From Eubacteriales bacterium (lineage in GTDB: Bacteria > Bacillota > Clostridia > Oscillospirales > CAG-272), in contig JAZNHT010000022.1 of assembly GCA_045577175.1 (NCBI GenBank), positions 481 to 64,480 on the forward strand: DNA of 64,000 bases, written 5' to 3'. Below are positions 1 to 64,000 of this stretch, in pieces. The notes beneath the pieces are model-generated. The model saw only the letters and a program-made list of their open reading frames with translations, was not told the DNA's origin and made no database searches. Position 1 is the stretch's first letter. Every line of letters begins with the position of its first letter. Made by a program: the position numbers and the translations under genes.

Positions 1-1674
1 GCCCTTTTCCTTGTCGAAGGACTTAACGTATACGTGGATCTTGTCGCCAACGGATACAACTTCGGAGGGATGACGGAGTCTCTTCCAGGACAGTTCGGAG
101 GTATGTACCATACCGTCTACGCCGCTGCCGAGATCGACGAATGCGCCGTAAGAGGTAAGGCTCTTGATAACGCCGTCGAACTCCTGACCCTCGGAAAGGG
201 TGCTCCAGAATGCTTCCTCCTGTGCGCGTCTCTCCTCGCGGAGTACGGCACGGATGGATGCGTATGCTCTTTTTCTCTCCGGCTTGATTTCGATGACCTT
301 CACGCGCTGGGTGGTACCAACGATCGTGGAAAGCTCGACATCCTTCGGCACACCGGTGAGGGATGCCGGAATAAATACGCGGACGCTCTTCAGAGAGATG
401 ATGACGCCGCCCTTGACGGCCTCAACGATGCGTCCCTCCATGATCTCGCCGGACTCAGCTGCGGCTACGATCAGATCCCAGTTTGCGTCGTTATCGACTC
501 TCGTCTTGTCGAGGGTTGCGATACCGTCAATATCGCTGACTTTGATGACCTTTGCTTTGATCTCGTCACCGACCTTAAACAGCTCGGAGAGCTTCGCGGA
601 CGGATCGTCCGTCAGCTTATCGTGTGTAATAACGCCCGTCGTCTTCGCGCCGAGATCCAGATGAATCTCGTTCTGCGAGATCGAGGTGATTACACCGGTA
701 ACTACGTCTCCTGTATTTAAAGTTTTGAGTGATTCCTCGAGAAGTTCTGCAAAGTTTTCCATTTGCTCTGCCATGGTTTGTTTTACCTCCTGTATTACAC
801 TGTACGGCGTCGATGCGCCGGCAGTTATGGACACAGTCTGACATCCGGTGAAGTCAATACCGGCAAGGTCGGATGCCCCCTCAATCAAGTACGATCGCGG
901 ACAGCGTTCGCGGCACACCGCATACAGCTTTGCCGTATTGGAGCTCGCACGGCTTCCGATGATCAGCATGACGTCGGACGCACCTGCCAATTCGGCGGCT
1001 TCCTTCTGTCTTTCTTCAGTCACAATACATATTGTATCATAAATTTTTGGATTTGTATATGCCTTTTTGAGAATTTCCAAACTTTTTTTCCATTCAGACA
1101 GCTTTTGGGTAGTCTGAGATGCCACGGAAACGGCAATTTCTTCCACGGTTACCACCTGTTTACCACCGTCGGCACGTTCGTCATCCAGAATTTGGGAAAG
1201 TTGCTCCGCTGTTTCAAAGACGGTACCGCCGTCGGCACAGCTCATAATCCCCTTGACCTCGGGATGCTCAGGCGCACCGAGGAGATAAAAACGCTTCCCC
1301 GCCCCCGAATTTTCGCGCGCAATCTTTCTGACCTTCTCCACAAACGGGCAGGTGCAGTTAAGCACGGTCAAGGACGGATTTTTCGCCGCGCACGTCTCCA
1401 GAGACGCAATCACACCGGCACTCTCGCCGTGCGCACGGATGACGACGGTCACACGCTCGCCGTGTTCGGCGCGCTTCATAAGCATGGGCAAATCGTCAGC
1501 GGAAATCTCACGGACGCCGCGTGCGGCGAGAGAGGAGCAGTATCCGTCATTGTGAATCAGCCGTCCGAGCGTTACGATCTCGGAATCGCCGCGCGCGATG
1601 GCATCCTCCACCGCCTCGGTAGCACGGCGCACGCCGAAGCAGAATCCGCCGTGGGACGCGACCGTGATCTTCAT
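1..1674 (-). CDS. ispH-rpsA: Fused 4-hydroxy-3-methylbut-2-enyl diphosphate reductase (IspH) / 30S ribosomal protein S1; truncated at window start
   Basis: Not in ORF track (no stop inside the window). ATG at 1674 reads MKITVASHGGFCFGVRRA..TLGRLIHN (IspH), then ..GASTPYSVIQEVKQT in frame into MAEQMENFAELLEESLKTLNTGDVVTGVI (S1 start at 774). This fusion is typical of Clostridia. Confidence 0.9.
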   Translation of the reverse strand, partial: MKITVASHGGFCFGVRRATEAVEDAIARGDSEIVTLGRLIHNDGYCSSLAARGVREISADDLPMLMKRAEHGERVTVVIRAHGESAGVIASLETCAAKNPSLTVLNCTCPFVEKVRKIARENSGAGKRFYLLGAPEHPEVKGIMSCADGGTVFETAEQLSQILDDERADGGKQVVTVEEIAVSVASQTTQKLSEWKKSLEILKKAYTNPKIYDTICIVTEERQKEAAELAGASDVMLIIGSRASSNTAKLYAVCRERCPRSYLIEGASDLAGIDFTGCQTVSITAGASTPYSVIQEVKQTMAEQMENFAELLEESLKTLNTGDVVTGVITSISQNEIHLDLGAKTTGVITHDKLTDDPSAKLSELFKVGDEIKAKVIKVSDIDGIATLDKTRVDNDANWDLIVAAAESGEIMEGRIVEAVKGGVIISLKSVRVFIPASLTGVPKDVELSTIVGTTQRVKVIEIKPERKRAYASIRAVLREERRAQEEAFWSTLSEGQEFDGVIKSLTSYGAFVDLGSGVDGMVHTSELSWKRLRHPSEVVSVGDKIHVYVKSFDKEKG

Positions 1675-2318
1675 TCCGTACCCTCCGCGGCGTCTTTCTT
1701 TTCGGGAAGCACTCTTTCATAGCCGCCGAGCGCGCAGATTTCGGAGAAAATCTTCTCCGATGCCGCCACGTACTCCGCTTTGCCGCCCTTTTCAAACGCG
1801 AACTGTTCAAACGGGATCGGATCGCCGAGGACGAGCTCCGTTTTCCTAAAGAAGCGGACGCGGTTGCCCTTCGCGCGGATATACGCCGGCACAACGTTCG
1901 CCTTGGCGTGCCATGTAATCATGCCGACGCCGTGCTTGATGTCCGTCGTCGCGGGATCGACGCCGGGATGCCGCGTGCCCTGCGGAAAGATACCGATCAG
2001 CTCGCCGCCCTCAATGAGGGAAATCGTGCGGCGGATACTGCCGACGTCCGCACCGCCGCGATCGACGGGGTACGCGCCGAGAATCGTTATAAGCCCCTTC
2101 AGAAGGGGGATTTTGAACAGCTCCTTTTTCGCCATGTAGCGGATCTGCCGCCCGAGTCCGGCGGAAAGGATCAGCACGTCGAGCATGCTCGTATGGTTGG
2201 CGCAAATGATGCAGCCGCCCGTTTTCGGCAGCTTTTCGCCGTTCACAACGCGAATGCGGAACAGCGCACGGACAGGCCATACGCAAATCGAATAAATAAT
2301 GCGGTAAATTTTACTCAT
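1671..2318 (-). CDS. plsC: 1-acyl-sn-glycerol-3-phosphate acyltransferase
   Basis: NHTSMLD (HxxxxD) and IFPQGTR motifs; lies between cmk and ispH. Confidence 0.9.
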   Translation of the reverse strand: MSKIYRIIYSICVWPVRALFRIRVVNGEKLPKTGGCIICANHTSMLDVLILSAGLGRQIRYMAKKELFKIPLLKGLITILGAYPVDRGGADVGSIRRTISLIEGGELIGIFPQGTRHPGVDPATTDIKHGVGMITWHAKANVVPAYIRAKGNRVRFFRKTELVLGDPIPFEQFAFEKGGKAEYVAASEKIFSEICALGGYERVLPEKKDAAEGTE

Positions 2319-2988
2319 GTGCGCACTTCTCCCGAATGAGGCGGAGTGCCTCCGCCACCGTTTCTTCAATATTCAATGCGGAATTGTCAAACAGAATCGC
2401 GTCCGCCGCAGGCTTCAGAGGCGCGATGTCACGGGAGGAATCCGCCTCGTCTCTCGCCACCGTTTCGGCAAGGATCTGCTCGTAGGTGCACGAAACGCCC
2501 TTCGCCGTCATCTCCAGATAGCGGCGTTTCGCACGTGCCTCCGCCGAAGCAACGAGGAACAGCTTCGCATCGGCATCGGGCATGATAACCGTACCTATAT
2601 CCCGTCCGTCCATGATGACGCCGCCGCGCTCGACCATATCCTTCTGGAGTCCGAGCAGAAACGCGCGCACCGCGGGGATCGCGGACACGGCGGATGCCGC
2701 CATCGAAATTTCGGGCGTGCGGATCCGTCCGCCGACATCCTCCCCGTTCAGAAGGACAGTCTGCACGCCATCCGCATACGCAAGCTCAACCTGCACGCCG
2801 CCGAGTGCGGCGGTAACAGCATCGGCATCCTTCGGCTCAATTCCGTTTCGCACCATATACAAGCCGACCGCGCGGTACAATGCCCCCGTATCTACATAAA
2901 TAATGGAAAGCTCGCGTGCCAGCGCACGGGCGAGCGTGCTCTTGCCCGAGCTGCTCGGTCCGTCAAGGGCGATCTTCAGTTTCTTCAT
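2311..2988 (-). CDS. cmk: Cytidylate kinase
   Basis: IALDGPSSSGKST, VDTGALYR and MDGRDIGTV motifs. Confidence 0.95.
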   Translation of the reverse strand: MKKLKIALDGPSSSGKSTLARALARELSIIYVDTGALYRAVGLYMVRNGIEPKDADAVTAALGGVQVELAYADGVQTVLLNGEDVGGRIRTPEISMAASAVSAIPAVRAFLLGLQKDMVERGGVIMDGRDIGTVIMPDADAKLFLVASAEARAKRRYLEMTAKGVSCTYEQILAETVARDEADSSRDIAPLKPAADAILFDNSALNIEETVAEALRLIREKCAHE

Positions 2989-4271
2989 ATATTCACAGTT
3001 CCTTTCGGAGATATATTTTCTTCGGCATACGAAGCCGCGCTCTGCCCTGCCGCGACACCGGTGGAGAACGCGATTTGCAGATTGTATCCGCCCGTGTACG
3101 CGTCTACGTCGATGACTTCTCCGGCAAAAAACAGACCGGGGCACCGCTTTGCCATCATCGTTTTCGTGTGAAGCTCGGCGACATCGACACCGCCCGAGGT
3201 GACAATCGCCTCATTGATCGGACGGAAGCGCAAAGGCGTGATCGGGAAATGCTTCAGTGTACGAAGCAGTGCCGTGCGCTGTACGCGCGTGAGCGTCCCT
3301 GCCTTGATGCGCTCGGGAATCTGTGCGTGCGCGATCACGGGCGCGATCAGCTTCTGCGGCAAAAGATCGCCGAGGGCGTTGACGAAATCGCGCTGTGCGT
3401 ATTTGGAAAGATCAGAAAGCAGCCGCGCGTCCAGCGTAGCGTCATCGAGCGCGGGCTTCAGATCGATCTCCATTTTGTAGTTGTGCATCGCGCCCCGCAT
3501 ATGGGCGGATGCGGACAAAACAAGCGGACCCGACACGCCGAAGTGCGTGAACAGCATCTCGCCCATCTCGGAAAAGACGGTCTTTCCGCCCTGCATGACA
3601 GTCAGCGTCACATTTCGGAGCGACAGTCCGGCAAGCGGTGCGAAATCCTCCTTTGTGACGATCGGTACAAGCGACGGAAGCGTTTCCGTAACGGCAAGTC
3701 CTGCGTTTTCGGCAAGGCGGTAGCCGTCACCGCGCGATCCCGTGCCCGGGTACGAGACGCCGCCGGTCGCAACGATCACGGCACCGTGGGGATGCGCACC
3801 GCTGACCGTAACAACGCCCGTCACGGCGCGTCCGCCGTCCGTTTCGGCAAACGCGAGTGCCTCCACTGCCTCGTGCACGACGGCAACGCCGAGTGCGCGC
3901 ATCCGTTTTTCCATTGCAGCGGAAATATCCGTCGCGCGGTCGGATACGGGAAACACTCTCCGTCCGCGCTCCGTTTTCAAAGGCACGCCTGCCTCCTCAA
4001 AAAAGGCGATCGTATCCGCAGGCGTGAAGCGGTACAGCGCACCGCGCAGAAATTTCGGATTCTTCGTAACGGCATCCATGATCTCGGCAGGCGAGCAATC
4101 GTTTGTGACGTTGCACCGTCCCTTGCCCGTGATCCGCAGCTTTTTGCCGAGGACAGCGTTCGGCTCATATACTGTGACCGAGGCACCTGCCTCCGCCGCC
4201 GCGATCGCCGCCATCATCCCTGCGGCACCGCCGCCGATTACGGCGACCGATCCTTCGTTATTCATCGGCAT
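2985..4271 (-). CDS. HI0933/YhiN-family FAD-dependent oxidoreductase
   Basis: GGGAAGMMAA, ITGKGRCNVTN, ATGGVSYPGTGSRGDG and GGYNLQIAFSTG motifs. Confidence 0.92.
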   Translation of the reverse strand: MPMNNEGSVAVIGGGAAGMMAAIAAAEAGASVTVYEPNAVLGKKLRITGKGRCNVTNDCSPAEIMDAVTKNPKFLRGALYRFTPADTIAFFEEAGVPLKTERGRRVFPVSDRATDISAAMEKRMRALGVAVVHEAVEALAFAETDGGRAVTGVVTVSGAHPHGAVIVATGGVSYPGTGSRGDGYRLAENAGLAVTETLPSLVPIVTKEDFAPLAGLSLRNVTLTVMQGGKTVFSEMGEMLFTHFGVSGPLVLSASAHMRGAMHNYKMEIDLKPALDDATLDARLLSDLSKYAQRDFVNALGDLLPQKLIAPVIAHAQIPERIKAGTLTRVQRTALLRTLKHFPITPLRFRPINEAIVTSGGVDVAELHTKTMMAKRCPGLFFAGEVIDVDAYTGGYNLQIAFSTGVAAGQSAASYAEENISPKGTVNI

Positions 4272-5139
4272 CCGTCCGTCTGTGCTCGCTCTTATCGTAG
4301 ACGTGGAACGTGTCCCACACGTCCTCGAGCTTCGTGAGCGTAGCGGCAAGCTCGTCTTGCTTTTTGCGCGTGACGGCGGCAAGCAGGGCGTTGATGATCG
4401 ACAGCGGCGCGACGAGCGAATCGACAAACGATGCCATATCACTCCGCGCGGTAAGGACGGCGTGCGCCCCCTTTGCAATCGGGGAGTTCTCGCTGTCCGT
4501 CAACGAGACGACCTTCGCACCCGTCTGCGACGCATACTCCACGGCGTTGACAATCCGGCTTGAATAGCGCGGAAAGCTGACGGCAAGCATCACGTCACGC
4601 TCGTCCATGCGGAGGAGCTGCTCAAAAATCTCGCTGCCGCTTGTCGTGCGGATCATGCGGACATTTTCAAACATATAGCTGAGATAATAATTCAGAAACT
4701 CAGCCAAGGCGGAGGAGGAGCGCACGCCGATGATGTAGATCGTGCGCGCGCCGAGGATCGCTTCCACAGCACGATCAAACGCCGCGCGGTCGATGTGCTC
4801 GAGCGTATACTTGATTTTCTCCGCGTCGGAGGTTAGCACCGCGTCCAAAACGGACGTCGTGCCGAAGCGCTTGTTCGTGACCTCGATTCTTTGCAGAGAG
4901 GTGAGGCGCATACGCACCGTCTCCTGCACCATATGCTGGAGCGCGGGATACCCGTCAAAGCCGAGCTCCAGCGCAAAGCGGACAACGGTCGATTCCGACA
5001 CAGCCGCCTCCTCACCGAGCTGGGCGGCGGTCATATACGCCGCTTTATCGTAATGATCTCTGATAAAATTCGCTATTCTTTTCTGTCCCTTGGAAAGAGT
5101 CGGCATCGCTTCGTCGATAATTTTCAAAAGATCCTGCAT
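4258..5139 (-). CDS. MurR/RpiR-family transcriptional regulator (HTH + SIS domain)
   Basis: LSKGQKRIA..VSESTVVRFA N-terminal HTH; SIS domain with SFPRYS and LTDSENSPIA. Confidence 0.92.
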   Translation of the reverse strand: MQDLLKIIDEAMPTLSKGQKRIANFIRDHYDKAAYMTAAQLGEEAAVSESTVVRFALELGFDGYPALQHMVQETVRMRLTSLQRIEVTNKRFGTTSVLDAVLTSDAEKIKYTLEHIDRAAFDRAVEAILGARTIYIIGVRSSSALAEFLNYYLSYMFENVRMIRTTSGSEIFEQLLRMDERDVMLAVSFPRYSSRIVNAVEYASQTGAKVVSLTDSENSPIAKGAHAVLTARSDMASFVDSLVAPLSIINALLAAVTRKKQDELAATLTKLEDVWDTFHVYDKSEHRRTDADE

Positions 5140-5289
5140 AGAGTGAACCCTTTCTTTCGTGCGAAGGCGCACAGTTACTATTCTATCATTATATAAGAAA
5201 AATCCGCGAATGTCAAGAAAGATGCGCACCGCAGGTGAATATTTTCCCGAAATCCGTGCATTTATTGCCAAAAAAGGCATCCTTATTCA

Positions 5290-5318
5290 TTGACAATCCG
5301 TGACAGGCGTGCTATAAT
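5290..5318 (+). promoter_or_regulatory. SigA promoter of asd
   Basis: TTGACA-17 bp-TATAAT with TG extension. Confidence 0.8.
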
Positions 5319-5374
5319 ATTTCTATTACAAATATTTTTGAAATCAATCATCCGCACACGCGGATTACGGAAGG

Positions 5375-6463
5375 ATGGATACTATGAGTAAAAAAATCAG
5401 AGCCGGTATCGTCGGCGCCACGGGTATGGTCGGTCAGCGTTTTATCACGCTTTTGCAGGATCACCCCTATTTCACCCTGACAGCCCTCGCCGCAAGCGCA
5501 CGCTCCGCAGGCCGCCCCTATGAGGAGGCTGTCGCAGGCCGCTGGAAAATGGCTACTCCCATGCCGGAGGACGTCGCGAAGATGACCGTCATCGACGCCG
5601 CTGACATCGAGGCAATGAAGGAGAAGGTCGACTTCGTCTTCTGCGCAGTCGATATGAAGAAGCCCGACATCCTCGCGCTGGAGGAAGCATACGCAAAAGC
5701 AGAGATCCCCGTCGTTTCCAACAACTCCGCAAACCGCTGGACGGACGATGTTCCGATGGTCATCCCGGAGATCAACGACATCCACACGAACGTCATCAAG
5801 AGCCAGAGAGCACGCCTCGGCACCAAGCGCGGCTTCATCGCCGTCAAGCCGAACTGCTCCATCCAGGCATACGTTGCCGCTTTGACGCCGCTTCGCAAGT
5901 ACGGCATCAAGGAAGTCGTTGCGACAACCTATCAGGCAATCAGCGGTGCCGGCAAGACGTTCAACGAGTGGCCCGAGATGGTTGACAACCTGATCCCGTT
6001 CATCTCCGGCGAGGAGGAAAAGAGCGAGAAGGAACCGCTCAAGATCTGGGGCGAGGAGAAAGACGGCGTGATCGTGACCGCAAAGGCGCCGCTTATCACC
6101 ACGCAGTGCCTGCGCGTGCCTGTCACTGACGGTCACACCTGTGCCGTTTTCGTGAACTTCGAGAACAAGCCGACCAAGGAGCAGATCCTGGCTGAGTGGA
6201 AAGCATTCCGCGGCGCACCGCAGCTGCTCGGTCTGCCGCACGCACCCGAACAGTTCATCACCTATTTTGAGGAAGAGAACCGCCCGCAGGCGCGCCTCGA
6301 CCGCGACATCTACGGCGGTATGGGCGTCACCCTCGGCCGTCTCAGAGAGGATACTTTGTTCGATTACAAGTTTGTCGGACTTGCGCACAACACCCTCCGC
6401 GGTGCCGCAGGCGGTGCCGTTCTGACTGCAGAGCTACTCTACCGTCAGGGCTATCTGGACTAA
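5375..6463 (+). CDS. asd: Aspartate-semialdehyde dehydrogenase
   Basis: GIVGATGMVGQRF, KPNCS (catalytic Cys), RVPVTDGH and HNTLRGAAGG. Confidence 0.95.
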   Translation: MDTMSKKIRAGIVGATGMVGQRFITLLQDHPYFTLTALAASARSAGRPYEEAVAGRWKMATPMPEDVAKMTVIDAADIEAMKEKVDFVFCAVDMKKPDILALEEAYAKAEIPVVSNNSANRWTDDVPMVIPEINDIHTNVIKSQRARLGTKRGFIAVKPNCSIQAYVAALTPLRKYGIKEVVATTYQAISGAGKTFNEWPEMVDNLIPFISGEEEKSEKEPLKIWGEEKDGVIVTAKAPLITTQCLRVPVTDGHTCAVFVNFENKPTKEQILAEWKAFRGAPQLLGLPHAPEQFITYFEEENRPQARLDRDIYGGMGVTLGRLREDTLFDYKFVGLAHNTLRGAAGGAVLTAELLYRQGYLD

Positions 6464-6480
6464 TTGAATAGGGATACGTC

Positions 6481-6620
6481 GGGGAGAGACTTTTGCAAAA
6501 GTCCCTCCCCGCACCCCTCCTCAAAACCTTTTGAGCGAGGGGATTTTTTATCTGTAGTGTCCCCCTTTTTTTATTTTTTTGGGGGGGTGTGGGGGAGCTT
6601 TTTTTCAAAAAGCTCCCCTA
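6481..6620. repeat. Intergenic palindromic hairpin pair (REP-like)
   Basis: GGGGAGAGACTTTTGCAAAAGTCCCTCCCC and GGGGAGCTTTTTTTCAAAAAGCTCCCC; a related hairpin lies at about 31168-31200. Confidence 0.55.
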
Positions 6621-6754
6621 TCCTCCAAATTCCGTCAAAATGCAAAAATCTTATTAAAAATTTCAAAAATCTATGTACAAACCGCCGAAAGTATGGTATA
6701 ATATACTTGCAGACGGGAAACCGTATGCAATACTCTAAAAAAGGTGGGTTGTAT

Positions 6755-7285
6755 ATGAAGATTACCTTTACAGGCAGACAGATGAGTGTCCGAGACTCGC
6801 TCAAGGCTCTTGCGGAAAAGAAGCTCGCCAAATTCGACCGCTTTTTCCGTGATGACGCGGAGGTGACGATCAAATTCGGCTACGTCCGTAATCTCGAACG
6901 GGTCGAGATTACGATCGCCGCAGACGGCACGCTGTACCGCTGTGAGGAGGAAGCCTCCACCTATGAAACCGCGCTGGACGGATGCGTAGACTCCATTGAG
7001 AGACAGATCCGCAAAAACAAAACGCGGCTCGAACGCCGACTGCGCGAGGGTGCATTCGCGGCACCGATCTATGACACGGATGCAGCGGACGAAATTGAGG
7101 AGGAAGGCGATTTCTCCATCCGCGTAAAGGAATTTTCCATTAAGCCGATGACGCCCGAGGAAGCGATTTTGCAGATGAATCTGCTCGGGCACACGTTTTT
7201 CGTCTTCCGCGATGCGGATACGGAGAACACCTGCGTGGTTTATAAACGCAAGGACGGCGCATACGGCATGATCGTACCGGCATAA
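6755..7285 (+). CDS. hpf: Ribosome hibernation promoting factor (long HPF/RaiA)
   Basis: MKITFTGRQ..ERQIRKNKTRL; C-terminal KPMTPEEAILQMNLLGH..VVYKRKDGAYG. Confidence 0.95.
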   Translation: MKITFTGRQMSVRDSLKALAEKKLAKFDRFFRDDAEVTIKFGYVRNLERVEITIAADGTLYRCEEEASTYETALDGCVDSIERQIRKNKTRLERRLREGAFAAPIYDTDAADEIEEEGDFSIRVKEFSIKPMTPEEAILQMNLLGHTFFVFRDADTENTCVVYKRKDGAYGMIVPA

Positions 7286-7292
7286 AAATCAC

Positions 7293-7324
7293 AAGCGGCT
7301 CGCACAAAGCGAGCCGCTTTTTTA
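7293..7324 (+). terminator. Rho-independent terminator after hpf
   Basis: AAGCGGCTCGC-ACAAA-GCGAGCCGCTT followed by a T run. Confidence 0.85.
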
Positions 7325-7371
7325 ATACACTCAATTACCTTTTGTGTTCCCGAATGAGTTTGGGGTTAGAT

Positions 7372-7533
7372 AAAGGCTCTCCCTCAGGGAGAGCTGTCAG
7401 CAGGACTTCGACACCGTCGAACGTCTCGCTGACTGAGAGGGGGAAAACTGACGGATTTCGATCATTAGCCCTCTCCGTCACACCTTCGGTGCGCCACCTC
7501 TCCCACTCCATTTTCGATGGCGGGAGAGGCTTT
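7372..7533. repeat. Composite REP-like/MITE-like intergenic element, family A, copy 1
   Basis: Nested hairpins; 7469-7505 is the exact 37-bp reverse complement of 56692-56728. Confidence 0.8.
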
Positions 7534-7626
7534 GGATAAATTAAAACTCATTTCGAAAACACATTGCCGAATTGGGAATTTTGATACAAAAACCGCCGCA
7601 CATCCGTGCGGCGGTTCTCTGTTTGA

Positions 7627-8739
7627 TTAGTGAACGATGTAGCGCTCGGTGTCCTTGTCGAAGAAGTGAACACGGGACATATCGATCGCAATATTGATGA
7701 CGTCGCCTGCGCGCGCGGTGGAGCGAGCGGAAACGCGTGCCGTCATGCTCTGCTCGTTTGCAACGAGGTAGAGATAGATCTCGGAGCCCATAAGCTCGGT
7801 AACCTCAACGTCGCACTCGATGATGGAATCGGGCATAGCGGAGAGGTACATCGGCTCATCGTGGATGCTCTCGGGACGGATACCCATGACAACTTCCTTG
7901 CCGATATATTCCTTAACAGCCGGATCGTTTGCCTTCTCAGCCGGCAGCTTGAGAGAATCGGCACCGAATACTGCGTAGATACCGCCGTCCTTCTCCTCGA
8001 GCGTGCAGTTGATGAAGTTCATCTGCGGCGTGCCGATAAAGCCGGCAACGAAGAGGTTTACGGGCAGATCGTACAGGTTCTGCGGCGTGTCTACCTGCTG
8101 GATGAGACCGTCCTTCATAACGACGATACGGGTAGCCATCGTCATAGCCTCGACCTGGTCGTGCGTAACGTATACGAACGTGGTACCGACTCTCTGATGG
8201 ATCTTGGTAAGCTCGGTTCTCATCGTCGCACGGAGCTTAGCGTCCAGGTTGGAAAGCGGCTCGTCGAGAAGGAATACCTTCGGGTTACGGACGATTGCAC
8301 GACCGAGTGCAACACGCTGCTTCTGACCGCCGGAGAGAGCCTTCGGCTTTCTGTCAAGAAGGTGGGTGATGTCAAGGATACGAGCAGCCTCTTCAACGCG
8401 GCGCTTGATCTCCTCCTTCGGGGTCTTGCGGAGCTTCAGACCGAATGCCATGTTGTCAAATACGGACATGTGCGGGTACAGAGCGTAGTTCTGGAATACC
8501 ATCGCAATGTCACGGTCCTTCGGCGCGACGTCGTTAACGAGTCTGTCACCGATGAAAAGTTCACCCTCGGAGATCTCCTCAAGACCTGCGATCATGCGGA
8601 GCGTCGTGGACTTACCGCAACCGGAAGGGCCGACGAGAACGAGGAACTCTTTGTCCTTGATCTCCAGGCAGAAGTCCGATACAGCGGTTACGCCGCCGGG
8701 GTACTTTTTATAGATGTGCTTAAGGGAAAGGCTTGCCAT
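7627..8739 (-). CDS. msmX: Sugar ABC transporter ATP-binding protein (MsmX/UgpC type)
   Basis: GPSGCGKST, LSGGQKQRVALGRA, LLDEPLSNLD and C-terminal TOBE/OB region; no permease genes adjacent. Confidence 0.92.
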   Translation of the reverse strand: MASLSLKHIYKKYPGGVTAVSDFCLEIKDKEFLVLVGPSGCGKSTTLRMIAGLEEISEGELFIGDRLVNDVAPKDRDIAMVFQNYALYPHMSVFDNMAFGLKLRKTPKEEIKRRVEEAARILDITHLLDRKPKALSGGQKQRVALGRAIVRNPKVFLLDEPLSNLDAKLRATMRTELTKIHQRVGTTFVYVTHDQVEAMTMATRIVVMKDGLIQQVDTPQNLYDLPVNLFVAGFIGTPQMNFINCTLEEKDGGIYAVFGADSLKLPAEKANDPAVKEYIGKEVVMGIRPESIHDEPMYLSAMPDSIIECDVEVTELMGSEIYLYLVANEQSMTARVSARSTARAGDVINIAIDMSRVHFFDKDTERYIVH

Positions 8740-8972
8740 GTATGTATCCTCCTAAAGATTATCAAGTGGAATAATTTTGAAAGCCGATTCGGCGAAAGGC
8801 GCAAAACGGCATAATTTACACCGTGATATATTGTACCAAAAAATCACGCAAAATGGAAGGGTTTTTTTCTCCAAAATTTATTTTCTATATTTGTATACTT
8901 TGCACAAACAACGGAAAGGCTGTCCCGGTTTCGTAAAGTTGCGCGCCGCTTCGGTCTCTAATTTTATTAGAA

Positions 8973-11132
8973 TCAGTTGGCAAGCCCCTTCATGGAAAGC
9001 CCGATCCGCTTCTTCTGGAGATCGACATTCTTGACGCGGACGTGTACGACATCGCCTACGGAGACGACCTCGCTCGGGTGCTTGACGAACTTATCGGAAA
9101 TTTCGGAGACGTGCACCAGACCGTCCTGATGAACGCCTATATCGACAAACGCACCGAAGTCGATGACGTTTCTGACCGTTCCCGTGAGACACATGCCGAC
9201 GGTCAGCTCCTCCATGGTAAGCACCTTTTCACGAAGCTGCGGCTTCGGGAGTCCGTCACGGACGTCGCGTCCCGGCTTCTCCAGCTCCCCGATAATGTCG
9301 GTGAGCGTCGCTTCACCGCAGCCGATTTCCTCGGCAAGGGCAGCGATGCCCGTATCCTCCGCACGGCGGCGGAGGGTATTCAGCTTGCCCGCACGGACAT
9401 CCTCCTCGGTGTAACCGAATTTCCGAAGCAGCCGCTCTGCCGCGCCGTACGATTCGGGGTGGACGCCCGTGTTATCAAGAATCTCATCCGAGCCGGGCAC
9501 ACGAAGGAATCCGGCACACTGCTCATACGCCTTTGCACCGATGCGCGGCACATCCAGAACCTGCGCACGGGAGGTAAATTCGCCGTGCTCGTCGCGGTAC
9601 TTGACGATGTTCTTCGCCGCTGTCATATTGATACCGGCGATATAGGAAAGAAGCATATACGATGCAGTATTGAGATCGACGCCGACGGCGTTTACGCAGT
9701 CCTCAACAACGCCCGTGAGTGCCTCGTCAAGACGCGCCTCCTTCATGTCGTGCTGATACTGTCCGACGCCGATCGACTTCGGATCGATCTTGACAAGCTC
9801 CGCAAGCGGATCCTGCAAACGGCGCGCAATCGAAACGGCAGATCGCTGGGTAACGTCGAAATCGGGGAACTCCTCCGCGCCGACCTTGGATGCGGAATAC
9901 ACAGACGCGCCCGCCTCGCTCACGACGATATACTTCGTATCGTTGCCGATCTCGCGGAGTGTATCGGCGATGAACATCTCACTCTCACCGGACGCGGTAC
10001 CGTTGCCGATGGCGATCACGTCAATGTCGTACTTGCGGATGAGGTTTTTCACCACGCGGCGGCTCTCCTCGATTTTCTCCTGCGGCTTCGTCGGATAGAT
10101 CACGGCGGTGTCGATCACCATGCCCGTCTTATCGACGACGGCGAGCTTGCAGCCCGTGCGGTAGCCGGGATCGTAGCCGAGGACAGTCTTGCCCTTCAGC
10201 GGAGACTGCATGAGCAAATGCTTCAGATTGTCGGAGAACAGCTTGATCGCGCTCTCGCCGGCAACCTCGGTCAAAGCGGAACGGATCTCGCGCTCAATGG
10301 ACGGTGCGATCAGTCTGTCGTACGCATCGCACATCGCGGATGCCACATAGCGGAACGCGGGGCTCGCAAAATTCGTAATCACCTGCGCCATGAGGTAGTT
10401 GAGGATCACGTCCTTCTCAATCTCGACAGATACACGCAGAATCTCCTCCGCCTCGCCGCGGTTGATTGCCAGAACGCGGTGCGACGGGATACCCGAGAGC
10501 TTTTCCGTGTAATCATAATACAGCTCGTAGGTGAGGTTGTCCGCATCCGTCTTTTTGGAGCGAAGCAGGCCGTACTCCATCGTGAGCGCGCGCACTTCCC
10601 TGCGGTAATCGGCGTTATCGGAAATCTCCTCCGCGATGATGTCGCACGCACCTGCGAGTGCCGCCTTTTCATCCGGCACGTCCTTCTCGGGATCGACAAA
10701 GCGGGCAGCCGCCGTCATAATGTCGGGATCGTACACGCTCTCCTGCATCATGAGCAGAATCGCAAGCTCCTCCAGACCGCGCTCGCGCGCCACGGATGCT
10801 CTCGTCTTTCTCTTCGGACGGTACGGGCGGTAAATATCGTCGATCTCCGTCAACGTCTGTGCGGCGGCAACGGCGGCACGGATTTCGTCCGTGAGCTTGC
10901 CCTGCTCGTCGATAAGGGAGATGACCTCCTCGCGTCGCTTTTCGAGATTTCTGAGGTAGGACAGTCGCTCGGTCAGGTTACGGAGGACTTCATCGTCCAG
11001 CCCGCCCGTTGCCTCTTTGCGGTATCGCGCAATAAACGGGACGGTGTTGCCGTCATCGAGCAGCTTAACCGCCGCCTCTGCCTGTGTCTTGCGGATGCCG
11101 AGCTCCGCACAAAGTATGTCGAGAATTTCCAT
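8973..11132 (-). CDS. tex: Tex-family RNA-binding transcription accessory protein
   Basis: GNTVPFIARYRKE, DPGYRTGCK, RRLQDPLAELVKIDPKSIGVGQYQHD and C-terminal S1 domain. Confidence 0.95.
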   Translation of the reverse strand: MEILDILCAELGIRKTQAEAAVKLLDDGNTVPFIARYRKEATGGLDDEVLRNLTERLSYLRNLEKRREEVISLIDEQGKLTDEIRAAVAAAQTLTEIDDIYRPYRPKRKTRASVARERGLEELAILLMMQESVYDPDIMTAAARFVDPEKDVPDEKAALAGACDIIAEEISDNADYRREVRALTMEYGLLRSKKTDADNLTYELYYDYTEKLSGIPSHRVLAINRGEAEEILRVSVEIEKDVILNYLMAQVITNFASPAFRYVASAMCDAYDRLIAPSIEREIRSALTEVAGESAIKLFSDNLKHLLMQSPLKGKTVLGYDPGYRTGCKLAVVDKTGMVIDTAVIYPTKPQEKIEESRRVVKNLIRKYDIDVIAIGNGTASGESEMFIADTLREIGNDTKYIVVSEAGASVYSASKVGAEEFPDFDVTQRSAVSIARRLQDPLAELVKIDPKSIGVGQYQHDMKEARLDEALTGVVEDCVNAVGVDLNTASYMLLSYIAGINMTAAKNIVKYRDEHGEFTSRAQVLDVPRIGAKAYEQCAGFLRVPGSDEILDNTGVHPESYGAAERLLRKFGYTEEDVRAGKLNTLRRRAEDTGIAALAEEIGCGEATLTDIIGELEKPGRDVRDGLPKPQLREKVLTMEELTVGMCLTGTVRNVIDFGAFVDIGVHQDGLVHVSEISDKFVKHPSEVVSVGDVVHVRVKNVDLQKKRIGLSMKGLAN

Positions 11133-11199
11133 CGCTGTATCTCCGTTTCTCTGTCGTAATGTAGTATTGCCGTATTTTTCGGTTTTATCCGTATGTGTA

Positions 11200-11925
11200 T
11201 CAATTTTTTTCGGAGCGGCCCGCGCTTCTTTGGAGTGTGGCTTCCTCCTCCGCCGTCAGAAACCGCCACTCGCCGCGCGCCATCGTTTCATCCAACATCA
11301 CGCCGCCGAAGGAGATCCGCTCAAGCGAGGTGATCTCCGAACCGACCGCGTGGAACATCCGCTTGATCTGGTGGAACTTCCCCTCGCGGATCGTGATCGT
11401 GCCTGCGGATGCGGGCAGATCACCGTCAAGCGTCACCACGGCAGGCTTTGTCACAATATCGCCGATATCCACGCCCTCCTCAAGATGCTGCCGTGCCTCC
11501 TCCCCGATCGCCGGGTCGCACGTAAATCGGTACGTTTTATCAACGTGATGCTTCGGCGAAAGGAGCTCGTGCCCCAAAACGCCATCATTGGTAATCAGAA
11601 GAAAACCGACCGTATCGATATCCAGCCGTCCGCACGGGAAGAATCCCTTTCGCGCATACTGCGGCGGCAGAAGCTCCATGACGGTGGGACCGCGGTCCTC
11701 CGTCGCGCTGACGTAGCCCGTCGGCTTATTGAGCATAATATAGGTAAACTTCCGCCATGACACCGCCTCACCGCCGAGCGTGACCGATGCCGTTTCGGGA
11801 TCGATGTGTACGGACGGATCGCGCACGACGGCACCGTTTACCGTGACCTCCGATTTGCGAATGCGCTTCGTCGCTTCACTGCGCGTGCACACGCCCGCCT
11901 CGGACAGATATTTGTCCAACCGCAA
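11200..11925 (-). CDS. rsuA: 16S rRNA pseudouridine synthase, RsuA family
   Basis: TTG start giving MRLDKYL (S4 domain), NKPTGY, GRLDIDTVG and EGKFHQIKRMF. Confidence 0.9.
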   Translation of the reverse strand: MRLDKYLSEAGVCTRSEATKRIRKSEVTVNGAVVRDPSVHIDPETASVTLGGEAVSWRKFTYIMLNKPTGYVSATEDRGPTVMELLPPQYARKGFFPCGRLDIDTVGFLLITNDGVLGHELLSPKHHVDKTYRFTCDPAIGEEARQHLEEGVDIGDIVTKPAVVTLDGDLPASAGTITIREGKFHQIKRMFHAVGSEITSLERISFGGVMLDETMARGEWRFLTAEEEATLQRSAGRSEKN

Positions 11926-11940
11926 GACAGTCCCTCCCAA

Positions 11941-12042
11941 TCAAAAAATAAGCCAGAGAGCGGCGAACGAGCATAAAAAGATAAACAGTGCCGCAATCCC
12001 TGTGAGAAACCCGACGGCGAGATCGAGAAAAAACGGTCGCAC
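11941..12042 (-). CDS. Small 33-aa single-pass membrane peptide (not in ORF track)
   Basis: GGAGG RBS 7 nt before GTG; MRPFFLDLAVGFLTGIAALFIFLCSFAALWLIF*; stop lies just upstream of the rsuA RBS. Confidence 0.55.
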   Translation of the reverse strand: MRPFFLDLAVGFLTGIAALFIFLCSFAALWLIF

Positions 12043-12212
12043 GAAATCACCTCCGTGCATAAAAAGAATCTCCGCGGGGAGATACTAACCCCACATCCGC
12101 CGTTAGTATAGAAATATTGTACCACAAATATGCGCGGATGTAAAGAAGGGACGGGGGATTTTTCACCGAAACGGGCTCCGTAAAAAAAGTTTTTGAAATT
12201 TCAAAAAAAGTG

Positions 12213-12241
12213 TTGACAAAGTAGAAAACAGGTGGTATACT
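12213..12241 (+). promoter_or_regulatory. SigA promoter of tRNA-Gln
   Basis: TTGACA-17 bp-TATACT with A-tracts upstream. Confidence 0.8.
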
Positions 12242-12252
12242 ATATACCGCGA

Positions 12253-12326
12253 TGCCGAATTGTGTAACGGTAGCACGACAGACTCTGACTCTGTTTGTTG
12301 GGGTTCGAATCCCTATTCGGCAGCCA
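12253..12326 (+). tRNA. tRNA-Gln (anticodon CTG)
   Basis: Acceptor stem TGCCGAA/TTCGGCA, anticodon arm ACAGA-CTCTGAC-TCTGT, T-loop GGTTCGAATCC, encoded CCA. Confidence 0.95.
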
Positions 12327-12463
12327 AAATAAAAGACACCGTCCCTTGTGGGCGATGTCTTTTGTTTTAATTAATCGAAAGGGATTCGAACGGGTCGGTA
12401 GTGAATGACAGCCCGGTGGGCTGTCAGAGCCGACCCTGACCGAGCGCGTAGGTCGCGCGAGAC

Positions 12464-13244
12464 CGAATCCCTATTCGGCAGATGGAGCATTTTTGAACGG
12501 TGACCGAAGAATTTTGCAAAGCATGACATATAAATCAATCCGGAATGCTTTGCAAAATTCGAGACTGAATCCCTATTCGGCAATACGGAACCATCCTCTC
12601 CTACTTTACATCTCTCACCATTCATGCTATACTAAATACGGAAAGGCGGTGAATTTATGAAATTAAAATCTCTTGTATCCACCTGTTTTTTTACAGCCGC
12701 AAGAATATGGGGATCTGCGTGGTTGGCACTTTTGGCTTCGCTTATTCCACTATATATATGGAGAGGCACAAACGATGCGTCTCCTGAAAAAGCATTGTTC
12801 GTCGAAAACCTGATTCTGTCCGCTTGCGGATTGCTTTTCGGCTTCGTTATATTAACCCTGCTTCAGTCCAAGGATGACAGCAGCGAACGGCTGAACGGCA
12901 GGCAAAGCATCCTGACCGCCTGCTGCTCCACCGGCTTCTATATTGCAGTTTGGCTTATCGCCTATTTATTTAATCATAATAACATATGGATCGCTGTTAG
13001 CGGCTGTTTTTTGGGTCGTATATTTGGCGTAAATGCCGAAAACCTCCCAACCTTTACCGCCTCCTTGCTTTCTGCGTTGATCTTTGGCACCGTATACACC
13101 TGCGCCATTCTTTTAGGAACAAAGAGAGCAAATCGCAGAAGAAGAAATTTCTTAAAAGAACTGAAAAAATAATATCACCCGAAACCGCCATCAAAAAGGC
13201 GAAAGGGGCTCAGCCAATGACCGAAAAACCCTATTCGGCAATAC
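12464..13244 (+). repeat. Three direct copies of the tRNA-Gln 3' end (att-like sites)
   Basis: CGAATCCCTATTCGGCAG at 12464-12481, GAATCCCTATTCGGCA at 12567-12582 and CCCTATTCGGCA at 13229-13240, matching tRNA 12306-12323. Confidence 0.9.
12657..13172 (+). CDS. Hypothetical multi-pass membrane protein
   Basis: 171 aa, 4-5 hydrophobic segments, AT-richer than the flanks; own TTTACA-17-TATACT promoter at 12605-12633. Confidence 0.75.
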   Translation: MKLKSLVSTCFFTAARIWGSAWLALLASLIPLYIWRGTNDASPEKALFVENLILSACGLLFGFVILTLLQSKDDSSERLNGRQSILTACCSTGFYIAVWLIAYLFNHNNIWIAVSGCFLGRIFGVNAENLPTFTASLLSALIFGTVYTCAILLGTKRANRRRRNFLKELKK

Positions 13245-13387
13245 CGCCTCCCGTTGAAAATTCGCCCATTCATCCCACTCTCCGTTGATTTTCCTCCGCC
13301 AAACTCCCCCTTAAATCAACCGCCCGTGTCTTGCTTTATCCTCTCTCCGATGGTATAATTGTATCATAAAAGAAAAGGAGGCACACC

Positions 13388-13785
13388 ATGACCCCCACAG
13401 ATTTCGGAAGCAGAATTGCTTCCCTCAGAAACGAAAAGAAACTCACCCAAACAGAGCTTGCGGAAAAGCTGAACGTAAGCACACAAGCAGTCTCCAAATG
13501 GGAAACGGGCGCGGGCTTTCCCGACGTGCAAACGATCCCCGGAATCGCCCGCATATTGGAAACAACGACAGACTATCTTTTCGGCTGTGTAAAAAACAGC
13601 AAAAGGTTATGGTTTTCAATGTGCTCGAGGGCGATGGCGTGTCCACCGGGCGAAACTACCGCAAAAAATACGAAGCGGAGCTGAACGACAACTATTTACT
13701 GCAAGGTTGGAAAGTCGTTCAATCCCATCTTTCCAGTACCGAAGAAATGACATATATGATGGTCGTGATCGAACGCGACGATTGA
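13388..13785 (+). CDS. Xre-family HTH regulator split by a -1 frameshift (programmed, phase-variable or pseudogene)
   Basis: Frame from 13388 gives HTH_3 (LTQTELAEKLNVSTQAVSKWETG); a plausible C-terminal domain KQQKVMVFNV..MMVVIERDD* continues in the -1 frame after the A6 run at 13591-13596. Confidence 0.7.
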
Positions 13786-13819
13786 CAAAAACAAAAGACG
13801 GATCGCACGATCCGTTTTT

Positions 13820-14065
13820 TCATTCGCTCTCAAACAATTCCTCCATCGTAATGCCCAAAATCTTCGCAATCACGAAAATCTCCCTGTCCGTCGCACTTCG
13901 GAGCTGTCCCTCCAGCTTCGAATAGCTCGTCGGATTCATGTCGCAGCCCATCGTCTGTATCCGCGCGATGAAATCCTTCTGCTTGATGCCACGCTCCTTC
14001 CTCAGCCGCTCAATATTCCGTCCGACCATGTTCGCGCTCCCGTATTCCTTTTTGCGAATCTTCAT
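13820..14065 (-). CDS. Xre-family HTH regulator
   Basis: IERLRKERGIKQKDF..NPTSYSKLEGQLR..IAKILGITMEELF. Confidence 0.85.
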   Translation of the reverse strand: MKIRKKEYGSANMVGRNIERLRKERGIKQKDFIARIQTMGCDMNPTSYSKLEGQLRSATDREIFVIAKILGITMEELFESE

Positions 14066-14084
14066 GCCGTCACCCCCGTTTTTT

Positions 14085-14168
14085 ATTCTTATTTAGAATT
14101 ATATTCCCAAAACCGCTTGACAAAATTCCATTTTGGAATTATAATATAAAATAATTCCAAATCGGAAT
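14085..14168. promoter_or_regulatory. Divergent promoter with three 15-bp ATTCY-N5-RGAAT operators
   Basis: Operators at 14085-14099, 14125-14139 and 14154-14168; TTGACA(14117)-17-TATAAT(14140). Confidence 0.75.
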
Positions 14169-14185
14169 AAAAAACGAGGTGACAA

Positions 14186-14347
14186 ATGTTCAAACGGATA
14201 CAAAAATTGCTCCGCCGTCAAAGTCCGGAAATTTCCGCAGAGGAAGCAGAACGGTTTAGCGAGGCGGAGAGGCGAATACATGCGTACACGCTTTTAAGAA
14301 AGCACACGATCACTCCCGAGGAATACGAGGATCTGCTGCGAAAGTGA
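14186..14347 (+). CDS. Small 53-aa protein with SHOCT-like C-terminus (not in ORF track)
   Basis: GAGGTG RBS; MFKRIQKLLRRQSPEISAEEAERFSEAERRIHAYTLLRKHTITPEEYEDLLRK*. Confidence 0.65.
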   Translation: MFKRIQKLLRRQSPEISAEEAERFSEAERRIHAYTLLRKHTITPEEYEDLLRK

Positions 14348-14401
14348 GGACACCCGACAGCAAACACAAAAAGGACTGCCGCAGCAGTCCTTTTCCCTTT
14401 T

Positions 14402-16414
14402 TTATCCCATCATGCTCTCGCCGAGCTGTGTCATCGTGTACGGCATATCCCCGTTATACATAAACGCGCCCGTCAGGCGGATGTCGCGCGAGGAGGCACC
14501 AACGTACACGTCGTACCGTCCGTTTTCCGCCACCCAATCGTGCAGAGTCGTATTGTAGTACGAGAGATCATCCGCCGTCAGCTTGAACGAAACCGTGCGG
14601 CTCTCGCCTGCCTTGAGGAACACCTTTTCGAACTTCTTCAATTCCTTAATCGGACGCGGCACGGTGCAAATCGGATCGCCTACGTAAAGCTGAACGACCT
14701 CCGCGCCGTCGCACGCCCCCGTATTCGTAAGCGTGAACGACACGGTCAGATCATCCGAAACGGTGAGATTGTCATACGCAAATTCCGTGTACGAGAGTCC
14801 GTGTCCGAACGGATACAGAATCTCCTCGGGATGCTTGTCGTAGTATCGGTAGCCGACATCGAGGCGTTCCTTGTATTCGATGAACATTCCGTTGCCCGGG
14901 TATTCGAGATCGCGGCGCATACACGTCGGGAACGTCTCGGACAGCTTGCCCGACGGATTCACAATACCCGTCAGCACATCCGCAATCGCGCCGCCTGCCG
15001 CTTCACCGCCAAGCCACATCTCCGCAACAGCATCCGCCTTCTTCAAAGGCTCGCCGAAGATCAGCGCACCGCCGTTTTGCAGAACGACCGCCGTCTTTTT
15101 GCCGGCGCGCTGTACCGCCTGCAGAAACAGCTCAAAATTCTGATTCAGCAAAGCCGTGCGTCGGTCGAATTTCTCCGTATCCTCCGATACCATCGATCCC
15201 ATAAAGAAGAGCACGAGATCGGCATCCGCAACCGCCTGTACAAGCGCACCCGTCTTCGGCCAGAGCATTTCGGCGGAAAACGAGTCCTTCCTGTACGCTT
15301 CAAAATACGCAATCTCCACACCGGGGAGGCGTTTTTTCAATTCCGCCAGCGGTGAATCCGTATATTCCGCGCGCTGGAGCACCTCGGCTGATCCCTGTCC
15401 GCTGACCAGCGGCTTGTCCGCATACTCGCCGACCACGGCGATTTTTTTGTATTTCTCCGCCGTAAGCGGCAGTACCGCGCCGCTGTTTTTCAGAAGCACC
15501 GTGCCGTCCGCGGCGATCTCCTTCGCAATTTCATGCTGGCGATCGCGGTCGTAGGGGATCAAAGCAGGCTTCTCGCGCAGGACAAAGCGGAGCACACGGC
15601 GCACCGCCCGATCGATGTCCTCCATGGTAACCGTTCCTAAGTCAAGTCCTGCCTGCACGTCTGCGGTATTGGCAGATGTGTACGGCTGACGCATATCCAG
15701 TCCTGCGGCAAAGGCGCGCGGTGCATCGTGGACTGCCCCCCAGTCGGAAACGACCACGCCCTCGTAGCCCCAGTCCTCCTTCAAAATCTCTGTAAGCAGA
15801 CGGCGGTTTTCCGATGCCCATACGCCGCCGATTTTGTTATACGAGCACATAACGGTATCGGGTTCGGATTTCTTCACAGCGATCTCAAACGGCTTCAGAT
15901 AAATCTCGCGCATCGTTCGCTCGTCCGTCTCAACGCTTATGTACTCGCGGTGCTCTTCCTGATTGTTCATGGCAAAATGCTTGAGCGAAGTGGCTACGCC
16001 CTTGGACTGCACGCCGGAAATGTAGCCTGCGGCAAGCTCACCCGCAAGAACGGGATCCTCGGAAAGATACTCGAAATTCCGTCCGCAGAGGATATGCCGC
16101 TTTATATTGATGCCGGGACCGAGGAGCGTTCCGATCCCGTGATGAATACAGTCATCGGCGAGTGCCTCGCCCATTTTGCGTGCAGTTTCCACGCTCCACG
16201 TGGAGCCGAGGAGACAGAGATTCGGGAAATGCGTGCAGTTTTTCTCCGCATCTGCGCGGACACCGTGGGGACCGTCCGCAAAAGCAACCGGCTCAATGCC
16301 GAGGTGGGGAATCGGGATTGTACCCATGTTCGGCATCGGTGCACCGCAGATGAGCTTCGTTTTTTCCTCAAACGTGAGCTCGGAGAGAATTTTCTCGATT
16401 TTTTCGTTGGTCAT
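14402..16414 (-). CDS. GH3 beta-glucosidase
   Basis: DGPHGVR, GRNFEYLSEDP, KHFAMN, VVSDWGA (nucleophile), YPFGHGLSYT and Fn3-like C-terminus. Confidence 0.93.
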   Translation of the reverse strand: MTNEKIEKILSELTFEEKTKLICGAPMPNMGTIPIPHLGIEPVAFADGPHGVRADAEKNCTHFPNLCLLGSTWSVETARKMGEALADDCIHHGIGTLLGPGINIKRHILCGRNFEYLSEDPVLAGELAAGYISGVQSKGVATSLKHFAMNNQEEHREYISVETDERTMREIYLKPFEIAVKKSEPDTVMCSYNKIGGVWASENRRLLTEILKEDWGYEGVVVSDWGAVHDAPRAFAAGLDMRQPYTSANTADVQAGLDLGTVTMEDIDRAVRRVLRFVLREKPALIPYDRDRQHEIAKEIAADGTVLLKNSGAVLPLTAEKYKKIAVVGEYADKPLVSGQGSAEVLQRAEYTDSPLAELKKRLPGVEIAYFEAYRKDSFSAEMLWPKTGALVQAVADADLVLFFMGSMVSEDTEKFDRRTALLNQNFELFLQAVQRAGKKTAVVLQNGGALIFGEPLKKADAVAEMWLGGEAAGGAIADVLTGIVNPSGKLSETFPTCMRRDLEYPGNGMFIEYKERLDVGYRYYDKHPEEILYPFGHGLSYTEFAYDNLTVSDDLTVSFTLTNTGACDGAEVVQLYVGDPICTVPRPIKELKKFEKVFLKAGESRTVSFKLTADDLSYYNTTLHDWVAENGRYDVYVGASSRDIRLTGAFMYNGDMPYTMTQLGESMMG

Positions 16415-16549
16415 ACAAGTCCTCCCGGGGAGATTTTGTTACTGGGTGCATTGTATCACAAAAACGGCACGCGGTCAAGGTATATGCGAAAATTCAGCCA
16501 AAAAGACAAAGATGCCGCACCGTAAGGTGTGACATCTTTGCAGAAAAAA

Positions 16550-17314
16550 TTATTCCATACTGTTTTTCAAGCATATCATACGCTGCTGCTTGTAATCCTC
16601 TTCGGTGAGCTCACCGGAGTCGAACTGACACTTGAGCTTTTGCAGCTGCTGTGCAAGAGCCTCCGCTTTATCCGTGCGCCCCATTCGCGGCGGCGCATCC
16701 GCAAGCGTATGGATACCCATGAACACAAAGCAAGCGATAATCACAACGGAGTACAGAATAGAATCCCAGTATACCTGCCAATAGGAAAAATAAGGATAAT
16801 GCTGCAAGTTATTAACCAAAACCAAAATTCCCCATGCTGCCAGTCCGAAAAACGGCGCACTGAACCACTTTTTCCACGTCGGATACAGATACGTAAACGC
16901 CAGCAGTGCGAGAACCAAAAACAGCTCTACCCAGTTTGGCCACAAGCTAAAGTAGTACTCCGCATACTCCCAGCCTCTCCACAGAAAATTGCAAACGAGC
17001 GATAAAAACCACGCGGCACAACCGAGATAGGCAAACACCTTTTTCCGTCCGTACAGTCTCCAGTACGCAAAGAAAAACACAAACAAGCCCCAAAAAACAC
17101 TCATCAAAAAAAAAGGAAGAGAATCGCTTAGTTTATCCATCATGGATTCCATCATGTAATCTTTTCCGTACCACCGAACTTTCCGCGCCCAGTCCTCAAA
17201 AAAGCCGTCAAATCGCTGGCTTAAATACGAAATTCCCCAATACAACCGCAAAATCACGCAAACGGCGGCGGAGATAAGAACGCCGTAATGCAGCACCTTC
17301 GTTTTCGTATTCAT
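16550..17314 (-). CDS. Multi-pass membrane protein with SHOCT-like C-terminus
   Basis: About 6 hydrophobic segments; ends LQKLKCQFDSGELTEEDYKQQR. Confidence 0.75.
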   Translation of the reverse strand: MNTKTKVLHYGVLISAAVCVILRLYWGISYLSQRFDGFFEDWARKVRWYGKDYMMESMMDKLSDSLPFFLMSVFWGLFVFFFAYWRLYGRKKVFAYLGCAAWFLSLVCNFLWRGWEYAEYYFSLWPNWVELFLVLALLAFTYLYPTWKKWFSAPFFGLAAWGILVLVNNLQHYPYFSYWQVYWDSILYSVVIIACFVFMGIHTLADAPPRMGRTDKAEALAQQLQKLKCQFDSGELTEEDYKQQRMICLKNSME

Positions 17315-17649
17315 TTGCGCAGTGCCTTCTCGTATTCTTCCTCGGTGATAACACCGTTTTGCAACAGCTTATCCAGGTGATTGCTATACGCATCCGCCTT
17401 ATACCCGGGCTCTGTGCGTCCGAGAGACAGCTTTTGTGCAATGATCCACGTCTGATCGACCAGTTCTCCAAATCCGTACAGGAGAAACGAGCCGATCCAG
17501 GCACCCAGTGCGCCCAACACACCTGTCAGTATGCCTGCAAGAGGACTCGCCTCCATAGTCACCAGTCCTATAATCGCCGACGCAATGATTCCGAGCCATG
17601 CAATAACCGCTGCCAGATTTTTGATTTTCTTTCCGATTTCGTTAAACAT
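17311..17649 (-). CDS. Two-TM membrane protein with SHOCT-like C-terminus
   Basis: MFNEIGKKIKNLA..LLYGFGELV; ends LDKLLQNGVITEEEYEKALRK. Confidence 0.78.
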   Translation of the reverse strand: MFNEIGKKIKNLAAVIAWLGIIASAIIGLVTMEASPLAGILTGVLGALGAWIGSFLLYGFGELVDQTWIIAQKLSLGRTEPGYKADAYSNHLDKLLQNGVITEEEYEKALRK

Positions 17650-17670
17650 AGAAATGTCTCCTTTCCATTT

Positions 17671-17720
17671 ATCCCAAAATGGGATAAATCAATTATACCA
17701 AAGCGGTATAATAAAGTCAA
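17671..17720. promoter_or_regulatory. Divergent promoter with 15-bp operators ATCCC-N5-GGGAT and ATACC-N5-GGTAT
   Basis: Operators at 17671-17685 and 17695-17709; minus-strand TTGACT(17720-17715)-17-TATAAT(17697-17692). Confidence 0.72.
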
Positions 17721-17745
17721 GAGTTTTTAAGAAAAAGGGGAAATT

Positions 17746-17949
17746 ATGGAGTTTCGTCTGAAAGAGCTGCGGAAGGAACGGGGAATATCGCAAGTCAAGC
17801 TCGCGCTGGATTTGCACATGAATCAGAACTCCGTAAGCCGTTACGAAACGATGGAGCGTGAGGCTGACTACGAAACACTGGTGAAATTCGCCGATTATTT
17901 TGACGTATCGCTCGATTATCTGCTCGGGCGGACAGACAAACAAAAATAA
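17746..17949 (+). CDS. Xre-family HTH regulator
   Basis: RLKELRKERGISQVKLA..SVSRYET..FADYFDVSLDYLLGRTD. Confidence 0.9.
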   Translation: MEFRLKELRKERGISQVKLALDLHMNQNSVSRYETMEREADYETLVKFADYFDVSLDYLLGRTDKQK

Positions 17950-17980
17950 AGCATTGAACGGGATGTTCAATGCTTTTTGT

Positions 17981-18559
17981 TTATGCCCCGATCGGGTACA
18001 AAGCCATCCCGAGGACGGCGGAGATGAGGATCAGCACAATGGGGGAGACCGGCTTCTTTCGGATTTTTTTAAGGAGAATACCGGCAGCGGCGACGGCGGC
18101 AAAGATCACAATTCCGCAAACATCGGCCGTGAGGGCATCCCCGATCTTACCGATACCCAGAAGGGTGCTGAGGAAAAGCGTGCCGGCGACAGCCAAAATC
18201 AGTCCGATCACGCACGGGCGCACACCGCCGAGAAACGCCTGAACAGGCGCATAGCGAAGCAGATTTTTTACAAAAGCGGCGATCAGCAGAATAATCACAA
18301 ACGACGGAAGCACGATTCCGAGCGTGGCGAGCGCCGCGCCAAAAAATCCGCCCTCGCCCGCCCCGACGAACGTGGCAATATTGACCGCGATCGGTCCCGG
18401 CGTCGATTCCGCCACGGCGATCATGTTGAGAAGCTCCTCCTCCGTCATCCAGCCGTGACCGAGCACCTCCTCACGGATAAGCGAGATCATGCCCATACCG
18501 CCGCCGAAGGAGACGGCACCGATTTTCAAAAACGTGAGAAACAGCGTGAGAAGGATCAT
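17981..18559 (-). CDS. Chromate transporter (short-chain CHR), second subunit
   Basis: FLKIGAVSFGGG and AESTPGPIAVN. Confidence 0.92.
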   Translation of the reverse strand: MILLTLFLTFLKIGAVSFGGGMGMISLIREEVLGHGWMTEEELLNMIAVAESTPGPIAVNIATFVGAGEGGFFGAALATLGIVLPSFVIILLIAAFVKNLLRYAPVQAFLGGVRPCVIGLILAVAGTLFLSTLLGIGKIGDALTADVCGIVIFAAVAAAGILLKKIRKKPVSPIVLILISAVLGMALYPIGA

Positions 18560-19140
18560 TTTCGCTCCTCCTTTTCTTTGCGGAGCTTGCCGATCAGATA
18601 GGCAAACAAGCCGACGAAGCCGCACAAAAGAATCCACAAAACGGTGGAAAAACGCACGGCGAACAAGGAGGTCAGAAGCATGGAAAGAACCGTCACGGAG
18701 AAAATCACGATATGCATCGGGGTATGCTTGACGCTCTTGAGCATCTTCAATCCGGCAGAGAGAATCAGCCAGACGACGCACACCTGAATCCCGCGAAACG
18801 CATAAGCGACATAGGTGAGAGAAAGAAACGCATCAAAAAACAAAGAGATCGCGTACAGGACACAGAAGGACGGGAGCACGACGCCCACGGTTGCCGCGGC
18901 AGAGCCGATCAATCCCGCGTTTTTGTAGCCGATATACGTGGCGCAGTTGATGGCGATCGGTCCCGGCGTTGATTCCGCAATCGCAACGATGTCCAGAAAT
19001 TCGTCCCTGTCCAGCCAGCCCCGTTTCGTCACAAATTCCGCCTCAAGCAGCGCGATCATGGCGTATCCGCCGCCAAACGTGAACGCGCCGATCTTCAGAA
19101 ACGCGAGAAGCAAAGACAGTACAACCCTGCTTTTTTTCAT
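18556..19140 (-). CDS. Chromate transporter (short-chain CHR), first subunit
   Basis: FLKIGAFTFGGGYAM and AESTPGPIAIN. Confidence 0.92.
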   Translation of the reverse strand: MKKSRVVLSLLLAFLKIGAFTFGGGYAMIALLEAEFVTKRGWLDRDEFLDIVAIAESTPGPIAINCATYIGYKNAGLIGSAAATVGVVLPSFCVLYAISLFFDAFLSLTYVAYAFRGIQVCVVWLILSAGLKMLKSVKHTPMHIVIFSVTVLSMLLTSLFAVRFSTVLWILLCGFVGLFAYLIGKLRKEKEERK

Positions 19141-20501
19141 CTTTTCAGTCTCAGTCCTTTCGGGTAGTGATTCTTTGCCCGTCCGCCGCTGACCTTGACA
19201 CCGCCGACGGGACATCCGTGCACGGTGACGACCGCCCATCCGTTCTCCGCCGATACGGCGATCTCCTCCCCGTGCAGATAGGCGGCAAGGGTATCCGGAT
19301 CGTCCGCAAGCTCGATTTTTCGCTTGAACGATTTGCCCATCGCCATGAAAAGCTGGTGATGCGGCTGGACGTAATTTCCTCTTGCCTCACCGATTGTGAC
19401 ACCGAGGCAGAACGCCGTCCCGTGCGGCACGGGGAAATCGGGCGTGAAATACGCGGGATTTCCGTTGTACATCGTGACGTGATCGCGGTCATATTCTGTG
19501 AGTGTCTCGTCAAGAAACGCGAATACGCACGGCGGGATTTTCTCCTTTTTCACGGGCGTGCTCTTCCCTTTTCGGGATTCGCCCGGCTGAGCCGTGCTGT
19601 GCAGCACCGCCATAAACTGCCCCTCGCCGCGTCCCGTGTGCGGATAAAACCTGCGCGCATCGTGCAGATTCGGGCACAGGCATCCGTCAAAGGAGATGCC
19701 GTCCGCGGTATGCGCACGCACGCAGTCACGCACGGGCACCAGCTCAAATTCGGGATGGCGCGTAAGAAACGCGTCCACGGTCATCTCGTTTTCCTCGGGA
19801 GAGAACGTGCACGTCGCGTACACGATATATCCGCCGTCCTTGAGCGCACGGGCGGCGTTGTCGAGAATCTCCGCCTGGCGGGCGGCGCACACGCGCACGT
19901 TCTCCTCGCTCCATTCGGGGATCGCGTTTTCCTCTTTTCGGAACATTCCCTCGCCGGAGCACGGCGCGTCCGCCATAATCAGATCGAACGTTTTCGGGAA
20001 TCTTTCCGCGATCTGCTCCGTCGTCAGGCACGTCGTGACCGTGTTCGTAAGTCCGAGCCGTTCCACGTTGCCTGTGAGGATGCGGCATCTGGACGGGATG
20101 ATTTCGTTTGAGACGAGCACACCGTTTGCGCCGAGCTTGTTTCTGAGCTGGGTACTCTTCCCCCCCGGTGCGGCACAAAGATCGAGCACCTTCCACGCAG
20201 GATCGATCTCCACGCACTCCGCAGGTGCCATCGCCGCCGGCTCCTGCACGTAGATCATCCCTGCATGATGAAACGGGTGATTGCCGATCCCGTCATAGTT
20301 AAAATAATATCCGTTTTCGACGTAAGGGATTCTCTCCGACGGAATGTCGCTGATTTTTTCAAAATCCTCTGCGGAGATTTTATCTGTATTGACGCGGAAC
20401 GCACGCACGGGCGGCTCATCCAAAGCGGCAAGATACGCAGAAAAACCGTCGCCGAGCAGCTTGCGCATCCGTTTTTCGTATGCTTCGGGCAAGGTAATCA
20501 T
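19137..20501 (-). CDS. rsmF: RsmF/NOL1-NOP2-Sun family rRNA m5C methyltransferase
   Basis: YVQEPAAM, LDLCAAPGGKS, DAPCSGEGMFRK, YATCTFSPEENE and KNHYPKGLR. Confidence 0.9.
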   Translation of the reverse strand: MITLPEAYEKRMRKLLGDGFSAYLAALDEPPVRAFRVNTDKISAEDFEKISDIPSERIPYVENGYYFNYDGIGNHPFHHAGMIYVQEPAAMAPAECVEIDPAWKVLDLCAAPGGKSTQLRNKLGANGVLVSNEIIPSRCRILTGNVERLGLTNTVTTCLTTEQIAERFPKTFDLIMADAPCSGEGMFRKEENAIPEWSEENVRVCAARQAEILDNAARALKDGGYIVYATCTFSPEENEMTVDAFLTRHPEFELVPVRDCVRAHTADGISFDGCLCPNLHDARRFYPHTGRGEGQFMAVLHSTAQPGESRKGKSTPVKKEKIPPCVFAFLDETLTEYDRDHVTMYNGNPAYFTPDFPVPHGTAFCLGVTIGEARGNYVQPHHQLFMAMGKSFKRKIELADDPDTLAAYLHGEEIAVSAENGWAVVTVHGCPVGGVKVSGGRAKNHYPKGLRLKR

Positions 20502-21253
20502 TGTCCGTCCTCCGAAAGCTGCATCTCGGCATACAGCATACACATACCGAGCGCGGTGATTGCCGCCGTCTCCGTGCGCAGAATCCGCTTGCCGAGGGAG
20601 ATCGGGACACCGCCAGCCTCCACCGCCGCGGCGACCTCTTTTTCCTCAAACCCGCCCTCCGCGCCGATCAGGATGCCGACCGTCATCCCCGGGCGGATTT
20701 TTTCAAGGGCATCCCTTGTCGCCTTCATACCGTCCTTGTTCTCGTACGGAACGAGGAGCACGTCCATCTCTTTCGCCCGTGCCATCGCTTCCTTATAGGA
20801 AAGCACATCGGACACCTCGGGGATCGCGTTTCGCTTGCTCTGCTTCGCCGCGCTCTCCGCAATCGCCTGCCAGCGTGCACGCTTCTGCGGCTTTTTCTTC
20901 TCATCCAGCTTCACGACACAGCGGTGCATCTCCACGGGAATGATCTCTGCTGCCCCAAGCTCGACCGCTTTCTGAATAATCAGCTCCATCTTGTCGCTCT
21001 TCGGCAGTCCCTGCAAAAGGATGAGCCGGATCGGCAGATTCGTGTCGCGGCAATTCTCCTCGAGAATCTCGCAGACGACCGTTTCGCCATCAAAGCGCGT
21101 CAGACGGCAGAGCGAGCCTTTCCCGTCCGCGCTTACGAGAAATTCCTCCCCGATACGCATACGGAGTACGTTTTTGATATGGTTATAATCCGCGCCCGTG
21201 ATGCGGTAGCAGTCGCCGACGCGATTTGATTCATCGGTAAAAAAGTTGTACAT
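20498..21253 (-). CDS. rsmE: 16S rRNA m3U1498 methyltransferase
   Basis: HIKNVLRM, KAVELG, GAEGGF and LGKRILRTETA. Confidence 0.95.
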   Translation of the reverse strand: MYNFFTDESNRVGDCYRITGADYNHIKNVLRMRIGEEFLVSADGKGSLCRLTRFDGETVVCEILEENCRDTNLPIRLILLQGLPKSDKMELIIQKAVELGAAEIIPVEMHRCVVKLDEKKKPQKRARWQAIAESAAKQSKRNAIPEVSDVLSYKEAMARAKEMDVLLVPYENKDGMKATRDALEKIRPGMTVGILIGAEGGFEEKEVAAAVEAGGVPISLGKRILRTETAAITALGMCMLYAEMQLSEDGQ

Positions 21254-21263
21254 AATTCCTCCG

Positions 21264-22319
21264 TCATTCTTCCTCGGCAGGGAAATGCAGAACGCTTCGC
21301 GCCGCACCCCCGTGCATAAGCTCCGCCGTTTTGAGAAAAGCGTCCACCGCCTCCGTATCCGCGTCGGCGCGCACGGCAACGCCCCACGGGAACTCTCCCT
21401 CAATCAGGGAAAATCCAGCCAAGGCGGAGAGCAGATCGCGCCCGGCGTGACCGCGCTCGCCCTTCTTTTCAAACTGCGCATCGATCGCCGCGTACACACG
21501 CGATCCGAACGGTGCGGCGCACTGATACGCCACGCGAAGCGCGGTCACGTACTCCTCCGCAAACCGTTCCAGCGGTGCGTCCGCCATCCCGTTCACGTCA
21601 CAGCCGACTGCGATGCCCGCAGGGCGGTATCTCTCCGCTAAAAACGCAACGAACGCGCGGAAATACGCGCACCCCGACTCGCGCACCGTATCAAAGCGTG
21701 CGTACTCCGCCTCCGTGTCGGACGGGTGCGCGACCGCCTCCCAAAATCTTTCGGAGGCACGAATGATCCACTCCCGTGCGTTCACAAGCACAAGCGTCAC
21801 CGCCGCCCCTGCCGCAGAAAGCGGTCGGATGCAGTCATCCAGATAGTCCGCCGCCGCACGGCGCACGTAAAAATCGCGCCCGTCCATGCGGAAGTAGAGC
21901 GTATTATCCCCCTCCGGATACGGCATAAGCAAATCGGTGAGGCTTACAAACACCGCCGCACTCTTTACCCCGTCCGCGAGCACGGCAGGCACGTCCTCCG
22001 TATCCCAAACGACTGTCTCCACAGCCGTCCGCGCACATCCGATCACGGGCGCGTCCGCAACCGATTCGACATATTTTTTGCCGCCGACCTCGCCCGATGC
22101 ATCCGTAACGACATAGCGGCAGGTGATTCCGTCTTTACCCGACAGACGGCGCGGAACTGTGAAAAAAGCCCCCGTGACCGTCATCGAAAGGGAGCAAAGC
22201 TCGCCCTCCTCACCGACAGCGGCAGGAAACAGAGACACGCGGATCTTATGCGCATCCGCGGGCGCATCCAAATGAAAAACAATCTCGCCGCCGACAGCGG
22301 TGACGGAAATAATTTGCAT
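21264..22319 (-). CDS. Hypothetical protein, degenerate DUF5722/glycoside-hydrolase-like
   Basis: LDDCIRPLS..VTLVL and FRAFVAFLAERY resemble DUF5722 proteins from memory; family assignment tentative. Confidence 0.55.
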   Translation of the reverse strand: MQIISVTAVGGEIVFHLDAPADAHKIRVSLFPAAVGEEGELCSLSMTVTGAFFTVPRRLSGKDGITCRYVVTDASGEVGGKKYVESVADAPVIGCARTAVETVVWDTEDVPAVLADGVKSAAVFVSLTDLLMPYPEGDNTLYFRMDGRDFYVRRAAADYLDDCIRPLSAAGAAVTLVLVNAREWIIRASERFWEAVAHPSDTEAEYARFDTVRESGCAYFRAFVAFLAERYRPAGIAVGCDVNGMADAPLERFAEEYVTALRVAYQCAAPFGSRVYAAIDAQFEKKGERGHAGRDLLSALAGFSLIEGEFPWGVAVRADADTEAVDAFLKTAELMHGGAARSVLHFPAEEE

Positions 22320-22329
22320 ATGTATCTCC

Positions 22330-22956
22330 TTAAAACAGATTCAAAATCACGGCAGCAGCGGAAAGGCACCCGAGCACGAACACCGCGTATTTCAAAACCT
22401 TCATAAAGCCGAGCGCAAAGTCCGACGGCGACGTATCGTGTCCAAACCACAAACGGTACCGAAGCGTGGAGAGAAACCACACGAGCTTCGGTATAAGAAA
22501 CATCGCTGCCGCCACACCGAAGAAGAACGCACCGAACAAGCCGTACAGAAGCGCCCTCTCAAGCGACTCGGACTCTCTGATTACGGCAACCGTCGCGGCA
22601 TCCGCTTCGAACAGGTCATCGATCCACACGAAATCCTTCACACCGCTTCCGTCGTCAATCCGCCCGACCGAAATAAACAGCTCCGATTTGATCGCATCAA
22701 GCCGTGCGCCGCTGATCCAAACGGACATCAAACACAGTACCGCAAGCACGATGCTCACGATACCGAGCACCCTCTCATGCACGGGGACGTGGAAATCCTC
22801 CATCCGATCTCCCATTGTGTCGAGCTTGTCGGTAAACGCCGCCTCGGTGCGCGCTTTTTCCGCTTCACTGAGGCTGTCGCCGAGGAGCGCGCCGCAGTCG
22901 ATGCACAAACTTCTCCCGTCCGACTGGACCGCGCCGCATTTCACACATTTTTTCAT
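22330..22956 (-). CDS. Zinc-ribbon membrane protein
   Basis: N-terminal CVKCG..CIDCG plus three hydrophobic segments. Confidence 0.75.
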   Translation of the reverse strand: MKKCVKCGAVQSDGRSLCIDCGALLGDSLSEAEKARTEAAFTDKLDTMGDRMEDFHVPVHERVLGIVSIVLAVLCLMSVWISGARLDAIKSELFISVGRIDDGSGVKDFVWIDDLFEADAATVAVIRESESLERALLYGLFGAFFFGVAAAMFLIPKLVWFLSTLRYRLWFGHDTSPSDFALGFMKVLKYAVFVLGCLSAAAVILNLF

Positions 22957-23036
22957 ACGTATCTCCTTAATATATATTCACAGCGGTACGTACCGAAATA
23001 AAGAAAGACTTTCATCACGGACGGACACCGTCTGCA

Positions 23037-23131
23037 ATAAAAGTCTTGTTCGCTAAAGCTCGTATGCCACGGGCGATTGCCGTCCTGACGAAGCATACAG
23101 CACGGTCAAACCGTGCAACTACTCCCTTTTA
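23037..23131 (-). ncRNA. yybP-ykoY (Mn2+) riboswitch
   Basis: Minus strand AAAAGGGAGUAG..P2 GCACGGU/ACCGUGC..P3 GUAUGC-UUCGUCAGGAC..GCAUAC..AACAAGACUUUU matches the yybP-ykoY consensus; overlapping terminator extends to about 23000; TTGACA(23167)-17-TATAAT(23144) promoter. Confidence 0.85.
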
Positions 23132-23175
23132 CGGGGATATTATACCATATCCCCCGCGCTTTGTCAAGGGAAACC

Positions 23176-23376
23176 TTACTGTCCTTCGCCCTCCGTGGGC
23201 AGAACCACCTTGGAAATATCCAGCTTGCCCTTCGCTCTCTCGTGATACGCAATATTTGTGCGGATAAGGTGGAGCATGTGATTGTTCACGCTTCTGCCCT
23301 CTGCCTCGGCGACCGCGATCAGCTTCTTATAAAGCTCCTCGTCCAGACGGACGGTGAATGTCGCTTTGTTCTTCAT
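23176..23376 (-). CDS. Arc/ribbon-helix-helix DNA-binding protein
   Basis: TFTVRLDEELYKKLIAVAEAEGRSVNNHM. Confidence 0.8.
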   Translation of the reverse strand: MKNKATFTVRLDEELYKKLIAVAEAEGRSVNNHMLHLIRTNIAYHERAKGKLDISKVVLPTEGEGQ

Positions 23377-23475
23377 AAAACTGTCCTTCTCTTTCCTGTT
23401 TTCTATATTATACCTTTTTCCTATTGTCATATGTTGAATTTTGTGTTAAAATTTTGGTAGATAGGAGTGTGAGGT

Positions 23476-25002
23476 ATGTTATCGGTAGTATACGGTGCCG
23501 GTCTTTCCGGTCTTGACGGCTTTCTCATCACAATCGAATGCAGCGGACAGAGAAATCTCCCTGCTTTGAACATCGTCGGTCTGCCCGACCTCGCCGTGCG
23601 CGAGGCAAAGGAGCGCATCCGCGCCGCGGCAGACAATTCGGGACTCCCCATCCCCGAAATGGAGCTGATTTTGAATCTCGCCCCTGCGGACAAGCGCAAG
23701 GAGGGCTCTTCGCTCGATCTTTCGATGCTTGTGTCGATCCTCCAGTGCGGCGGCATCATTCCGCGCGAGATCGGTATGCGTGACAAATGCTTTCTCGGCG
23801 AGCTTTCCCTCAGCGGCGAGGTGCGCAAAATCCGCGGCGTGTTGAACATGACGCTCTGCGCGAAGGAAGCCGGCATCAAAGAGGTGTACGTCCCCGTGGA
23901 AAACGCCGCCGAAGCCGCCGCTGTCGAGGGCATCACCGTCTACGGCACGCCGAACGTGCGCGCACTGGTCGATCACCTCAGAGGCGAGGATCCGCTTACC
24001 GCCGCCGTGCCGATCGTGCCGGATTTCGCCGATTTTGCCGGCGGTGTCGATTTCTCCGAGGTGCGCGGACAGGCGCAGGCGAAGCGCGCCATGGAGATCG
24101 CCGCCGCAGGCGCGCACAACTTGCTCCTCGTGGGGCCGCCCGGCTCGGGCAAATCCATGCTCGCCAAGCGATTCCCGACGATCATGCCGCCGCTTTCCTT
24201 TGCGGAATCGGTGGAGATCACGAAAATTCACTCCGTGGCAGGCACGCTTGAATCGGGCAGCGGACTGATTACCCAGCGCCCGTTCCGTGCGCCCCATCAT
24301 ACGATGAGTGCGCCGTCCTTGGTCGGCGGCGGCAAAATCCCCACCCCGGGCGAGCTTGCGCTGGCGCACGGCGGTGTGCTGTTTCTCGACGAGCTGCCCG
24401 AGTATCCGCGCATCGTGACGGAAAGCCTCCGCCAGCCGCTGGAGGACGGCGCGGTGACGATCACCCGTGCCGCCGGTCGGTGCACGTTCCCCTGCCGCGT
24501 GACGATGATCGCCGCGATGAATCCGTGCCCGTGCGGCAATCACGGAAGCGGACAGCAGCCGTGTACCTGCTCCGCCGAGATGCGGCATCGGTATCTCGCA
24601 AAAATTTCGGGACCGCTGCTCGACCGCATCGATATGCACATACGCGTCTCCGCCGTCTCGTTCTCCGAGATGAGCGATACGGCACCGGGCGAATCCTCCG
24701 AAGCGATCCGCGAGCGCGTGATCCGCGCAAGAGAATTTGCCGCCCGTCGGTTTACGGATACGGCATCCGTGCCGAACGGCGCGCTCTCCCCGGCACAAAC
24801 GAGGGAGATGTGCACGCCCGACGCGGCAGGGCTATCCGTGATGAAAATGGCGATGGAGAAGATGGGGCTGTCCGCACGCGGATACGACCGTCTGTTGCGC
24901 GTGGCGAGGACGATTGCGGATCTCGCCGGAAGCGAAACCGTGACGGCATCGCACGTCGCCGAGGCGATTCAGATGCGATCCTTGGACAGGGATATGAAAT
25001 AA
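23476..25002 (+). CDS. comM: YifB/ComM Mg-chelatase-like AAA+ ATPase
   Basis: IVGLPDLAVRE, NLAPADKRKEG, GPPGSGKSMLA, HGGVLFLDE, AAMNPCPCG and SGPLLDRID. Confidence 0.93.
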   Translation: MLSVVYGAGLSGLDGFLITIECSGQRNLPALNIVGLPDLAVREAKERIRAAADNSGLPIPEMELILNLAPADKRKEGSSLDLSMLVSILQCGGIIPREIGMRDKCFLGELSLSGEVRKIRGVLNMTLCAKEAGIKEVYVPVENAAEAAAVEGITVYGTPNVRALVDHLRGEDPLTAAVPIVPDFADFAGGVDFSEVRGQAQAKRAMEIAAAGAHNLLLVGPPGSGKSMLAKRFPTIMPPLSFAESVEITKIHSVAGTLESGSGLITQRPFRAPHHTMSAPSLVGGGKIPTPGELALAHGGVLFLDELPEYPRIVTESLRQPLEDGAVTITRAAGRCTFPCRVTMIAAMNPCPCGNHGSGQQPCTCSAEMRHRYLAKISGPLLDRIDMHIRVSAVSFSEMSDTAPGESSEAIRERVIRAREFAARRFTDTASVPNGALSPAQTREMCTPDAAGLSVMKMAMEKMGLSARGYDRLLRVARTIADLAGSETVTASHVAEAIQMRSLDRDMK

Positions 25003-25154
25003 CAGACGGGGGACTTGGGTATCTGCGATAAAAAGCTCCTATAACGAAACAAGTCCCCCCAAATATCTTCCAAACGGAAATAACAAACGTAACGCAAAGG
25101 AACTTGTGACAAAATTACCACAAGTTCCTTTTGAAATACTAACAGGGAATAGAC

Positions 25155-25281
25155 AAAGCCTCCCTTGTGTAAAGGGAGGTGGCTCGCGTAGCGAGACGGA
25201 GGGATTGTGAAAAGCAAGCTTTTATCGTCATACAATCCCTCAGTCACCTTCGGTGACAGCTCCCTTTACACAAGGGAGCCT
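25155..25281. repeat. Composite REP-like element, family A-related
   Basis: GCCTCCCTTGTGTAAAGGGAGGTGGC...CAGTCACCTTCGGTGACAGCTCCCTTTACACAAGGGAGCC inverted pair. Confidence 0.75.
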
Positions 25282-25739
25282 CGCACAGTGCTTCCCGACA
25301 GTATACCTGTAACGGATTTTACTTCGTTATCGCTACTTAGCCTAAAGCGGATGTGCCAAACTTTTCCTCACCACTCAACCGCGAAGTGACTCCATTCTCA
25401 ACTAACAAGTTATTGTGTACCCATCTGCCATGTGCTATAATAAAACTGCAATTCGGATTAAACACACACATGAGCCGCTTCTGATACCCGTATGAATCAT
25501 AGATTTTGAAGAATTTTTTCTTTTCGCCCAACCTTTTCCCGATTTTTTGTGTCTGTACAGTATGATCCGATAAACACCGGAAAGGATGCCGATTGACACA
25601 AGAAGGTGATATGATAAAAGTTTGAAACAGGCCGAAACAGTACAGTCGTGCTGTATTCCCCTTAAGAACGGCTTCCTTGCAATCAAACCGAAACATGGTA
25701 TAATACTTTTAAATCATTTATATTGAAGGAGAAAAGAAA

Positions 25740-26186
25740 ATGAAAAAAGCATTATTGACAATTCTTTTAATCTGTGTATTGCTTGCTTCTCTTGTGGCTT
25801 GCGGTACAAAAAGCTCCGAAGCCCCTGATAGCGAAGAGCAGATCAGCGTTGACAGCATAGTAGAGCTTTTTGAAAAGGACTACAATGCTCAAAAATACAC
25901 CGCAGAGCAGATATCGAATTTGATTCCGAATCTTGAAGCGAACGGTATTTCCCTTAACGGAAGCATTACGGCGGTAATTCATCTGACCAAAAAAGCATCC
26001 GAACCCGGGCGTTCTGATTGGTCCTGGGCGTACGTCTACGAATTCACAGAGGAAGCGGATGCCATCGCACTTGAAAACAACCGCCGCGCATTCGTTGAAG
26101 CTACCGAAGAAAACGGCGCGTGCATTCGTTGCGGTTGTATAGTCGTGTTTGGCTCCTCTCCAATAATAGCTTCCATTGAGCAATAA
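25740..26186 (+). CDS. Hypothetical lipoprotein
   Basis: MKKALLTILLICVLLASLVAC signal peptide with lipobox; AAGGAG RBS. Confidence 0.82.
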   Translation: MKKALLTILLICVLLASLVACGTKSSEAPDSEEQISVDSIVELFEKDYNAQKYTAEQISNLIPNLEANGISLNGSITAVIHLTKKASEPGRSDWSWAYVYEFTEEADAIALENNRRAFVEATEENGACIRCGCIVVFGSSPIIASIEQ

Positions 26187-26286
26187 ATACTATTATTGAA
26201 AGTAGCTTTCAAGCGATTCAGATGCGATCCTTGGACAGGGATATGAAATAATGGAAAGGGGGACTTGCGTCCCCCTATTTTTTACG

Positions 26287-28083
26287 TTACTTTTCAGTTT
26301 TTACATAATTGATTTTCCGCATACGGTTTATCAGTGCAAAAAGTTCCTGCTTACGCGGCAGATCCAGAAACCGTTCTGTAGTTGTAAAATAGGAAGAATA
26401 CAAAATATCCATTCCCTCTTCAGCGATTCTTTCATAAAGTTCGTCAACCTTTCTCCGAAGATCAATTACACGGTCTTTATTGGAAATTTCCAAATACCGC
26501 AGCATAAAGCCGAGTGCATCAAACTGCCGTTTAGATACAACATCATGCAGTCCGCGCACGTCGATCTGCTCATCCCCGATCAGGATAAATCCCATATCGG
26601 ACACCGCAAGCATTTCGCTTCCGCTCCCTTCGGGGTAAGAAGAAAAGCGATCACTGTACAGTGTTCGTCTTTGCCCCCACACGGCAGGTATAGGAATCTC
26701 CGTTTTTATTCCGTAAGCAGAGCAGATATGTTTCGATTCTTCCGTTACGTCACGGATCAGGTACTCTTCCATCATGTAAATCTTGTCAGCGACGGATAAG
26801 TACTCACCGCTTCCGCCGATTACAAGAATCGTTGAAACCCCACGCGTGCGGTACAGTTCCCCCACCCGATCCGTAAACGGTGTGATCGGCTCTTTTACGA
26901 TCAGTTCTTTCATCATACGGTCACGGATCATAAAGTTCGTAGCACTTCTATCTTCGTCTATCAGTAAAAGAGAGGCTCCTCCGTCCACTGCTTCCATAAT
27001 ATTTGCCGCTTGCGAGGTGGATCCCGATGCATGATCCGTAGAGAAATCCTCCGTATCCCCACCGGGCAGCCACTTGATAAAGGGCGAAATATTGACTCGC
27101 TTTACACTCCGCCCGTCCTCCGCCGAAATACTGACCGCACTTTCATCTGTGATGCAAAGTTCGCGTCCGTCACCGAGAACGTGATCGTAGATACCCGCAG
27201 AGATAGCGTCCAACAGTGTTGACTTCCCCGAATATCCACCGCCCGTAATAACCGTGACACCTTTTTTGATACCCATTCCGCGCACGCCGCAGATTTCGAT
27301 CTCGTCATCCGGTGCAGACTTAAACGGAATCGCCTCCATCATCGGCAGATCCGTTCCCTTGGCTCGCGGAAGGATGCTTCCGTTAGCGATAAAGACGCAA
27401 TAATCGCTTTCTTTCAGCCACCTACGAATCACTGCCTGCTTTTCGGCAAGTGTGAGCACCTGTTTCATTCGGATAAAATCAAACTCTGCAACGAACCGCT
27501 CCACCGCCTCGGGCAAATCTCGGCATAACATTTGAATCGTTTTTCGAATCTTCCGTTTCGGCAGCTGCACCTGCATTCTGATACACAAACACATCTTCGG
27601 TGACGGACGTTCACCATCCGGCATCAGATATACGGTCGTCCCTCCGCCGTATTCGTAGTCTCTCTGAGGACACACGGAGAAATATGCGGTATTTCTGACA
27701 AGCACCTCGCCGCCCGGTGCGTACAGATAATACTTTCCGTTTTCGTTGTCGGGCCGGGACCGGTTGTATAAATCGACGTTCAATTCGTCGACATATCTCT
27801 TGAACTCTCTGAGACAGAAATCCGCAGCGGCGGCTGTATAGACATCCATCCCCAGCTGCTCCACGGGGATTTTTACCGTTACCGTTGGCTTATCCTGTGC
27901 CAGTTTGTGCGTTCCCGTAATTTCAAAGCCTATATCCCCGCTGTAATAGGTCGGATCGCAGTCCGACATAGGCGGTACACCCGGACGGGCAGGATCAAGA
28001 TATACAATGCTGCCATTGTACATTTCCTCGTAAGTATGCGTATACGGCTCCATGCTGAGCAGTTTCTTTTTCAGACGTTTCAC
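26287..28083 (-). CDS. ABC-class P-loop ATPase, COG3044/ABC_ATPase-like
   Basis: FIANGSILPR, Walker A GGGYSGKST, ASGSTSQAAN, Walker B LLLIDEDRSATNFMIRD and EPITPF; GTG start 7 nt after GGAGG. Confidence 0.85.
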   Translation of the reverse strand: MKRLKKKLLSMEPYTHTYEEMYNGSIVYLDPARPGVPPMSDCDPTYYSGDIGFEITGTHKLAQDKPTVTVKIPVEQLGMDVYTAAAADFCLREFKRYVDELNVDLYNRSRPDNENGKYYLYAPGGEVLVRNTAYFSVCPQRDYEYGGGTTVYLMPDGERPSPKMCLCIRMQVQLPKRKIRKTIQMLCRDLPEAVERFVAEFDFIRMKQVLTLAEKQAVIRRWLKESDYCVFIANGSILPRAKGTDLPMMEAIPFKSAPDDEIEICGVRGMGIKKGVTVITGGGYSGKSTLLDAISAGIYDHVLGDGRELCITDESAVSISAEDGRSVKRVNISPFIKWLPGGDTEDFSTDHASGSTSQAANIMEAVDGGASLLLIDEDRSATNFMIRDRMMKELIVKEPITPFTDRVGELYRTRGVSTILVIGGSGEYLSVADKIYMMEEYLIRDVTEESKHICSAYGIKTEIPIPAVWGQRRTLYSDRFSSYPEGSGSEMLAVSDMGFILIGDEQIDVRGLHDVVSKRQFDALGFMLRYLEISNKDRVIDLRRKVDELYERIAEEGMDILYSSYFTTTERFLDLPRKQELFALINRMRKINYVKTEK

Positions 28084-28114
28084 AAGCATTCCTCCTTTTG
28101 CTGTACGCGGTGCT

Positions 28115-28338
28115 AAAAAACAAAAGCACCCCTTTGGGTGCAAAAAAACAAATCCTGTAAAACAAAAAACACACCCTTTCGGATGTGCATCCAATCTGCA
28201 AACAGAAATCGATCAAAAAGTCATTCCGTCGGCGAAGACGACAACATCCGAATCCTATACGCTTGTCATACCAATCGCCTCCTTATCAGAATGATTTTTG
28301 TTTTTTTACAGTATACCACGGATTCACAGTCTTGTCAA
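28115..28338 (-). promoter_or_regulatory. Promoter and attenuator leader with 4-codon uORF (MTSV) and two tandem terminators
   Basis: TTGACA(28338-28333)-17-TATACT(28315-28310); AAGGAGG then ATG ACA AGC GTA TAG (28269-28255); hairpin plus U tracts at 28188-28164 and 28141-28115. Confidence 0.75.
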
Positions 28339-28372
28339 TATGTAAAAGGGAGAGGCAGACTCCCCCTTTTCC

Positions 28373-29062
28373 CTATTCCTCTCCCCGAATCTGCGTCCGC
28401 AGAGCGTGCAGCGCGTCGGACAACCCGCCCACGCCGTCGATCAGCCCGATCTCCACCGCCTTCTGCCCGTCGATGATCGAGCCGACATCGGTGGCAATTT
28501 CGTCCGTGCGCAAAAGCAATCGGCGAAACTCTTCCTCCGACACGCCCGAATGTGCCGTCACAAACCGCACGATTCTGTCCTGCATCCGTTCAAAATAATA
28601 GTACGTCTGCGGCACGCCGACGACTGTCCCACTCATCCGCACGGGATGGATCGTCATCGTCGCCGACGGGACGATAAACGACCGTTTCGCGGACACCGCC
28701 AGCGGCACCCCGATCGAATGACCACCGCCGAGCACCAACGACACCGTCGGCTTCGTCATGCTCGCGATCATCTCCGCAAGCGCGAGCCCTGCCTCCACGT
28801 CGCCGCCCATCGTGTTGAGCAGAATCAAAACGCCGTCAATCTCGTCGCTCTCCTCCATCGATACAAGCATCGGAATCAGATGCTCGTACTTCGTCGCCTT
28901 CTGATCCGTCGGCAGGATATAATGCCCCTCGATCTGCCCGATGATCGTCAAGCTCTGGATCGTCTCGCAGTCCTTCTTCGCTACGACCGATCCGCTTTTG
29001 ATAATTCCCTCCAGCTTGTCCTCTTCGTCGCTCAGACCGTCTTTCTTTTCCTCGTCGCTCAT
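28373..29062 (-). CDS. tepA: ClpP-like protein TepA
   Basis: IIGQIEGH..TKYEHLIP, LNTMGGDVEAGLA, LGGGHSIGVPLAVS and TMTIHPVR. Confidence 0.88.
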   Translation of the reverse strand: MSDEEKKDGLSDEEDKLEGIIKSGSVVAKKDCETIQSLTIIGQIEGHYILPTDQKATKYEHLIPMLVSMEESDEIDGVLILLNTMGGDVEAGLALAEMIASMTKPTVSLVLGGGHSIGVPLAVSAKRSFIVPSATMTIHPVRMSGTVVGVPQTYYYFERMQDRIVRFVTAHSGVSEEEFRRLLLRTDEIATDVGSIIDGQKAVEIGLIDGVGGLSDALHALRTQIRGEE

Positions 29063-29439
29063 GTTGCATCCCCCATTCTTTTTTCGGTAGTATGGGCTTT
29101 TGCACCGTTTTGTATGCATTTTCGGCAGGTGCATAATTCCGCAGCGTTTTCGACACTCGCTTAAAACACACACAATCGGGCGAACAGCCAAGGAGAAGGA
29201 GTGGGGTTTGGGGCGAGGGAGAAACTTCGGCGGTGTAGGGGTTCCCCGAAATGAGCGAAGCGAGTTTTGGGGGTTCCCTGTGTTGGTTCTCCCTCGCCCC
29301 ATTTTCACATCTTTTTTCGCAGAAATTCTCGATTTTCCTTGATTTACGGCGCGAAATGCGCTATAATAAATATGTACGGGCATTTTCCGACGAATCTGCC
29401 TCGTCCGAAGTGATTATTTTTACAAAGGAGTATATTTCT

Positions 29440-30141
29440 ATGGGCGAACTCATCTATACCCACGAAGTACAGGAAATGTGCTGCGTGAAGCAGGGTCCGA
29501 ACCACGGTCCCGCGCCGATTCCCGAAGAAGGTCTTTGGGTAAAGGCAAAAGAAGTAAAGGACATCTCCGCACTGACGCACGGTATCGGCTGGTGCGCACC
29601 CCAGCAGGGCGCTTGCAAGCTGACGCTCAACGTCAAGGAAGGTATCATTCAGGAGGCTCTCGTTGAGACGATCGGCTGCTCCGGCATGACCCACTCCGCC
29701 GCTATGGCTGCTGAAATCCTCCCGGGAAAGACGGTGCTTGAGGCTCTCAACACCGACCTCGTCTGCGACGCAATCAACACCGCTATGCGCGAGCTCTTCC
29801 TCCAGATCGTATACGGTCGCCCCCAGTCCGCTTTCTCCGAGAACGGTCTGAACATCGGCGCAGGTCTTGAGGATCTCGGCAAGGGCTCCAGAAGCCAGGT
29901 CGGCACCATGTACGGCACCGCCGCTAAGGGTGTCCGCTATCTGGAGATGGCAGAGGGCTACGTTACCCGTATGGCTCTCGATGCCGACGATCAGGTAATC
30001 GGCTACGAATTTGTTTCCCTCGGCAAGATGACCGACTTCATCAAGAAGGGCGACGATCCGAACACCGCCTACAACAAGGCTATGGGTACATACGGCCGTT
30101 TCGATGACGCTGTGAAGTACATCGATCCGAGAAAGGCATAA
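29440..30141 (+). CDS. IscU/NifU-like protein associated with GGGtGRT
   Basis: HGIGWCAPQQGACKLTLNVKEGIIQEALVETIGCSGMTHS and LVCDAIN. Confidence 0.85.
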   Translation: MGELIYTHEVQEMCCVKQGPNHGPAPIPEEGLWVKAKEVKDISALTHGIGWCAPQQGACKLTLNVKEGIIQEALVETIGCSGMTHSAAMAAEILPGKTVLEALNTDLVCDAINTAMRELFLQIVYGRPQSAFSENGLNIGAGLEDLGKGSRSQVGTMYGTAAKGVRYLEMAEGYVTRMALDADDQVIGYEFVSLGKMTDFIKKGDDPNTAYNKAMGTYGRFDDAVKYIDPRKA

Positions 30142-30155
30142 GGAGGTACATACGA

Positions 30156-31154
30156 ATGGCACTGTTTGAAAACTACGAGAGACGTGCTCCCAAAATCATG
30201 GAGACTCTCGCAAAATACGGTATCTCCTCCATCGAGGAGTGCAAAGAGATCACCCTCGCAAAGGGTATCGACGTAGACAAGATCATCCGCGAGACCCAGC
30301 CGATCTGCTTTGAGAACGCTGTCTGGGCATACACGGTCGGCACCGCAATCGCTTTGAAGTCCGGCGCAACGAAGGCCGCTGATGCCGCTGCCGCTATCGG
30401 TATCGGTTTGCAGTCCTTCTGCATCCCCGGCTCCGTTGCCGAAAACCGCAAGGTCGGTCTCGGTCACGGTAACCTCGGCAAGATGCTCCTCTCTGAGGAG
30501 ACCGAGTGCTTCTGCTTCCTCGCCGGTCACGAGTCCTTCGCAGCCGCTGAGGGCGCAATCAAGATCGCTCTGAACGCAAACAAAGTCCGCAAACAGCCGC
30601 TGCGCGTTATCCTGAACGGTCTCGGCAAGGACGCTGCTTTCATCATCTCCCGCATCAATGGCTTCACCTACGTGCAGACTGAGTTCAATCCGTACACCGA
30701 GGAAGTTACGATCGTGAAGGAGACCGCGTACTCCAACGGTCCGCGCGCGAACGTCCGTTGCTACGGCGCTGACAACGTTCCCGAAGGCGTTGCCATCATG
30801 AAACTCGAGAAGGTCGGCGTTTCCATCACCGGTAACTCCACCAACCCGACCCGCTTCCAGCATCCCGTTGCAGGCACGTATAAGAAGTGGTGCACCGAGA
30901 ACGGCGTCAGCTACTTCTCCGTTGCTTCCGGCGGCGGTACGGGACGTACCCTCCATCCGGACAACATGGCAGCAGGTCCCTCCAGCTACGGCATGACGGA
31001 CACGATGGGTCGTATGCACTCCGATGCACAGTTCGCAGGTTCCTCCTCCGTTCCGGCTCACGTAGAAATGATGGGGCTGATCGGCGCGGGTAACAACCCG
31101 ATGGTTGGTATGACCGTCGCTTGCGCTGTTGCAGTTGAGGAAGCGTGCAAGTAA
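30156..31154 (+). CDS. GGGtGRT-family protein
   Basis: Signature SVASGGGTGRTLHPDN; FLAGHESFAAAEGA. Confidence 0.95.
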   Translation: MALFENYERRAPKIMETLAKYGISSIEECKEITLAKGIDVDKIIRETQPICFENAVWAYTVGTAIALKSGATKAADAAAAIGIGLQSFCIPGSVAENRKVGLGHGNLGKMLLSEETECFCFLAGHESFAAAEGAIKIALNANKVRKQPLRVILNGLGKDAAFIISRINGFTYVQTEFNPYTEEVTIVKETAYSNGPRANVRCYGADNVPEGVAIMKLEKVGVSITGNSTNPTRFQHPVAGTYKKWCTENGVSYFSVASGGGTGRTLHPDNMAAGPSSYGMTDTMGRMHSDAQFAGSSSVPAHVEMMGLIGAGNNPMVGMTVACAVAVEEACK

Positions 31155-31462
31155 GAGAATATTTTCGTGGGGAAAACTTCAAAGAGGTTTTCCCCATATT
31201 CTTTTTTAAAACTTTTCTCCGCAGGGTGGATGTCCCCCCTGCCCCCTATCCAACAACAGGACTCCGCCCGGAGTCCTGTTTCGTTTTTCATACTCAGGCT
31301 TCACAGAAGCAGATCACATCACCGTCACAAAGTACGAGAAATAATTTTTCTCCGTCAAAAATTTTTCGCTAAAAATTTTCCAAAACATAAAACCGATCAC
31401 AGTTCTCACTCCCCTTTATAAGTGTAAGACCAAAAACAAAACAAATAAGAGAGGACTCCACC

Positions 31463-31909
31463 ATGAAAAACACCCCCACCGGCACACGAACCGTCCGCGC
31501 AAATGCGGACGAAATCCGCCCCGAAGCAGTCCCCACGTCCGACTCCCGCCCCGATATTCTCGCAACGCTCTATGTGATCGCCCACTTTCTCCCCCTGTTG
31601 ACATCGATCGCTCTTCTCATCAATTTCCTTTTTGCCCCGTCCAATTTTGTAGCAGATTATATTCTTCTCCCCATTGCTGCCGTCGGCTGGCTCTCGGCAA
31701 TCATCGTCAGACCGCTCGCAATCATCAAAACTGTCCTGTCCAAATCCTGGGCTGTCTTCAAATTTTTCTTCGGCTTCCCTGTATTCCTCGTAAGCACTAC
31801 CACCGCGGTGGTCTGCGGTGTCATTGCCTTCAGCGTTCTCACCATGGCAGCGGTCTTTGCGCCCGCCGCATTCACGATCTGCTTTTTCCTGAAGGATTGC
31901 ATGGACTGA
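31463..31909 (+). CDS. Hypothetical membrane protein
   Basis: 148 aa, strongly hydrophobic; GAGGA RBS. Confidence 0.7.
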   Translation: MKNTPTGTRTVRANADEIRPEAVPTSDSRPDILATLYVIAHFLPLLTSIALLINFLFAPSNFVADYILLPIAAVGWLSAIIVRPLAIIKTVLSKSWAVFKFFFGFPVFLVSTTTAVVCGVIAFSVLTMAAVFAPAAFTICFFLKDCMD

Positions 31910-32003
31910 ACCGAATATTTGACAACATTTGACACAGCATGCTATAATAGTATTATTCGCATTCTGTGATCCGATTCCCTTTATATAAAGGAGGATTTCC
32001 CGA

Positions 32004-32168
32004 ATGTCCGATATAAACAAACAGGCACCGCAGAAAAATACGCATTTCCTGCACGGCGTCTTTCACACAGATCAACGCAATCATCCCATGCCGCAGGTCT
32101 GGGCAAAATCCATTCTGCAAAAAATCCTTACCTTCTTCTCCGAAAATACTGAAAAAAGGAGCCACTGA
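32004..32168 (+). CDS. 54-aa ORF immediately upstream of the sigma factor (not in ORF track)
   Basis: AAGGAGG RBS; MSDINKQAPQKNTHFLHGVFHTDQRNHPMPQVWAKSILQKILTFFSENTEKRSH*; stop 1 nt before the sigma ATG. Confidence 0.5.
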   Translation: MSDINKQAPQKNTHFLHGVFHTDQRNHPMPQVWAKSILQKILTFFSENTEKRSH

Positions 32169-32169
32169 C

Positions 32170-33981
32170 ATGGACAAACACGAGCTGAAAGCGGTTGTCC
32201 TCCGCGCGCAAAGCGGAGACAGCCACGCCATCGAAGAGCTGTATACGGCATTTTACGAAAGCGTTTTCTATTTCGCCAAGAAAACGTTGCGGGATGAGAA
32301 TCTGGCATACGATATTACGCAGGATACCTTTTTGGAGGTCATCCGCACCATAGACTGTCTGGAGGCTCCCGAGGCATTCGCCGTCTGGATCCGCCGGATC
32401 ACGCTCCATCAGTGCACCCGGCATTTCAAAAAGAAAAAGGATGTCCTTCTGGAGGAGGATGCAGACGGACACACCATTCTTGATACCATGGAGGATGACG
32501 ACGAAGGCTCTCTCCCCGCCGAGGTGTGTGAAAAGGAGGAGTTCCGTTCTACCATTCTCTCGATTGTGGATACGCTGAGCGAAGAACAGCGCGCCGCCGT
32601 GCTTCTTTACTACTATGATGAGCTCCCCATCCAAAAAATCGCCGAGATGCAGGGAGTATCCGAGGGCACCGTCAAAAGCCGTCTGAACTATGCGCGCAAG
32701 GCTATCCGCAAAGGCGTGGAGCAGTACGAAGCCAAAACAGGCACCAAGCTGCACGGCGTCCCGTTCTTGCCGCTCGTCCGTATCTTTTTCAACAATCCCG
32801 AGCCTATGTCCTCCGCCCGGGCTGCCGCTTTGGGCAAAACGATCTCTGCGGCGGCCGGCACCGTTGCCGCAGGTGCCGCTTCGGTCGGGATCGCGGCAAA
32901 AATCGTCGCCATCCCACTGGGCGCAAAGATCGTATCTCTCATTCTGGCTGTCGCCATCACCGTGGGAATCTGCGTTACCGTTGTGACCGTATCCAAGGAC
33001 GCTCCCACGGGCAGTGCAGAAATTGAAAGCACTGTCGCCGAGGCAGATACGTTTGAAGCGACCCCCGATACGGACGCTTCCGTACCCGAGACCGACATGC
33101 CCGAGACCGACGCGCCCGAGACCGACGTGCCCGAGACCGACGTGCCCGAGACCGACGTACCCGAGACCGACGCGCCCGAGACCGACGTACCCGAGACCGA
33201 CGCGCCCGAGACCGACGTGGCGAAAGACACCTCCTCGCTTGATGAAAACTCGTCACAAGTGCTCCCAACCTGTCTCAGCACACACGTTGCCCCCACACTT
33301 TCGATCGAAGACGACATTCTGACGATCCGAAACAACTCCTGGGAATTTGAAGAAAGCAACATTGCAAGAACTGCCTACCACATATTTGTGGATGGAAATC
33401 TGCTCTATGTTTGGAACGAATCCATCGGTATGCTGTGCGACTCTGTTGTCATAACAGACACATTCCGACTCCCCTTGATGCACTATTCCGCCACCGACCC
33501 TCTGGGCGCACACACAATTACCGTACAGCCGGCATGTGTTCAATACGATGCTGAACATTCCGTATTCTGCAATCACATTTATAATAACGGTACGGACGGC
33601 TTGTCAGAAAGCATTGAATATACCCGTTCGGTAGCGGCGCTGTATTACCCGGATGACGAAGATTTCTCCGTTCCGTATTACTGTGAACATGCATCGATTT
33701 CTATCAAGATAATTCCGCAGCACGGTCACGGTCGCCGCTGCGACAATTGCTCGCTGATGTCCGATATAGAGCTCTGTAAAGATGACGATTTCAACAGCAT
33801 CTGCGATGTCTGCGAAACTTGTATGCACCTGTACAGAGAAGTGACAAACGAAGCTATAGACGGGGTGCTGCACCACGCCTACCGCTGTACAAATTGCCAT
33901 ACTGACGGCTTGAGCGAAGAGCGTTGCTATGACGACGACTACGACGGTGCCTGCGATATATGCGATCAAAGACTGGAATGA
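32170..33981 (+). CDS. ECF sigma-70 factor fused to a TM helix, repeat stalk and Cys-rich C-terminal domain
   Basis: Region 2 (DITQDTFLEV..FAVWIRRI), region 4 (LSEEQRAAVLLYYY..EGTVKSRLNYAR), TM IVSLILAVAITVGICVTVVTV, PETD repeats and CxxC clusters. Confidence 0.85.
   Translation: MDKHELKAVVLRAQSGDSHAIEELYTAFYESVFYFAKKTLRDENLAYDITQDTFLEVIRTIDCLEAPEAFAVWIRRITLHQCTRHFKKKKDVLLEEDADGHTILDTMEDDDEGSLPAEVCEKEEFRSTILSIVDTLSEEQRAAVLLYYYDELPIQKIAEMQGVSEGTVKSRLNYARKAIRKGVEQYEAKTGTKLHGVPFLPLVRIFFNNPEPMSSARAAALGKTISAAAGTVAAGAASVGIAAKIVAIPLGAKIVSLILAVAITVGICVTVVTVSKDAPTGSAEIESTVAEADTFEATPDTDASVPETDMPETDAPETDVPETDVPETDVPETDAPETDVPETDAPETDVAKDTSSLDENSSQVLPTCLSTHVAPTLSIEDDILTIRNNSWEFEESNIARTAYHIFVDGNLLYVWNESIGMLCDSVVITDTFRLPLMHYSATDPLGAHTITVQPACVQYDAEHSVFCNHIYNNGTDGLSESIEYTRSVAALYYPDDEDFSVPYYCEHASISIKIIPQHGHGRRCDNCSLMSDIELCKDDDFNSICDVCETCMHLYREVTNEAIDGVLHHAYRCTNCHTDGLSEERCYDDDYDGACDICDQRLE
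33085..33219 (+). repeat. 15-bp coding tandem repeat x9 (PETD[V/A/M])
   Basis: CCCGAGACCGACRYR repeated nine times. Confidence 0.95.
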
Positions 33982-34033
33982 TTTCAATAAAGCAGCTTAT
34001 ACAGAAAACCGCAGGCATTCCAAATGCCTGCGG

Positions 34034-34252
34034 TTATTTTTTCGGATACGGTTTTCGCTCGTCCGTAAGCCCGACGATGTAATCAATCGAGGTGTCGTAA
34101 AACACGGCGAGCGCGATCAGCGTTTCCAGCGGAATCTGTCTCTGCCCGTTCTCGTACTGCGAATACGTATTCTGCTTGATATGCAAGTGCCTTGCCAACG
34201 CCATCTGCGTCAGATCGGAATCCTCTCTTAAATCTCTCAGCCGCATCAACAT
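34034..34252 (-). CDS. Xre-family HTH regulator
   Basis: RLRDLREDSDLTQ..QNTYSQYENGQRQIP..FYDTSIDYIVGLTD. Confidence 0.9.
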   Translation of the reverse strand: MLMRLRDLREDSDLTQMALARHLHIKQNTYSQYENGQRQIPLETLIALAVFYDTSIDYIVGLTDERKPYPKK

Positions 34253-34276
34253 CCCCCCTCGATATTATTATATAAA

Positions 34277-34321
34277 ATCTCAGGTTGAGATATTGACAAT
34301 TATCTCAATTTGTGATATTAT
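34277..34321. promoter_or_regulatory. Divergent promoter with 15-bp ATCTC-N5-G(A/T)GAT operators
   Basis: Operators at 34277-34291 and 34302-34316; TTGACA(34293)-17-TATTAT(34316). Confidence 0.72.
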
Positions 34322-34362
34322 ATTGACGGCGATTATCGCAAATTATCAAAAGGAGTAAAAAT

Positions 34363-35007
34363 ATGTATTGCAAACACTGCGGCACTGAACTGCCCAACGA
34401 TGCGGCTTTTTGCGCAAAATGCGGCACATCGCAAACAGGAGAAAAGCTGACAACAACCATCAAAGTAAAGGAAGCAAGAAAAGAAACGAAGGTTATCCAG
34501 GTACACCCCGATTGGGAGGATGCCGCCATTAAGGAATACGAAGCCTTCGGTTGGGAATGCACACACAGCCAGACGGTCAAAACGAAAGATTCGCATCTGG
34601 AGCGCGGCTTTGGCAACAGCATCATGTCGGTAACGGAAACGGAAACCTTTGTCAAGCTGACCTTCCAGCGAAATATGAACATGGACAACTACGCCCGAAT
34701 TGTAGAGTTGGAAACACAATACAAAAGAGCGGACAGTCTCGGCTCCCAGCCCAAACAGCGCAAATGGCCGCTCATTCTCGGCATCCTCTCCATTCCGATC
34801 GCGTTAAGTGGTATTGTACAAGCTCTCGATGAGCCTACACTCCTGGTCGGAGCAATCGTTTTTCTGGGCATCGCCGTTCTTTCCTTTTGGAAGTTTAATA
34901 AAGACGGAAAAAAGCATGATGAAGCACTGGCCGCGTGGGAAAAAGCTGCCGAAGAAGCAGCTGCGATCAAAGAACGCTGCCTGGAAGATGCGCGTAAACT
35001 GCTGTAA
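34363..35007 (+). CDS. Zinc-ribbon membrane protein
   Basis: MYCKHCG..FCAKCG N-terminus and two C-terminal TM helices. Confidence 0.82.
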   Translation: MYCKHCGTELPNDAAFCAKCGTSQTGEKLTTTIKVKEARKETKVIQVHPDWEDAAIKEYEAFGWECTHSQTVKTKDSHLERGFGNSIMSVTETETFVKLTFQRNMNMDNYARIVELETQYKRADSLGSQPKQRKWPLILGILSIPIALSGIVQALDEPTLLVGAIVFLGIAVLSFWKFNKDGKKHDEALAAWEKAAEEAAAIKERCLEDARKLL

Positions 35008-35021
35008 GGCGAGAAACGATA

Positions 35022-35774
35022 ATGTTCTTTTTGATTCAACTGTTTCTGAGTGCAGGAATCCCCGTTGTGTGCGCCCTGCTCTGCGGACTGCTCCCGGGTA
35101 TCGGCGATTTTTTCACGCAGTGTGCCGCCTACTGGGTTCATCCCACCACAATGACGGGTGCTTTGCTTCAAACCTTCCCCTTTGCGGATGAAATCCCTCT
35201 TTTGAAGGAAGCAATTGACAGTGGTTTTGCAATCTACGGCGCCGTGACAAACACAGACTCTCAGTACGCCCTGTTTTACGACACATATTTTCTGGTTTTA
35301 TCCGTGATCGTTATTGACACGATGATGTACCTGTTTCAATTCATCAAAAAGCCGTTCCCCATACGAAATGAAATATCCAATAAGGTATGCAACACGCTCG
35401 CACTGCTTCTCATTTCCTATCTCGGCACGGCAACTATCCTGGTGTTGGCAGAGTATCTCTTCGCACTGTTGGGAGGCAATTACATCGTCGCTTTCGCCGC
35501 CATGGTAGGGGTAATCTTTGCACATTCGTTCCTTTTGGCACTTTTCAAGGCACAAAAGAAAGAACTCGGTCACTTACTGCGCGTATCCGTGAATCTGATG
35601 GGCGATACACTGTTGAGTGCGTTTTACGTAGCACTCCTGTATGCCACAATTGTTTTGATTACTCTGTGTCTCACAAACGGACATTCCACTCTGTTAATGC
35701 TGTTAGCAACCGTCTGCGCATCTTTGTACCTGATTATGACAATCAGCAAAGTAGCAAAGAGAATGTCAGACTAA
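35022..35774 (+). CDS. Hypothetical multi-pass membrane protein
   Basis: 250 aa with about 6 hydrophobic segments. Confidence 0.75.
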   Translation: MFFLIQLFLSAGIPVVCALLCGLLPGIGDFFTQCAAYWVHPTTMTGALLQTFPFADEIPLLKEAIDSGFAIYGAVTNTDSQYALFYDTYFLVLSVIVIDTMMYLFQFIKKPFPIRNEISNKVCNTLALLLISYLGTATILVLAEYLFALLGGNYIVAFAAMVGVIFAHSFLLALFKAQKKELGHLLRVSVNLMGDTLLSAFYVALLYATIVLITLCLTNGHSTLLMLLATVCASLYLIMTISKVAKRMSD

Positions 35775-35832
35775 TCCCCCCACATCAAAAAACCGCCCTG
35801 TGGTTTCCCACAGGGCGGCATTTCTTTTATTC

Positions 35833-36792
35833 TTACAGCGTGTTCGAGGAGCCGAGCACGTTTGCGATCTTGTGCTTGACGATGTCCTTGACGTTTGCGC
35901 GGGCGACCTTGAGATACTCTCTGGGATCGAACGCGGACGGATTCTCGGTGAGAACCTTGCGGATGCCTGCCGTCATAGCGAGACGGAGGTCGGAGTCGAT
36001 GTTGATCTTGCAGACTGCCATCTTCGCTGCCTTGCGGAGCTGATCCTCCGGAATACCGACTGCATCCGGGAGGTTGCCGCCAAGCTCGTTGATCTCCTTA
36101 ACGAACTGCTGCGGAACAGAGGAAGCGCCGTGGAGAACGATCGGGAAGCCGGGCAGTCTCTTGCCTACCTCCTCAAGAATGTCGAAGCGGAGCGGCGGCG
36201 GAACGAGGATGCCCTCCTCGTTTCTGGTGCACTGCTTAGCGGTGAATTTGTATGCGCCATGGGACGTACCGATGGAGATGGCGAGGGAGTCAACGCCGGT
36301 GCGCTCAACAAACTCCTGTACCTCCTCGGGACGGGTGTAGGAAGAATGCTCGGCAACTACGTCATCCTCAACGCCTGCGAGAACGCCAAGCTCACCCTCA
36401 ACGACAACGCCGTGCGCGTGTGCGTACTCAACGACCTTCTTGGTCAGCGCGATATTGTCCTCAAAGCTGTGGTGGGAGCCGTCGATCATGACGGACGTGA
36501 AGCCGCCGTCGATGCAGGACTTACAGATTTCGAAATCTGCGCCGTGGTCGAGGTGGAGCGCGAGATCGATGCCGGTATCCTCAACAGCCGCGTGTGCGAG
36601 GGACATGAGGTATGCGTGCTTTGCATACTTTCTTGCGCCTGCGGAAACCTGCAGGATAACGGGGGATTTCTCCTCCTGTGCTGCCTCGGTGATTGCCTGA
36701 GCAAGCTCCATGTTGTTGATATTGAATGCGCCGATTGCATAACCGCCTTCGTATGCTTTGCGGAACATTTCCTTAGTTGTTACAAGTGCCAC
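35833..36792 (-). CDS. fba: Class II fructose-bisphosphate aldolase
   Basis: GTG start giving MALVTTKEMF; LHLDHG, SVMIDGS, GTSHGAYKF, VLHGASS and KINIDSD. Confidence 0.95.
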   Translation of the reverse strand: MALVTTKEMFRKAYEGGYAIGAFNINNMELAQAITEAAQEEKSPVILQVSAGARKYAKHAYLMSLAHAAVEDTGIDLALHLDHGADFEICKSCIDGGFTSVMIDGSHHSFEDNIALTKKVVEYAHAHGVVVEGELGVLAGVEDDVVAEHSSYTRPEEVQEFVERTGVDSLAISIGTSHGAYKFTAKQCTRNEEGILVPPPLRFDILEEVGKRLPGFPIVLHGASSVPQQFVKEINELGGNLPDAVGIPEDQLRKAAKMAVCKINIDSDLRLAMTAGIRKVLTENPSAFDPREYLKVARANVKDIVKHKIANVLGSSNTL

Positions 36793-37019
36793 AATAAACC
36801 TCTTTCTTCCGTCTTCTTTGATTTTTGTACTGCTTCGGTAAAAACACCCGAATCGCCCCGACGGCAGGACGCATCTCGCAGTCATACACAAATATTGTAA
36901 ATCTATTTTGCCCGATTGTCAAGGGGTCTTGCGTGCTTTATGCGATTTTTTTGCGATTTCCCGATGCTTCGCGCGAAAAAATCCCACGGAGGCGGTCTCC
37001 GTGGGATTTGAAAACGGAA

Positions 37020-38480
37020 TCAGATTTCAAGAAGTGCCAGCACTTCCGAGGAAACGTTGACGGCGTGCTTCTCCGTAAGAGCGGCTACGTCTTCATCGTA
37101 ACGCGCCTCTTTCAGAGCACTGTCCGCCTCTGCGTGCCATGCAGGCATACCGAAGCCATCCATATACATGATGTGGTATCCGTACTGCGTTTTGACGATC
37201 GCAGTATCGCCGACTGCTCTGCCCTCAGCAAAGATCCAGTCGTTGAACTCATCGACCATATCGCCCTTGAGGACGTTCTCATACAGACCGTTCTCGGCGG
37301 AATCCTCGCTGTATTCAGCCGCGAGCGCGCCGAAGGAATCAGCCGTCTTGGCACCGCCCTGCCACTGTGCGAGCAGCTCCTCCGCCTTTGCCTTTGCGGC
37401 ATCGTCGGAGCCGTAGGTGGTAGCGGTCAGAAGAATGTGGCGAACGTTTACGGAGTTATCCTCCTGAAGAGCAGGCTTTGCGAGCAGGAAATAAACATCC
37501 AGCGCGGTACCCTCCTCGTTCAGGGAAGCGTACACGGAATTGACAGTACCCTCACCGTTTGCCCACTTGGAGAAATTCGTTTCGGTAGCGGGATACAGCT
37601 CGTTCTCGGCAACGAAGCCGGCGATCTCTTCGTTGATCGTCTCGTCCGTTGTCTCCTCGTCATCCTTATACGCGTAATTTCTCAGATAATCGAAGCAAAC
37701 GGCGTCAAACTCTTCCTTGGTTGTAACGGCGTTGAACTGCGTCTCGAACTCCTTCAGAATCTCCGTCGTAATATCGGTATCCGTTGCACCGTCGGATGTC
37801 GTAAGCGTGATATTGGCATACGAATAGTGAAGCAGTGCGGTCGGATTTTCCGTAATGTACGTGTCATAATCCGCCTCGCCGTAGGAATACTCGGAAACAA
37901 TCGCCTGCTGGCACTTCGTTGCCAGTGCCTCCATCTCCAGTGCTTTACGAATATCCTTCGCCTTCACACCGTAGCCGTAAATCATGCTGAGGGAGCTTCC
38001 GCTCGCTTTTGCCTCTTTTTTCATTTGCTTGACGGTATCGTTAATCGTGTCGTAATCCGCATCATCGAGCGTAATGCCGCGATCCTGTGCTTCCTCACAG
38101 AACACAAGCATTGACTGCACCTGACCGGTTGCCGCGTCCATAAAGTACGAATACCAGGAGCTGTTATCCGACGTGAACGGGCAGACCTGCGATTTCAGAG
38201 ATTTGCTCGTATCCAGCCCGAGGGAGGATGCGTAGCTGCCGTAGTAGGACATGAAGCTCTGATACTGCGAGTAGAAGTAGTAGGACATAACCATGTTGTC
38301 CACCTGATAATTTTCGCTTTCGACAGAGATCGCTCTGCGCTGGAAGAATCCGTCTTTAACAAATTCGTTGTAGAGTGCCGCACCCAAAATGACCGCAACT
38401 GCCAATCCGATGCAGACACCCGAGAGGAAGCGTTTGAGAGCACTGCCCTTCTGTTTGGTTTGTACCTGTTTTTTACCCAT
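37020..38480 (-). CDS. Membrane-anchored parvulin-type peptidyl-prolyl isomerase (PrsA-like)
   Basis: N-terminal TM; VNVRHILL, FGALAAEYSED and KTQYGYHIM. Confidence 0.85.
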   Translation of the reverse strand: MGKKQVQTKQKGSALKRFLSGVCIGLAVAVILGAALYNEFVKDGFFQRRAISVESENYQVDNMVMSYYFYSQYQSFMSYYGSYASSLGLDTSKSLKSQVCPFTSDNSSWYSYFMDAATGQVQSMLVFCEEAQDRGITLDDADYDTINDTVKQMKKEAKASGSSLSMIYGYGVKAKDIRKALEMEALATKCQQAIVSEYSYGEADYDTYITENPTALLHYSYANITLTTSDGATDTDITTEILKEFETQFNAVTTKEEFDAVCFDYLRNYAYKDDEETTDETINEEIAGFVAENELYPATETNFSKWANGEGTVNSVYASLNEEGTALDVYFLLAKPALQEDNSVNVRHILLTATTYGSDDAAKAKAEELLAQWQGGAKTADSFGALAAEYSEDSAENGLYENVLKGDMVDEFNDWIFAEGRAVGDTAIVKTQYGYHIMYMDGFGMPAWHAEADSALKEARYDEDVAALTEKHAVNVSSEVLALLEI

Positions 38481-38737
38481 TGTATAAACTGCCTTTCTTT
38501 TATATTGAAAAGTTGTGTTGAAAAGCACGCATAGAACCATGCCTTTCCAGTATCCTGTCTATTATACCATACCTTTTTGCAAAAATCCATACAAAAATGA
38601 AAATTTCACAGAATCATCAAAGAAATTTCCGCAAAAATGCACATATCGGACGCACGTATTTACAAATACCTCTTTTTTTACGCTCGGATTTATGATATAA
38701 TGAAAGATAACGACAGAAAAAACACAGGAGATCCTAT

Positions 38738-39805
38738 ATGAAAGAAAAGAAAAACACCGCCTGCCCGAACGGACGGCTCGGTCGCGTCGGCGGTCAGTCC
38801 GTGCTTGAGGGCATCATGATGAAATGCGGTGACCGCATGGCTCTCGCTGTACGGGAGGAAAGCGGAAACATCAAGGTGGAAACGGACACGCACGTCTCCA
38901 TCCGCAAAAAGTACAAGATTCTCTCCATTCCGATCGTGCGCGGCGTCGCTAATTTCGTCGAATCGATGGTCGTCAGCTACAAAACGCTGATGCGCTCCGC
39001 GTACATGCTCGGTATCGACGACACGGAGGAGGATTCCAAATTTGAAGCGTGGCTGCGCGCAAAGCTCGGCGACAAATTTCTCGAAATCCTCACCGGCATC
39101 TCCATGGTGATCGGCGTATTTCTTGCGATGGCACTGTTTCTGTACCTGCCTGCCATCGCCACGACGGGAATTGAAAAGCTCTGTCGGCACATAGGCTTGC
39201 TTGAAAGCCTCGGCTGGTTCCGCAATCTGATTGAGGGACTTCTGAAAATCGGCATTTTCGTCGCGTACATCTCGCTCTGTTCTTTAATGAAGGAAATGCG
39301 CCGCACGTTTGAATATCACGGTGCGGAGCACAAGACCATCGCCTGCTACGAAGCAGGCATGGAGCTGACGCCCGAAAACGCGATGACGTGCACTCGCTTC
39401 CATCCGCGCTGCGGCACGAGCTTTATTTTCGTAATCCTCATTCTCTCTATCCTCATAAACTCGCTCGTTCCGTGGAGCAACCTCGCCTTCCGCGCGCTTT
39501 ACAAGCTGCTTCTGCTCCCTGTCGTCGTCGGTGTCGGATTTGAATTTATCGCCTACGCAGGCAAGCACACAAATTTCTTTACAAAGATTCTCTCCGCCCC
39601 CGGTTTGTGGATGCAGCGCATCACCACCCGTGAGCCGGACGAGGCACAGCTGGAGGTAGCGATCCTCGCCCTCAAGCACGCAATGCCCGACGAATTTCCC
39701 GAAATCGCGCCGGAGGCGGCCGAAACGGAAACCACACCCGAAACAACTGAAACGAACGAAACGACTGAAACGAACGAAACAAATAATGACGCTGCGAACG
39801 ATTGA
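38738..39805 (+). CDS. DUF1385 membrane protein
   Basis: VGGQSVLEGIMM, YHGAEHKTI, HPRCGTSF and PGLWMQRITTREP. Confidence 0.92.
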   Translation: MKEKKNTACPNGRLGRVGGQSVLEGIMMKCGDRMALAVREESGNIKVETDTHVSIRKKYKILSIPIVRGVANFVESMVVSYKTLMRSAYMLGIDDTEEDSKFEAWLRAKLGDKFLEILTGISMVIGVFLAMALFLYLPAIATTGIEKLCRHIGLLESLGWFRNLIEGLLKIGIFVAYISLCSLMKEMRRTFEYHGAEHKTIACYEAGMELTPENAMTCTRFHPRCGTSFIFVILILSILINSLVPWSNLAFRALYKLLLLPVVVGVGFEFIAYAGKHTNFFTKILSAPGLWMQRITTREPDEAQLEVAILALKHAMPDEFPEIAPEAAETETTPETTETNETTETNETNNDAAND

Positions 39806-40622
39806 ATCCGCGTTGGTCGCGGTGGGAATCCCGACCGAGGATGCCGCATACGAAGCGCGTCTGCTCGCCTCCCATTTCACGGGAATCTCCCAAGCCATGC
39901 TGCTCACGATGCGAAATGAGGAAATCGAAGCCCCTGCCCTCGCCGAAGCCGTCAAAAGACGCTGTCGGCGTGAGCCTTTGCAGTACATTCTCGGCACGTG
40001 GGAGTTCATGGGACTGCCGTTTACCGTCTCGCCCGATTGCCTGATCCCCCGTCCCGACACGGAAACCCTCGTCGAGGCGGCGCTTTCACACCTGCCCGAG
40101 GGCGCACGCGTGGCGGATCTTTGCACGGGCAGCGGCTGTATCGGCATCTCTCTGGCGAAATTCCGCCCGGACATCACCGTCACGGCGGTGGAGCTTTTTG
40201 AAAACACGGCGCAGATGGCGGAGCGAAACGCGCGCGATCTCGGTGTGGCGGAGAGATTCACCGTCCTCCGCGGCGACGTAACGAAAAAAATCTTCCCCGA
40301 CGGCACGTTTTTTGATATTATTGTCTCCAATCCGCCGTATATTGCATCTACTGAAATGGAGGCACTCGCGCCCGAAATCGCTTTTGAGCCGCGCGCGGCA
40401 CTGACGGACGGGCAGGACGGACTCACCGTCATCCGCGGCGTTCTCCGCACCGCCGCCGAGACGCTCACCCCCGACGGCGCGCTGTTTATGGAGTTCGGCG
40501 CGTATCAGGGCGCAAGCGTTCTCGCCCTCGCCGAAAGCATACACTTCTCCGGCACGATTCTCACCGACGCAGGCGGTCACGATCGCGTTCTCGCGGCACA
40601 CCGCACCCCGTCGGCAATCTGA
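39786..40622 (+). CDS. prmC: Release factor glutamine methyltransferase
   Basis: EPLQYILG, LIPRPDTE, DLCTGSGCI and VSNPPYI. Confidence 0.95.
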   Translation: MTLRTIESALVAVGIPTEDAAYEARLLASHFTGISQAMLLTMRNEEIEAPALAEAVKRRCRREPLQYILGTWEFMGLPFTVSPDCLIPRPDTETLVEAALSHLPEGARVADLCTGSGCIGISLAKFRPDITVTAVELFENTAQMAERNARDLGVAERFTVLRGDVTKKIFPDGTFFDIIVSNPPYIASTEMEALAPEIAFEPRAALTDGQDGLTVIRGVLRTAAETLTPDGALFMEFGAYQGASVLALAESIHFSGTILTDAGGHDRVLAAHRTPSAI

Positions 40623-40639
40623 CAAAACGAGGCTATCTT

Positions 40640-41695
40640 ATGAACAAGATCAAGCTCTGCGTCCTGTTTGGCGGACGCTCCTCGGAGTACGAGGTTTCCC
40701 TCGCCTCCGCCTACTGCGTTCTGACGAACGCCTCCCCCGCACGGTACGAGATTCTGCCCGTCGGCATCACGAAGGAAGGCGGCTGGTACCTCTACACGGG
40801 AGATTTTGAAAAAATCCGTGACGGATCGTGGTGCGAGAACACCGATACGCTTCCGCGTGTCACGGTCGATCTGACATCGGGCGCGCACGCACTGCTCATC
40901 TGTCCGCCGGACGGCACGCCGACGGCAGAGGCAATCGACGTCGTATTTCCCGTGCTCCACGGAGCATACGGCGAGGACGGCACCGTGCAGGGTATGCTCG
41001 CTCTTGCCGGGATTCCGTTTGTAGGCTGCGGCTGTGCCTCCTCCTCCGTCTGCATGGATAAATCGCTCACGAAGCTGTCTGTCGCGGAAACAGGCATCCG
41101 ACAGGCGAACTACGTGCTCGTGCGCGAGGGGGACACCGAGGACGACTGCATCCGCGAGGCGGAGACGGGACTGCACTATCCGATGTTTGTAAAGCCGGCA
41201 CGGGCAGGATCGTCCGTCGGCATCTCGAAAGCGAAAAACCGAAGCGAGCTGAAGCGCGCCCTCGCCGTCGCCTTCCGCGAGGACGAAAAGGTGCTGATTG
41301 AAAACACCGTCGTCGGCAGAGAGATCGAAGTCGCCGTTTTGGAGGAGCACGGAGCATACACCGTTTCGGACTGCGCCGAGATCGACGCCGGTGCGGAATT
41401 TTACGACTACGATGCGAAATATGTGAGCGACACCTCGACGTTCTACATCCCCGCCCGTCTGGGTGAGAAAACGAGAGAGACGGTACGTCTTTGTGCGGAA
41501 AGGATTTTCAAAGCCCTGGACTGCCGCACGCTTGCCCGTGTGGATTTCTTCGTGGAGGAGGACGGCACGGTCGTGTTCAACGAAATCAACACGATCCCCG
41601 GCTTCACCGAAATCAGCATGTATCCGAAGCTGATGATGGCTGAGGGCATGACATATCCCGAGCTGATCGATCGGCTGATCGCATCCGCGCTCTGA
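40640..41695 (+). CDS. ddl: D-alanine--D-alanine ligase
   Basis: FGGRSSEYEVS, LHGAYGEDG, KPARAGSSVG and NEINTIPGFT. Confidence 0.95.
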   Translation: MNKIKLCVLFGGRSSEYEVSLASAYCVLTNASPARYEILPVGITKEGGWYLYTGDFEKIRDGSWCENTDTLPRVTVDLTSGAHALLICPPDGTPTAEAIDVVFPVLHGAYGEDGTVQGMLALAGIPFVGCGCASSSVCMDKSLTKLSVAETGIRQANYVLVREGDTEDDCIREAETGLHYPMFVKPARAGSSVGISKAKNRSELKRALAVAFREDEKVLIENTVVGREIEVAVLEEHGAYTVSDCAEIDAGAEFYDYDAKYVSDTSTFYIPARLGEKTRETVRLCAERIFKALDCRTLARVDFFVEEDGTVVFNEINTIPGFTEISMYPKLMMAEGMTYPELIDRLIASAL

Positions 41696-41825
41696 GCCGT
41701 CTGCATAGATTTTCTCTCCGAATGCATAAAACACGTCCGCATACAAGCACGGGCGTGTTTTTTCTTCCGCACCTGCCGATATGCACGTTATCGGCAGGTG
41801 TCTTTCGTTTATTCGTAAACTATTT

Positions 41826-41989
41826 TTGTGCACAATACACAAAACAGCATTTTTTCGCCTTCTTCCGCCTCCCCGAAAGAAATCCGCGCCGAGTTTTCCA
41901 CAGCTTGTGGGAAACCCTGTGGAAAGCTGAATGTTTTCAAGGGAAATCCCGAGTTTTCCACAGGGAAAACGCAAAAAAACTGTTGAAAA
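41826..41989. promoter_or_regulatory. DnaA-box cluster in a convergent intergenic region
   Basis: TTTTCCACA at 41894 and 41954 (match TTWTNCACA); one-mismatch boxes at 41826, 41906(-), 41918(-) and 41981(-). Confidence 0.6.
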
Positions 41990-42278
41990 CTTCACCGATT
42001 TCCTGAAATCCCCGCTGTTGGCAAGTGTCTTAAAATAGAAAATCAAGAAATTTCAAAAAACATCTTGACAAAAAAATTGGTGAAAACTTATACATTTTCG
42101 TCAAAACCCGTTTATCGCATCGGGAAATGCCGAAAACGAAAAAAGCGGCACGAATCGCACACAAACGGCCCCGGCGTGGTCAGCCATCTGCCTCATGCGA
42201 TTCGTACCTGCCATCATAGTATATGCAAAACGGGTACGGATATACACAAAGAAATCCGCACCCATTGCAAAGGATTTA

Positions 42279-43589
42279 TCAATAGAAATTGCCGTGGCGG
42301 CGTTTTTTCTCACGGAGATGCGCCCGTATCAGCACGTATGCGATACTGAACAGAACCGCAAAAACAATCGTCGCTTTGAAAAAGCGGCTCGCCGTGAACG
42401 ATTTGATTCGCTCCAGCATGAACAGAAACTCACTGCGCGTCACGGATACGGTCGCAATCAGATCGGAGCTTCCGAGAATCTCCTCCCCATACGTCACCGT
42501 CACCGTGCCGCACACCTGCCCTGCCTCCACCGGCGCCGTCAAAGATTCATCAAACGTGTTATAGCTGAGCCGTATTGCCGCAGGATCTACATCCACGGGA
42601 AGATACCGCACGATCGAAGTCGCAGGCACAAGCGTCACGTAATCCACCGTCGAGGACAGTGCCACCGAAAGCTCACATACACGCTCCGAAACGGAGAGCA
42701 CCTCCGTATATCCGTAGGAATCAAATGCCCATTCCAGCATATCTTTGGCATTTGCATAACTCCAGATTTCTTCCTCGCCGCCCTCCGCGCTCATCACGAT
42801 CGCCATATACGTCAGATCGTTTCTCCGTGCCACGGAAACAATGTTGTAACCGCTCTGCGACGTGTATCCTGCGCTCATTCCGAGCGCATCCGCGTAATAA
42901 TAGCGGGTATCGTAGTATTTAGACAATTGACTATTACGGTTGAAGATGTTGCGGTAATCCTTTTTGTTCGTCCCGTCCATCACGTATTTGGTGACGGAGG
43001 TAATCTCAATAAAACCGGGGAGCCTGTACGCATATTTGGCAATTGCCGCCGTATCGGCAAGAGTGGTCACCATGAGGTCGTTGTGCATACCGGTAACGTT
43101 CGTGTAATGCGTACTGTACGCGCCGAGCATCTGTGCCTTTTCGTTCATCATGGAAACGAATGCATCCACCGATCCGGCAACGGTTACCGCAAGCACCTGC
43201 GCGGCATCGTTCGCACCGTTGACAAGCAAAGCGTGCAGCATATCGTCCGCCGTGACAATCTCGCCGACGACAAGTCCGATGTTGTTGCCCGTCACCTTTG
43301 AGAGCATCTCCGCCGTCACGGTGATTGTCCGATCGGGCGTATCTCCGAGTGCTTCGAGCGCGAGGATACCGGTCATGAGCTTCACGGTGGAGGCAGGATA
43401 GAGCTTGCCTGTTTCATTGTATGTATACAGCACCGCGTCGTTCTCGAAATTGTACAGATACGCCGCCGCGGCGTGTCGGATCTCCGGCGGCTCGACGGCG
43501 GACACGGGAGGGGCGCACACAATAAGCGGCAAAAGAAGCGTGAGCACCGTCAGAAGCACGGCGAGCGCACGCACGGTCTTTTTTTTCAA
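42279..43589 (-). CDS. D-alanyl-D-alanine carboxypeptidase (peptidase S11)
   Basis: PASTVKLMT (SxxK), GANDAA and NVTGMH; signal peptide and C-terminal TM. Confidence 0.88.
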   Translation of the reverse strand: MKKKTVRALAVLLTVLTLLLPLIVCAPPVSAVEPPEIRHAAAAYLYNFENDAVLYTYNETGKLYPASTVKLMTGILALEALGDTPDRTITVTAEMLSKVTGNNIGLVVGEIVTADDMLHALLVNGANDAAQVLAVTVAGSVDAFVSMMNEKAQMLGAYSTHYTNVTGMHNDLMVTTLADTAAIAKYAYRLPGFIEITSVTKYVMDGTNKKDYRNIFNRNSQLSKYYDTRYYYADALGMSAGYTSQSGYNIVSVARRNDLTYMAIVMSAEGGEEEIWSYANAKDMLEWAFDSYGYTEVLSVSERVCELSVALSSTVDYVTLVPATSIVRYLPVDVDPAAIRLSYNTFDESLTAPVEAGQVCGTVTVTYGEEILGSSDLIATVSVTRSEFLFMLERIKSFTASRFFKATIVFAVLFSIAYVLIRAHLREKKRRHGNFY

Positions 43590-44536
43590 AGCTCCTCCTC
43601 CTTCCGGATTGGATGTGCGGCAAAATACGTCCGCGTGTCAAGGACATCCTGCTCGATCGCCTCTTTCAAAGCCGCGACAGACGAAAACCTTTTCTCCTCG
43701 CGCAGTCTGCGGCAAAATTCGACACGGACGGTACACCCGTACAGATCGCCGTCAAAACCGAGGATGTGCGTCTCACAGTTGACGGTCTCCCCGTCGGATA
43801 CGGTCGGGCGTGTGCCGACATTGCAGACGGCTTCGTACCGCCGAGTGTCCACCGTGCAGATACAGGCATAGATCCCCCGTTCGGGAACGATATGCCCGTC
43901 GGGAAAATTCTGATTGACGGTCGGCAGACCGATCGTGTGCCCGATACGGTTCCCGTGCAGAACGGGCAGGCACACGGAAAACGGACGCCCGAGCAAAGCC
44001 GCCGCCGTCTCCATATCTCCCGACTCCACCGCCCGACGGATTCGCGTAGACGAGATCGGATCCCCGTCCGCCAAAACAGACGGCACGACGGAAAGCGGCA
44101 CCCCCTCTTTTGAGAGAAGCTCGGCGAGAAGCGATACGTCTCCCGCCCTGCCCTTCCCGAAGCGGAAATCCTCTCCGCACACGACTGCGGCACAGCGGAG
44201 TGTACGCACAAGATATTCCCGAACAAACACCTCGGGCGAAAGATCGCGCACGCGCGCAAAATCCTCCAGCACGGCGGCACGGATTCCCGCCTCGGCAAAC
44301 AGGCGCATCTTCTCCTCTGCGGTCGTCAGGACAGGCACCGAAGCCTCCGCTTTTGCAAGCGCGGTAAACGTCCACACCGCAGGGATACCGTCGGGAAGCT
44401 GTGCCGCAAGCGCACACGCCTCCGAAAGCAATCGCCGATGCCCAAGATGAACGCCGTCAAAATTGCCCAGCGCGACGGCAAGCGGACGGTCGGGCAGTGC
44501 GCCCACCGTCATTTCGGGCAGTATATAACTCGTCAT
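43586..44536 (-). CDS. ribF: Bifunctional riboflavin kinase/FAD synthetase
   Basis: LGNFDGVHLGH, DFRFG, ISSTRIR, GLPTVN, NVGTRPT and ETHILGF. Confidence 0.95.
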   Translation of the reverse strand: MTSYILPEMTVGALPDRPLAVALGNFDGVHLGHRRLLSEACALAAQLPDGIPAVWTFTALAKAEASVPVLTTAEEKMRLFAEAGIRAAVLEDFARVRDLSPEVFVREYLVRTLRCAAVVCGEDFRFGKGRAGDVSLLAELLSKEGVPLSVVPSVLADGDPISSTRIRRAVESGDMETAAALLGRPFSVCLPVLHGNRIGHTIGLPTVNQNFPDGHIVPERGIYACICTVDTRRYEAVCNVGTRPTVSDGETVNCETHILGFDGDLYGCTVRVEFCRRLREEKRFSSVAALKEAIEQDVLDTRTYFAAHPIRKEEEL

Positions 44537-44560
44537 ACTATCGCTTCAATCAAAGCCTCG

Positions 44561-44863
44561 TTAATCGACGAAATTAAACTCATCCTTGAATTTTTCCTTA
44601 AAAATAGCAAAAACAGCGTTCAGCACGTCTTCGTCCGTGACGCCGACGTAGGCTTCCTCATCCTCGTTCTCCGTCTCCTCCACCTTCAAAATGACAACCT
44701 CGCCGTCTCCGTCATCCTCCTCGGGGAGCAGAACGACATATTCGAAGCCCTCGTATTCGATCAGATCGACAAACTCAAAAACGGTCTCATTGCCGTTTTC
44801 ATCCGTCAAGGTGATTCTGTTATCCAGATTCTCAAACTCGTTCATGTTGTTTACGTTATCCAT
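44561..44863 (-). CDS. DUF1292 acidic protein
   Basis: ITLTDENGNETVFEFVDLIEYEGFEYVVLLP; near ireB. Confidence 0.88.
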   Translation of the reverse strand: MDNVNNMNEFENLDNRITLTDENGNETVFEFVDLIEYEGFEYVVLLPEEDDGDGEVVILKVEETENEDEEAYVGVTDEDVLNAVFAIFKEKFKDEFNFVD

Positions 44864-44897
44864 TGTTTTATTCTCCTTAAAATGTATTATACGGTGC

Positions 44898-45860
44898 TCA
44901 CAGCACCTTGATCGCAAACAGAGGGCACACGCGGGAGCAGTAGCCGCAGAGCACGCATTTTTCGCCCGAAACGACGGCATGTCCGTCCGTGACGGTGAGT
45001 GCTCCCTGCGCACAGCGGCGCACACACGCACCGCACCCCTCGCAGTAATCCTCAATATGGAGACGCCGCGTTTTGTTTCGCAAAGCATCCGCCGCCGCAT
45101 GAGGAAACGTGCGGCTGTCAAAATACGAAATATTCGCGTCAATCTCCGCCTCGGACTGCATCCCGACCGCAACCGCGTCAATATACGGCTGATCGAGCGC
45201 AAAATCAAACGCCGCCGCGGCATCGCGGAACAGATGTCCGCCGCCGAGCACCTTCATGGCAAACGTACCGATTCCGAGCGCGTGCGCGTCGGCGACGGCT
45301 GATTGCATTTCCGCAATCGTTCCGTCGGCGATACCGTAGCCGCCGCGGTTGAAAATCGGATGGATCACGTCCAAGGGGATACCGCGCCTGTAAAGCTCAA
45401 TCACGCCGCGCACGGCGGCGACGTGGTGCATGGACGCACCGACCGCACGGATAATCCCGCGCGATTTGCACTCAAACAGGTACTCCAAAGCCTCGCGGTG
45501 TCCGCGCAGAGTTTCATAGCTTTCCTGCTCGTGGAGCATGAAAATATCGATCACGTCCCGGTCAAGCTCCCTGCGCGCTTCATCCACAGCCGCCGCCGCC
45601 ATCTCCCTCGTATACGCATACGTTTTCGTGGAAACGACAATATCATCCCCTCCGTACAGCTTGAGCGCACGGCGGATAAGCGGATAGTTTTCGTAATACT
45701 GCGCGGTGTCCGTAAAACGGATGCCGCGGGAGAATGCGTAAGCAAGGACCTCCGCCGCCCTCTCGGGAGGCAGATTCGCCTGCACGGGGCTGACCGTGAG
45801 CGAGCCGATGCAGAGACGGGAAACCGTCAGCCCCGTTCCGCCCAGCGTTATGTACTCCAT
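44898..45860 (-). CDS. Aldo/keto reductase with C-terminal 4Fe-4S dicluster
   Basis: LGGTGLTVSRL, DTAQYY, MKVLGGG; CEGCGACVRRC and CVLCGYCSRVCP. Confidence 0.9.
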   Translation of the reverse strand: MEYITLGGTGLTVSRLCIGSLTVSPVQANLPPERAAEVLAYAFSRGIRFTDTAQYYENYPLIRRALKLYGGDDIVVSTKTYAYTREMAAAAVDEARRELDRDVIDIFMLHEQESYETLRGHREALEYLFECKSRGIIRAVGASMHHVAAVRGVIELYRRGIPLDVIHPIFNRGGYGIADGTIAEMQSAVADAHALGIGTFAMKVLGGGHLFRDAAAAFDFALDQPYIDAVAVGMQSEAEIDANISYFDSRTFPHAAADALRNKTRRLHIEDYCEGCGACVRRCAQGALTVTDGHAVVSGEKCVLCGYCSRVCPLFAIKVL

Positions 45861-46117
45861 CAGATGCCCAGATACGTGCGCAGCAGTGCGCTCATCAGCT
45901 CATCGCGGTCGATACGGCAGATGAGACTGCGCGCGTTTTTGTAGTTGGTGATGTAGGTCGGATCCTCGGAAAGTATGTATCCCACGATCTGGTTGATGGG
46001 GTTGTAGCCCTTTTCGTTCAGAGCTTCGTAGACAGCGGTGAGCGTCGATTGGATCTCACGGTCTTTTTCGTCGTGAATCGAAAAGGTGATCGTTTTGTTT
46101 TTGTCAAGATTCGGCAT
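45860..46117 (-). CDS. ireB: IreB/ReoM (UPF0297) regulatory phosphoprotein
   Basis: VYEALNEKGYNPINQIVGYILSEDPTYIT. Confidence 0.93.
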   Translation of the reverse strand: MPNLDKNKTITFSIHDEKDREIQSTLTAVYEALNEKGYNPINQIVGYILSEDPTYITNYKNARSLICRIDRDELMSALLRTYLGI

Positions 46118-46393
46118 ATTCGTTTCCCTTTCTCTTACAGATCAAATCCGAATTACGGATTCCCATAGTATATTATACCCGTATTTTTTGCAAAATGCAA
46201 TAGAAACGGAAGAACTGACAGAAATTTTGTTCGCAAAACAGGAGGCAAGCAGAACATTTTTGAAAAAAACCGCGCTTGCCATTGACATTATGCCCATAAA
46301 TGTGGTATAATTGTGTCAAGCATTTGGACAATACATCCATTTGTGCATATTTACACACAATTTTCGGCGGGAAGGCGGCGTTTTGTTGAAATT

Positions 46394-47155
46394 ATGAAAA
46401 AAATCATCGTCACCTCCGCCAAAGGCGGCATCGGGAAATCCACCGCCGCACTCGGCATTGCCGCAGCACTTGCCGCACGCGGTCACCGCACGCTGCTCAT
46501 CGACTGCGACATCGGCAACCGCTGTCTTGATCTGATGACGGGGCTGGAGGATCGCGTTCTGTACGACCTCGGCGATGTTGCAAGCGAGCGATGCACCGCA
46601 GAGGAGGCGCTTCTTACCCCGGATGGGCAGGAGAATCTTCGATTCTGCGCGGCACCGCTGACGGCAGACGCACCGACGGAAGCGTACACCGATGCCCTGC
46701 AAAGGCTGACGGAAGCGGCCGACGCCGAGTATATCCTCTGCGACACGGCAGGCACAGGTGCTACCGTGCAGGCGATTGCGAAATCGTTCGCCGACGGCGC
46801 ACTGGTGATCGCAACACAGCAGCCTGCGTCCATCCGTTCCGCCGAGTACACCGCGACCTTGATGCGTGAGTGGGGATCGCTTCCCTGCCTGCTCGTCATC
46901 TCGATGTTTGAAGAATACGCCGCCGCGGACGGAATCCGTGCCGGACTTCTTGAAATCATCGACAAAACGCACGTCCGCACCGTGGGCGTCATCCCGCGCG
47001 ACCGCGCACTTCTGCTCGCACAGGAGGCAGGAAAGCTGCCCGATGCGAAGGGGCGCGCCGCCCGTGCCATGAAAAATATCGCCGACCGTCTGGTAGGAGA
47101 CGATGTTCCTCTGTTCACCGAAATCAGAAGAATCAAAACAGGAAAAATTCTGTGA
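46394..47155 (+). CDS. minD: MinD-like ParA/MinD ATPase
   Basis: TSAKGGIGKST deviant Walker A; DCDIGNRCLDLMTGLEDRVLYDLGDV. Confidence 0.8.
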   Translation: MKKIIVTSAKGGIGKSTAALGIAAALAARGHRTLLIDCDIGNRCLDLMTGLEDRVLYDLGDVASERCTAEEALLTPDGQENLRFCAAPLTADAPTEAYTDALQRLTEAADAEYILCDTAGTGATVQAIAKSFADGALVIATQQPASIRSAEYTATLMREWGSLPCLLVISMFEEYAAADGIRAGLLEIIDKTHVRTVGVIPRDRALLLAQEAGKLPDAKGRAARAMKNIADRLVGDDVPLFTEIRRIKTGKIL

Positions 47156-47211
47156 CAGAAGTCACATGCCGCATATCCGCCCAATGAGAAAGAACAGGAG
47201 CCACCGAAACT

Positions 47212-47649
47212 ATGGAAATTGCTTTGATCGCTGACGACACCAAAAAGGAGCTTATGACGCAGTTCTGCATCGCATACTGCGGTATACTGAGCAAGCACAA
47301 CCTCTGTGCGACGAGCACAACGGGTAAATATATTGAAGAAGCTACGGGGCTTCGCGTAGAAAAACTGCTCTCCGGCACACACGGCGGCGAGCAGCAGATC
47401 ATGTCGCGCGTTTCGTACAACGAGATCGATGCGCTGATCTACTTCCGCAGCACCGCGCCCGATTTGTTTTACAAGGATGAGGAATACAATCTCCTTCGCA
47501 TGTGCGATATTCACAACGTCCCTGTTGCAACGAATATCGCTATGGCGGAGATCCTTGTCTGCGCCGTCGATCGCGGCGACCTCGACTGGCGCGAGATCGT
47601 CAATCCGAAATCGGATTACAACCGCCGCCGCCGCGGTCTGAGCGAATGA
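47212..47649 (+). CDS. mgsA: Methylglyoxal synthase-like protein with divergent active site
   Basis: IALIADDTKK, LCATSTTG, SGTHGGEQQI and CDIHNVPVATN. Confidence 0.8.
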   Translation: MEIALIADDTKKELMTQFCIAYCGILSKHNLCATSTTGKYIEEATGLRVEKLLSGTHGGEQQIMSRVSYNEIDALIYFRSTAPDLFYKDEEYNLLRMCDIHNVPVATNIAMAEILVCAVDRGDLDWREIVNPKSDYNRRRRGLSE

Positions 47650-48332
47650 GCCCGATGAAAACAAAAAAGAACGCCGCCTTTGCCCTTCGTGAAAAAGGGG
47701 CAGAGGCGGTTTCCCGTCTTGCCGCGCTGTATCCGGACGCGGTCTGCTCGCTCGAATACGGGGGCGATCCGTGGAAGCTGCTCGTCATGGCGCGCTTATC
47801 CGCACAGTGCACGGACGAGCGTGTGAATATCGTATGCAAGCCGATGTTTGCAGCAATCCCAGACGCTGAAACGATGGCACAAACGCCTCTTTCCGTGATT
47901 GAAGAATTTGTAAAGCCGTGCGGACTCTACCGCATGAAGGCGAAAAGCATCAAGGAAGCGAGCGAAATCCTCGTGCGCGAGTACGGCGGACGCGTCCCCG
48001 ACACAATGGAGGAGCTGCTCGCGCTCCCCGGCGTCGGGCGGAAGATTGCGAATCTTCTCCTCGGCGATATTTTCGGCAAGGGCGGCATCGTCGCGGACAC
48101 GCACTGTATGCGCATCATGGGACGGCTCGGCTTCTACCCCGAGGATCTGCGCGATCCCGTCAAGACGGAGCGCATCCTTTCGCCGATCATTGAACCGGCG
48201 GCGCAGTCGGATTTCTGCCACCGTCTTGTCCATTTCGGGCGCGAATACTGCACGGCACGCTCCCCCGTTTGCGAAAAGGGCGGGGAATGTCCGCTATCGG
48301 AGATTTGCGCGCACAACGGCAAAAAAGCATAA
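47646..48332 (+). CDS. nth: Endonuclease III
   Basis: LSAQCTDERVN, HhH LPGVGRKIAN, ADTH and C-terminal Cys cluster. Confidence 0.93.
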   Translation: MSPMKTKKNAAFALREKGAEAVSRLAALYPDAVCSLEYGGDPWKLLVMARLSAQCTDERVNIVCKPMFAAIPDAETMAQTPLSVIEEFVKPCGLYRMKAKSIKEASEILVREYGGRVPDTMEELLALPGVGRKIANLLLGDIFGKGGIVADTHCMRIMGRLGFYPEDLRDPVKTERILSPIIEPAAQSDFCHRLVHFGREYCTARSPVCEKGGECPLSEICAHNGKKA

Positions 48333-48350
48333 CACAAACAAGGAGCTACC

Positions 48351-48788
48351 ATGTACCGAGAACGGATTGCATCCCATATTCAAGGACACAATTGGGCGAA
48401 ACTGCAAGATCCTTGCCCCGAAAAAATGATTTCCCATGCGGAAAAGTACGTCGGCTTCAGATTCCCCGACGCACTGAAGGAATTGCTGCGGGAAACGAAC
48501 GGCGATCACTGGTTCCTTCTCTCCGCGGAAGACATCATTGAACACGTAAAAACCAACCGTAAAATATACCCCGAATACCTGGAGGCAGACGAATTTGAGG
48601 AGAAGATCAACCGCTTCGTTCCCTTTGCTACAAACGGCTGCGGTGATTATTACGGCTACCGCATCCTCCCGAATGGCGAAACAGACGCCACCGCCATATA
48701 CATATGGGAACACGAGCTTTTTGAATATCAAAAGGTTGCAGAAGATATCTCCGAACTGATCAACAAGTATTACAACGGCGAAGTTTAA
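48351..48788 (+). CDS. SMI1/KNR4 (SUKH) family protein
   Basis: AEKYVGFRFPDALKELLRETNG, PFATNGCGDYY and IYIWEHE. Confidence 0.85.
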   Translation: MYRERIASHIQGHNWAKLQDPCPEKMISHAEKYVGFRFPDALKELLRETNGDHWFLLSAEDIIEHVKTNRKIYPEYLEADEFEEKINRFVPFATNGCGDYYGYRILPNGETDATAIYIWEHELFEYQKVAEDISELINKYYNGEV

Positions 48789-48869
48789 TTCACCGAAATC
48801 CAATGGGTGAAAACATCCTCAGACCAATGCGTGATGTTCTCAGCGGAGAAATCATAATTCGATTTGCTC

Positions 48870-49440
48870 GTAGGGCGGGGGCTTGCTCCCGCCGCATACA
48901 GAAACCCCGACAGATTTTCAAGGTCTGTCGGGGTTCGTTTTATTGAGTTCAATAAATTGGAATTTCTCAATTGTTTCTGTTCTTCAAATTGTTCTCGTTT
49001 TCTGACTTGTTTTTATCATACCATTCATCCGGATAACTTGGTGTATCAGTGGCTTCAAACATATAGCAAAAAGCATCTCCGGTTTCCAAATCACTATTAA
49101 ACGGACACTCATATCCCATTTTATCTGCCATAGCATAAGCATTTAGTTTGGTTTTCCATTGTTCGCACCAATCGTGAATGTGAAAACTTCCATCATTACT
49201 GAGTAAGACAGAATGATACTTTTTACAATTCATGCAAGTTTTCTTCATACAGAGTAAACCTCCTTGGTAAATTTGAACAGTTCGTCAAATCCTTATTTAT
49301 CGTTCTGTTTTTTCGCCAGTTTCGCCATTGTATTACAGTGGCATAGGCAAAGCCCGTACCCCTTTGTAGGGCGAGGGTTTACTCCCGCCGCCTTATTGAC
49401 TTAAATTTCATGTTACGGCGGGAGCAAGCCCCCGCCCTAC
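48870..49440. repeat. GTAG-type REP units (three copies)
   Basis: GTAGGGCGGGGGCTTGCTCCCGCCG at 48870-48894, variant at 49366-49390, exact reverse complement at 49416-49440. Confidence 0.85.
48967..49248 (-). CDS. Small Cys-rich hypothetical protein
   Basis: AAGGAGG RBS; 93 aa with CMNC..C..C..C; AT-rich. Confidence 0.7.
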   Translation of the reverse strand: MKKTCMNCKKYHSVLLSNDGSFHIHDWCEQWKTKLNAYAMADKMGYECPFNSDLETGDAFCYMFEATDTPSYPDEWYDKNKSENENNLKNRNN

Positions 49441-49536
49441 GATGTAGCCACATTATAACACAAATCGGTTCTCTGCCGAATTCTTTGCCTGCCATTTCTC
49501 CGTTAAGGACAACAGCGACAGCGTCTGCGGTTTTCT

Positions 49537-50370
49537 TTATTTTTTCAGCAAATCCCCCAGATTCTCACAGATGAACGCGTCAAAATACCGCCGGCACGCG
49601 GCGTATTCCTCCTTCGTTTTCACCGTCCATGCGAACGTCGCGGCGCCGAGCTTCCGGCACAGGCGCACGGGAAGCGATCCGCCGTAGACGTGGCGCACCG
49701 CCACAAAATCGGGACGGGCGAGGAAGTTCAGAAGCAGCCCCTGCAATACATATCCGAGAAGTCCTCGCTTCTCGCCGTCCTTGCGGAATTTCGTCGTCAG
49801 AACGCCGCGCATGACGTGCGGTGCGAGCGTTCTGTACCGCGCGACGAGCAAGGGATTAAACGACTCGACACAGTATGCGCCGCTGTAGTTTTCCAAAATC
49901 GGCATGGCGGCGTCCGCAAGCGCGGTGTCAGCCGTCTCGCCCTTTAATTCCACAATTAGCGGCACTCTGCCGCCGACGAGGGAAAGCACCTCACGGAGCG
50001 TCGGGATGCGCTCGCCTGTAGAAAGAAGCGTCATCGCCGTGAGCTCGTCCGCGCGCATCGATTCAACCCGGCGGTCGTCGCCGCACATCCGCGCAAGCGT
50101 CCTGTCGTGGAACACGATCACCTCGCCGTCCGCAGTGAGGTGGATGTCCAGCTCAATCCCCACGCCGCGCTTCACGGCACGGCGGAAGGCGGCAAGCGAA
50201 TTTTCGGGGACGCGCACATTGTCGTATTCCCCACGGTGCGCGTACACCTGTGCGAGAAACGGCGTAAAATTCCGTCTCGCACCGCGTCTCGGCGCGATCA
50301 GAAACAGATAGATTGCGAAAGCGGCGACAAGAGCCGCCGCTGTAAGGATAAAAACCAGCATATCAGTCAT
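49537..50370 (-). CDS. Glycerophosphodiester phosphodiesterase
   Basis: AHRG, PENSLAAF, IELDIH, VFHD and VELK. Confidence 0.9.
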   Translation of the reverse strand: MTDMLVFILTAAALVAAFAIYLFLIAPRRGARRNFTPFLAQVYAHRGEYDNVRVPENSLAAFRRAVKRGVGIELDIHLTADGEVIVFHDRTLARMCGDDRRVESMRADELTAMTLLSTGERIPTLREVLSLVGGRVPLIVELKGETADTALADAAMPILENYSGAYCVESFNPLLVARYRTLAPHVMRGVLTTKFRKDGEKRGLLGYVLQGLLLNFLARPDFVAVRHVYGGSLPVRLCRKLGAATFAWTVKTKEEYAACRRYFDAFICENLGDLLKK

Positions 50371-51646
50371 CCGTATCGAAATTCTCAAGCACCGACTTCT
50401 TCGCCGCAGGCTTGCTGTCGCCGTGGTGCACCTGCCACATCGTAAAGAGCGCGGCGGCAGAGAACACGACCGCATACGGGAACAGCGCACGGTATCCGAT
50501 CGCCTGGATGATCGCGCCTGACAGAATCGGCGTGACGATCTGCGCCGCCATAGAGAACGTGTAGTAGATGCCCGTGTATTTGCCGACGTCGGCACCGCTG
50601 CTCATCTCGACCACCATCGGGTACGAATTGACGTTGATCGCCGCCCAGCCGATGCCGATCACGCCCATCACGGCGTAGATGATCGGGCTGTATTCGGTGA
50701 GCACGAATCCGCACAGATACGCCGCGGTCATAATCAAAACGCCAAACAGGATGACCTTCTTCCGCCCGAAGCGGGAGGAGAGGATACCGATCGGGATATA
50801 GCTGACCGTGGCAACGATCGTGGCGACGAGCATCATGGACGAGCCGGTTTTCTCGCTGATATTCCAGACCTCAAGCACGTAGCGGGAATACACAGTCGAG
50901 ACCGCATTGTACGCGATATACCAAAGCGCGACGGACAGAAGAATAAAAATCAGACTGCGGCGCACCTCGGGAGAAAGTCTGCCGCCTGTTTTTTCCGCCT
51001 CCGCCTCGCCCTCGTATTTGGCTGCCTCGGCGGCGAGCTTGTTCTCACGAATCGTCAGAACGAGCACGATCGCCGCAAGCACCATAAATCCGCCGATGAT
51101 GGCGAACACGGTGTGATAACCGGCAGGCTTCGTTCTCGTCGTTTTATCAATCTCGGGAAGCAGAAACATGATGATGAGATAGGTAAAAATGCCGCCGAGC
51201 GCGCCCATCAGATTGATGACGGCATTGCCCGCGCTGCGAAGCGGCTTCGGCGTCACGTCGGGCATGAGCGCAACGGCAGGGGATCGGTATGTCGCCATCG
51301 CAAGCAGAAGAAGTGCCAGTGCCACGACAAACAAGGGCAGATTCTTCGCCCAGTCCGCACGCGGAACGATCACCATCAGAATCGCGGCGGCAAACGTGCC
51401 TGCCAGAATGAACGGCGTTCGCTTGCCGAGGCGCGTGCTTGCGCGATCGGACAGCGTACCGAACAAGGGCAGAAGAAAGACGGCGAGGACGTTATCCGCC
51501 GCCATGACGATGCCCGTCACCGTTTCGGAAAAATCGAACGTGTATTCCAGAATCAGCGGCACAACGTAATCGTACAGCTGCCAGAACGCGCAGATCGACA
51601 TAAACGCAAGACCTACGAGAAACGTGCGCTTGTAGTTCAGCTTCAT
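50363..51646 (-). CDS. MFS transporter (SLC45/maltose-transporter-like)
   Basis: 12-TM pattern; FGTLSDRASTRLGKRTPFI and RSPAVALMPD. Confidence 0.9.
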   Translation of the reverse strand: MKLNYKRTFLVGLAFMSICAFWQLYDYVVPLILEYTFDFSETVTGIVMAADNVLAVFLLPLFGTLSDRASTRLGKRTPFILAGTFAAAILMVIVPRADWAKNLPLFVVALALLLLAMATYRSPAVALMPDVTPKPLRSAGNAVINLMGALGGIFTYLIIMFLLPEIDKTTRTKPAGYHTVFAIIGGFMVLAAIVLVLTIRENKLAAEAAKYEGEAEAEKTGGRLSPEVRRSLIFILLSVALWYIAYNAVSTVYSRYVLEVWNISEKTGSSMMLVATIVATVSYIPIGILSSRFGRKKVILFGVLIMTAAYLCGFVLTEYSPIIYAVMGVIGIGWAAINVNSYPMVVEMSSGADVGKYTGIYYTFSMAAQIVTPILSGAIIQAIGYRALFPYAVVFSAAALFTMWQVHHGDSKPAAKKSVLENFDTDD

Positions 51647-51664
51647 ACTTCCTCCGTTAAGCGA

Positions 51665-52927
51665 TCAGCGAATCTGACCGCTTCCGTTTATGAGATATTT
51701 TTCAGTAGTCAGCGCCGTCAGCCCCATCGGACCGCGCGCGTGTAGCTTCTGCGTGGAGATACCGAGCTCCGCACCGAAGCCGAACTCGCCGCCGTCGGTG
51801 AATCTTGTGGAGGCGTTGACGTACACCGCCGCGGCGTCCACGGCGGACTGGAAATGCTCGGCCGCCAAAAGATTATTCGTAACGATCGCCTCGCTGTGCC
51901 CGGTGCCGTATCGGTTGATGTGCTCTACGACCTCTGCCATATGATGGACTACCTTCACCGCGACGATCAGATCGTTGTATTCCGTCTCCCAATCTTCCTC
52001 GGTTGCCGGGGTAACGTCGGGCAGGATTTCAAGCGTGCGCGCGCAGCCGCGGATCTCGCACTTCGCCTCGTCCAGTGCTTCCTTCAGCCGCGGCAGAAAC
52101 GTCGGCGCAATCGCACTGTCCACGAGGATCGTTTCACAGGCGTTGCAGACAGACGGGCGGGAAACCTTCGCATTGTACGCGATCTTTACTGCCTCGTCCA
52201 CATTCGCATCGTAATGCACGTACAGATGGCAGTTGCCGGCACCCGTTTCAATAACGGGTACGCGCGCGTTCTCCACAACGGAACGGATCAGTCCCTTGCC
52301 GCCGCGCGGCACGAGCACGTCGATCAGCCCGCGCATCTGCATGAGCGCGGAAGCGGAATCGCGCGTGGTATTCTCGATCAAACAGACAGCGTCTGCGGCG
52401 TGCTTACAAATCGTCTCCGCGATCGCCTGTCTGGCAAGCGCAACGACGGCACGGTTGGATTCGATCGCCTCCTTACCGCCGCGCAGAACGACAGCGTTAC
52501 CGCTTTTGATACAGAGCGCGGCGACGTCTGCGGCGACGTTCGGGCGTGCCTCAAAAATCACGCCGACAACGCCCATCGGCACGCGCACGCGGCGGATAAC
52601 CAATCCGTTCGGGCGCGTCCAGCAGTCGCCCTTGCCGATCGGATCGTCAAGACGGGCGATGTCCTCCGCCCCCTTTGCCATGCCGTCGATGCGTGCCTCG
52701 GTGAGACGCAATCGGTCAAGCATCGTATCGCGGACGCCGTTTTCTTTGGCATTGGCAAGATCCTGCTCATTCGCGGCAAGGATCGCCGCCGTGTTTTCCC
52801 GAAGCAGGTGCGCAAAGCACAGGAGTGCTTCGTTCTTCTTCTCCGTCCGTGCGGATGCAAGCGCGGCGGCACAGGCGCGTGCTCTCTCACACAAAGCGCG
52901 GACTTCTTCAAACACGCGATCTTCCAT
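51665..52927 (-). CDS. proA: Gamma-glutamyl phosphate reductase
   Basis: FEARPNV, GAGNCH, RPSVCNA and NASTRFTDGGEFGFGAELGISTQKLHARGP. Confidence 0.97.
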   Translation of the reverse strand: MEDRVFEEVRALCERARACAAALASARTEKKNEALLCFAHLLRENTAAILAANEQDLANAKENGVRDTMLDRLRLTEARIDGMAKGAEDIARLDDPIGKGDCWTRPNGLVIRRVRVPMGVVGVIFEARPNVAADVAALCIKSGNAVVLRGGKEAIESNRAVVALARQAIAETICKHAADAVCLIENTTRDSASALMQMRGLIDVLVPRGGKGLIRSVVENARVPVIETGAGNCHLYVHYDANVDEAVKIAYNAKVSRPSVCNACETILVDSAIAPTFLPRLKEALDEAKCEIRGCARTLEILPDVTPATEEDWETEYNDLIVAVKVVHHMAEVVEHINRYGTGHSEAIVTNNLLAAEHFQSAVDAAAVYVNASTRFTDGGEFGFGAELGISTQKLHARGPMGLTALTTEKYLINGSGQIR

Positions 52928-53727
52928 CAGTTTTCCGCCTTTCCTTTCACGGCAAAATACGTACCCGTATGACCGCCGTCGAAAATATTATACAGAACGC
53001 GCGGATCGCGTCCGTTCAGAATCATCATGGGGATGCCTGCGGCGGTCGAAATCTGCGCCGCCTTCAGCTTCGTAATCATACCGCCCGTGCCGCGATTGGT
53101 GCCGACACCGCCCGCGCAGGCGAGGATTTCGTCGGTGATCTCCTCAACCGTTTCAATGAGCTTCGCATCCTTGTTCTTTCTCGGATCGCTGTCGTACAGA
53201 CCGTCGATGTCGCTGAGATTGACGAGCAGATCGGCATCGCAGATCATGGCAACGTAGGCGGATAGCGTGTCGTTACCGCCGAATTTGATCCCCTCATAGG
53301 AGACGGAGTCGTTTTCGTTGACGATCGGGATACAGCCGAAGCCGATGAGCTTGCCGAACGTGGATTTCGCCAGTGCGAGACGGTTTTCGTCATCGACAAC
53401 GTCCTTCGTGACAAGAATCTGCCCGACGGGGTGCCCGTAAATAGCGAAAAGACGCTCGTACAGGCGCATGATTTCGCACTGACCGACGGCGGCAAGCGCC
53501 TGCTTCTCCTCCGTGGTGCGATCGGCAATCTCCAACCCGAGACGGCTCGTGCCCGCCGATACCGCGCCCGAGGAAACGAGCACGACCTCGCGTCCGGCGT
53601 TTCTCATATCGGACAGAACGCGCACCAGCGTTTCGATACGGCGGATGTTCAGTTTTCCCGACGGATATGTAAGCGTGGAGGTACCGATTTTGACCACAAC
53701 ACGCCGAAATTTCTCATTCTGCTCCAT
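52927..53727 (-). CDS. proB: Glutamate 5-kinase (no PUA domain)
   Basis: VVKIGTSTL, VSSGAV, NENDSV and GTGGMITK. Confidence 0.95.
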   Translation of the reverse strand: MEQNEKFRRVVVKIGTSTLTYPSGKLNIRRIETLVRVLSDMRNAGREVVLVSSGAVSAGTSRLGLEIADRTTEEKQALAAVGQCEIMRLYERLFAIYGHPVGQILVTKDVVDDENRLALAKSTFGKLIGFGCIPIVNENDSVSYEGIKFGGNDTLSAYVAMICDADLLVNLSDIDGLYDSDPRKNKDAKLIETVEEITDEILACAGGVGTNRGTGGMITKLKAAQISTAAGIPMMILNGRDPRVLYNIFDGGHTGTYFAVKGKAEN

Positions 53728-53933
53728 AATTGTCTGTTTTTTCTCCGATTTCCTAAAAAATTTTACATGATTTTTTCAAAATGTATTTCATTTGCGCGCA
53801 GAATATATTATAATTAAAGATGAGTATTTATGGGATCGCGCGCATCTCTCTTAAAATTATATCACACTCTGGTAAGAAATCAAGAGGAAAGCGGCAATCT
53901 ACCCCAAATTTTCAAAAAACGGAGACATCAGCT

Positions 53934-54530
53934 ATGGAAATGAAACAGAAATACAATTTGGAAATCGCGGGCATTCAGCTCTCGATCCTCTCCGACGAAT
54001 CGGAGGATTTCGTAAAGGAGCTTGTCGCAAATCTGGACACGCAGATCACCGATCTCACCGTACATAACAAGCGCTGTGCAAAAATCGACGCGGCAATCCT
54101 TATTGCGCTGGACGCCATGGGTGAGAAAATCAAGCTGGAGAAAAAGCTGAAGAATCTCGAAGCGCAGGTAGCGCTGTACGAGGCAAATCTGCGCCGTCAG
54201 CGTGCGGAGAGCGCACCGGAGGAAAAGGAAGCAGAGGCAACGGCGGAGATTTCCGAAGAAAAGCCTGCCGAGCCCGAGAAGCCGAAAAAGGCTCCCGCCA
54301 GAAAAAAAGCACTCTCCCAGATGACGATCGAGGAGACCGCACCGAAGGAGGAGGGAGATGACGCAACCGCACCTCTCCGCTCCGACAAAATCCGTCAGAT
54401 CGAATCTCTCCTGCGCACGCAGAGCGAGGACAAGCCCAAAAGCGGAAAGCTCGCCGAAATCGAGCAGCTTCTGCGCGAGGGCGGAAAGGCTTCCCTCAGC
54501 GAAGCTCTGACCGATGCCGCGGATGACTGA
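53934..54530 (+). CDS. zapA: ZapA-family protein with C-terminal extension
   Basis: LEIAGIQLSILSDESEDFVKELVANLD..AILIALD followed by a coiled coil. Confidence 0.75.
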   Translation: MEMKQKYNLEIAGIQLSILSDESEDFVKELVANLDTQITDLTVHNKRCAKIDAAILIALDAMGEKIKLEKKLKNLEAQVALYEANLRRQRAESAPEEKEAEATAEISEEKPAEPEKPKKAPARKKALSQMTIEETAPKEEGDDATAPLRSDKIRQIESLLRTQSEDKPKSGKLAEIEQLLREGGKASLSEALTDAADD

Positions 54531-56613
54531 GAAAATCCCCGATCTGCACAAGCAGATCGAACTGCTCGCCCCTGCCGGATCGCCCGAGGCACTTGCCGCC
54601 GCAATCGAGGGTGGTGCGGACGCGGTGTATTTCGGCGCGACCAATTTCAGCGCACGGATGCGCGCCCGCAATTTCAGCGAAAACGAGCTAGACGACGCGA
54701 TCACGCTCTGCCGTGCGCACGGTGTGAAATCGTACATCACAGTCAACACGAGAGTGCGCGACACGGAGATTCTGCCCGACGGGAAAAATCTCCCCCCGCT
54801 TTATGAAACGCTATCCGGTCTCTGTCGGGCGGACGCCCTCATCGTGGCAGATCTCGGCGCGGCATCTCTGATAAGAGAGTGCTTCCCCGATATGGAGCTG
54901 CACGCGAGCACACAGCTTTCGGGCGTCTCCTCCGAGGATGCCGCGGCGCTCAAAGCGCTCGGCTTTTCGCGCATGGTTTGTCCGCGTGAGCTTTCCCTCG
55001 CACAGATCACCACGCTCTGCGACCGCTCCCCTCTGGAGATTGAAATGTTCATCCACGGCGCGCACTGTGTGTCGTTTTCGGGACAGTGTATGCTCAGCTA
55101 CGCCATGGGCGGACGAAGCGGCAACCGCGGCGAATGTGCCCAGCCGTGCCGCCTTCCGTACACCGTATCGGGCAAGGGCGGCGTATCGCTGTCGCAGTAT
55201 CCCTTGAGTCTCAAGGATATGTGCCTCGCTTCACACATCCGCGAGATTCTTTTAAGCGGCGTCACCTCATTGAAGATCGAAGGGCGGCAGAAATCCGCCG
55301 ACTACGTCTGGGGCGTGACGAAAATGTACCGAAAGCTCCTCGACGGGCGGCGCGACGCGACGGCGGAGGAAATCGAAACTCTCGCCGCACTGTTCAGCCG
55401 CGACGGATTCACGGACGGCTATCTGAGGCAGTCCTTCCGCTCCATGCTCGGTATCCGCCGAGAGGAGGACACCGAAAACAGCAAATCGGCGGAAAGTTTC
55501 CCGGGACTAACAAAAAAAGTGCCGCTGACGGCACATCTGACGGTCAGACGGGATACACCCGTATCCCTCTCGCTGACGGCAAACGGATACACCGTGACCG
55601 CCGCCTCGAAGGACATCGCCGCACCGGCGAAATCCGCACCGCTGACGGCAGAGCTGGCGGAGAAAAACATCGGAAAGCTCGGCGGCACGCCATACGTTTT
55701 GGAATCGTTCACCGCCGATATTGACGACGGACTGTTTCTGACGACGGCACAGCTGAACGGACTTCGCCGCACGGCTTTGCACGCGCTGACGGGAGGCTCC
55801 GCCGGAGCCCGACTGCCTGCGTTGCGTGAGAAATCCGCGTACACGCCGCCTGCCGTACCGCTTCTGACGGCGGAATTTCTCTCTGCGGCACAGATCCCCT
55901 CTGAGGCGGAATCGTTTTTTGACGAAATCTCCCTGCCGCTCCACTGCCGCACGAAGCATTTCGGCGTGACGCTTCCCGAATACGCGCCCGACGGGCGGAT
56001 GGGACAGCTTCGTGCCGCGCTCTCCTTGGCGAAGCCCTCTTCCGTGATCGCGCACAGCCCCGCACAGATAAAGCTCGCCGCCGAAATGGGGATTCCCGTA
56101 TCGGCATCGCTCAGGCTGAACGTGTTCAACAGCCTGTGCGCCGAGGAAATTCTGAAAATGGGGTGCACGTCTGTCACACCGTCGCCCGAGCTCCCCCTCG
56201 GCGCGATCCGCGCGATCCGTCATCCGAAATCCGTGACCGTGTACGGACGGCTTCCGCTCATGCTCACCCTCCGCTGTGCCATCTCGGACGGCGGTGCATC
56301 GTGCGCCTTCTGCCGCGCAGGCGGATTTGCCGAGGCGGATACGGTGGAGAAAAACCATCTCTGTCTTGCGGCTCTGAAGGATCGCACAGGTGCATCCTTC
56401 CCTCTCGTGGGAATGTACGACTGCACGAACGTGCTCTATAACAGCGTGCCCATCTGGATGGCAGACAAGCAGAAAACGCTTGCCTCCCTCGGTGCCGCAC
56501 GGTATCATTTTCTGTTCACAACCGAAACGAAGGACGAGGTGCGCGAAATCCTCCTCGCATGGAAAAACGGACGCGCCCCCGCCGATCCTTCCAAAATCCG
56601 ACGACTGAAATAA
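54523..56613 (+). CDS. U32 peptidase family protein (RlhA-like, long form)
   Basis: ELLAPAG, GADAVYFG, HASTQ, HGAHCVSFSGQC, RSGNRGECAQPCR and LKIEGR. Confidence 0.9.
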   Translation: MTEKIPDLHKQIELLAPAGSPEALAAAIEGGADAVYFGATNFSARMRARNFSENELDDAITLCRAHGVKSYITVNTRVRDTEILPDGKNLPPLYETLSGLCRADALIVADLGAASLIRECFPDMELHASTQLSGVSSEDAAALKALGFSRMVCPRELSLAQITTLCDRSPLEIEMFIHGAHCVSFSGQCMLSYAMGGRSGNRGECAQPCRLPYTVSGKGGVSLSQYPLSLKDMCLASHIREILLSGVTSLKIEGRQKSADYVWGVTKMYRKLLDGRRDATAEEIETLAALFSRDGFTDGYLRQSFRSMLGIRREEDTENSKSAESFPGLTKKVPLTAHLTVRRDTPVSLSLTANGYTVTAASKDIAAPAKSAPLTAELAEKNIGKLGGTPYVLESFTADIDDGLFLTTAQLNGLRRTALHALTGGSAGARLPALREKSAYTPPAVPLLTAEFLSAAQIPSEAESFFDEISLPLHCRTKHFGVTLPEYAPDGRMGQLRAALSLAKPSSVIAHSPAQIKLAAEMGIPVSASLRLNVFNSLCAEEILKMGCTSVTPSPELPLGAIRAIRHPKSVTVYGRLPLMLTLRCAISDGGASCAFCRAGGFAEADTVEKNHLCLAALKDRTGASFPLVGMYDCTNVLYNSVPIWMADKQKTLASLGAARYHFLFTTETKDEVREILLAWKNGRAPADPSKIRRLK

Positions 56614-56659
56614 TACTCCCAATACCCTTTTGTGTTTCCGATACGTTTTTAACATCGCA

Positions 56660-56808
56660 AAAGCCTCTCCCCGAGATGCGGAGCATCTCGATGGGAGAGG
56701 TGGCGCACCGAAGGTGTGACGGAGAGGGGCAACAATCAGATTGAGTGAAACACATCGTTTTTCCCTCTCAGTCAGCTGCGCTGACAGCTCTCCCCAAGGG
56801 CGAGCCTT
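56660..56808. repeat. Composite REP-like/MITE-like element, family A, copy 2 (inverted relative to 7372-7533)
   Basis: 37-bp exact inverse identity with 7469-7505; CCCTCTCAGTCAGC..GCTGACAGCTCTCCC half. Confidence 0.8.
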
Positions 56809-56877
56809 CATACAGATACACCCTCAACCGGAAACACATTGTTAAAACGGGATAAATCAAAAATAAAGGAGACTATC

Positions 56878-57330
56878 ATGGCTGACACGCTCGGTGTACG
56901 CATACAGCTTCTGAGAGACGGCGCGGCCGTTCCGAAATACGCGACGGAGGGCTCTGCCGCGTGTGATCTGACCGCGGCAATCGACGCGCCGCTTACGATC
57001 CCGAAGGGGGAATCCCGCGCCGTGCCGACGGGGATCGCCATCTCCATGGAAGAAGACGGCGTGGTTGCCATCGTCTGTGCGCGCTCGGGACTTGCGTTTA
57101 AGCACGGCCTTTCCCTCGTCAACGGCATCGGCGTGATCGACCGCGACTACCGCGGTGAGATCGCTGTCGGTATCCGCAACGACGGAGCGGCGAACTACAC
57201 CGTAACGCCCGGCGAAAGAATCGCACAGCTTATGTTTCTGCCGTACAAAACGGCGTGCTTCACCGTTGCCGCTTCGCTCGATGAAACAGCACGCGGCACG
57301 GGCGGCTTCGGCTCCACGGGCAAGCTGTGA
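56878..57330 (+). CDS. dut: dUTP diphosphatase
   Basis: SAACDL, RSGLA, GVIDRDYRGEI, RIAQL and RGTGGFGSTG. Confidence 0.96.
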   Translation: MADTLGVRIQLLRDGAAVPKYATEGSAACDLTAAIDAPLTIPKGESRAVPTGIAISMEEDGVVAIVCARSGLAFKHGLSLVNGIGVIDRDYRGEIAVGIRNDGAANYTVTPGERIAQLMFLPYKTACFTVAASLDETARGTGGFGSTGKL

Positions 57331-57357
57331 TACTGCATCTGAAAGGGATATACACCT

Positions 57358-57615
57358 ATGAAAAGTAAATTCTGGCTCAATCTGTTTCTCGTGTGCGTGG
57401 GCATCGTCGTCGGCACACTCGCCGCGGATCTCTGCGCGGACGTATCCTTCCTTTCATGGATGAAGTACGGCATGGATTTCGGCATGTCCGCCCCTGCGAC
57501 GTTTGATCTGCAAGTGATTTCCCTCACCGTCGGACTGTCACTGAACCTCAATATCTCCGTCATCATTTTCATCATTCTCTCGCTCATTTTAGGCAATCTG
57601 ATTGCAAAGAAGTAA
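57358..57615 (+). CDS. DUF4321-like small membrane protein
   Basis: 85 aa with 2-3 TM segments; sits before maf as is typical in Clostridia. Confidence 0.75.
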   Translation: MKSKFWLNLFLVCVGIVVGTLAADLCADVSFLSWMKYGMDFGMSAPATFDLQVISLTVGLSLNLNISVIIFIILSLILGNLIAKK

Positions 57616-57619
57616 CAAA

Positions 57620-58204
57620 ATGACAAACGACAAAATTCTGATTCTTGCCTCCGCCTCCCCCAGACGGCACGAGCTTTTAACGGCGGCAGGCATCGCGCAC
57701 ACCGTCCTCACCGCCGACACGGATGAATCCCTGCCGGACGGCATTTCGCCCGACAAGGCGGTGGAGATGCTCTCACGGAAAAAAGCGCAGGCGGTTCTGC
57801 CGATCGCACCGGACGGGGGGATCGTTTTAGCGGCGGACACAGTCGTTGCACTCGACGGCGTAATTCTCGGCAAGCCGAAAGATAAGGCGGATGCAAAGCG
57901 AATGCTGGCTGCCCTCTCGGGCGGAGAGCATCATGTGTACACAGGCGTGACGCTGACTGACGGCAAAATATCCGTCACCGCCCACGCACGGACAACGGTT
58001 CGTATGCGTGCGCTCACCGAAACGGAAATCGACGCATACATCGAAACCGGCGAGCCGATGGACAAAGCCGGTGCATACGGGATCCAGGCACGCGCCTCCC
58101 TGTTCGTCACAGGCATTGAGGGCGACTACGCAAACGTCGTCGGTCTGCCCGTCTCACTCGTGGGGGATATTTTGCGGAAAAAGTTTGAATTTCCGCTGCT
58201 TTGA
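57620..58204 (+). CDS. maf: Maf nucleotide pyrophosphatase
   Basis: LASASPRR, ADTVV, GKP, DKAGAYGIQ and NVVGLP. Confidence 0.95.
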   Translation: MTNDKILILASASPRRHELLTAAGIAHTVLTADTDESLPDGISPDKAVEMLSRKKAQAVLPIAPDGGIVLAADTVVALDGVILGKPKDKADAKRMLAALSGGEHHVYTGVTLTDGKISVTAHARTTVRMRALTETEIDAYIETGEPMDKAGAYGIQARASLFVTGIEGDYANVVGLPVSLVGDILRKKFEFPLL

Positions 58205-58264
58205 AATCGAAAACAATCACTTTACATAAAGACAAAATCGAAAGGACACCGCCTGCGCGGTGAA

Positions 58265-59281
58265 ATGCAAATCATGGGAAAAAGTATCGGTATTGATCTC
58301 GGTACTGCCAACACAATCGTATACGTGAAGGGCAAGGGGATCGTTCTCCGTGAGCCGTCGGTCGTCGCCGTGGAGGCACGCTCGCGCCGTGTCGTTGCCG
58401 TGGGCAACGAGGCAAAGCTCATGCTCGGAAAAACACCCGGCTCCATCACCGCCATGCGTCCGCTGAAGGACGGCGTTATCGCGGAATTTGACGTGACGGC
58501 GGCAATGCTCCACCACTTTTTCAAACGTGTCGCGGGCAACGCGCTCTTCAGCCGTCCGCGCGTCATCATCTGTATCCCCTACGGCGTTACGGAGGTTGAA
58601 AAGCGTGCCGTGCAGGACGTAACGCTTGAGGCAGGTGCGCAGTCGGTTGCGCTGATTGAGGAGCCGATCGCGGCTGCCATCGGTGCCGGTCTGAAGGTCG
58701 CAAACGCCCAGGGCAGCATGATCGTGGACATCGGCGGCGGTACAACCGAGGTCGCTGTCATGAGCCTCGGCGGTATCGTGCTCTCCACCTCCCTCCGCTC
58801 CGCCGGTGACGAGCTGGACGAGGCAATCATCGCCTATATGAAGCGCAAGCACAACATCTTAATCGGCGAGATGACGGCGGAGATGCTGAAGAAAAACATC
58901 GGCAGCGTGTATCCGCAGTCCGATCGCGGCAGCATGGTCATCCGCGGACGAAATCTCTTAAACGGTCTGCCTGCCACGATCTCCGTCTCCTCGGCGGAAA
59001 TCCGCGAGGCGATGTCGGAGGAGATCTCGCACATCATCGACTGCATCCGCACGACGCTTGAAAACACACCGCCCGAGCTTGCTTCGGATATTTACGACAA
59101 CGGTATTATGCTCGCAGGCGGCGGTGCACTGCTTTCGGGACTCGATATGCTCGTCAGCCGCGTGACCGGCATCCGTACCACCGTTGCAAAATCGCCGCTC
59201 GACTGCGTAGCGGTCGGCATCGGACAGGTCATCGAAAGCGTCAGCGAGCTTTCGGGTATCGTAACCTTCCGCAGCCGCTGA
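58265..59281 (+). CDS. mreB: Rod shape-determining protein MreB
   Basis: IGIDLGTANT, EEPIAAAIGAG, VDIGGGTTE and LAGGGALL. Confidence 0.96.
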   Translation: MQIMGKSIGIDLGTANTIVYVKGKGIVLREPSVVAVEARSRRVVAVGNEAKLMLGKTPGSITAMRPLKDGVIAEFDVTAAMLHHFFKRVAGNALFSRPRVIICIPYGVTEVEKRAVQDVTLEAGAQSVALIEEPIAAAIGAGLKVANAQGSMIVDIGGGTTEVAVMSLGGIVLSTSLRSAGDELDEAIIAYMKRKHNILIGEMTAEMLKKNIGSVYPQSDRGSMVIRGRNLLNGLPATISVSSAEIREAMSEEISHIIDCIRTTLENTPPELASDIYDNGIMLAGGGALLSGLDMLVSRVTGIRTTVAKSPLDCVAVGIGQVIESVSELSGIVTFRSR

Positions 59282-59312
59282 ATCTTATCACCGATTTTGG
59301 AAAGGAGCCCTC

Positions 59313-60167
59313 ATGCGGGATTTATTCAAGAATAAATTTTTCCTGTCGATCGTGATCGCCGCCGTACTGCTCACCGCCGTACCGGGGATTCTCTCAGCCG
59401 CAGGGGTTTCCCTCCCCCTTCGGAATATTGTAAACGTAATCGCAACGCCGTTTGAAAAGGGCTTCGGCTACATCACGGACGCCATTGACGGATTTGTTTC
59501 CTACTACACCAAATTCGACGATCTGGTTGCGGAGAACGCCGCCCTCAAAAAGGAAAATGCGGCTCTGCGTGAGCGTTTGTACAACGCGGAGCAGATCGAG
59601 AAAACAAACGAGTACCTCACCGATTTTCTGGAGATGAAGCGCGCACACACCGATTTCACCTTTGCCGAGGCGACCGTGATCGGCCGCGGCAGCGGCAATT
59701 ATATAACCGTCTTTACCGTTGATCGCGGAACGGCACACGGCATCGCCGTCGGTATGCCCGTCGTCAGCGAAGCGGGTGTGATCGGCTATGTGGATGAGGC
59801 AGGGCTGACGTGGGCAAAGGTGCGCACGCTGGTCGAATCCACCTCCTCCATCGGCGGCTACATCGAGCGCACCGAGGAGCTCGGTCTGATCGAGGGAAAT
59901 TTTGATCTCTCCTCCGCGGGACTTTGCGAGATCACCTACCTCGCCGCCGATTCCGACGTGCGTGTGGGCGACCGCGTTCTCACAAGCGGATACGGCAGTA
60001 TCTATCCGCGCGATCTCGTCATCGGCTACGTCACGGAGATCATCCCCGACGAGTACAGCCGCACGCTGACGGCACGGATCACCCCCGCCGCCACGCTCAC
60101 AGATCTGAGGAAAGTGATGATTATCACCGATTATGAAACCGTTACCGAATCACCGTCCGCCGAATAA
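59313..60167 (+). CDS. mreC: Rod shape-determining protein MreC
   Basis: N-terminal TM, coiled coil, DRGTAHGI and TSGYGSIYPRDLVIG. Confidence 0.93.
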   Translation: MRDLFKNKFFLSIVIAAVLLTAVPGILSAAGVSLPLRNIVNVIATPFEKGFGYITDAIDGFVSYYTKFDDLVAENAALKKENAALRERLYNAEQIEKTNEYLTDFLEMKRAHTDFTFAEATVIGRGSGNYITVFTVDRGTAHGIAVGMPVVSEAGVIGYVDEAGLTWAKVRTLVESTSSIGGYIERTEELGLIEGNFDLSSAGLCEITYLAADSDVRVGDRVLTSGYGSIYPRDLVIGYVTEIIPDEYSRTLTARITPAATLTDLRKVMIITDYETVTESPSAE

Positions 60168-60876
60168 GGCGGCAGATACGCGCCGCTATACGGCAAGCGG
60201 AGAAACAAAGGAGCAGCGCCGTCCGCCGCAAAGTGCAAATCGGCAGCCTGCTTCCGGCAAGCGTGCACGCCGCCGTCCTCTCACACCGAAGGAGCGCGCG
60301 ATCCGCTATCTGAAAAAGAAAATCGCCGCACTCCCGTATCTCCTGCCCGAGGGAGATACGGTCGCCAAGGCATGTATCGCTGCCGGACTGATTCTGCTGT
60401 TTTCCCTCTTGCAGACAACGGTGTTTGCCCGTTTCCGTCCGTTCGGTGCCACGCCCGATCTGATGCTTTCGCTGGTGGTGGCACTCTCCTTGACGGAGGG
60501 CGAAAAATGGGGTGCCGTCTGCGGTCTCAGTGCCGCGTTCGTCATTGAGGCGATCGGATCGTCGGGAGTTACGCTTCTGCCGATTCTGTACGCCGCCGTC
60601 GGGTACTTCTGCCCGATCATCACCCGTGAGCACCTGACGGATTCATTTCCCGTGCGCGTCCTTCTTACCGCCGTCACAGGCGTTGCACGCGCTGTCTTTA
60701 CCTTGATTTACCTCGGTATCCATGCCGATCCGTTCCGCTTTTTCCCTTTGTGCGCCTCGATCGTGCTGCCGGAATATGCCTCCACCCTTGTGATGGCACT
60801 GCTTTCGCATCTTACGGTCTATCTCTGCCTGCACCCCTTCCACAAATCCCGCGCGGAGCGCACGGAAACGCTCTGA
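60133..60876 (+). CDS. mreD: Rod shape-determining protein MreD
   Basis: LQTT..GATPDLMLSLVV, multi-TM, follows mreC; start uncertain. Confidence 0.85.
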   Translation: MKPLPNHRPPNKAADTRRYTASGETKEQRRPPQSANRQPASGKRARRRPLTPKERAIRYLKKKIAALPYLLPEGDTVAKACIAAGLILLFSLLQTTVFARFRPFGATPDLMLSLVVALSLTEGEKWGAVCGLSAAFVIEAIGSSGVTLLPILYAAVGYFCPIITREHLTDSFPVRVLLTAVTGVARAVFTLIYLGIHADPFRFFPLCASIVLPEYASTLVMALLSHLTVYLCLHPFHKSRAERTETL

Positions 60877-60915
60877 TACCGCCCACCCGATTTTTTACGG
60901 AGAAAGGAACGCACC

Positions 60916-63006
60916 ATGAATCAAAAACGCGCTTTTACCCTGCGGTACGTCTCTCTCGCCGTGTTTTTCATCCTCGTCTGCCTTCTGTATATCGCACGGC
61001 TTATCAATATTCAGATTGCCGGTCAGGACTACTATACCACCGTTACCGGAAGCCCGTACACCTACCGCACCGAGACAATCCACGCCCAAAGAGGCGAAAT
61101 CCTTGACCGAAACGGTGTGCCGCTTGTCGTGAATGTGTATACGTATTCCTTACGGCTGGACGCCGGCAGTATGCCGAAGGCGCAGGCGGACAAAAACGAC
61201 GTGATCCTTACCGTTCTCGCAGAAGCGAAAAAGGCAGGGGAGGACGCTTCGTTCACCGTTCCCGACTCTCCGTTCACCGTTCACACGAACGAATCGGGCG
61301 ACACCGTTCACTACGAATACAACCCCGCCTATTTCGAAACGAATATGGGCGCGAAATTTTATAAGCTCGTCACCCAACTCTCCTGTACGGAAGAAAGTCC
61401 CGCCGAGGACACCGCCGAAGCACTTCTGAAACGGTACGGCATCGCAGAAATCGCCAAGGACGGCACGCGGACGTATCACTACGGCGCGGATGACGCGCAT
61501 CTGCTGCTTGCGCTCCGATTGCACATGGAGCTGTCCGATTTCTCCACAGTAGTCCCGTACACGATCCTCTCCGATGTATCTTTGCCGTTTCTCTCCCGTA
61601 TCGCCGAATCGGGACTGCGCGGCGTGCTCCCCCACACCACCGCCGAGAGAGAATACACCCACCCCGGCTACGCCTCGCACATCCTCGGACGGATGGGAAA
61701 AATCACGAAGGATACGAAGGATTACTACCTTTCCCTCGGCTATCCGCTGGATGCCACCGTCGGCGTATCCGGTGCCGAGCAGGCGTTTGAGCAATATCTC
61801 CGCGGCGAGGACGGCACGCGCACAATTGTGGAGGATGCCTACGGCAATATTGTCGATCAGTATGTAAGCAAACAGCCGCGTGCAGGCTCCGACGTGTATC
61901 TGACCATCGATATACAGATGCAGATGCAGGCGGAGGACGCGCTGGCGGCGAATATCCAGCTCATTGTGGATACCGCGATCGCAAGCGGTAAGGAGCTCTC
62001 CGGCGAGGATGCCGATGCAGGTGCTTTGACCGCAATCGACGTGGATACGGGTGAAATTCTCGCGCTCGCCTCTGCGCCGACGTACAATCTCGCCACATAT
62101 AACGAGGATCGCGTCGCGTTGAATGAGGACGCACGCGCACCGCTCTTTAACCGCGCATTAAGCGGTACATATCCCCCCGGATCGACGTTCAAAATCGGTG
62201 TCGCCGCCGCGGCGCTGACGGAGGGCATCATTACCCCGACGACAACCATCCACGCGACCGGCGTGTACGAATACTACTCCACCTACACGCCGACCTGCTG
62301 GATCTACAACATGTTCGGCGGCTCGCACGGCTCGATCAACATAACGACCGCGATTCAGGAGTCGTGCAACTACTTCTTCTATGAGGTCGGCAGACTTCTG
62401 ACGATCGAGACGATGAACAAATACAGCAAGGCACTCGGTCTCGGCGTACCGACCGGCATCGAGCTCGGCGAAAAAACGGGCGTCCTCGCCGGACCCGACT
62501 ACCGAAACGAGCACGGTCTCGGCGCGTGGAATCCCGGCGACACGCTCGCCGCGGCAATCGGGCAGGCGGAAAATCTGTTCACACCGCTTCAGCTGAGCGT
62601 GTATATGTCATCGGTCATCAACAGCGGCACACGGATGCAGGCGCATATTCTCCATAAGGTCGTTTCGTTCTCCGGCGAGGTGCTGTATCAGGTCGAGCCG
62701 ACGGTGGCTGACAACACAATTCAGCTTTCGGGCGAGGTGCACGATCTGCTTCTGAACGCGATGCGGCGCGTAACCGAAAACGGCTCGGCGGCGCGCGTAT
62801 TCAGCAACTATCCGATTGAGGTGGGCGGAAAAACAGGTACCGCCCAGGTGAACGAAAACGAAAGCAACAACGCGATCTTTACAGCGTTTGCGCCGTTCAA
62901 CGATCCGCAGATTGTTGTCTCGTGCATCATCGAGCACGGCGCAAACGGCACCGACGCCGGTTATGCCGTCAGAGACGTGTTTGATTATTATTTCGGGATT
63001 GAATGA
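60916..63006 (+). CDS. mrdA: Class B penicillin-binding protein 2
   Basis: RGEILDRNG, PGSTFK (SxxK), SCN (SxN) and KTGTAQ; follows mreBCD. Confidence 0.92.
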   Translation: MNQKRAFTLRYVSLAVFFILVCLLYIARLINIQIAGQDYYTTVTGSPYTYRTETIHAQRGEILDRNGVPLVVNVYTYSLRLDAGSMPKAQADKNDVILTVLAEAKKAGEDASFTVPDSPFTVHTNESGDTVHYEYNPAYFETNMGAKFYKLVTQLSCTEESPAEDTAEALLKRYGIAEIAKDGTRTYHYGADDAHLLLALRLHMELSDFSTVVPYTILSDVSLPFLSRIAESGLRGVLPHTTAEREYTHPGYASHILGRMGKITKDTKDYYLSLGYPLDATVGVSGAEQAFEQYLRGEDGTRTIVEDAYGNIVDQYVSKQPRAGSDVYLTIDIQMQMQAEDALAANIQLIVDTAIASGKELSGEDADAGALTAIDVDTGEILALASAPTYNLATYNEDRVALNEDARAPLFNRALSGTYPPGSTFKIGVAAAALTEGIITPTTTIHATGVYEYYSTYTPTCWIYNMFGGSHGSINITTAIQESCNYFFYEVGRLLTIETMNKYSKALGLGVPTGIELGEKTGVLAGPDYRNEHGLGAWNPGDTLAAAIGQAENLFTPLQLSVYMSSVINSGTRMQAHILHKVVSFSGEVLYQVEPTVADNTIQLSGEVHDLLLNAMRRVTENGSAARVFSNYPIEVGGKTGTAQVNENESNNAIFTAFAPFNDPQIVVSCIIEHGANGTDAGYAVRDVFDYYFGIE

Positions 63007-63037
63007 GAAAAGTCTCCGCAAACGCGGAGACTTTTTA

Positions 63038-63580
63038 TTATTCCGTATACCGTCTTTCCACCAGCCGTTCCGCCTGAAGCGCGACGACCAGCGACGGAAT
63101 CAGCAAAAGATGGATCACAATCCCCGGGAGCGACGTGACAAAATACGCCGTCGTCCACATGGCAAACGAATACTCCCCGGCGGCAAAGATCAGTGCTTTC
63201 GCCGCGCCTGCCACGATACGCCCGAGCAGCATGGACGTAAGGAGACTGATGTACAAATCCCCGTACAGCTTTCCCGTGCGGACAAATCGCATCATTACGC
63301 CTGCGACAAGACCGTACACGGCACATTCGATCAGCATGGGCGGCAGGTATGCCATCGGCGGCATCGATGTAATCACGGACGAAAGGAGCGGTCCCGCGAT
63401 ACCGCACGCCATGCCCCAAAGCGGTCCGCAGATCAGTCCGCAGAGAAGCACGGGAATATGCATCGGGGAGAGAATACTGCCCCCGTCCGGCACGGCATGG
63501 AACGCAAGCGGCAAAACCACGCACAGCGCGGTACAGAGGGCGGCAAAAATAAGATTCCGTATAGTAAGTTTGCTTTTCAT
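63038..63580 (-). CDS. ECF transporter S component
   Basis: ILSPMHIPVLLCGLICGP..GPLLSSVITSMPP; about 6 TM segments. Confidence 0.88.
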   Translation of the reverse strand: MKSKLTIRNLIFAALCTALCVVLPLAFHAVPDGGSILSPMHIPVLLCGLICGPLWGMACGIAGPLLSSVITSMPPMAYLPPMLIECAVYGLVAGVMMRFVRTGKLYGDLYISLLTSMLLGRIVAGAAKALIFAAGEYSFAMWTTAYFVTSLPGIVIHLLLIPSLVVALQAERLVERRYTE

Positions 63581-64000
63581 TCGGTTGTCTTTCCTTCGTT
63601 TTCCGTAGTATCAATCTGAAAATCCGCCTGCTCGCGCACGGAGAACGCACGGTCATACGCCGTCTCCATCGGAATCCATTCGTTCACAAACCGTGCGTAC
63701 AGTGCATCGTTTCCGCACCGTTTTTGCAGACGCGCGGCTTGCTCCTCTGACGTGCAGAGCACATATGCCGTCAGATCGCAGTGCGCACCGAGCGAGGGAT
63801 GCAGCGCGTATGATCCCTCCACCACGGTGAGCGCGTGCAGAGGCACCTCCACAGCCTCGCCCAGCGACATCCGTCCGCAATCAAACGCGCGGTAGGAAAA
63901 CGGCTCGCCTGTGCCAAGATACGGCGACACTTCCGCCGCAAATCGCTCGTAGTGGATGTTACCGCCTGCCTCTTTGAGACGCTCGTGTGTGCGCAAATCG
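63577..64000 (-). CDS. Uridine-kinase-like P-loop protein (5' truncated by window end)
   Basis: GGNIHYERF, VVEGSYALHP and RFVNEWIPME. Confidence 0.75.
   Translation of the reverse strand, partial: DLRTHERLKEAGGNIHYERFAAEVSPYLGTGEPFSYRAFDCGRMSLGEAVEVPLHALTVVEGSYALHPSLGAHCDLTAYVLCTSEEQAARLQKRCGNDALYARFVNEWIPMETAYDRAFSVREQADFQIDTTENEGKTTE

Follow-up and report, generated by a model that had tools for sequence, protein, structure and literature searches.

The 220-nt leader that precedes an ABC-class ATPase gene in the window (the whole stretch of DNA analysed here, 64,000 nucleotides in length) is very probably a ribosome-dependent transcription attenuator, and it belongs to an uncatalogued, conserved RNA family whose helices are mutually exclusive. 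Our overall reading is that an attenuator induced by early ribosome arrest controls an RNA-remodelling ATPase, and this we favour on balance. As regards its parts, it is probable that the leader senses drugs that arrest the ribosome early; given such sensing, the proposition that the ATPase acts on RNA or the ribosome during early-arrest stress is evenly poised. New here are the predicted start-arrest folding switch, the predicted terminator relay and the sharing of the leader with Lsa-type genes.

The first-pass annotation had described a promoter, an SD, an MTSV uORF, a 9-nt antiterminator, two terminators and a GTG-initiated ORF, and all of these lie where it had placed them. The features of the locus are as follows.

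28349-28366, minus strand: terminator-like hairpin 3' of the upstream ClpP-like gene, insulating the ATPase unit
28310-28338, minus strand: promoter TTGACA-17-TATACT, sigma70/sigmaA-type with a TG-extended -10; 11/12 consensus match
28289-28299, minus strand: basal stem, 5' strand (partner 28226-28216); 10/11 positions pair, conservation not above control
28274-28284, minus strand: uORF SD AAGGAGGCGAT, which doubles as the 5' strand of the anti-antiterminator (SD:anti-SD) helix
28255-28269, minus strand: uORF ATG ACA AGC GTA TAG (MTSV*)
28244-28252, minus strand: antiterminator TTCGGATGT, the exact reverse complement of ACATCCGAA at 28186-28178, within the 5' arm and loop of terminator 1
28235-28242, minus strand: anti-SD strand, the partner of the uORF SD in the OFF fold
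28163-28188, minus strand: terminator 1, a hairpin (28188-28169) plus U tract; its 5' arm pairs with the antiterminator
28116-28141, minus strand: terminator 2, a hairpin (28141-28126) plus U tract
28097-28091, minus strand: main-gene SD, with the GTG start at 28083
26287-28083, minus strand: intact ATPase ORF of 598 amino acids with a GTG start
26258-26275, no strand assigned: gene-end hairpin common to the ATPase gene and the convergent ORF at 25740-26186

The promoter (TTGACA at 28338-28333, a 17-nt spacer and TATACT at 28315-28310, minus strand) is the top-scoring site of the region; many homolog leaders are likewise preceded by similar promoter-like sites. In the window, the ATPase gene forms a monocistronic unit bounded by terminator-like hairpins on both sides, and it has a GC content of 49%, versus 54% for the genome and 58-63% for the neighbouring clpP-like and upstream ATPase genes. 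The leader is unusually stable for its composition (fold z = -4.29, with 0/200 shuffles as stable), and 461 of 200,000 shuffles gave, by chance, a perfect 9-nt complement of the terminator arm. In the MFE fold of the window sequence, the SD of the main gene is weakly paired. A strict scan of the whole genome for the leader architecture gave three candidates including the window leader; the remaining two, labelled by eye, look like a tRNA and a metabolite-riboswitch leader that precedes a SAM-synthetase-like ORF. An Rfam search placed no family on the leader at the gathering threshold, the sole match in the window being a tRNA elsewhere. The 5' stem that had been noted as enclosing the uORF is present, with 10 of its 11 pairs formed, but its conservation among homologs does not rise above a shuffle control (8.1 pairs versus 7.3 expected); the conserved repressing helix is the SD:anti-SD helix, which the earlier description did not contain.

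The mechanism that we propose makes use of these elements in turn. In the absence of a ribosome, the SD would pair with the anti-SD strand and hold the antiterminator in a loop, such that terminator 1 would form (OFF); a ribosome elongating beyond codon 3 would itself cover the antiterminator, also giving the OFF state. A ribosome arrested at or just after the start codon would open the SD helix and reach merely to about +15; on the vmlR uORF, a 30S toeprint at +16 has been reported (PMC9226507). The antiterminator begins just past the footprint of a start-codon ribosome and, at +18 to +27, would then catch the nascent 5' arm of terminator 1 (ON). The released 3' arm of terminator 1 would in its turn catch the 5' arm of terminator 2 and, because of this second capture, both terminators would be disarmed by a single event. 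The sensor would be early ribosome arrest at codons 1-3, not the peptide, and the likeliest inducers would be pleuromutilins, lincosamides and streptogramin A, which arrest ribosomes straight after initiation. The ATPase would act during early arrest of this kind by remodelling RNA or ribosome complexes. What the data show are the elements themselves, their conservation, covariation and spacing, the family of the protein and the sharing of the leader with Lsa-type genes; translation of the uORF, the switching, the inducer and the target of the ATPase are inferred.

Conservation of the leader was assessed using 98 confirmed relatives of the ATPase, for which 80 loci were retrieved, and a covariance model, R1, that was built from 34 leaders and is the sole RNA model, so that distant leaders may escape it. 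R1 matches upstream of the ATPase gene in 71 of the 80 homolog loci; among these matches, 33 are training leaders, one precedes a paralog located upstream and three are truncated where a contig ends. The nine misses comprise seven loci without upstream DNA and two with less than 260 nt of it. Paralogs at merely 30-39% identity have leaders of the same plan in different letters, and the R1 search found the leader at none of 30 canonical-family loci. Within the genome of origin, neither blastn nor R1 detected a second copy, the other three R1 matches being gene-end hairpins. A loose DNA pattern matched in 5 of 401 genomes of the class, where the four others have no start codon at the expected place and were taken as chance; among viral contigs, none of 36 pattern loci passed R1, and the metagenomes gave one true leader among the 80 loci listed, again before an ATPase.

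Covariation among homologous leaders had been proposed as a check on the initial reading, and the antiterminator helix does covary. In a wider alignment, which was fitted to the OFF helices and not to the antiterminator helix, and which includes eight weak rows, the antiterminator:terminator helix is paired in 89.7% of cells and seven of its nine pairs are changed on both sides (0/500 shuffles). The SD:anti-SD helix has changes on both sides in 6/7 pairs of a fitted alignment. An unfitted alignment of close relatives likewise has 94.5% of cells paired in the antiterminator helix and 86.6% in the SD:anti-SD helix; covariation here is thin, with double changes in five cells (8/500 shuffles). The columns of the SD core and the start codon are invariant or nearly so.

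Folding calculations were performed on 39 non-redundant leaders, from which the false regex picks L058 and L072 as well as near-duplicates had been removed. Co-transcriptional folding, with transcripts ended at the loop of terminator 1 and ribosome footprints set to assumed values, had the antiterminator capturing the terminator arm in 38/39 leaders when a ribosome was placed at the start; without a ribosome, the antiterminator was mostly unpaired in 30/39, and shuffled controls gave 52/390. When the footprint was moved codon by codon, the fold was ON at codons 1-2 (38/39) and codon 3 (25/39), and OFF at codons 5-12; the latter follows because 'OFF when elongating' is built into the model by construction. 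In 26/39 leaders there is also a second ON window, which extends from codon 14 to the stop and includes a ribosome whose P site holds the last codon. At equilibrium, among the 56 leaders that could be parsed (three of 59 could not; L058 and L072 are likewise excluded from this larger set), a ribosome at the start abolishes the terminator in just 10, versus 22/560 in the control, and the model consequently requires kinetic capture. The window allele does switch at equilibrium, with terminator probabilities of 1.00, 0.06 and 1.00. Conservation, covariation and folding together support the attenuator reading well.

The uORF comprises 16-19 codons in 34 of the 39 leaders, as compared with 2/39 for the +2 control frame, and in 33/39 the antiterminator core begins 18-21 nt downstream of the first base of the start codon, its A. 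Relative to the uORF, the core occurs in all three frames (20/14/5), and the uORF peptides therefore differ among leaders; no conserved arrest motif such as RLR is present in the leader peptides. Judged on these alignments, it is the spacing that is conserved, not the peptide. A stop before codon 16 is found in one leader only, the MTSV of the window, versus 59% of shuffled sequences, and, were the TAG read as sense, the frame in the window would run for 18 codons to a TGA at 28215-28213. Because it is the sole early stop and the old codon-18 stop survives, MTSV appears to be a recent nonsense variant: most likely, it is a derived, private nonsense allele of the 18-codon frame, and as such it provides a natural experiment on uORF length. 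Read-through of the TAG was considered and set aside, as the upstream gene likewise ends in TAG. The initial analogy with attenuators having 3-4-codon uORFs does not extend to the family, in which a 4-codon frame is a feature of this one leader. Moreover, hflXr, which had been offered as an instance of that class, has a 14-codon uORF with an RLR motif (PMC6310831). The long uORFs may serve to have a ribosome over the antiterminator during synthesis of terminator 1. The late ON window and the avoidance of early stops are not fully accounted for by arrest at the start.

Terminator 2 is present in 45 of the 59 homolog leaders, and in all 45 it is able to pair with the 3' arm of terminator 1. For the window, where the relevant 3' arm is at 28176-28170, the probability of this pairing rises from 0.00 to 1.00. 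A G-U pair is retained in terminator 1 in 31/34 leaders and favours both swaps; by eye, two leaders with A at the G-U site of the 3' arm are altered correspondingly in terminator 2. A terminator with the same hairpin sequence is common at gene ends in these genomes and, because of this resemblance, the relay pairing may be a by-product.

The leader is also found before genes other than the ATPase. A search of 151 genomes of the family with the RNA model only gave 28 matches in 24 genomes, which are followed by 17 family ATPases, three ABC exporters, two Lsa-type ABC-F genes and two XRE genes (one of the latter after an ATPase remnant), the remainder being two matches at contig ends and two plain terminators. 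The first Lsa-type gene scores 762 bits (NF000167 cut-off 750) and starts 62 nt past a leader of a longer subtype (47.6 bits); the second scores 703 bits and lies 461 nt past a near-typical leader (92.6 bits), possibly with a promoter of its own. Only 2 of 15 Lsa-type loci carry the leader, the other 13 having different leaders or none; 3-6-codon uORFs were observed at several of the other Lsa-type loci. A weaker, similar leader was seen before an RtcB-family ligase. The commonest neighbours of the ATPase loci are small HTH_3 genes, a cluster of which is represented at 21 loci, and ABC exporters, at 13 loci. Clustering and Pfam scans of the genes around the 80 ATPase loci (30 neighbours scanned) brought up no recognised ribosome-protection gene, a point against our overall reading.

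Lsa confers protection against lincosamides, pleuromutilins and streptogramin A. Since the leader family also precedes Lsa-type ABC-F genes, the attenuator reading gains support from outside the ATPase loci. Furthermore, Lsa sharing is the best clue to the inducer, because the short uORFs that precede such ABC-F genes are described as likely to be stalled by drugs acting just after initiation (PMC10201436). It is a clue to regulation, not to the activity of the ATPase.

The protein itself matches PF09818 (ABC_ATPase; 335 bits, E 3e-100) and PF21117 (MRB1590_C; 52.8 bits), both above cut-off, and has a weak match to the ABC_N domain (20.6 bits, cut-off 26.5). Among proteins of solved structure, only 5d6a from Vibrio vulnificus and MRB1590 from T. 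brucei are related to it in sequence, and the same two proteins occupy ranks 1-5 in a Foldseek search with the AlphaFold model (pLDDT 77), with TM values of 0.71-0.74 and roughly 29% structural identity, the next matches being at 0.26 or below. Walker A is at residue 281 and Walker B at residue 373; across 28 aligned sequences, the GKST and DED columns are invariant and the signature-like SGSTS is nearly so. MRB1590 forms a dimer, and Arg199 and Arg200 line its RNA-binding pore (PMC4538832); its pore loop, LPGHGRRID, which contains this arginine pair, aligns to LPKRKIRK in the window protein, four residues shorter and still basic (Lys/Arg), and this replacement counts against our overall reading. 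The ATPase activity of KRBP72 lets editing pass an mRNA stem-loop (PMC11754742). The window protein is an ABC-class ATPase of the MRB1590/KRBP72 family, with predicted ATP hydrolysis and RNA binding. An ABC-F identity was rejected, the protein having one P-loop domain and matching no NCBIfam family at E 1e-5.

Of 151 genomes sampled from the phylum, 45 contain PF09818. A quick tree places the window ATPase in a separate, divergent clade from gut Clostridia (77 rows, SH-aLRT 99), and in many of its relatives the first ~87 residues are duplicated in tandem. Its distribution is patchy (6/13 other genomes of the genus; 13/61 overall), the loci of the clade lie in varied gene surroundings, and 17 plasmid records contain no close copy (best identity 43%). 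Literature searches, which covered main texts, brought up no bacterial function for PF09818/COG3044 and no account of the leader; two of the matches proved to be ordinary transporters.

The late ON window invites an alternative in which the ribosome that is sensed has been held up by slow termination or recycling where the uORF ends: such a ribosome would cover the anti-SD strand, the antiterminator behind it would pair with terminator 1 ahead, the ATPase would be a recycling or splitting factor, and the MTSV allele would have lost or changed its input. The holding of the uORF at 16-19 codons across three frames (+2 control 2/39), the avoidance of early stops and the ON fold with the P site on the last codon would all be expected on this basis. 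However, the helix must then close around a bound ribosome with ~9 nt plus 16 nt of slack (medians), a constraint that the folding program ignores, and the early ON window is the more general (38/39). The window allele, moreover, keeps all of its RNA elements though a ribosome at the MTSV stop covers the antiterminator, and uORF length is also explained by the covering of the antiterminator during synthesis of terminator 1 together with a stop that falls short of that terminator. We regard sensing at the stop as unlikely. It is very improbable that an RNA-binding protein or ligand switches the leader, with the SD and ATG incidental: direct autoregulation is conceivable given that the downstream family binds RNA, but the SD core and start-codon columns are (nearly) invariant, frame length is constrained, the spacing matches a ribosome footprint and there is no Rfam family match.

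The remaining alternatives accept the switch and concern what it serves. The ATPase might be no ribosome factor: it might instead assist ABC exporters or XRE regulators that are induced together with it, or take part in the repair or turnover of RNA; HTH_3 genes and ABC exporters are its commonest neighbours, the leader also precedes exporters, and its weaker likeness before the RtcB-family ligase would suit a repair role. Against this, the window ATPase gene stands alone between terminators, most homolog loci have no exporter, and the solved relative binds RNA in its dimer pore (PMC4538832), such that we consider a role of this kind rather unlikely. Quite unlikely, in our estimation, is that the leader reads a natural block to early translation (cold, starvation, initiator-tRNA shortage or RNA damage), or feedback from the activity of the ATPase, with antibiotics incidental. 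The lack of peptide specificity would be in keeping with a natural block, as would the induction of vmlR by general translation defects also (reported in PMC9226507) and a gene that is patchy yet has no close plasmid copy; the use of the same leader before Lsa-type and exporter genes argues against it.

Under our preferred reading, that of an early-arrest attenuator controlling an RNA-remodelling ATPase, the latter may be a resistance or rescue factor. A bolder form of the proposal, which is possible but doubtful, is that the gut-clostridial MRB1590-type ATPases constitute a drug-inducible class of ribosome rescue or protection factors unrelated to ABC-F, TetM and HflX, in which the RNA-threading dimer pore known from trypanosome editing would serve to remodel early-translation complexes that have arrested, or to clear them. 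Their expression would be governed by a portable stall sensor that is independent of the peptide, comes with a two-terminator relay and has been swapped among ATPase, exporter and Lsa genes. If true, gut Clostridia harbour an inducible translation-protection factor that resistance databases overlook. The leader shared with Lsa-type genes, in any case, yields a concrete and cheap hypothesis for PF09818, a family with solved structures.

Among known systems, the leader most resembles those of vmlR from B. subtilis (uORF MIN; PMC9226507) and cplR from C. difficile (uORF MRI; PMC10201436). Common to all are a promoter followed by the SD and start codon of a leader frame, a uORF inside an anti-antiterminator hairpin, an antiterminator that is exclusive with an intrinsic terminator, and predicted induction upon arrest right after initiation. 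Unlike these, the family described here has a uORF of 16-19 codons with an unconserved peptide, which spans the antiterminator and anti-SD strands, it has a second terminator with a predicted relay, and its target is not an ABC-F protein; the likeness to the MIN and MRI uORFs is one of logic, not length. The rli80-hflXr system of Listeria also has a longer uORF overlapping regulatory helices, and premature termination in rli80 is relieved by stalling, but there a 14-aa peptide carries RLR (PMC6310831), whereas the leader family has no such motif and its frames vary. As to the protein, the three-part fold, Walker A and B and the family motifs of MRB1590/KRBP72 (PDB 4yix, 4yiy and 4yj1) and 5d6a are kept, whereas the divergent clade and the shorter pore loop set it apart from MRB1590 and the canonical Bacillota members, the latter being without the leader. 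With Lsa (ARE ABC-F, NF000167), the window ATPase has the leader in common through two Lsa-type genes, and itself has one ATPase domain.

The first ~85-90 residues of the ATPase (the 598-aa PF09818 protein encoded at 26287..28083 on the minus strand of the window) are present as an in-frame tandem copy in many of its relatives, such a copy being flagged at about 22 of the 80 homolog loci fetched for comparison (L003, L004, L005, L009, L024, L043, L065, L067, L075, L076, L078, L090-L092 and L099, among others). Each copy is headed by its own Shine-Dalgarno (SD)-like sequence and start codon, and proteins of ~690 and ~775 aa are found among the relatives with the repeat; the gene in the window contains a single copy of this segment. 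In one subclade (L028, L029, L085 and relatives), there is also a conserved short SD-led frame that overlaps the ATPase start and is located between it and terminator 2 of the leader, the predicted uORF attenuator RNA upstream of the ATPase. This frame is absent from the window; in the subclade, its translation may be coupled to that of the ATPase.

At some loci, the ATPase stands in tandem with another PF09818 protein, a paralog that is highly divergent (30-33% identity) and has an altered Walker A motif. The paralog lies downstream of the ATPase at L030, L037, L046, L049, L051 and L025, and upstream at L099; in most cases it has its own promoter and leader, and a small XRE gene is often found between the two. 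Elsewhere, the leader is followed either by an N-terminal remnant of the ATPase alone or directly by an XRE gene (L114 / L358:3673-4091 and L349 / L359), which suggests that the ATPase was deleted and the switch left behind.

The window itself contains the following further features:

25740-26186, plus strand: lipoprotein-like ORF of 148 aa, convergent with the ATPase gene, for which a Pfam search gave no match
28373-29059, minus strand: ClpP-like protein (PF00574, by Pfam), upstream of the ATPase gene
32170-33981, plus strand: 603-aa ORF; by eye, apparently a fusion of an ECF sigma-factor domain and a PETD-repeat region, with a membrane segment linking the two

Short repeats at 25150-25280 and 29190-29290 recur at many places in the same genome.

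A leader of similar plan, with a 32-codon uORF and a long SD:anti-SD helix, occurs upstream of an RtcB-family RNA ligase gene (L290 / L357:2293-3700), next after which is a membrane transporter-like gene. In L060 and L070, the ATPase is separated from an ABC exporter farther downstream by a distinct leader (at about 5800-6050), again with promoter, SD, uORF and hairpin. Finally, upstream of Lsa-type (ARE ABC-F) genes of the same bacterial family, uORFs about 3-6 codons long lie close to the promoter and are accompanied by hairpins, some of this being read by eye (L364, L366, L367, L370, L371, L372 and L374); these leaders are apparently short-uORF attenuators of the classical type.
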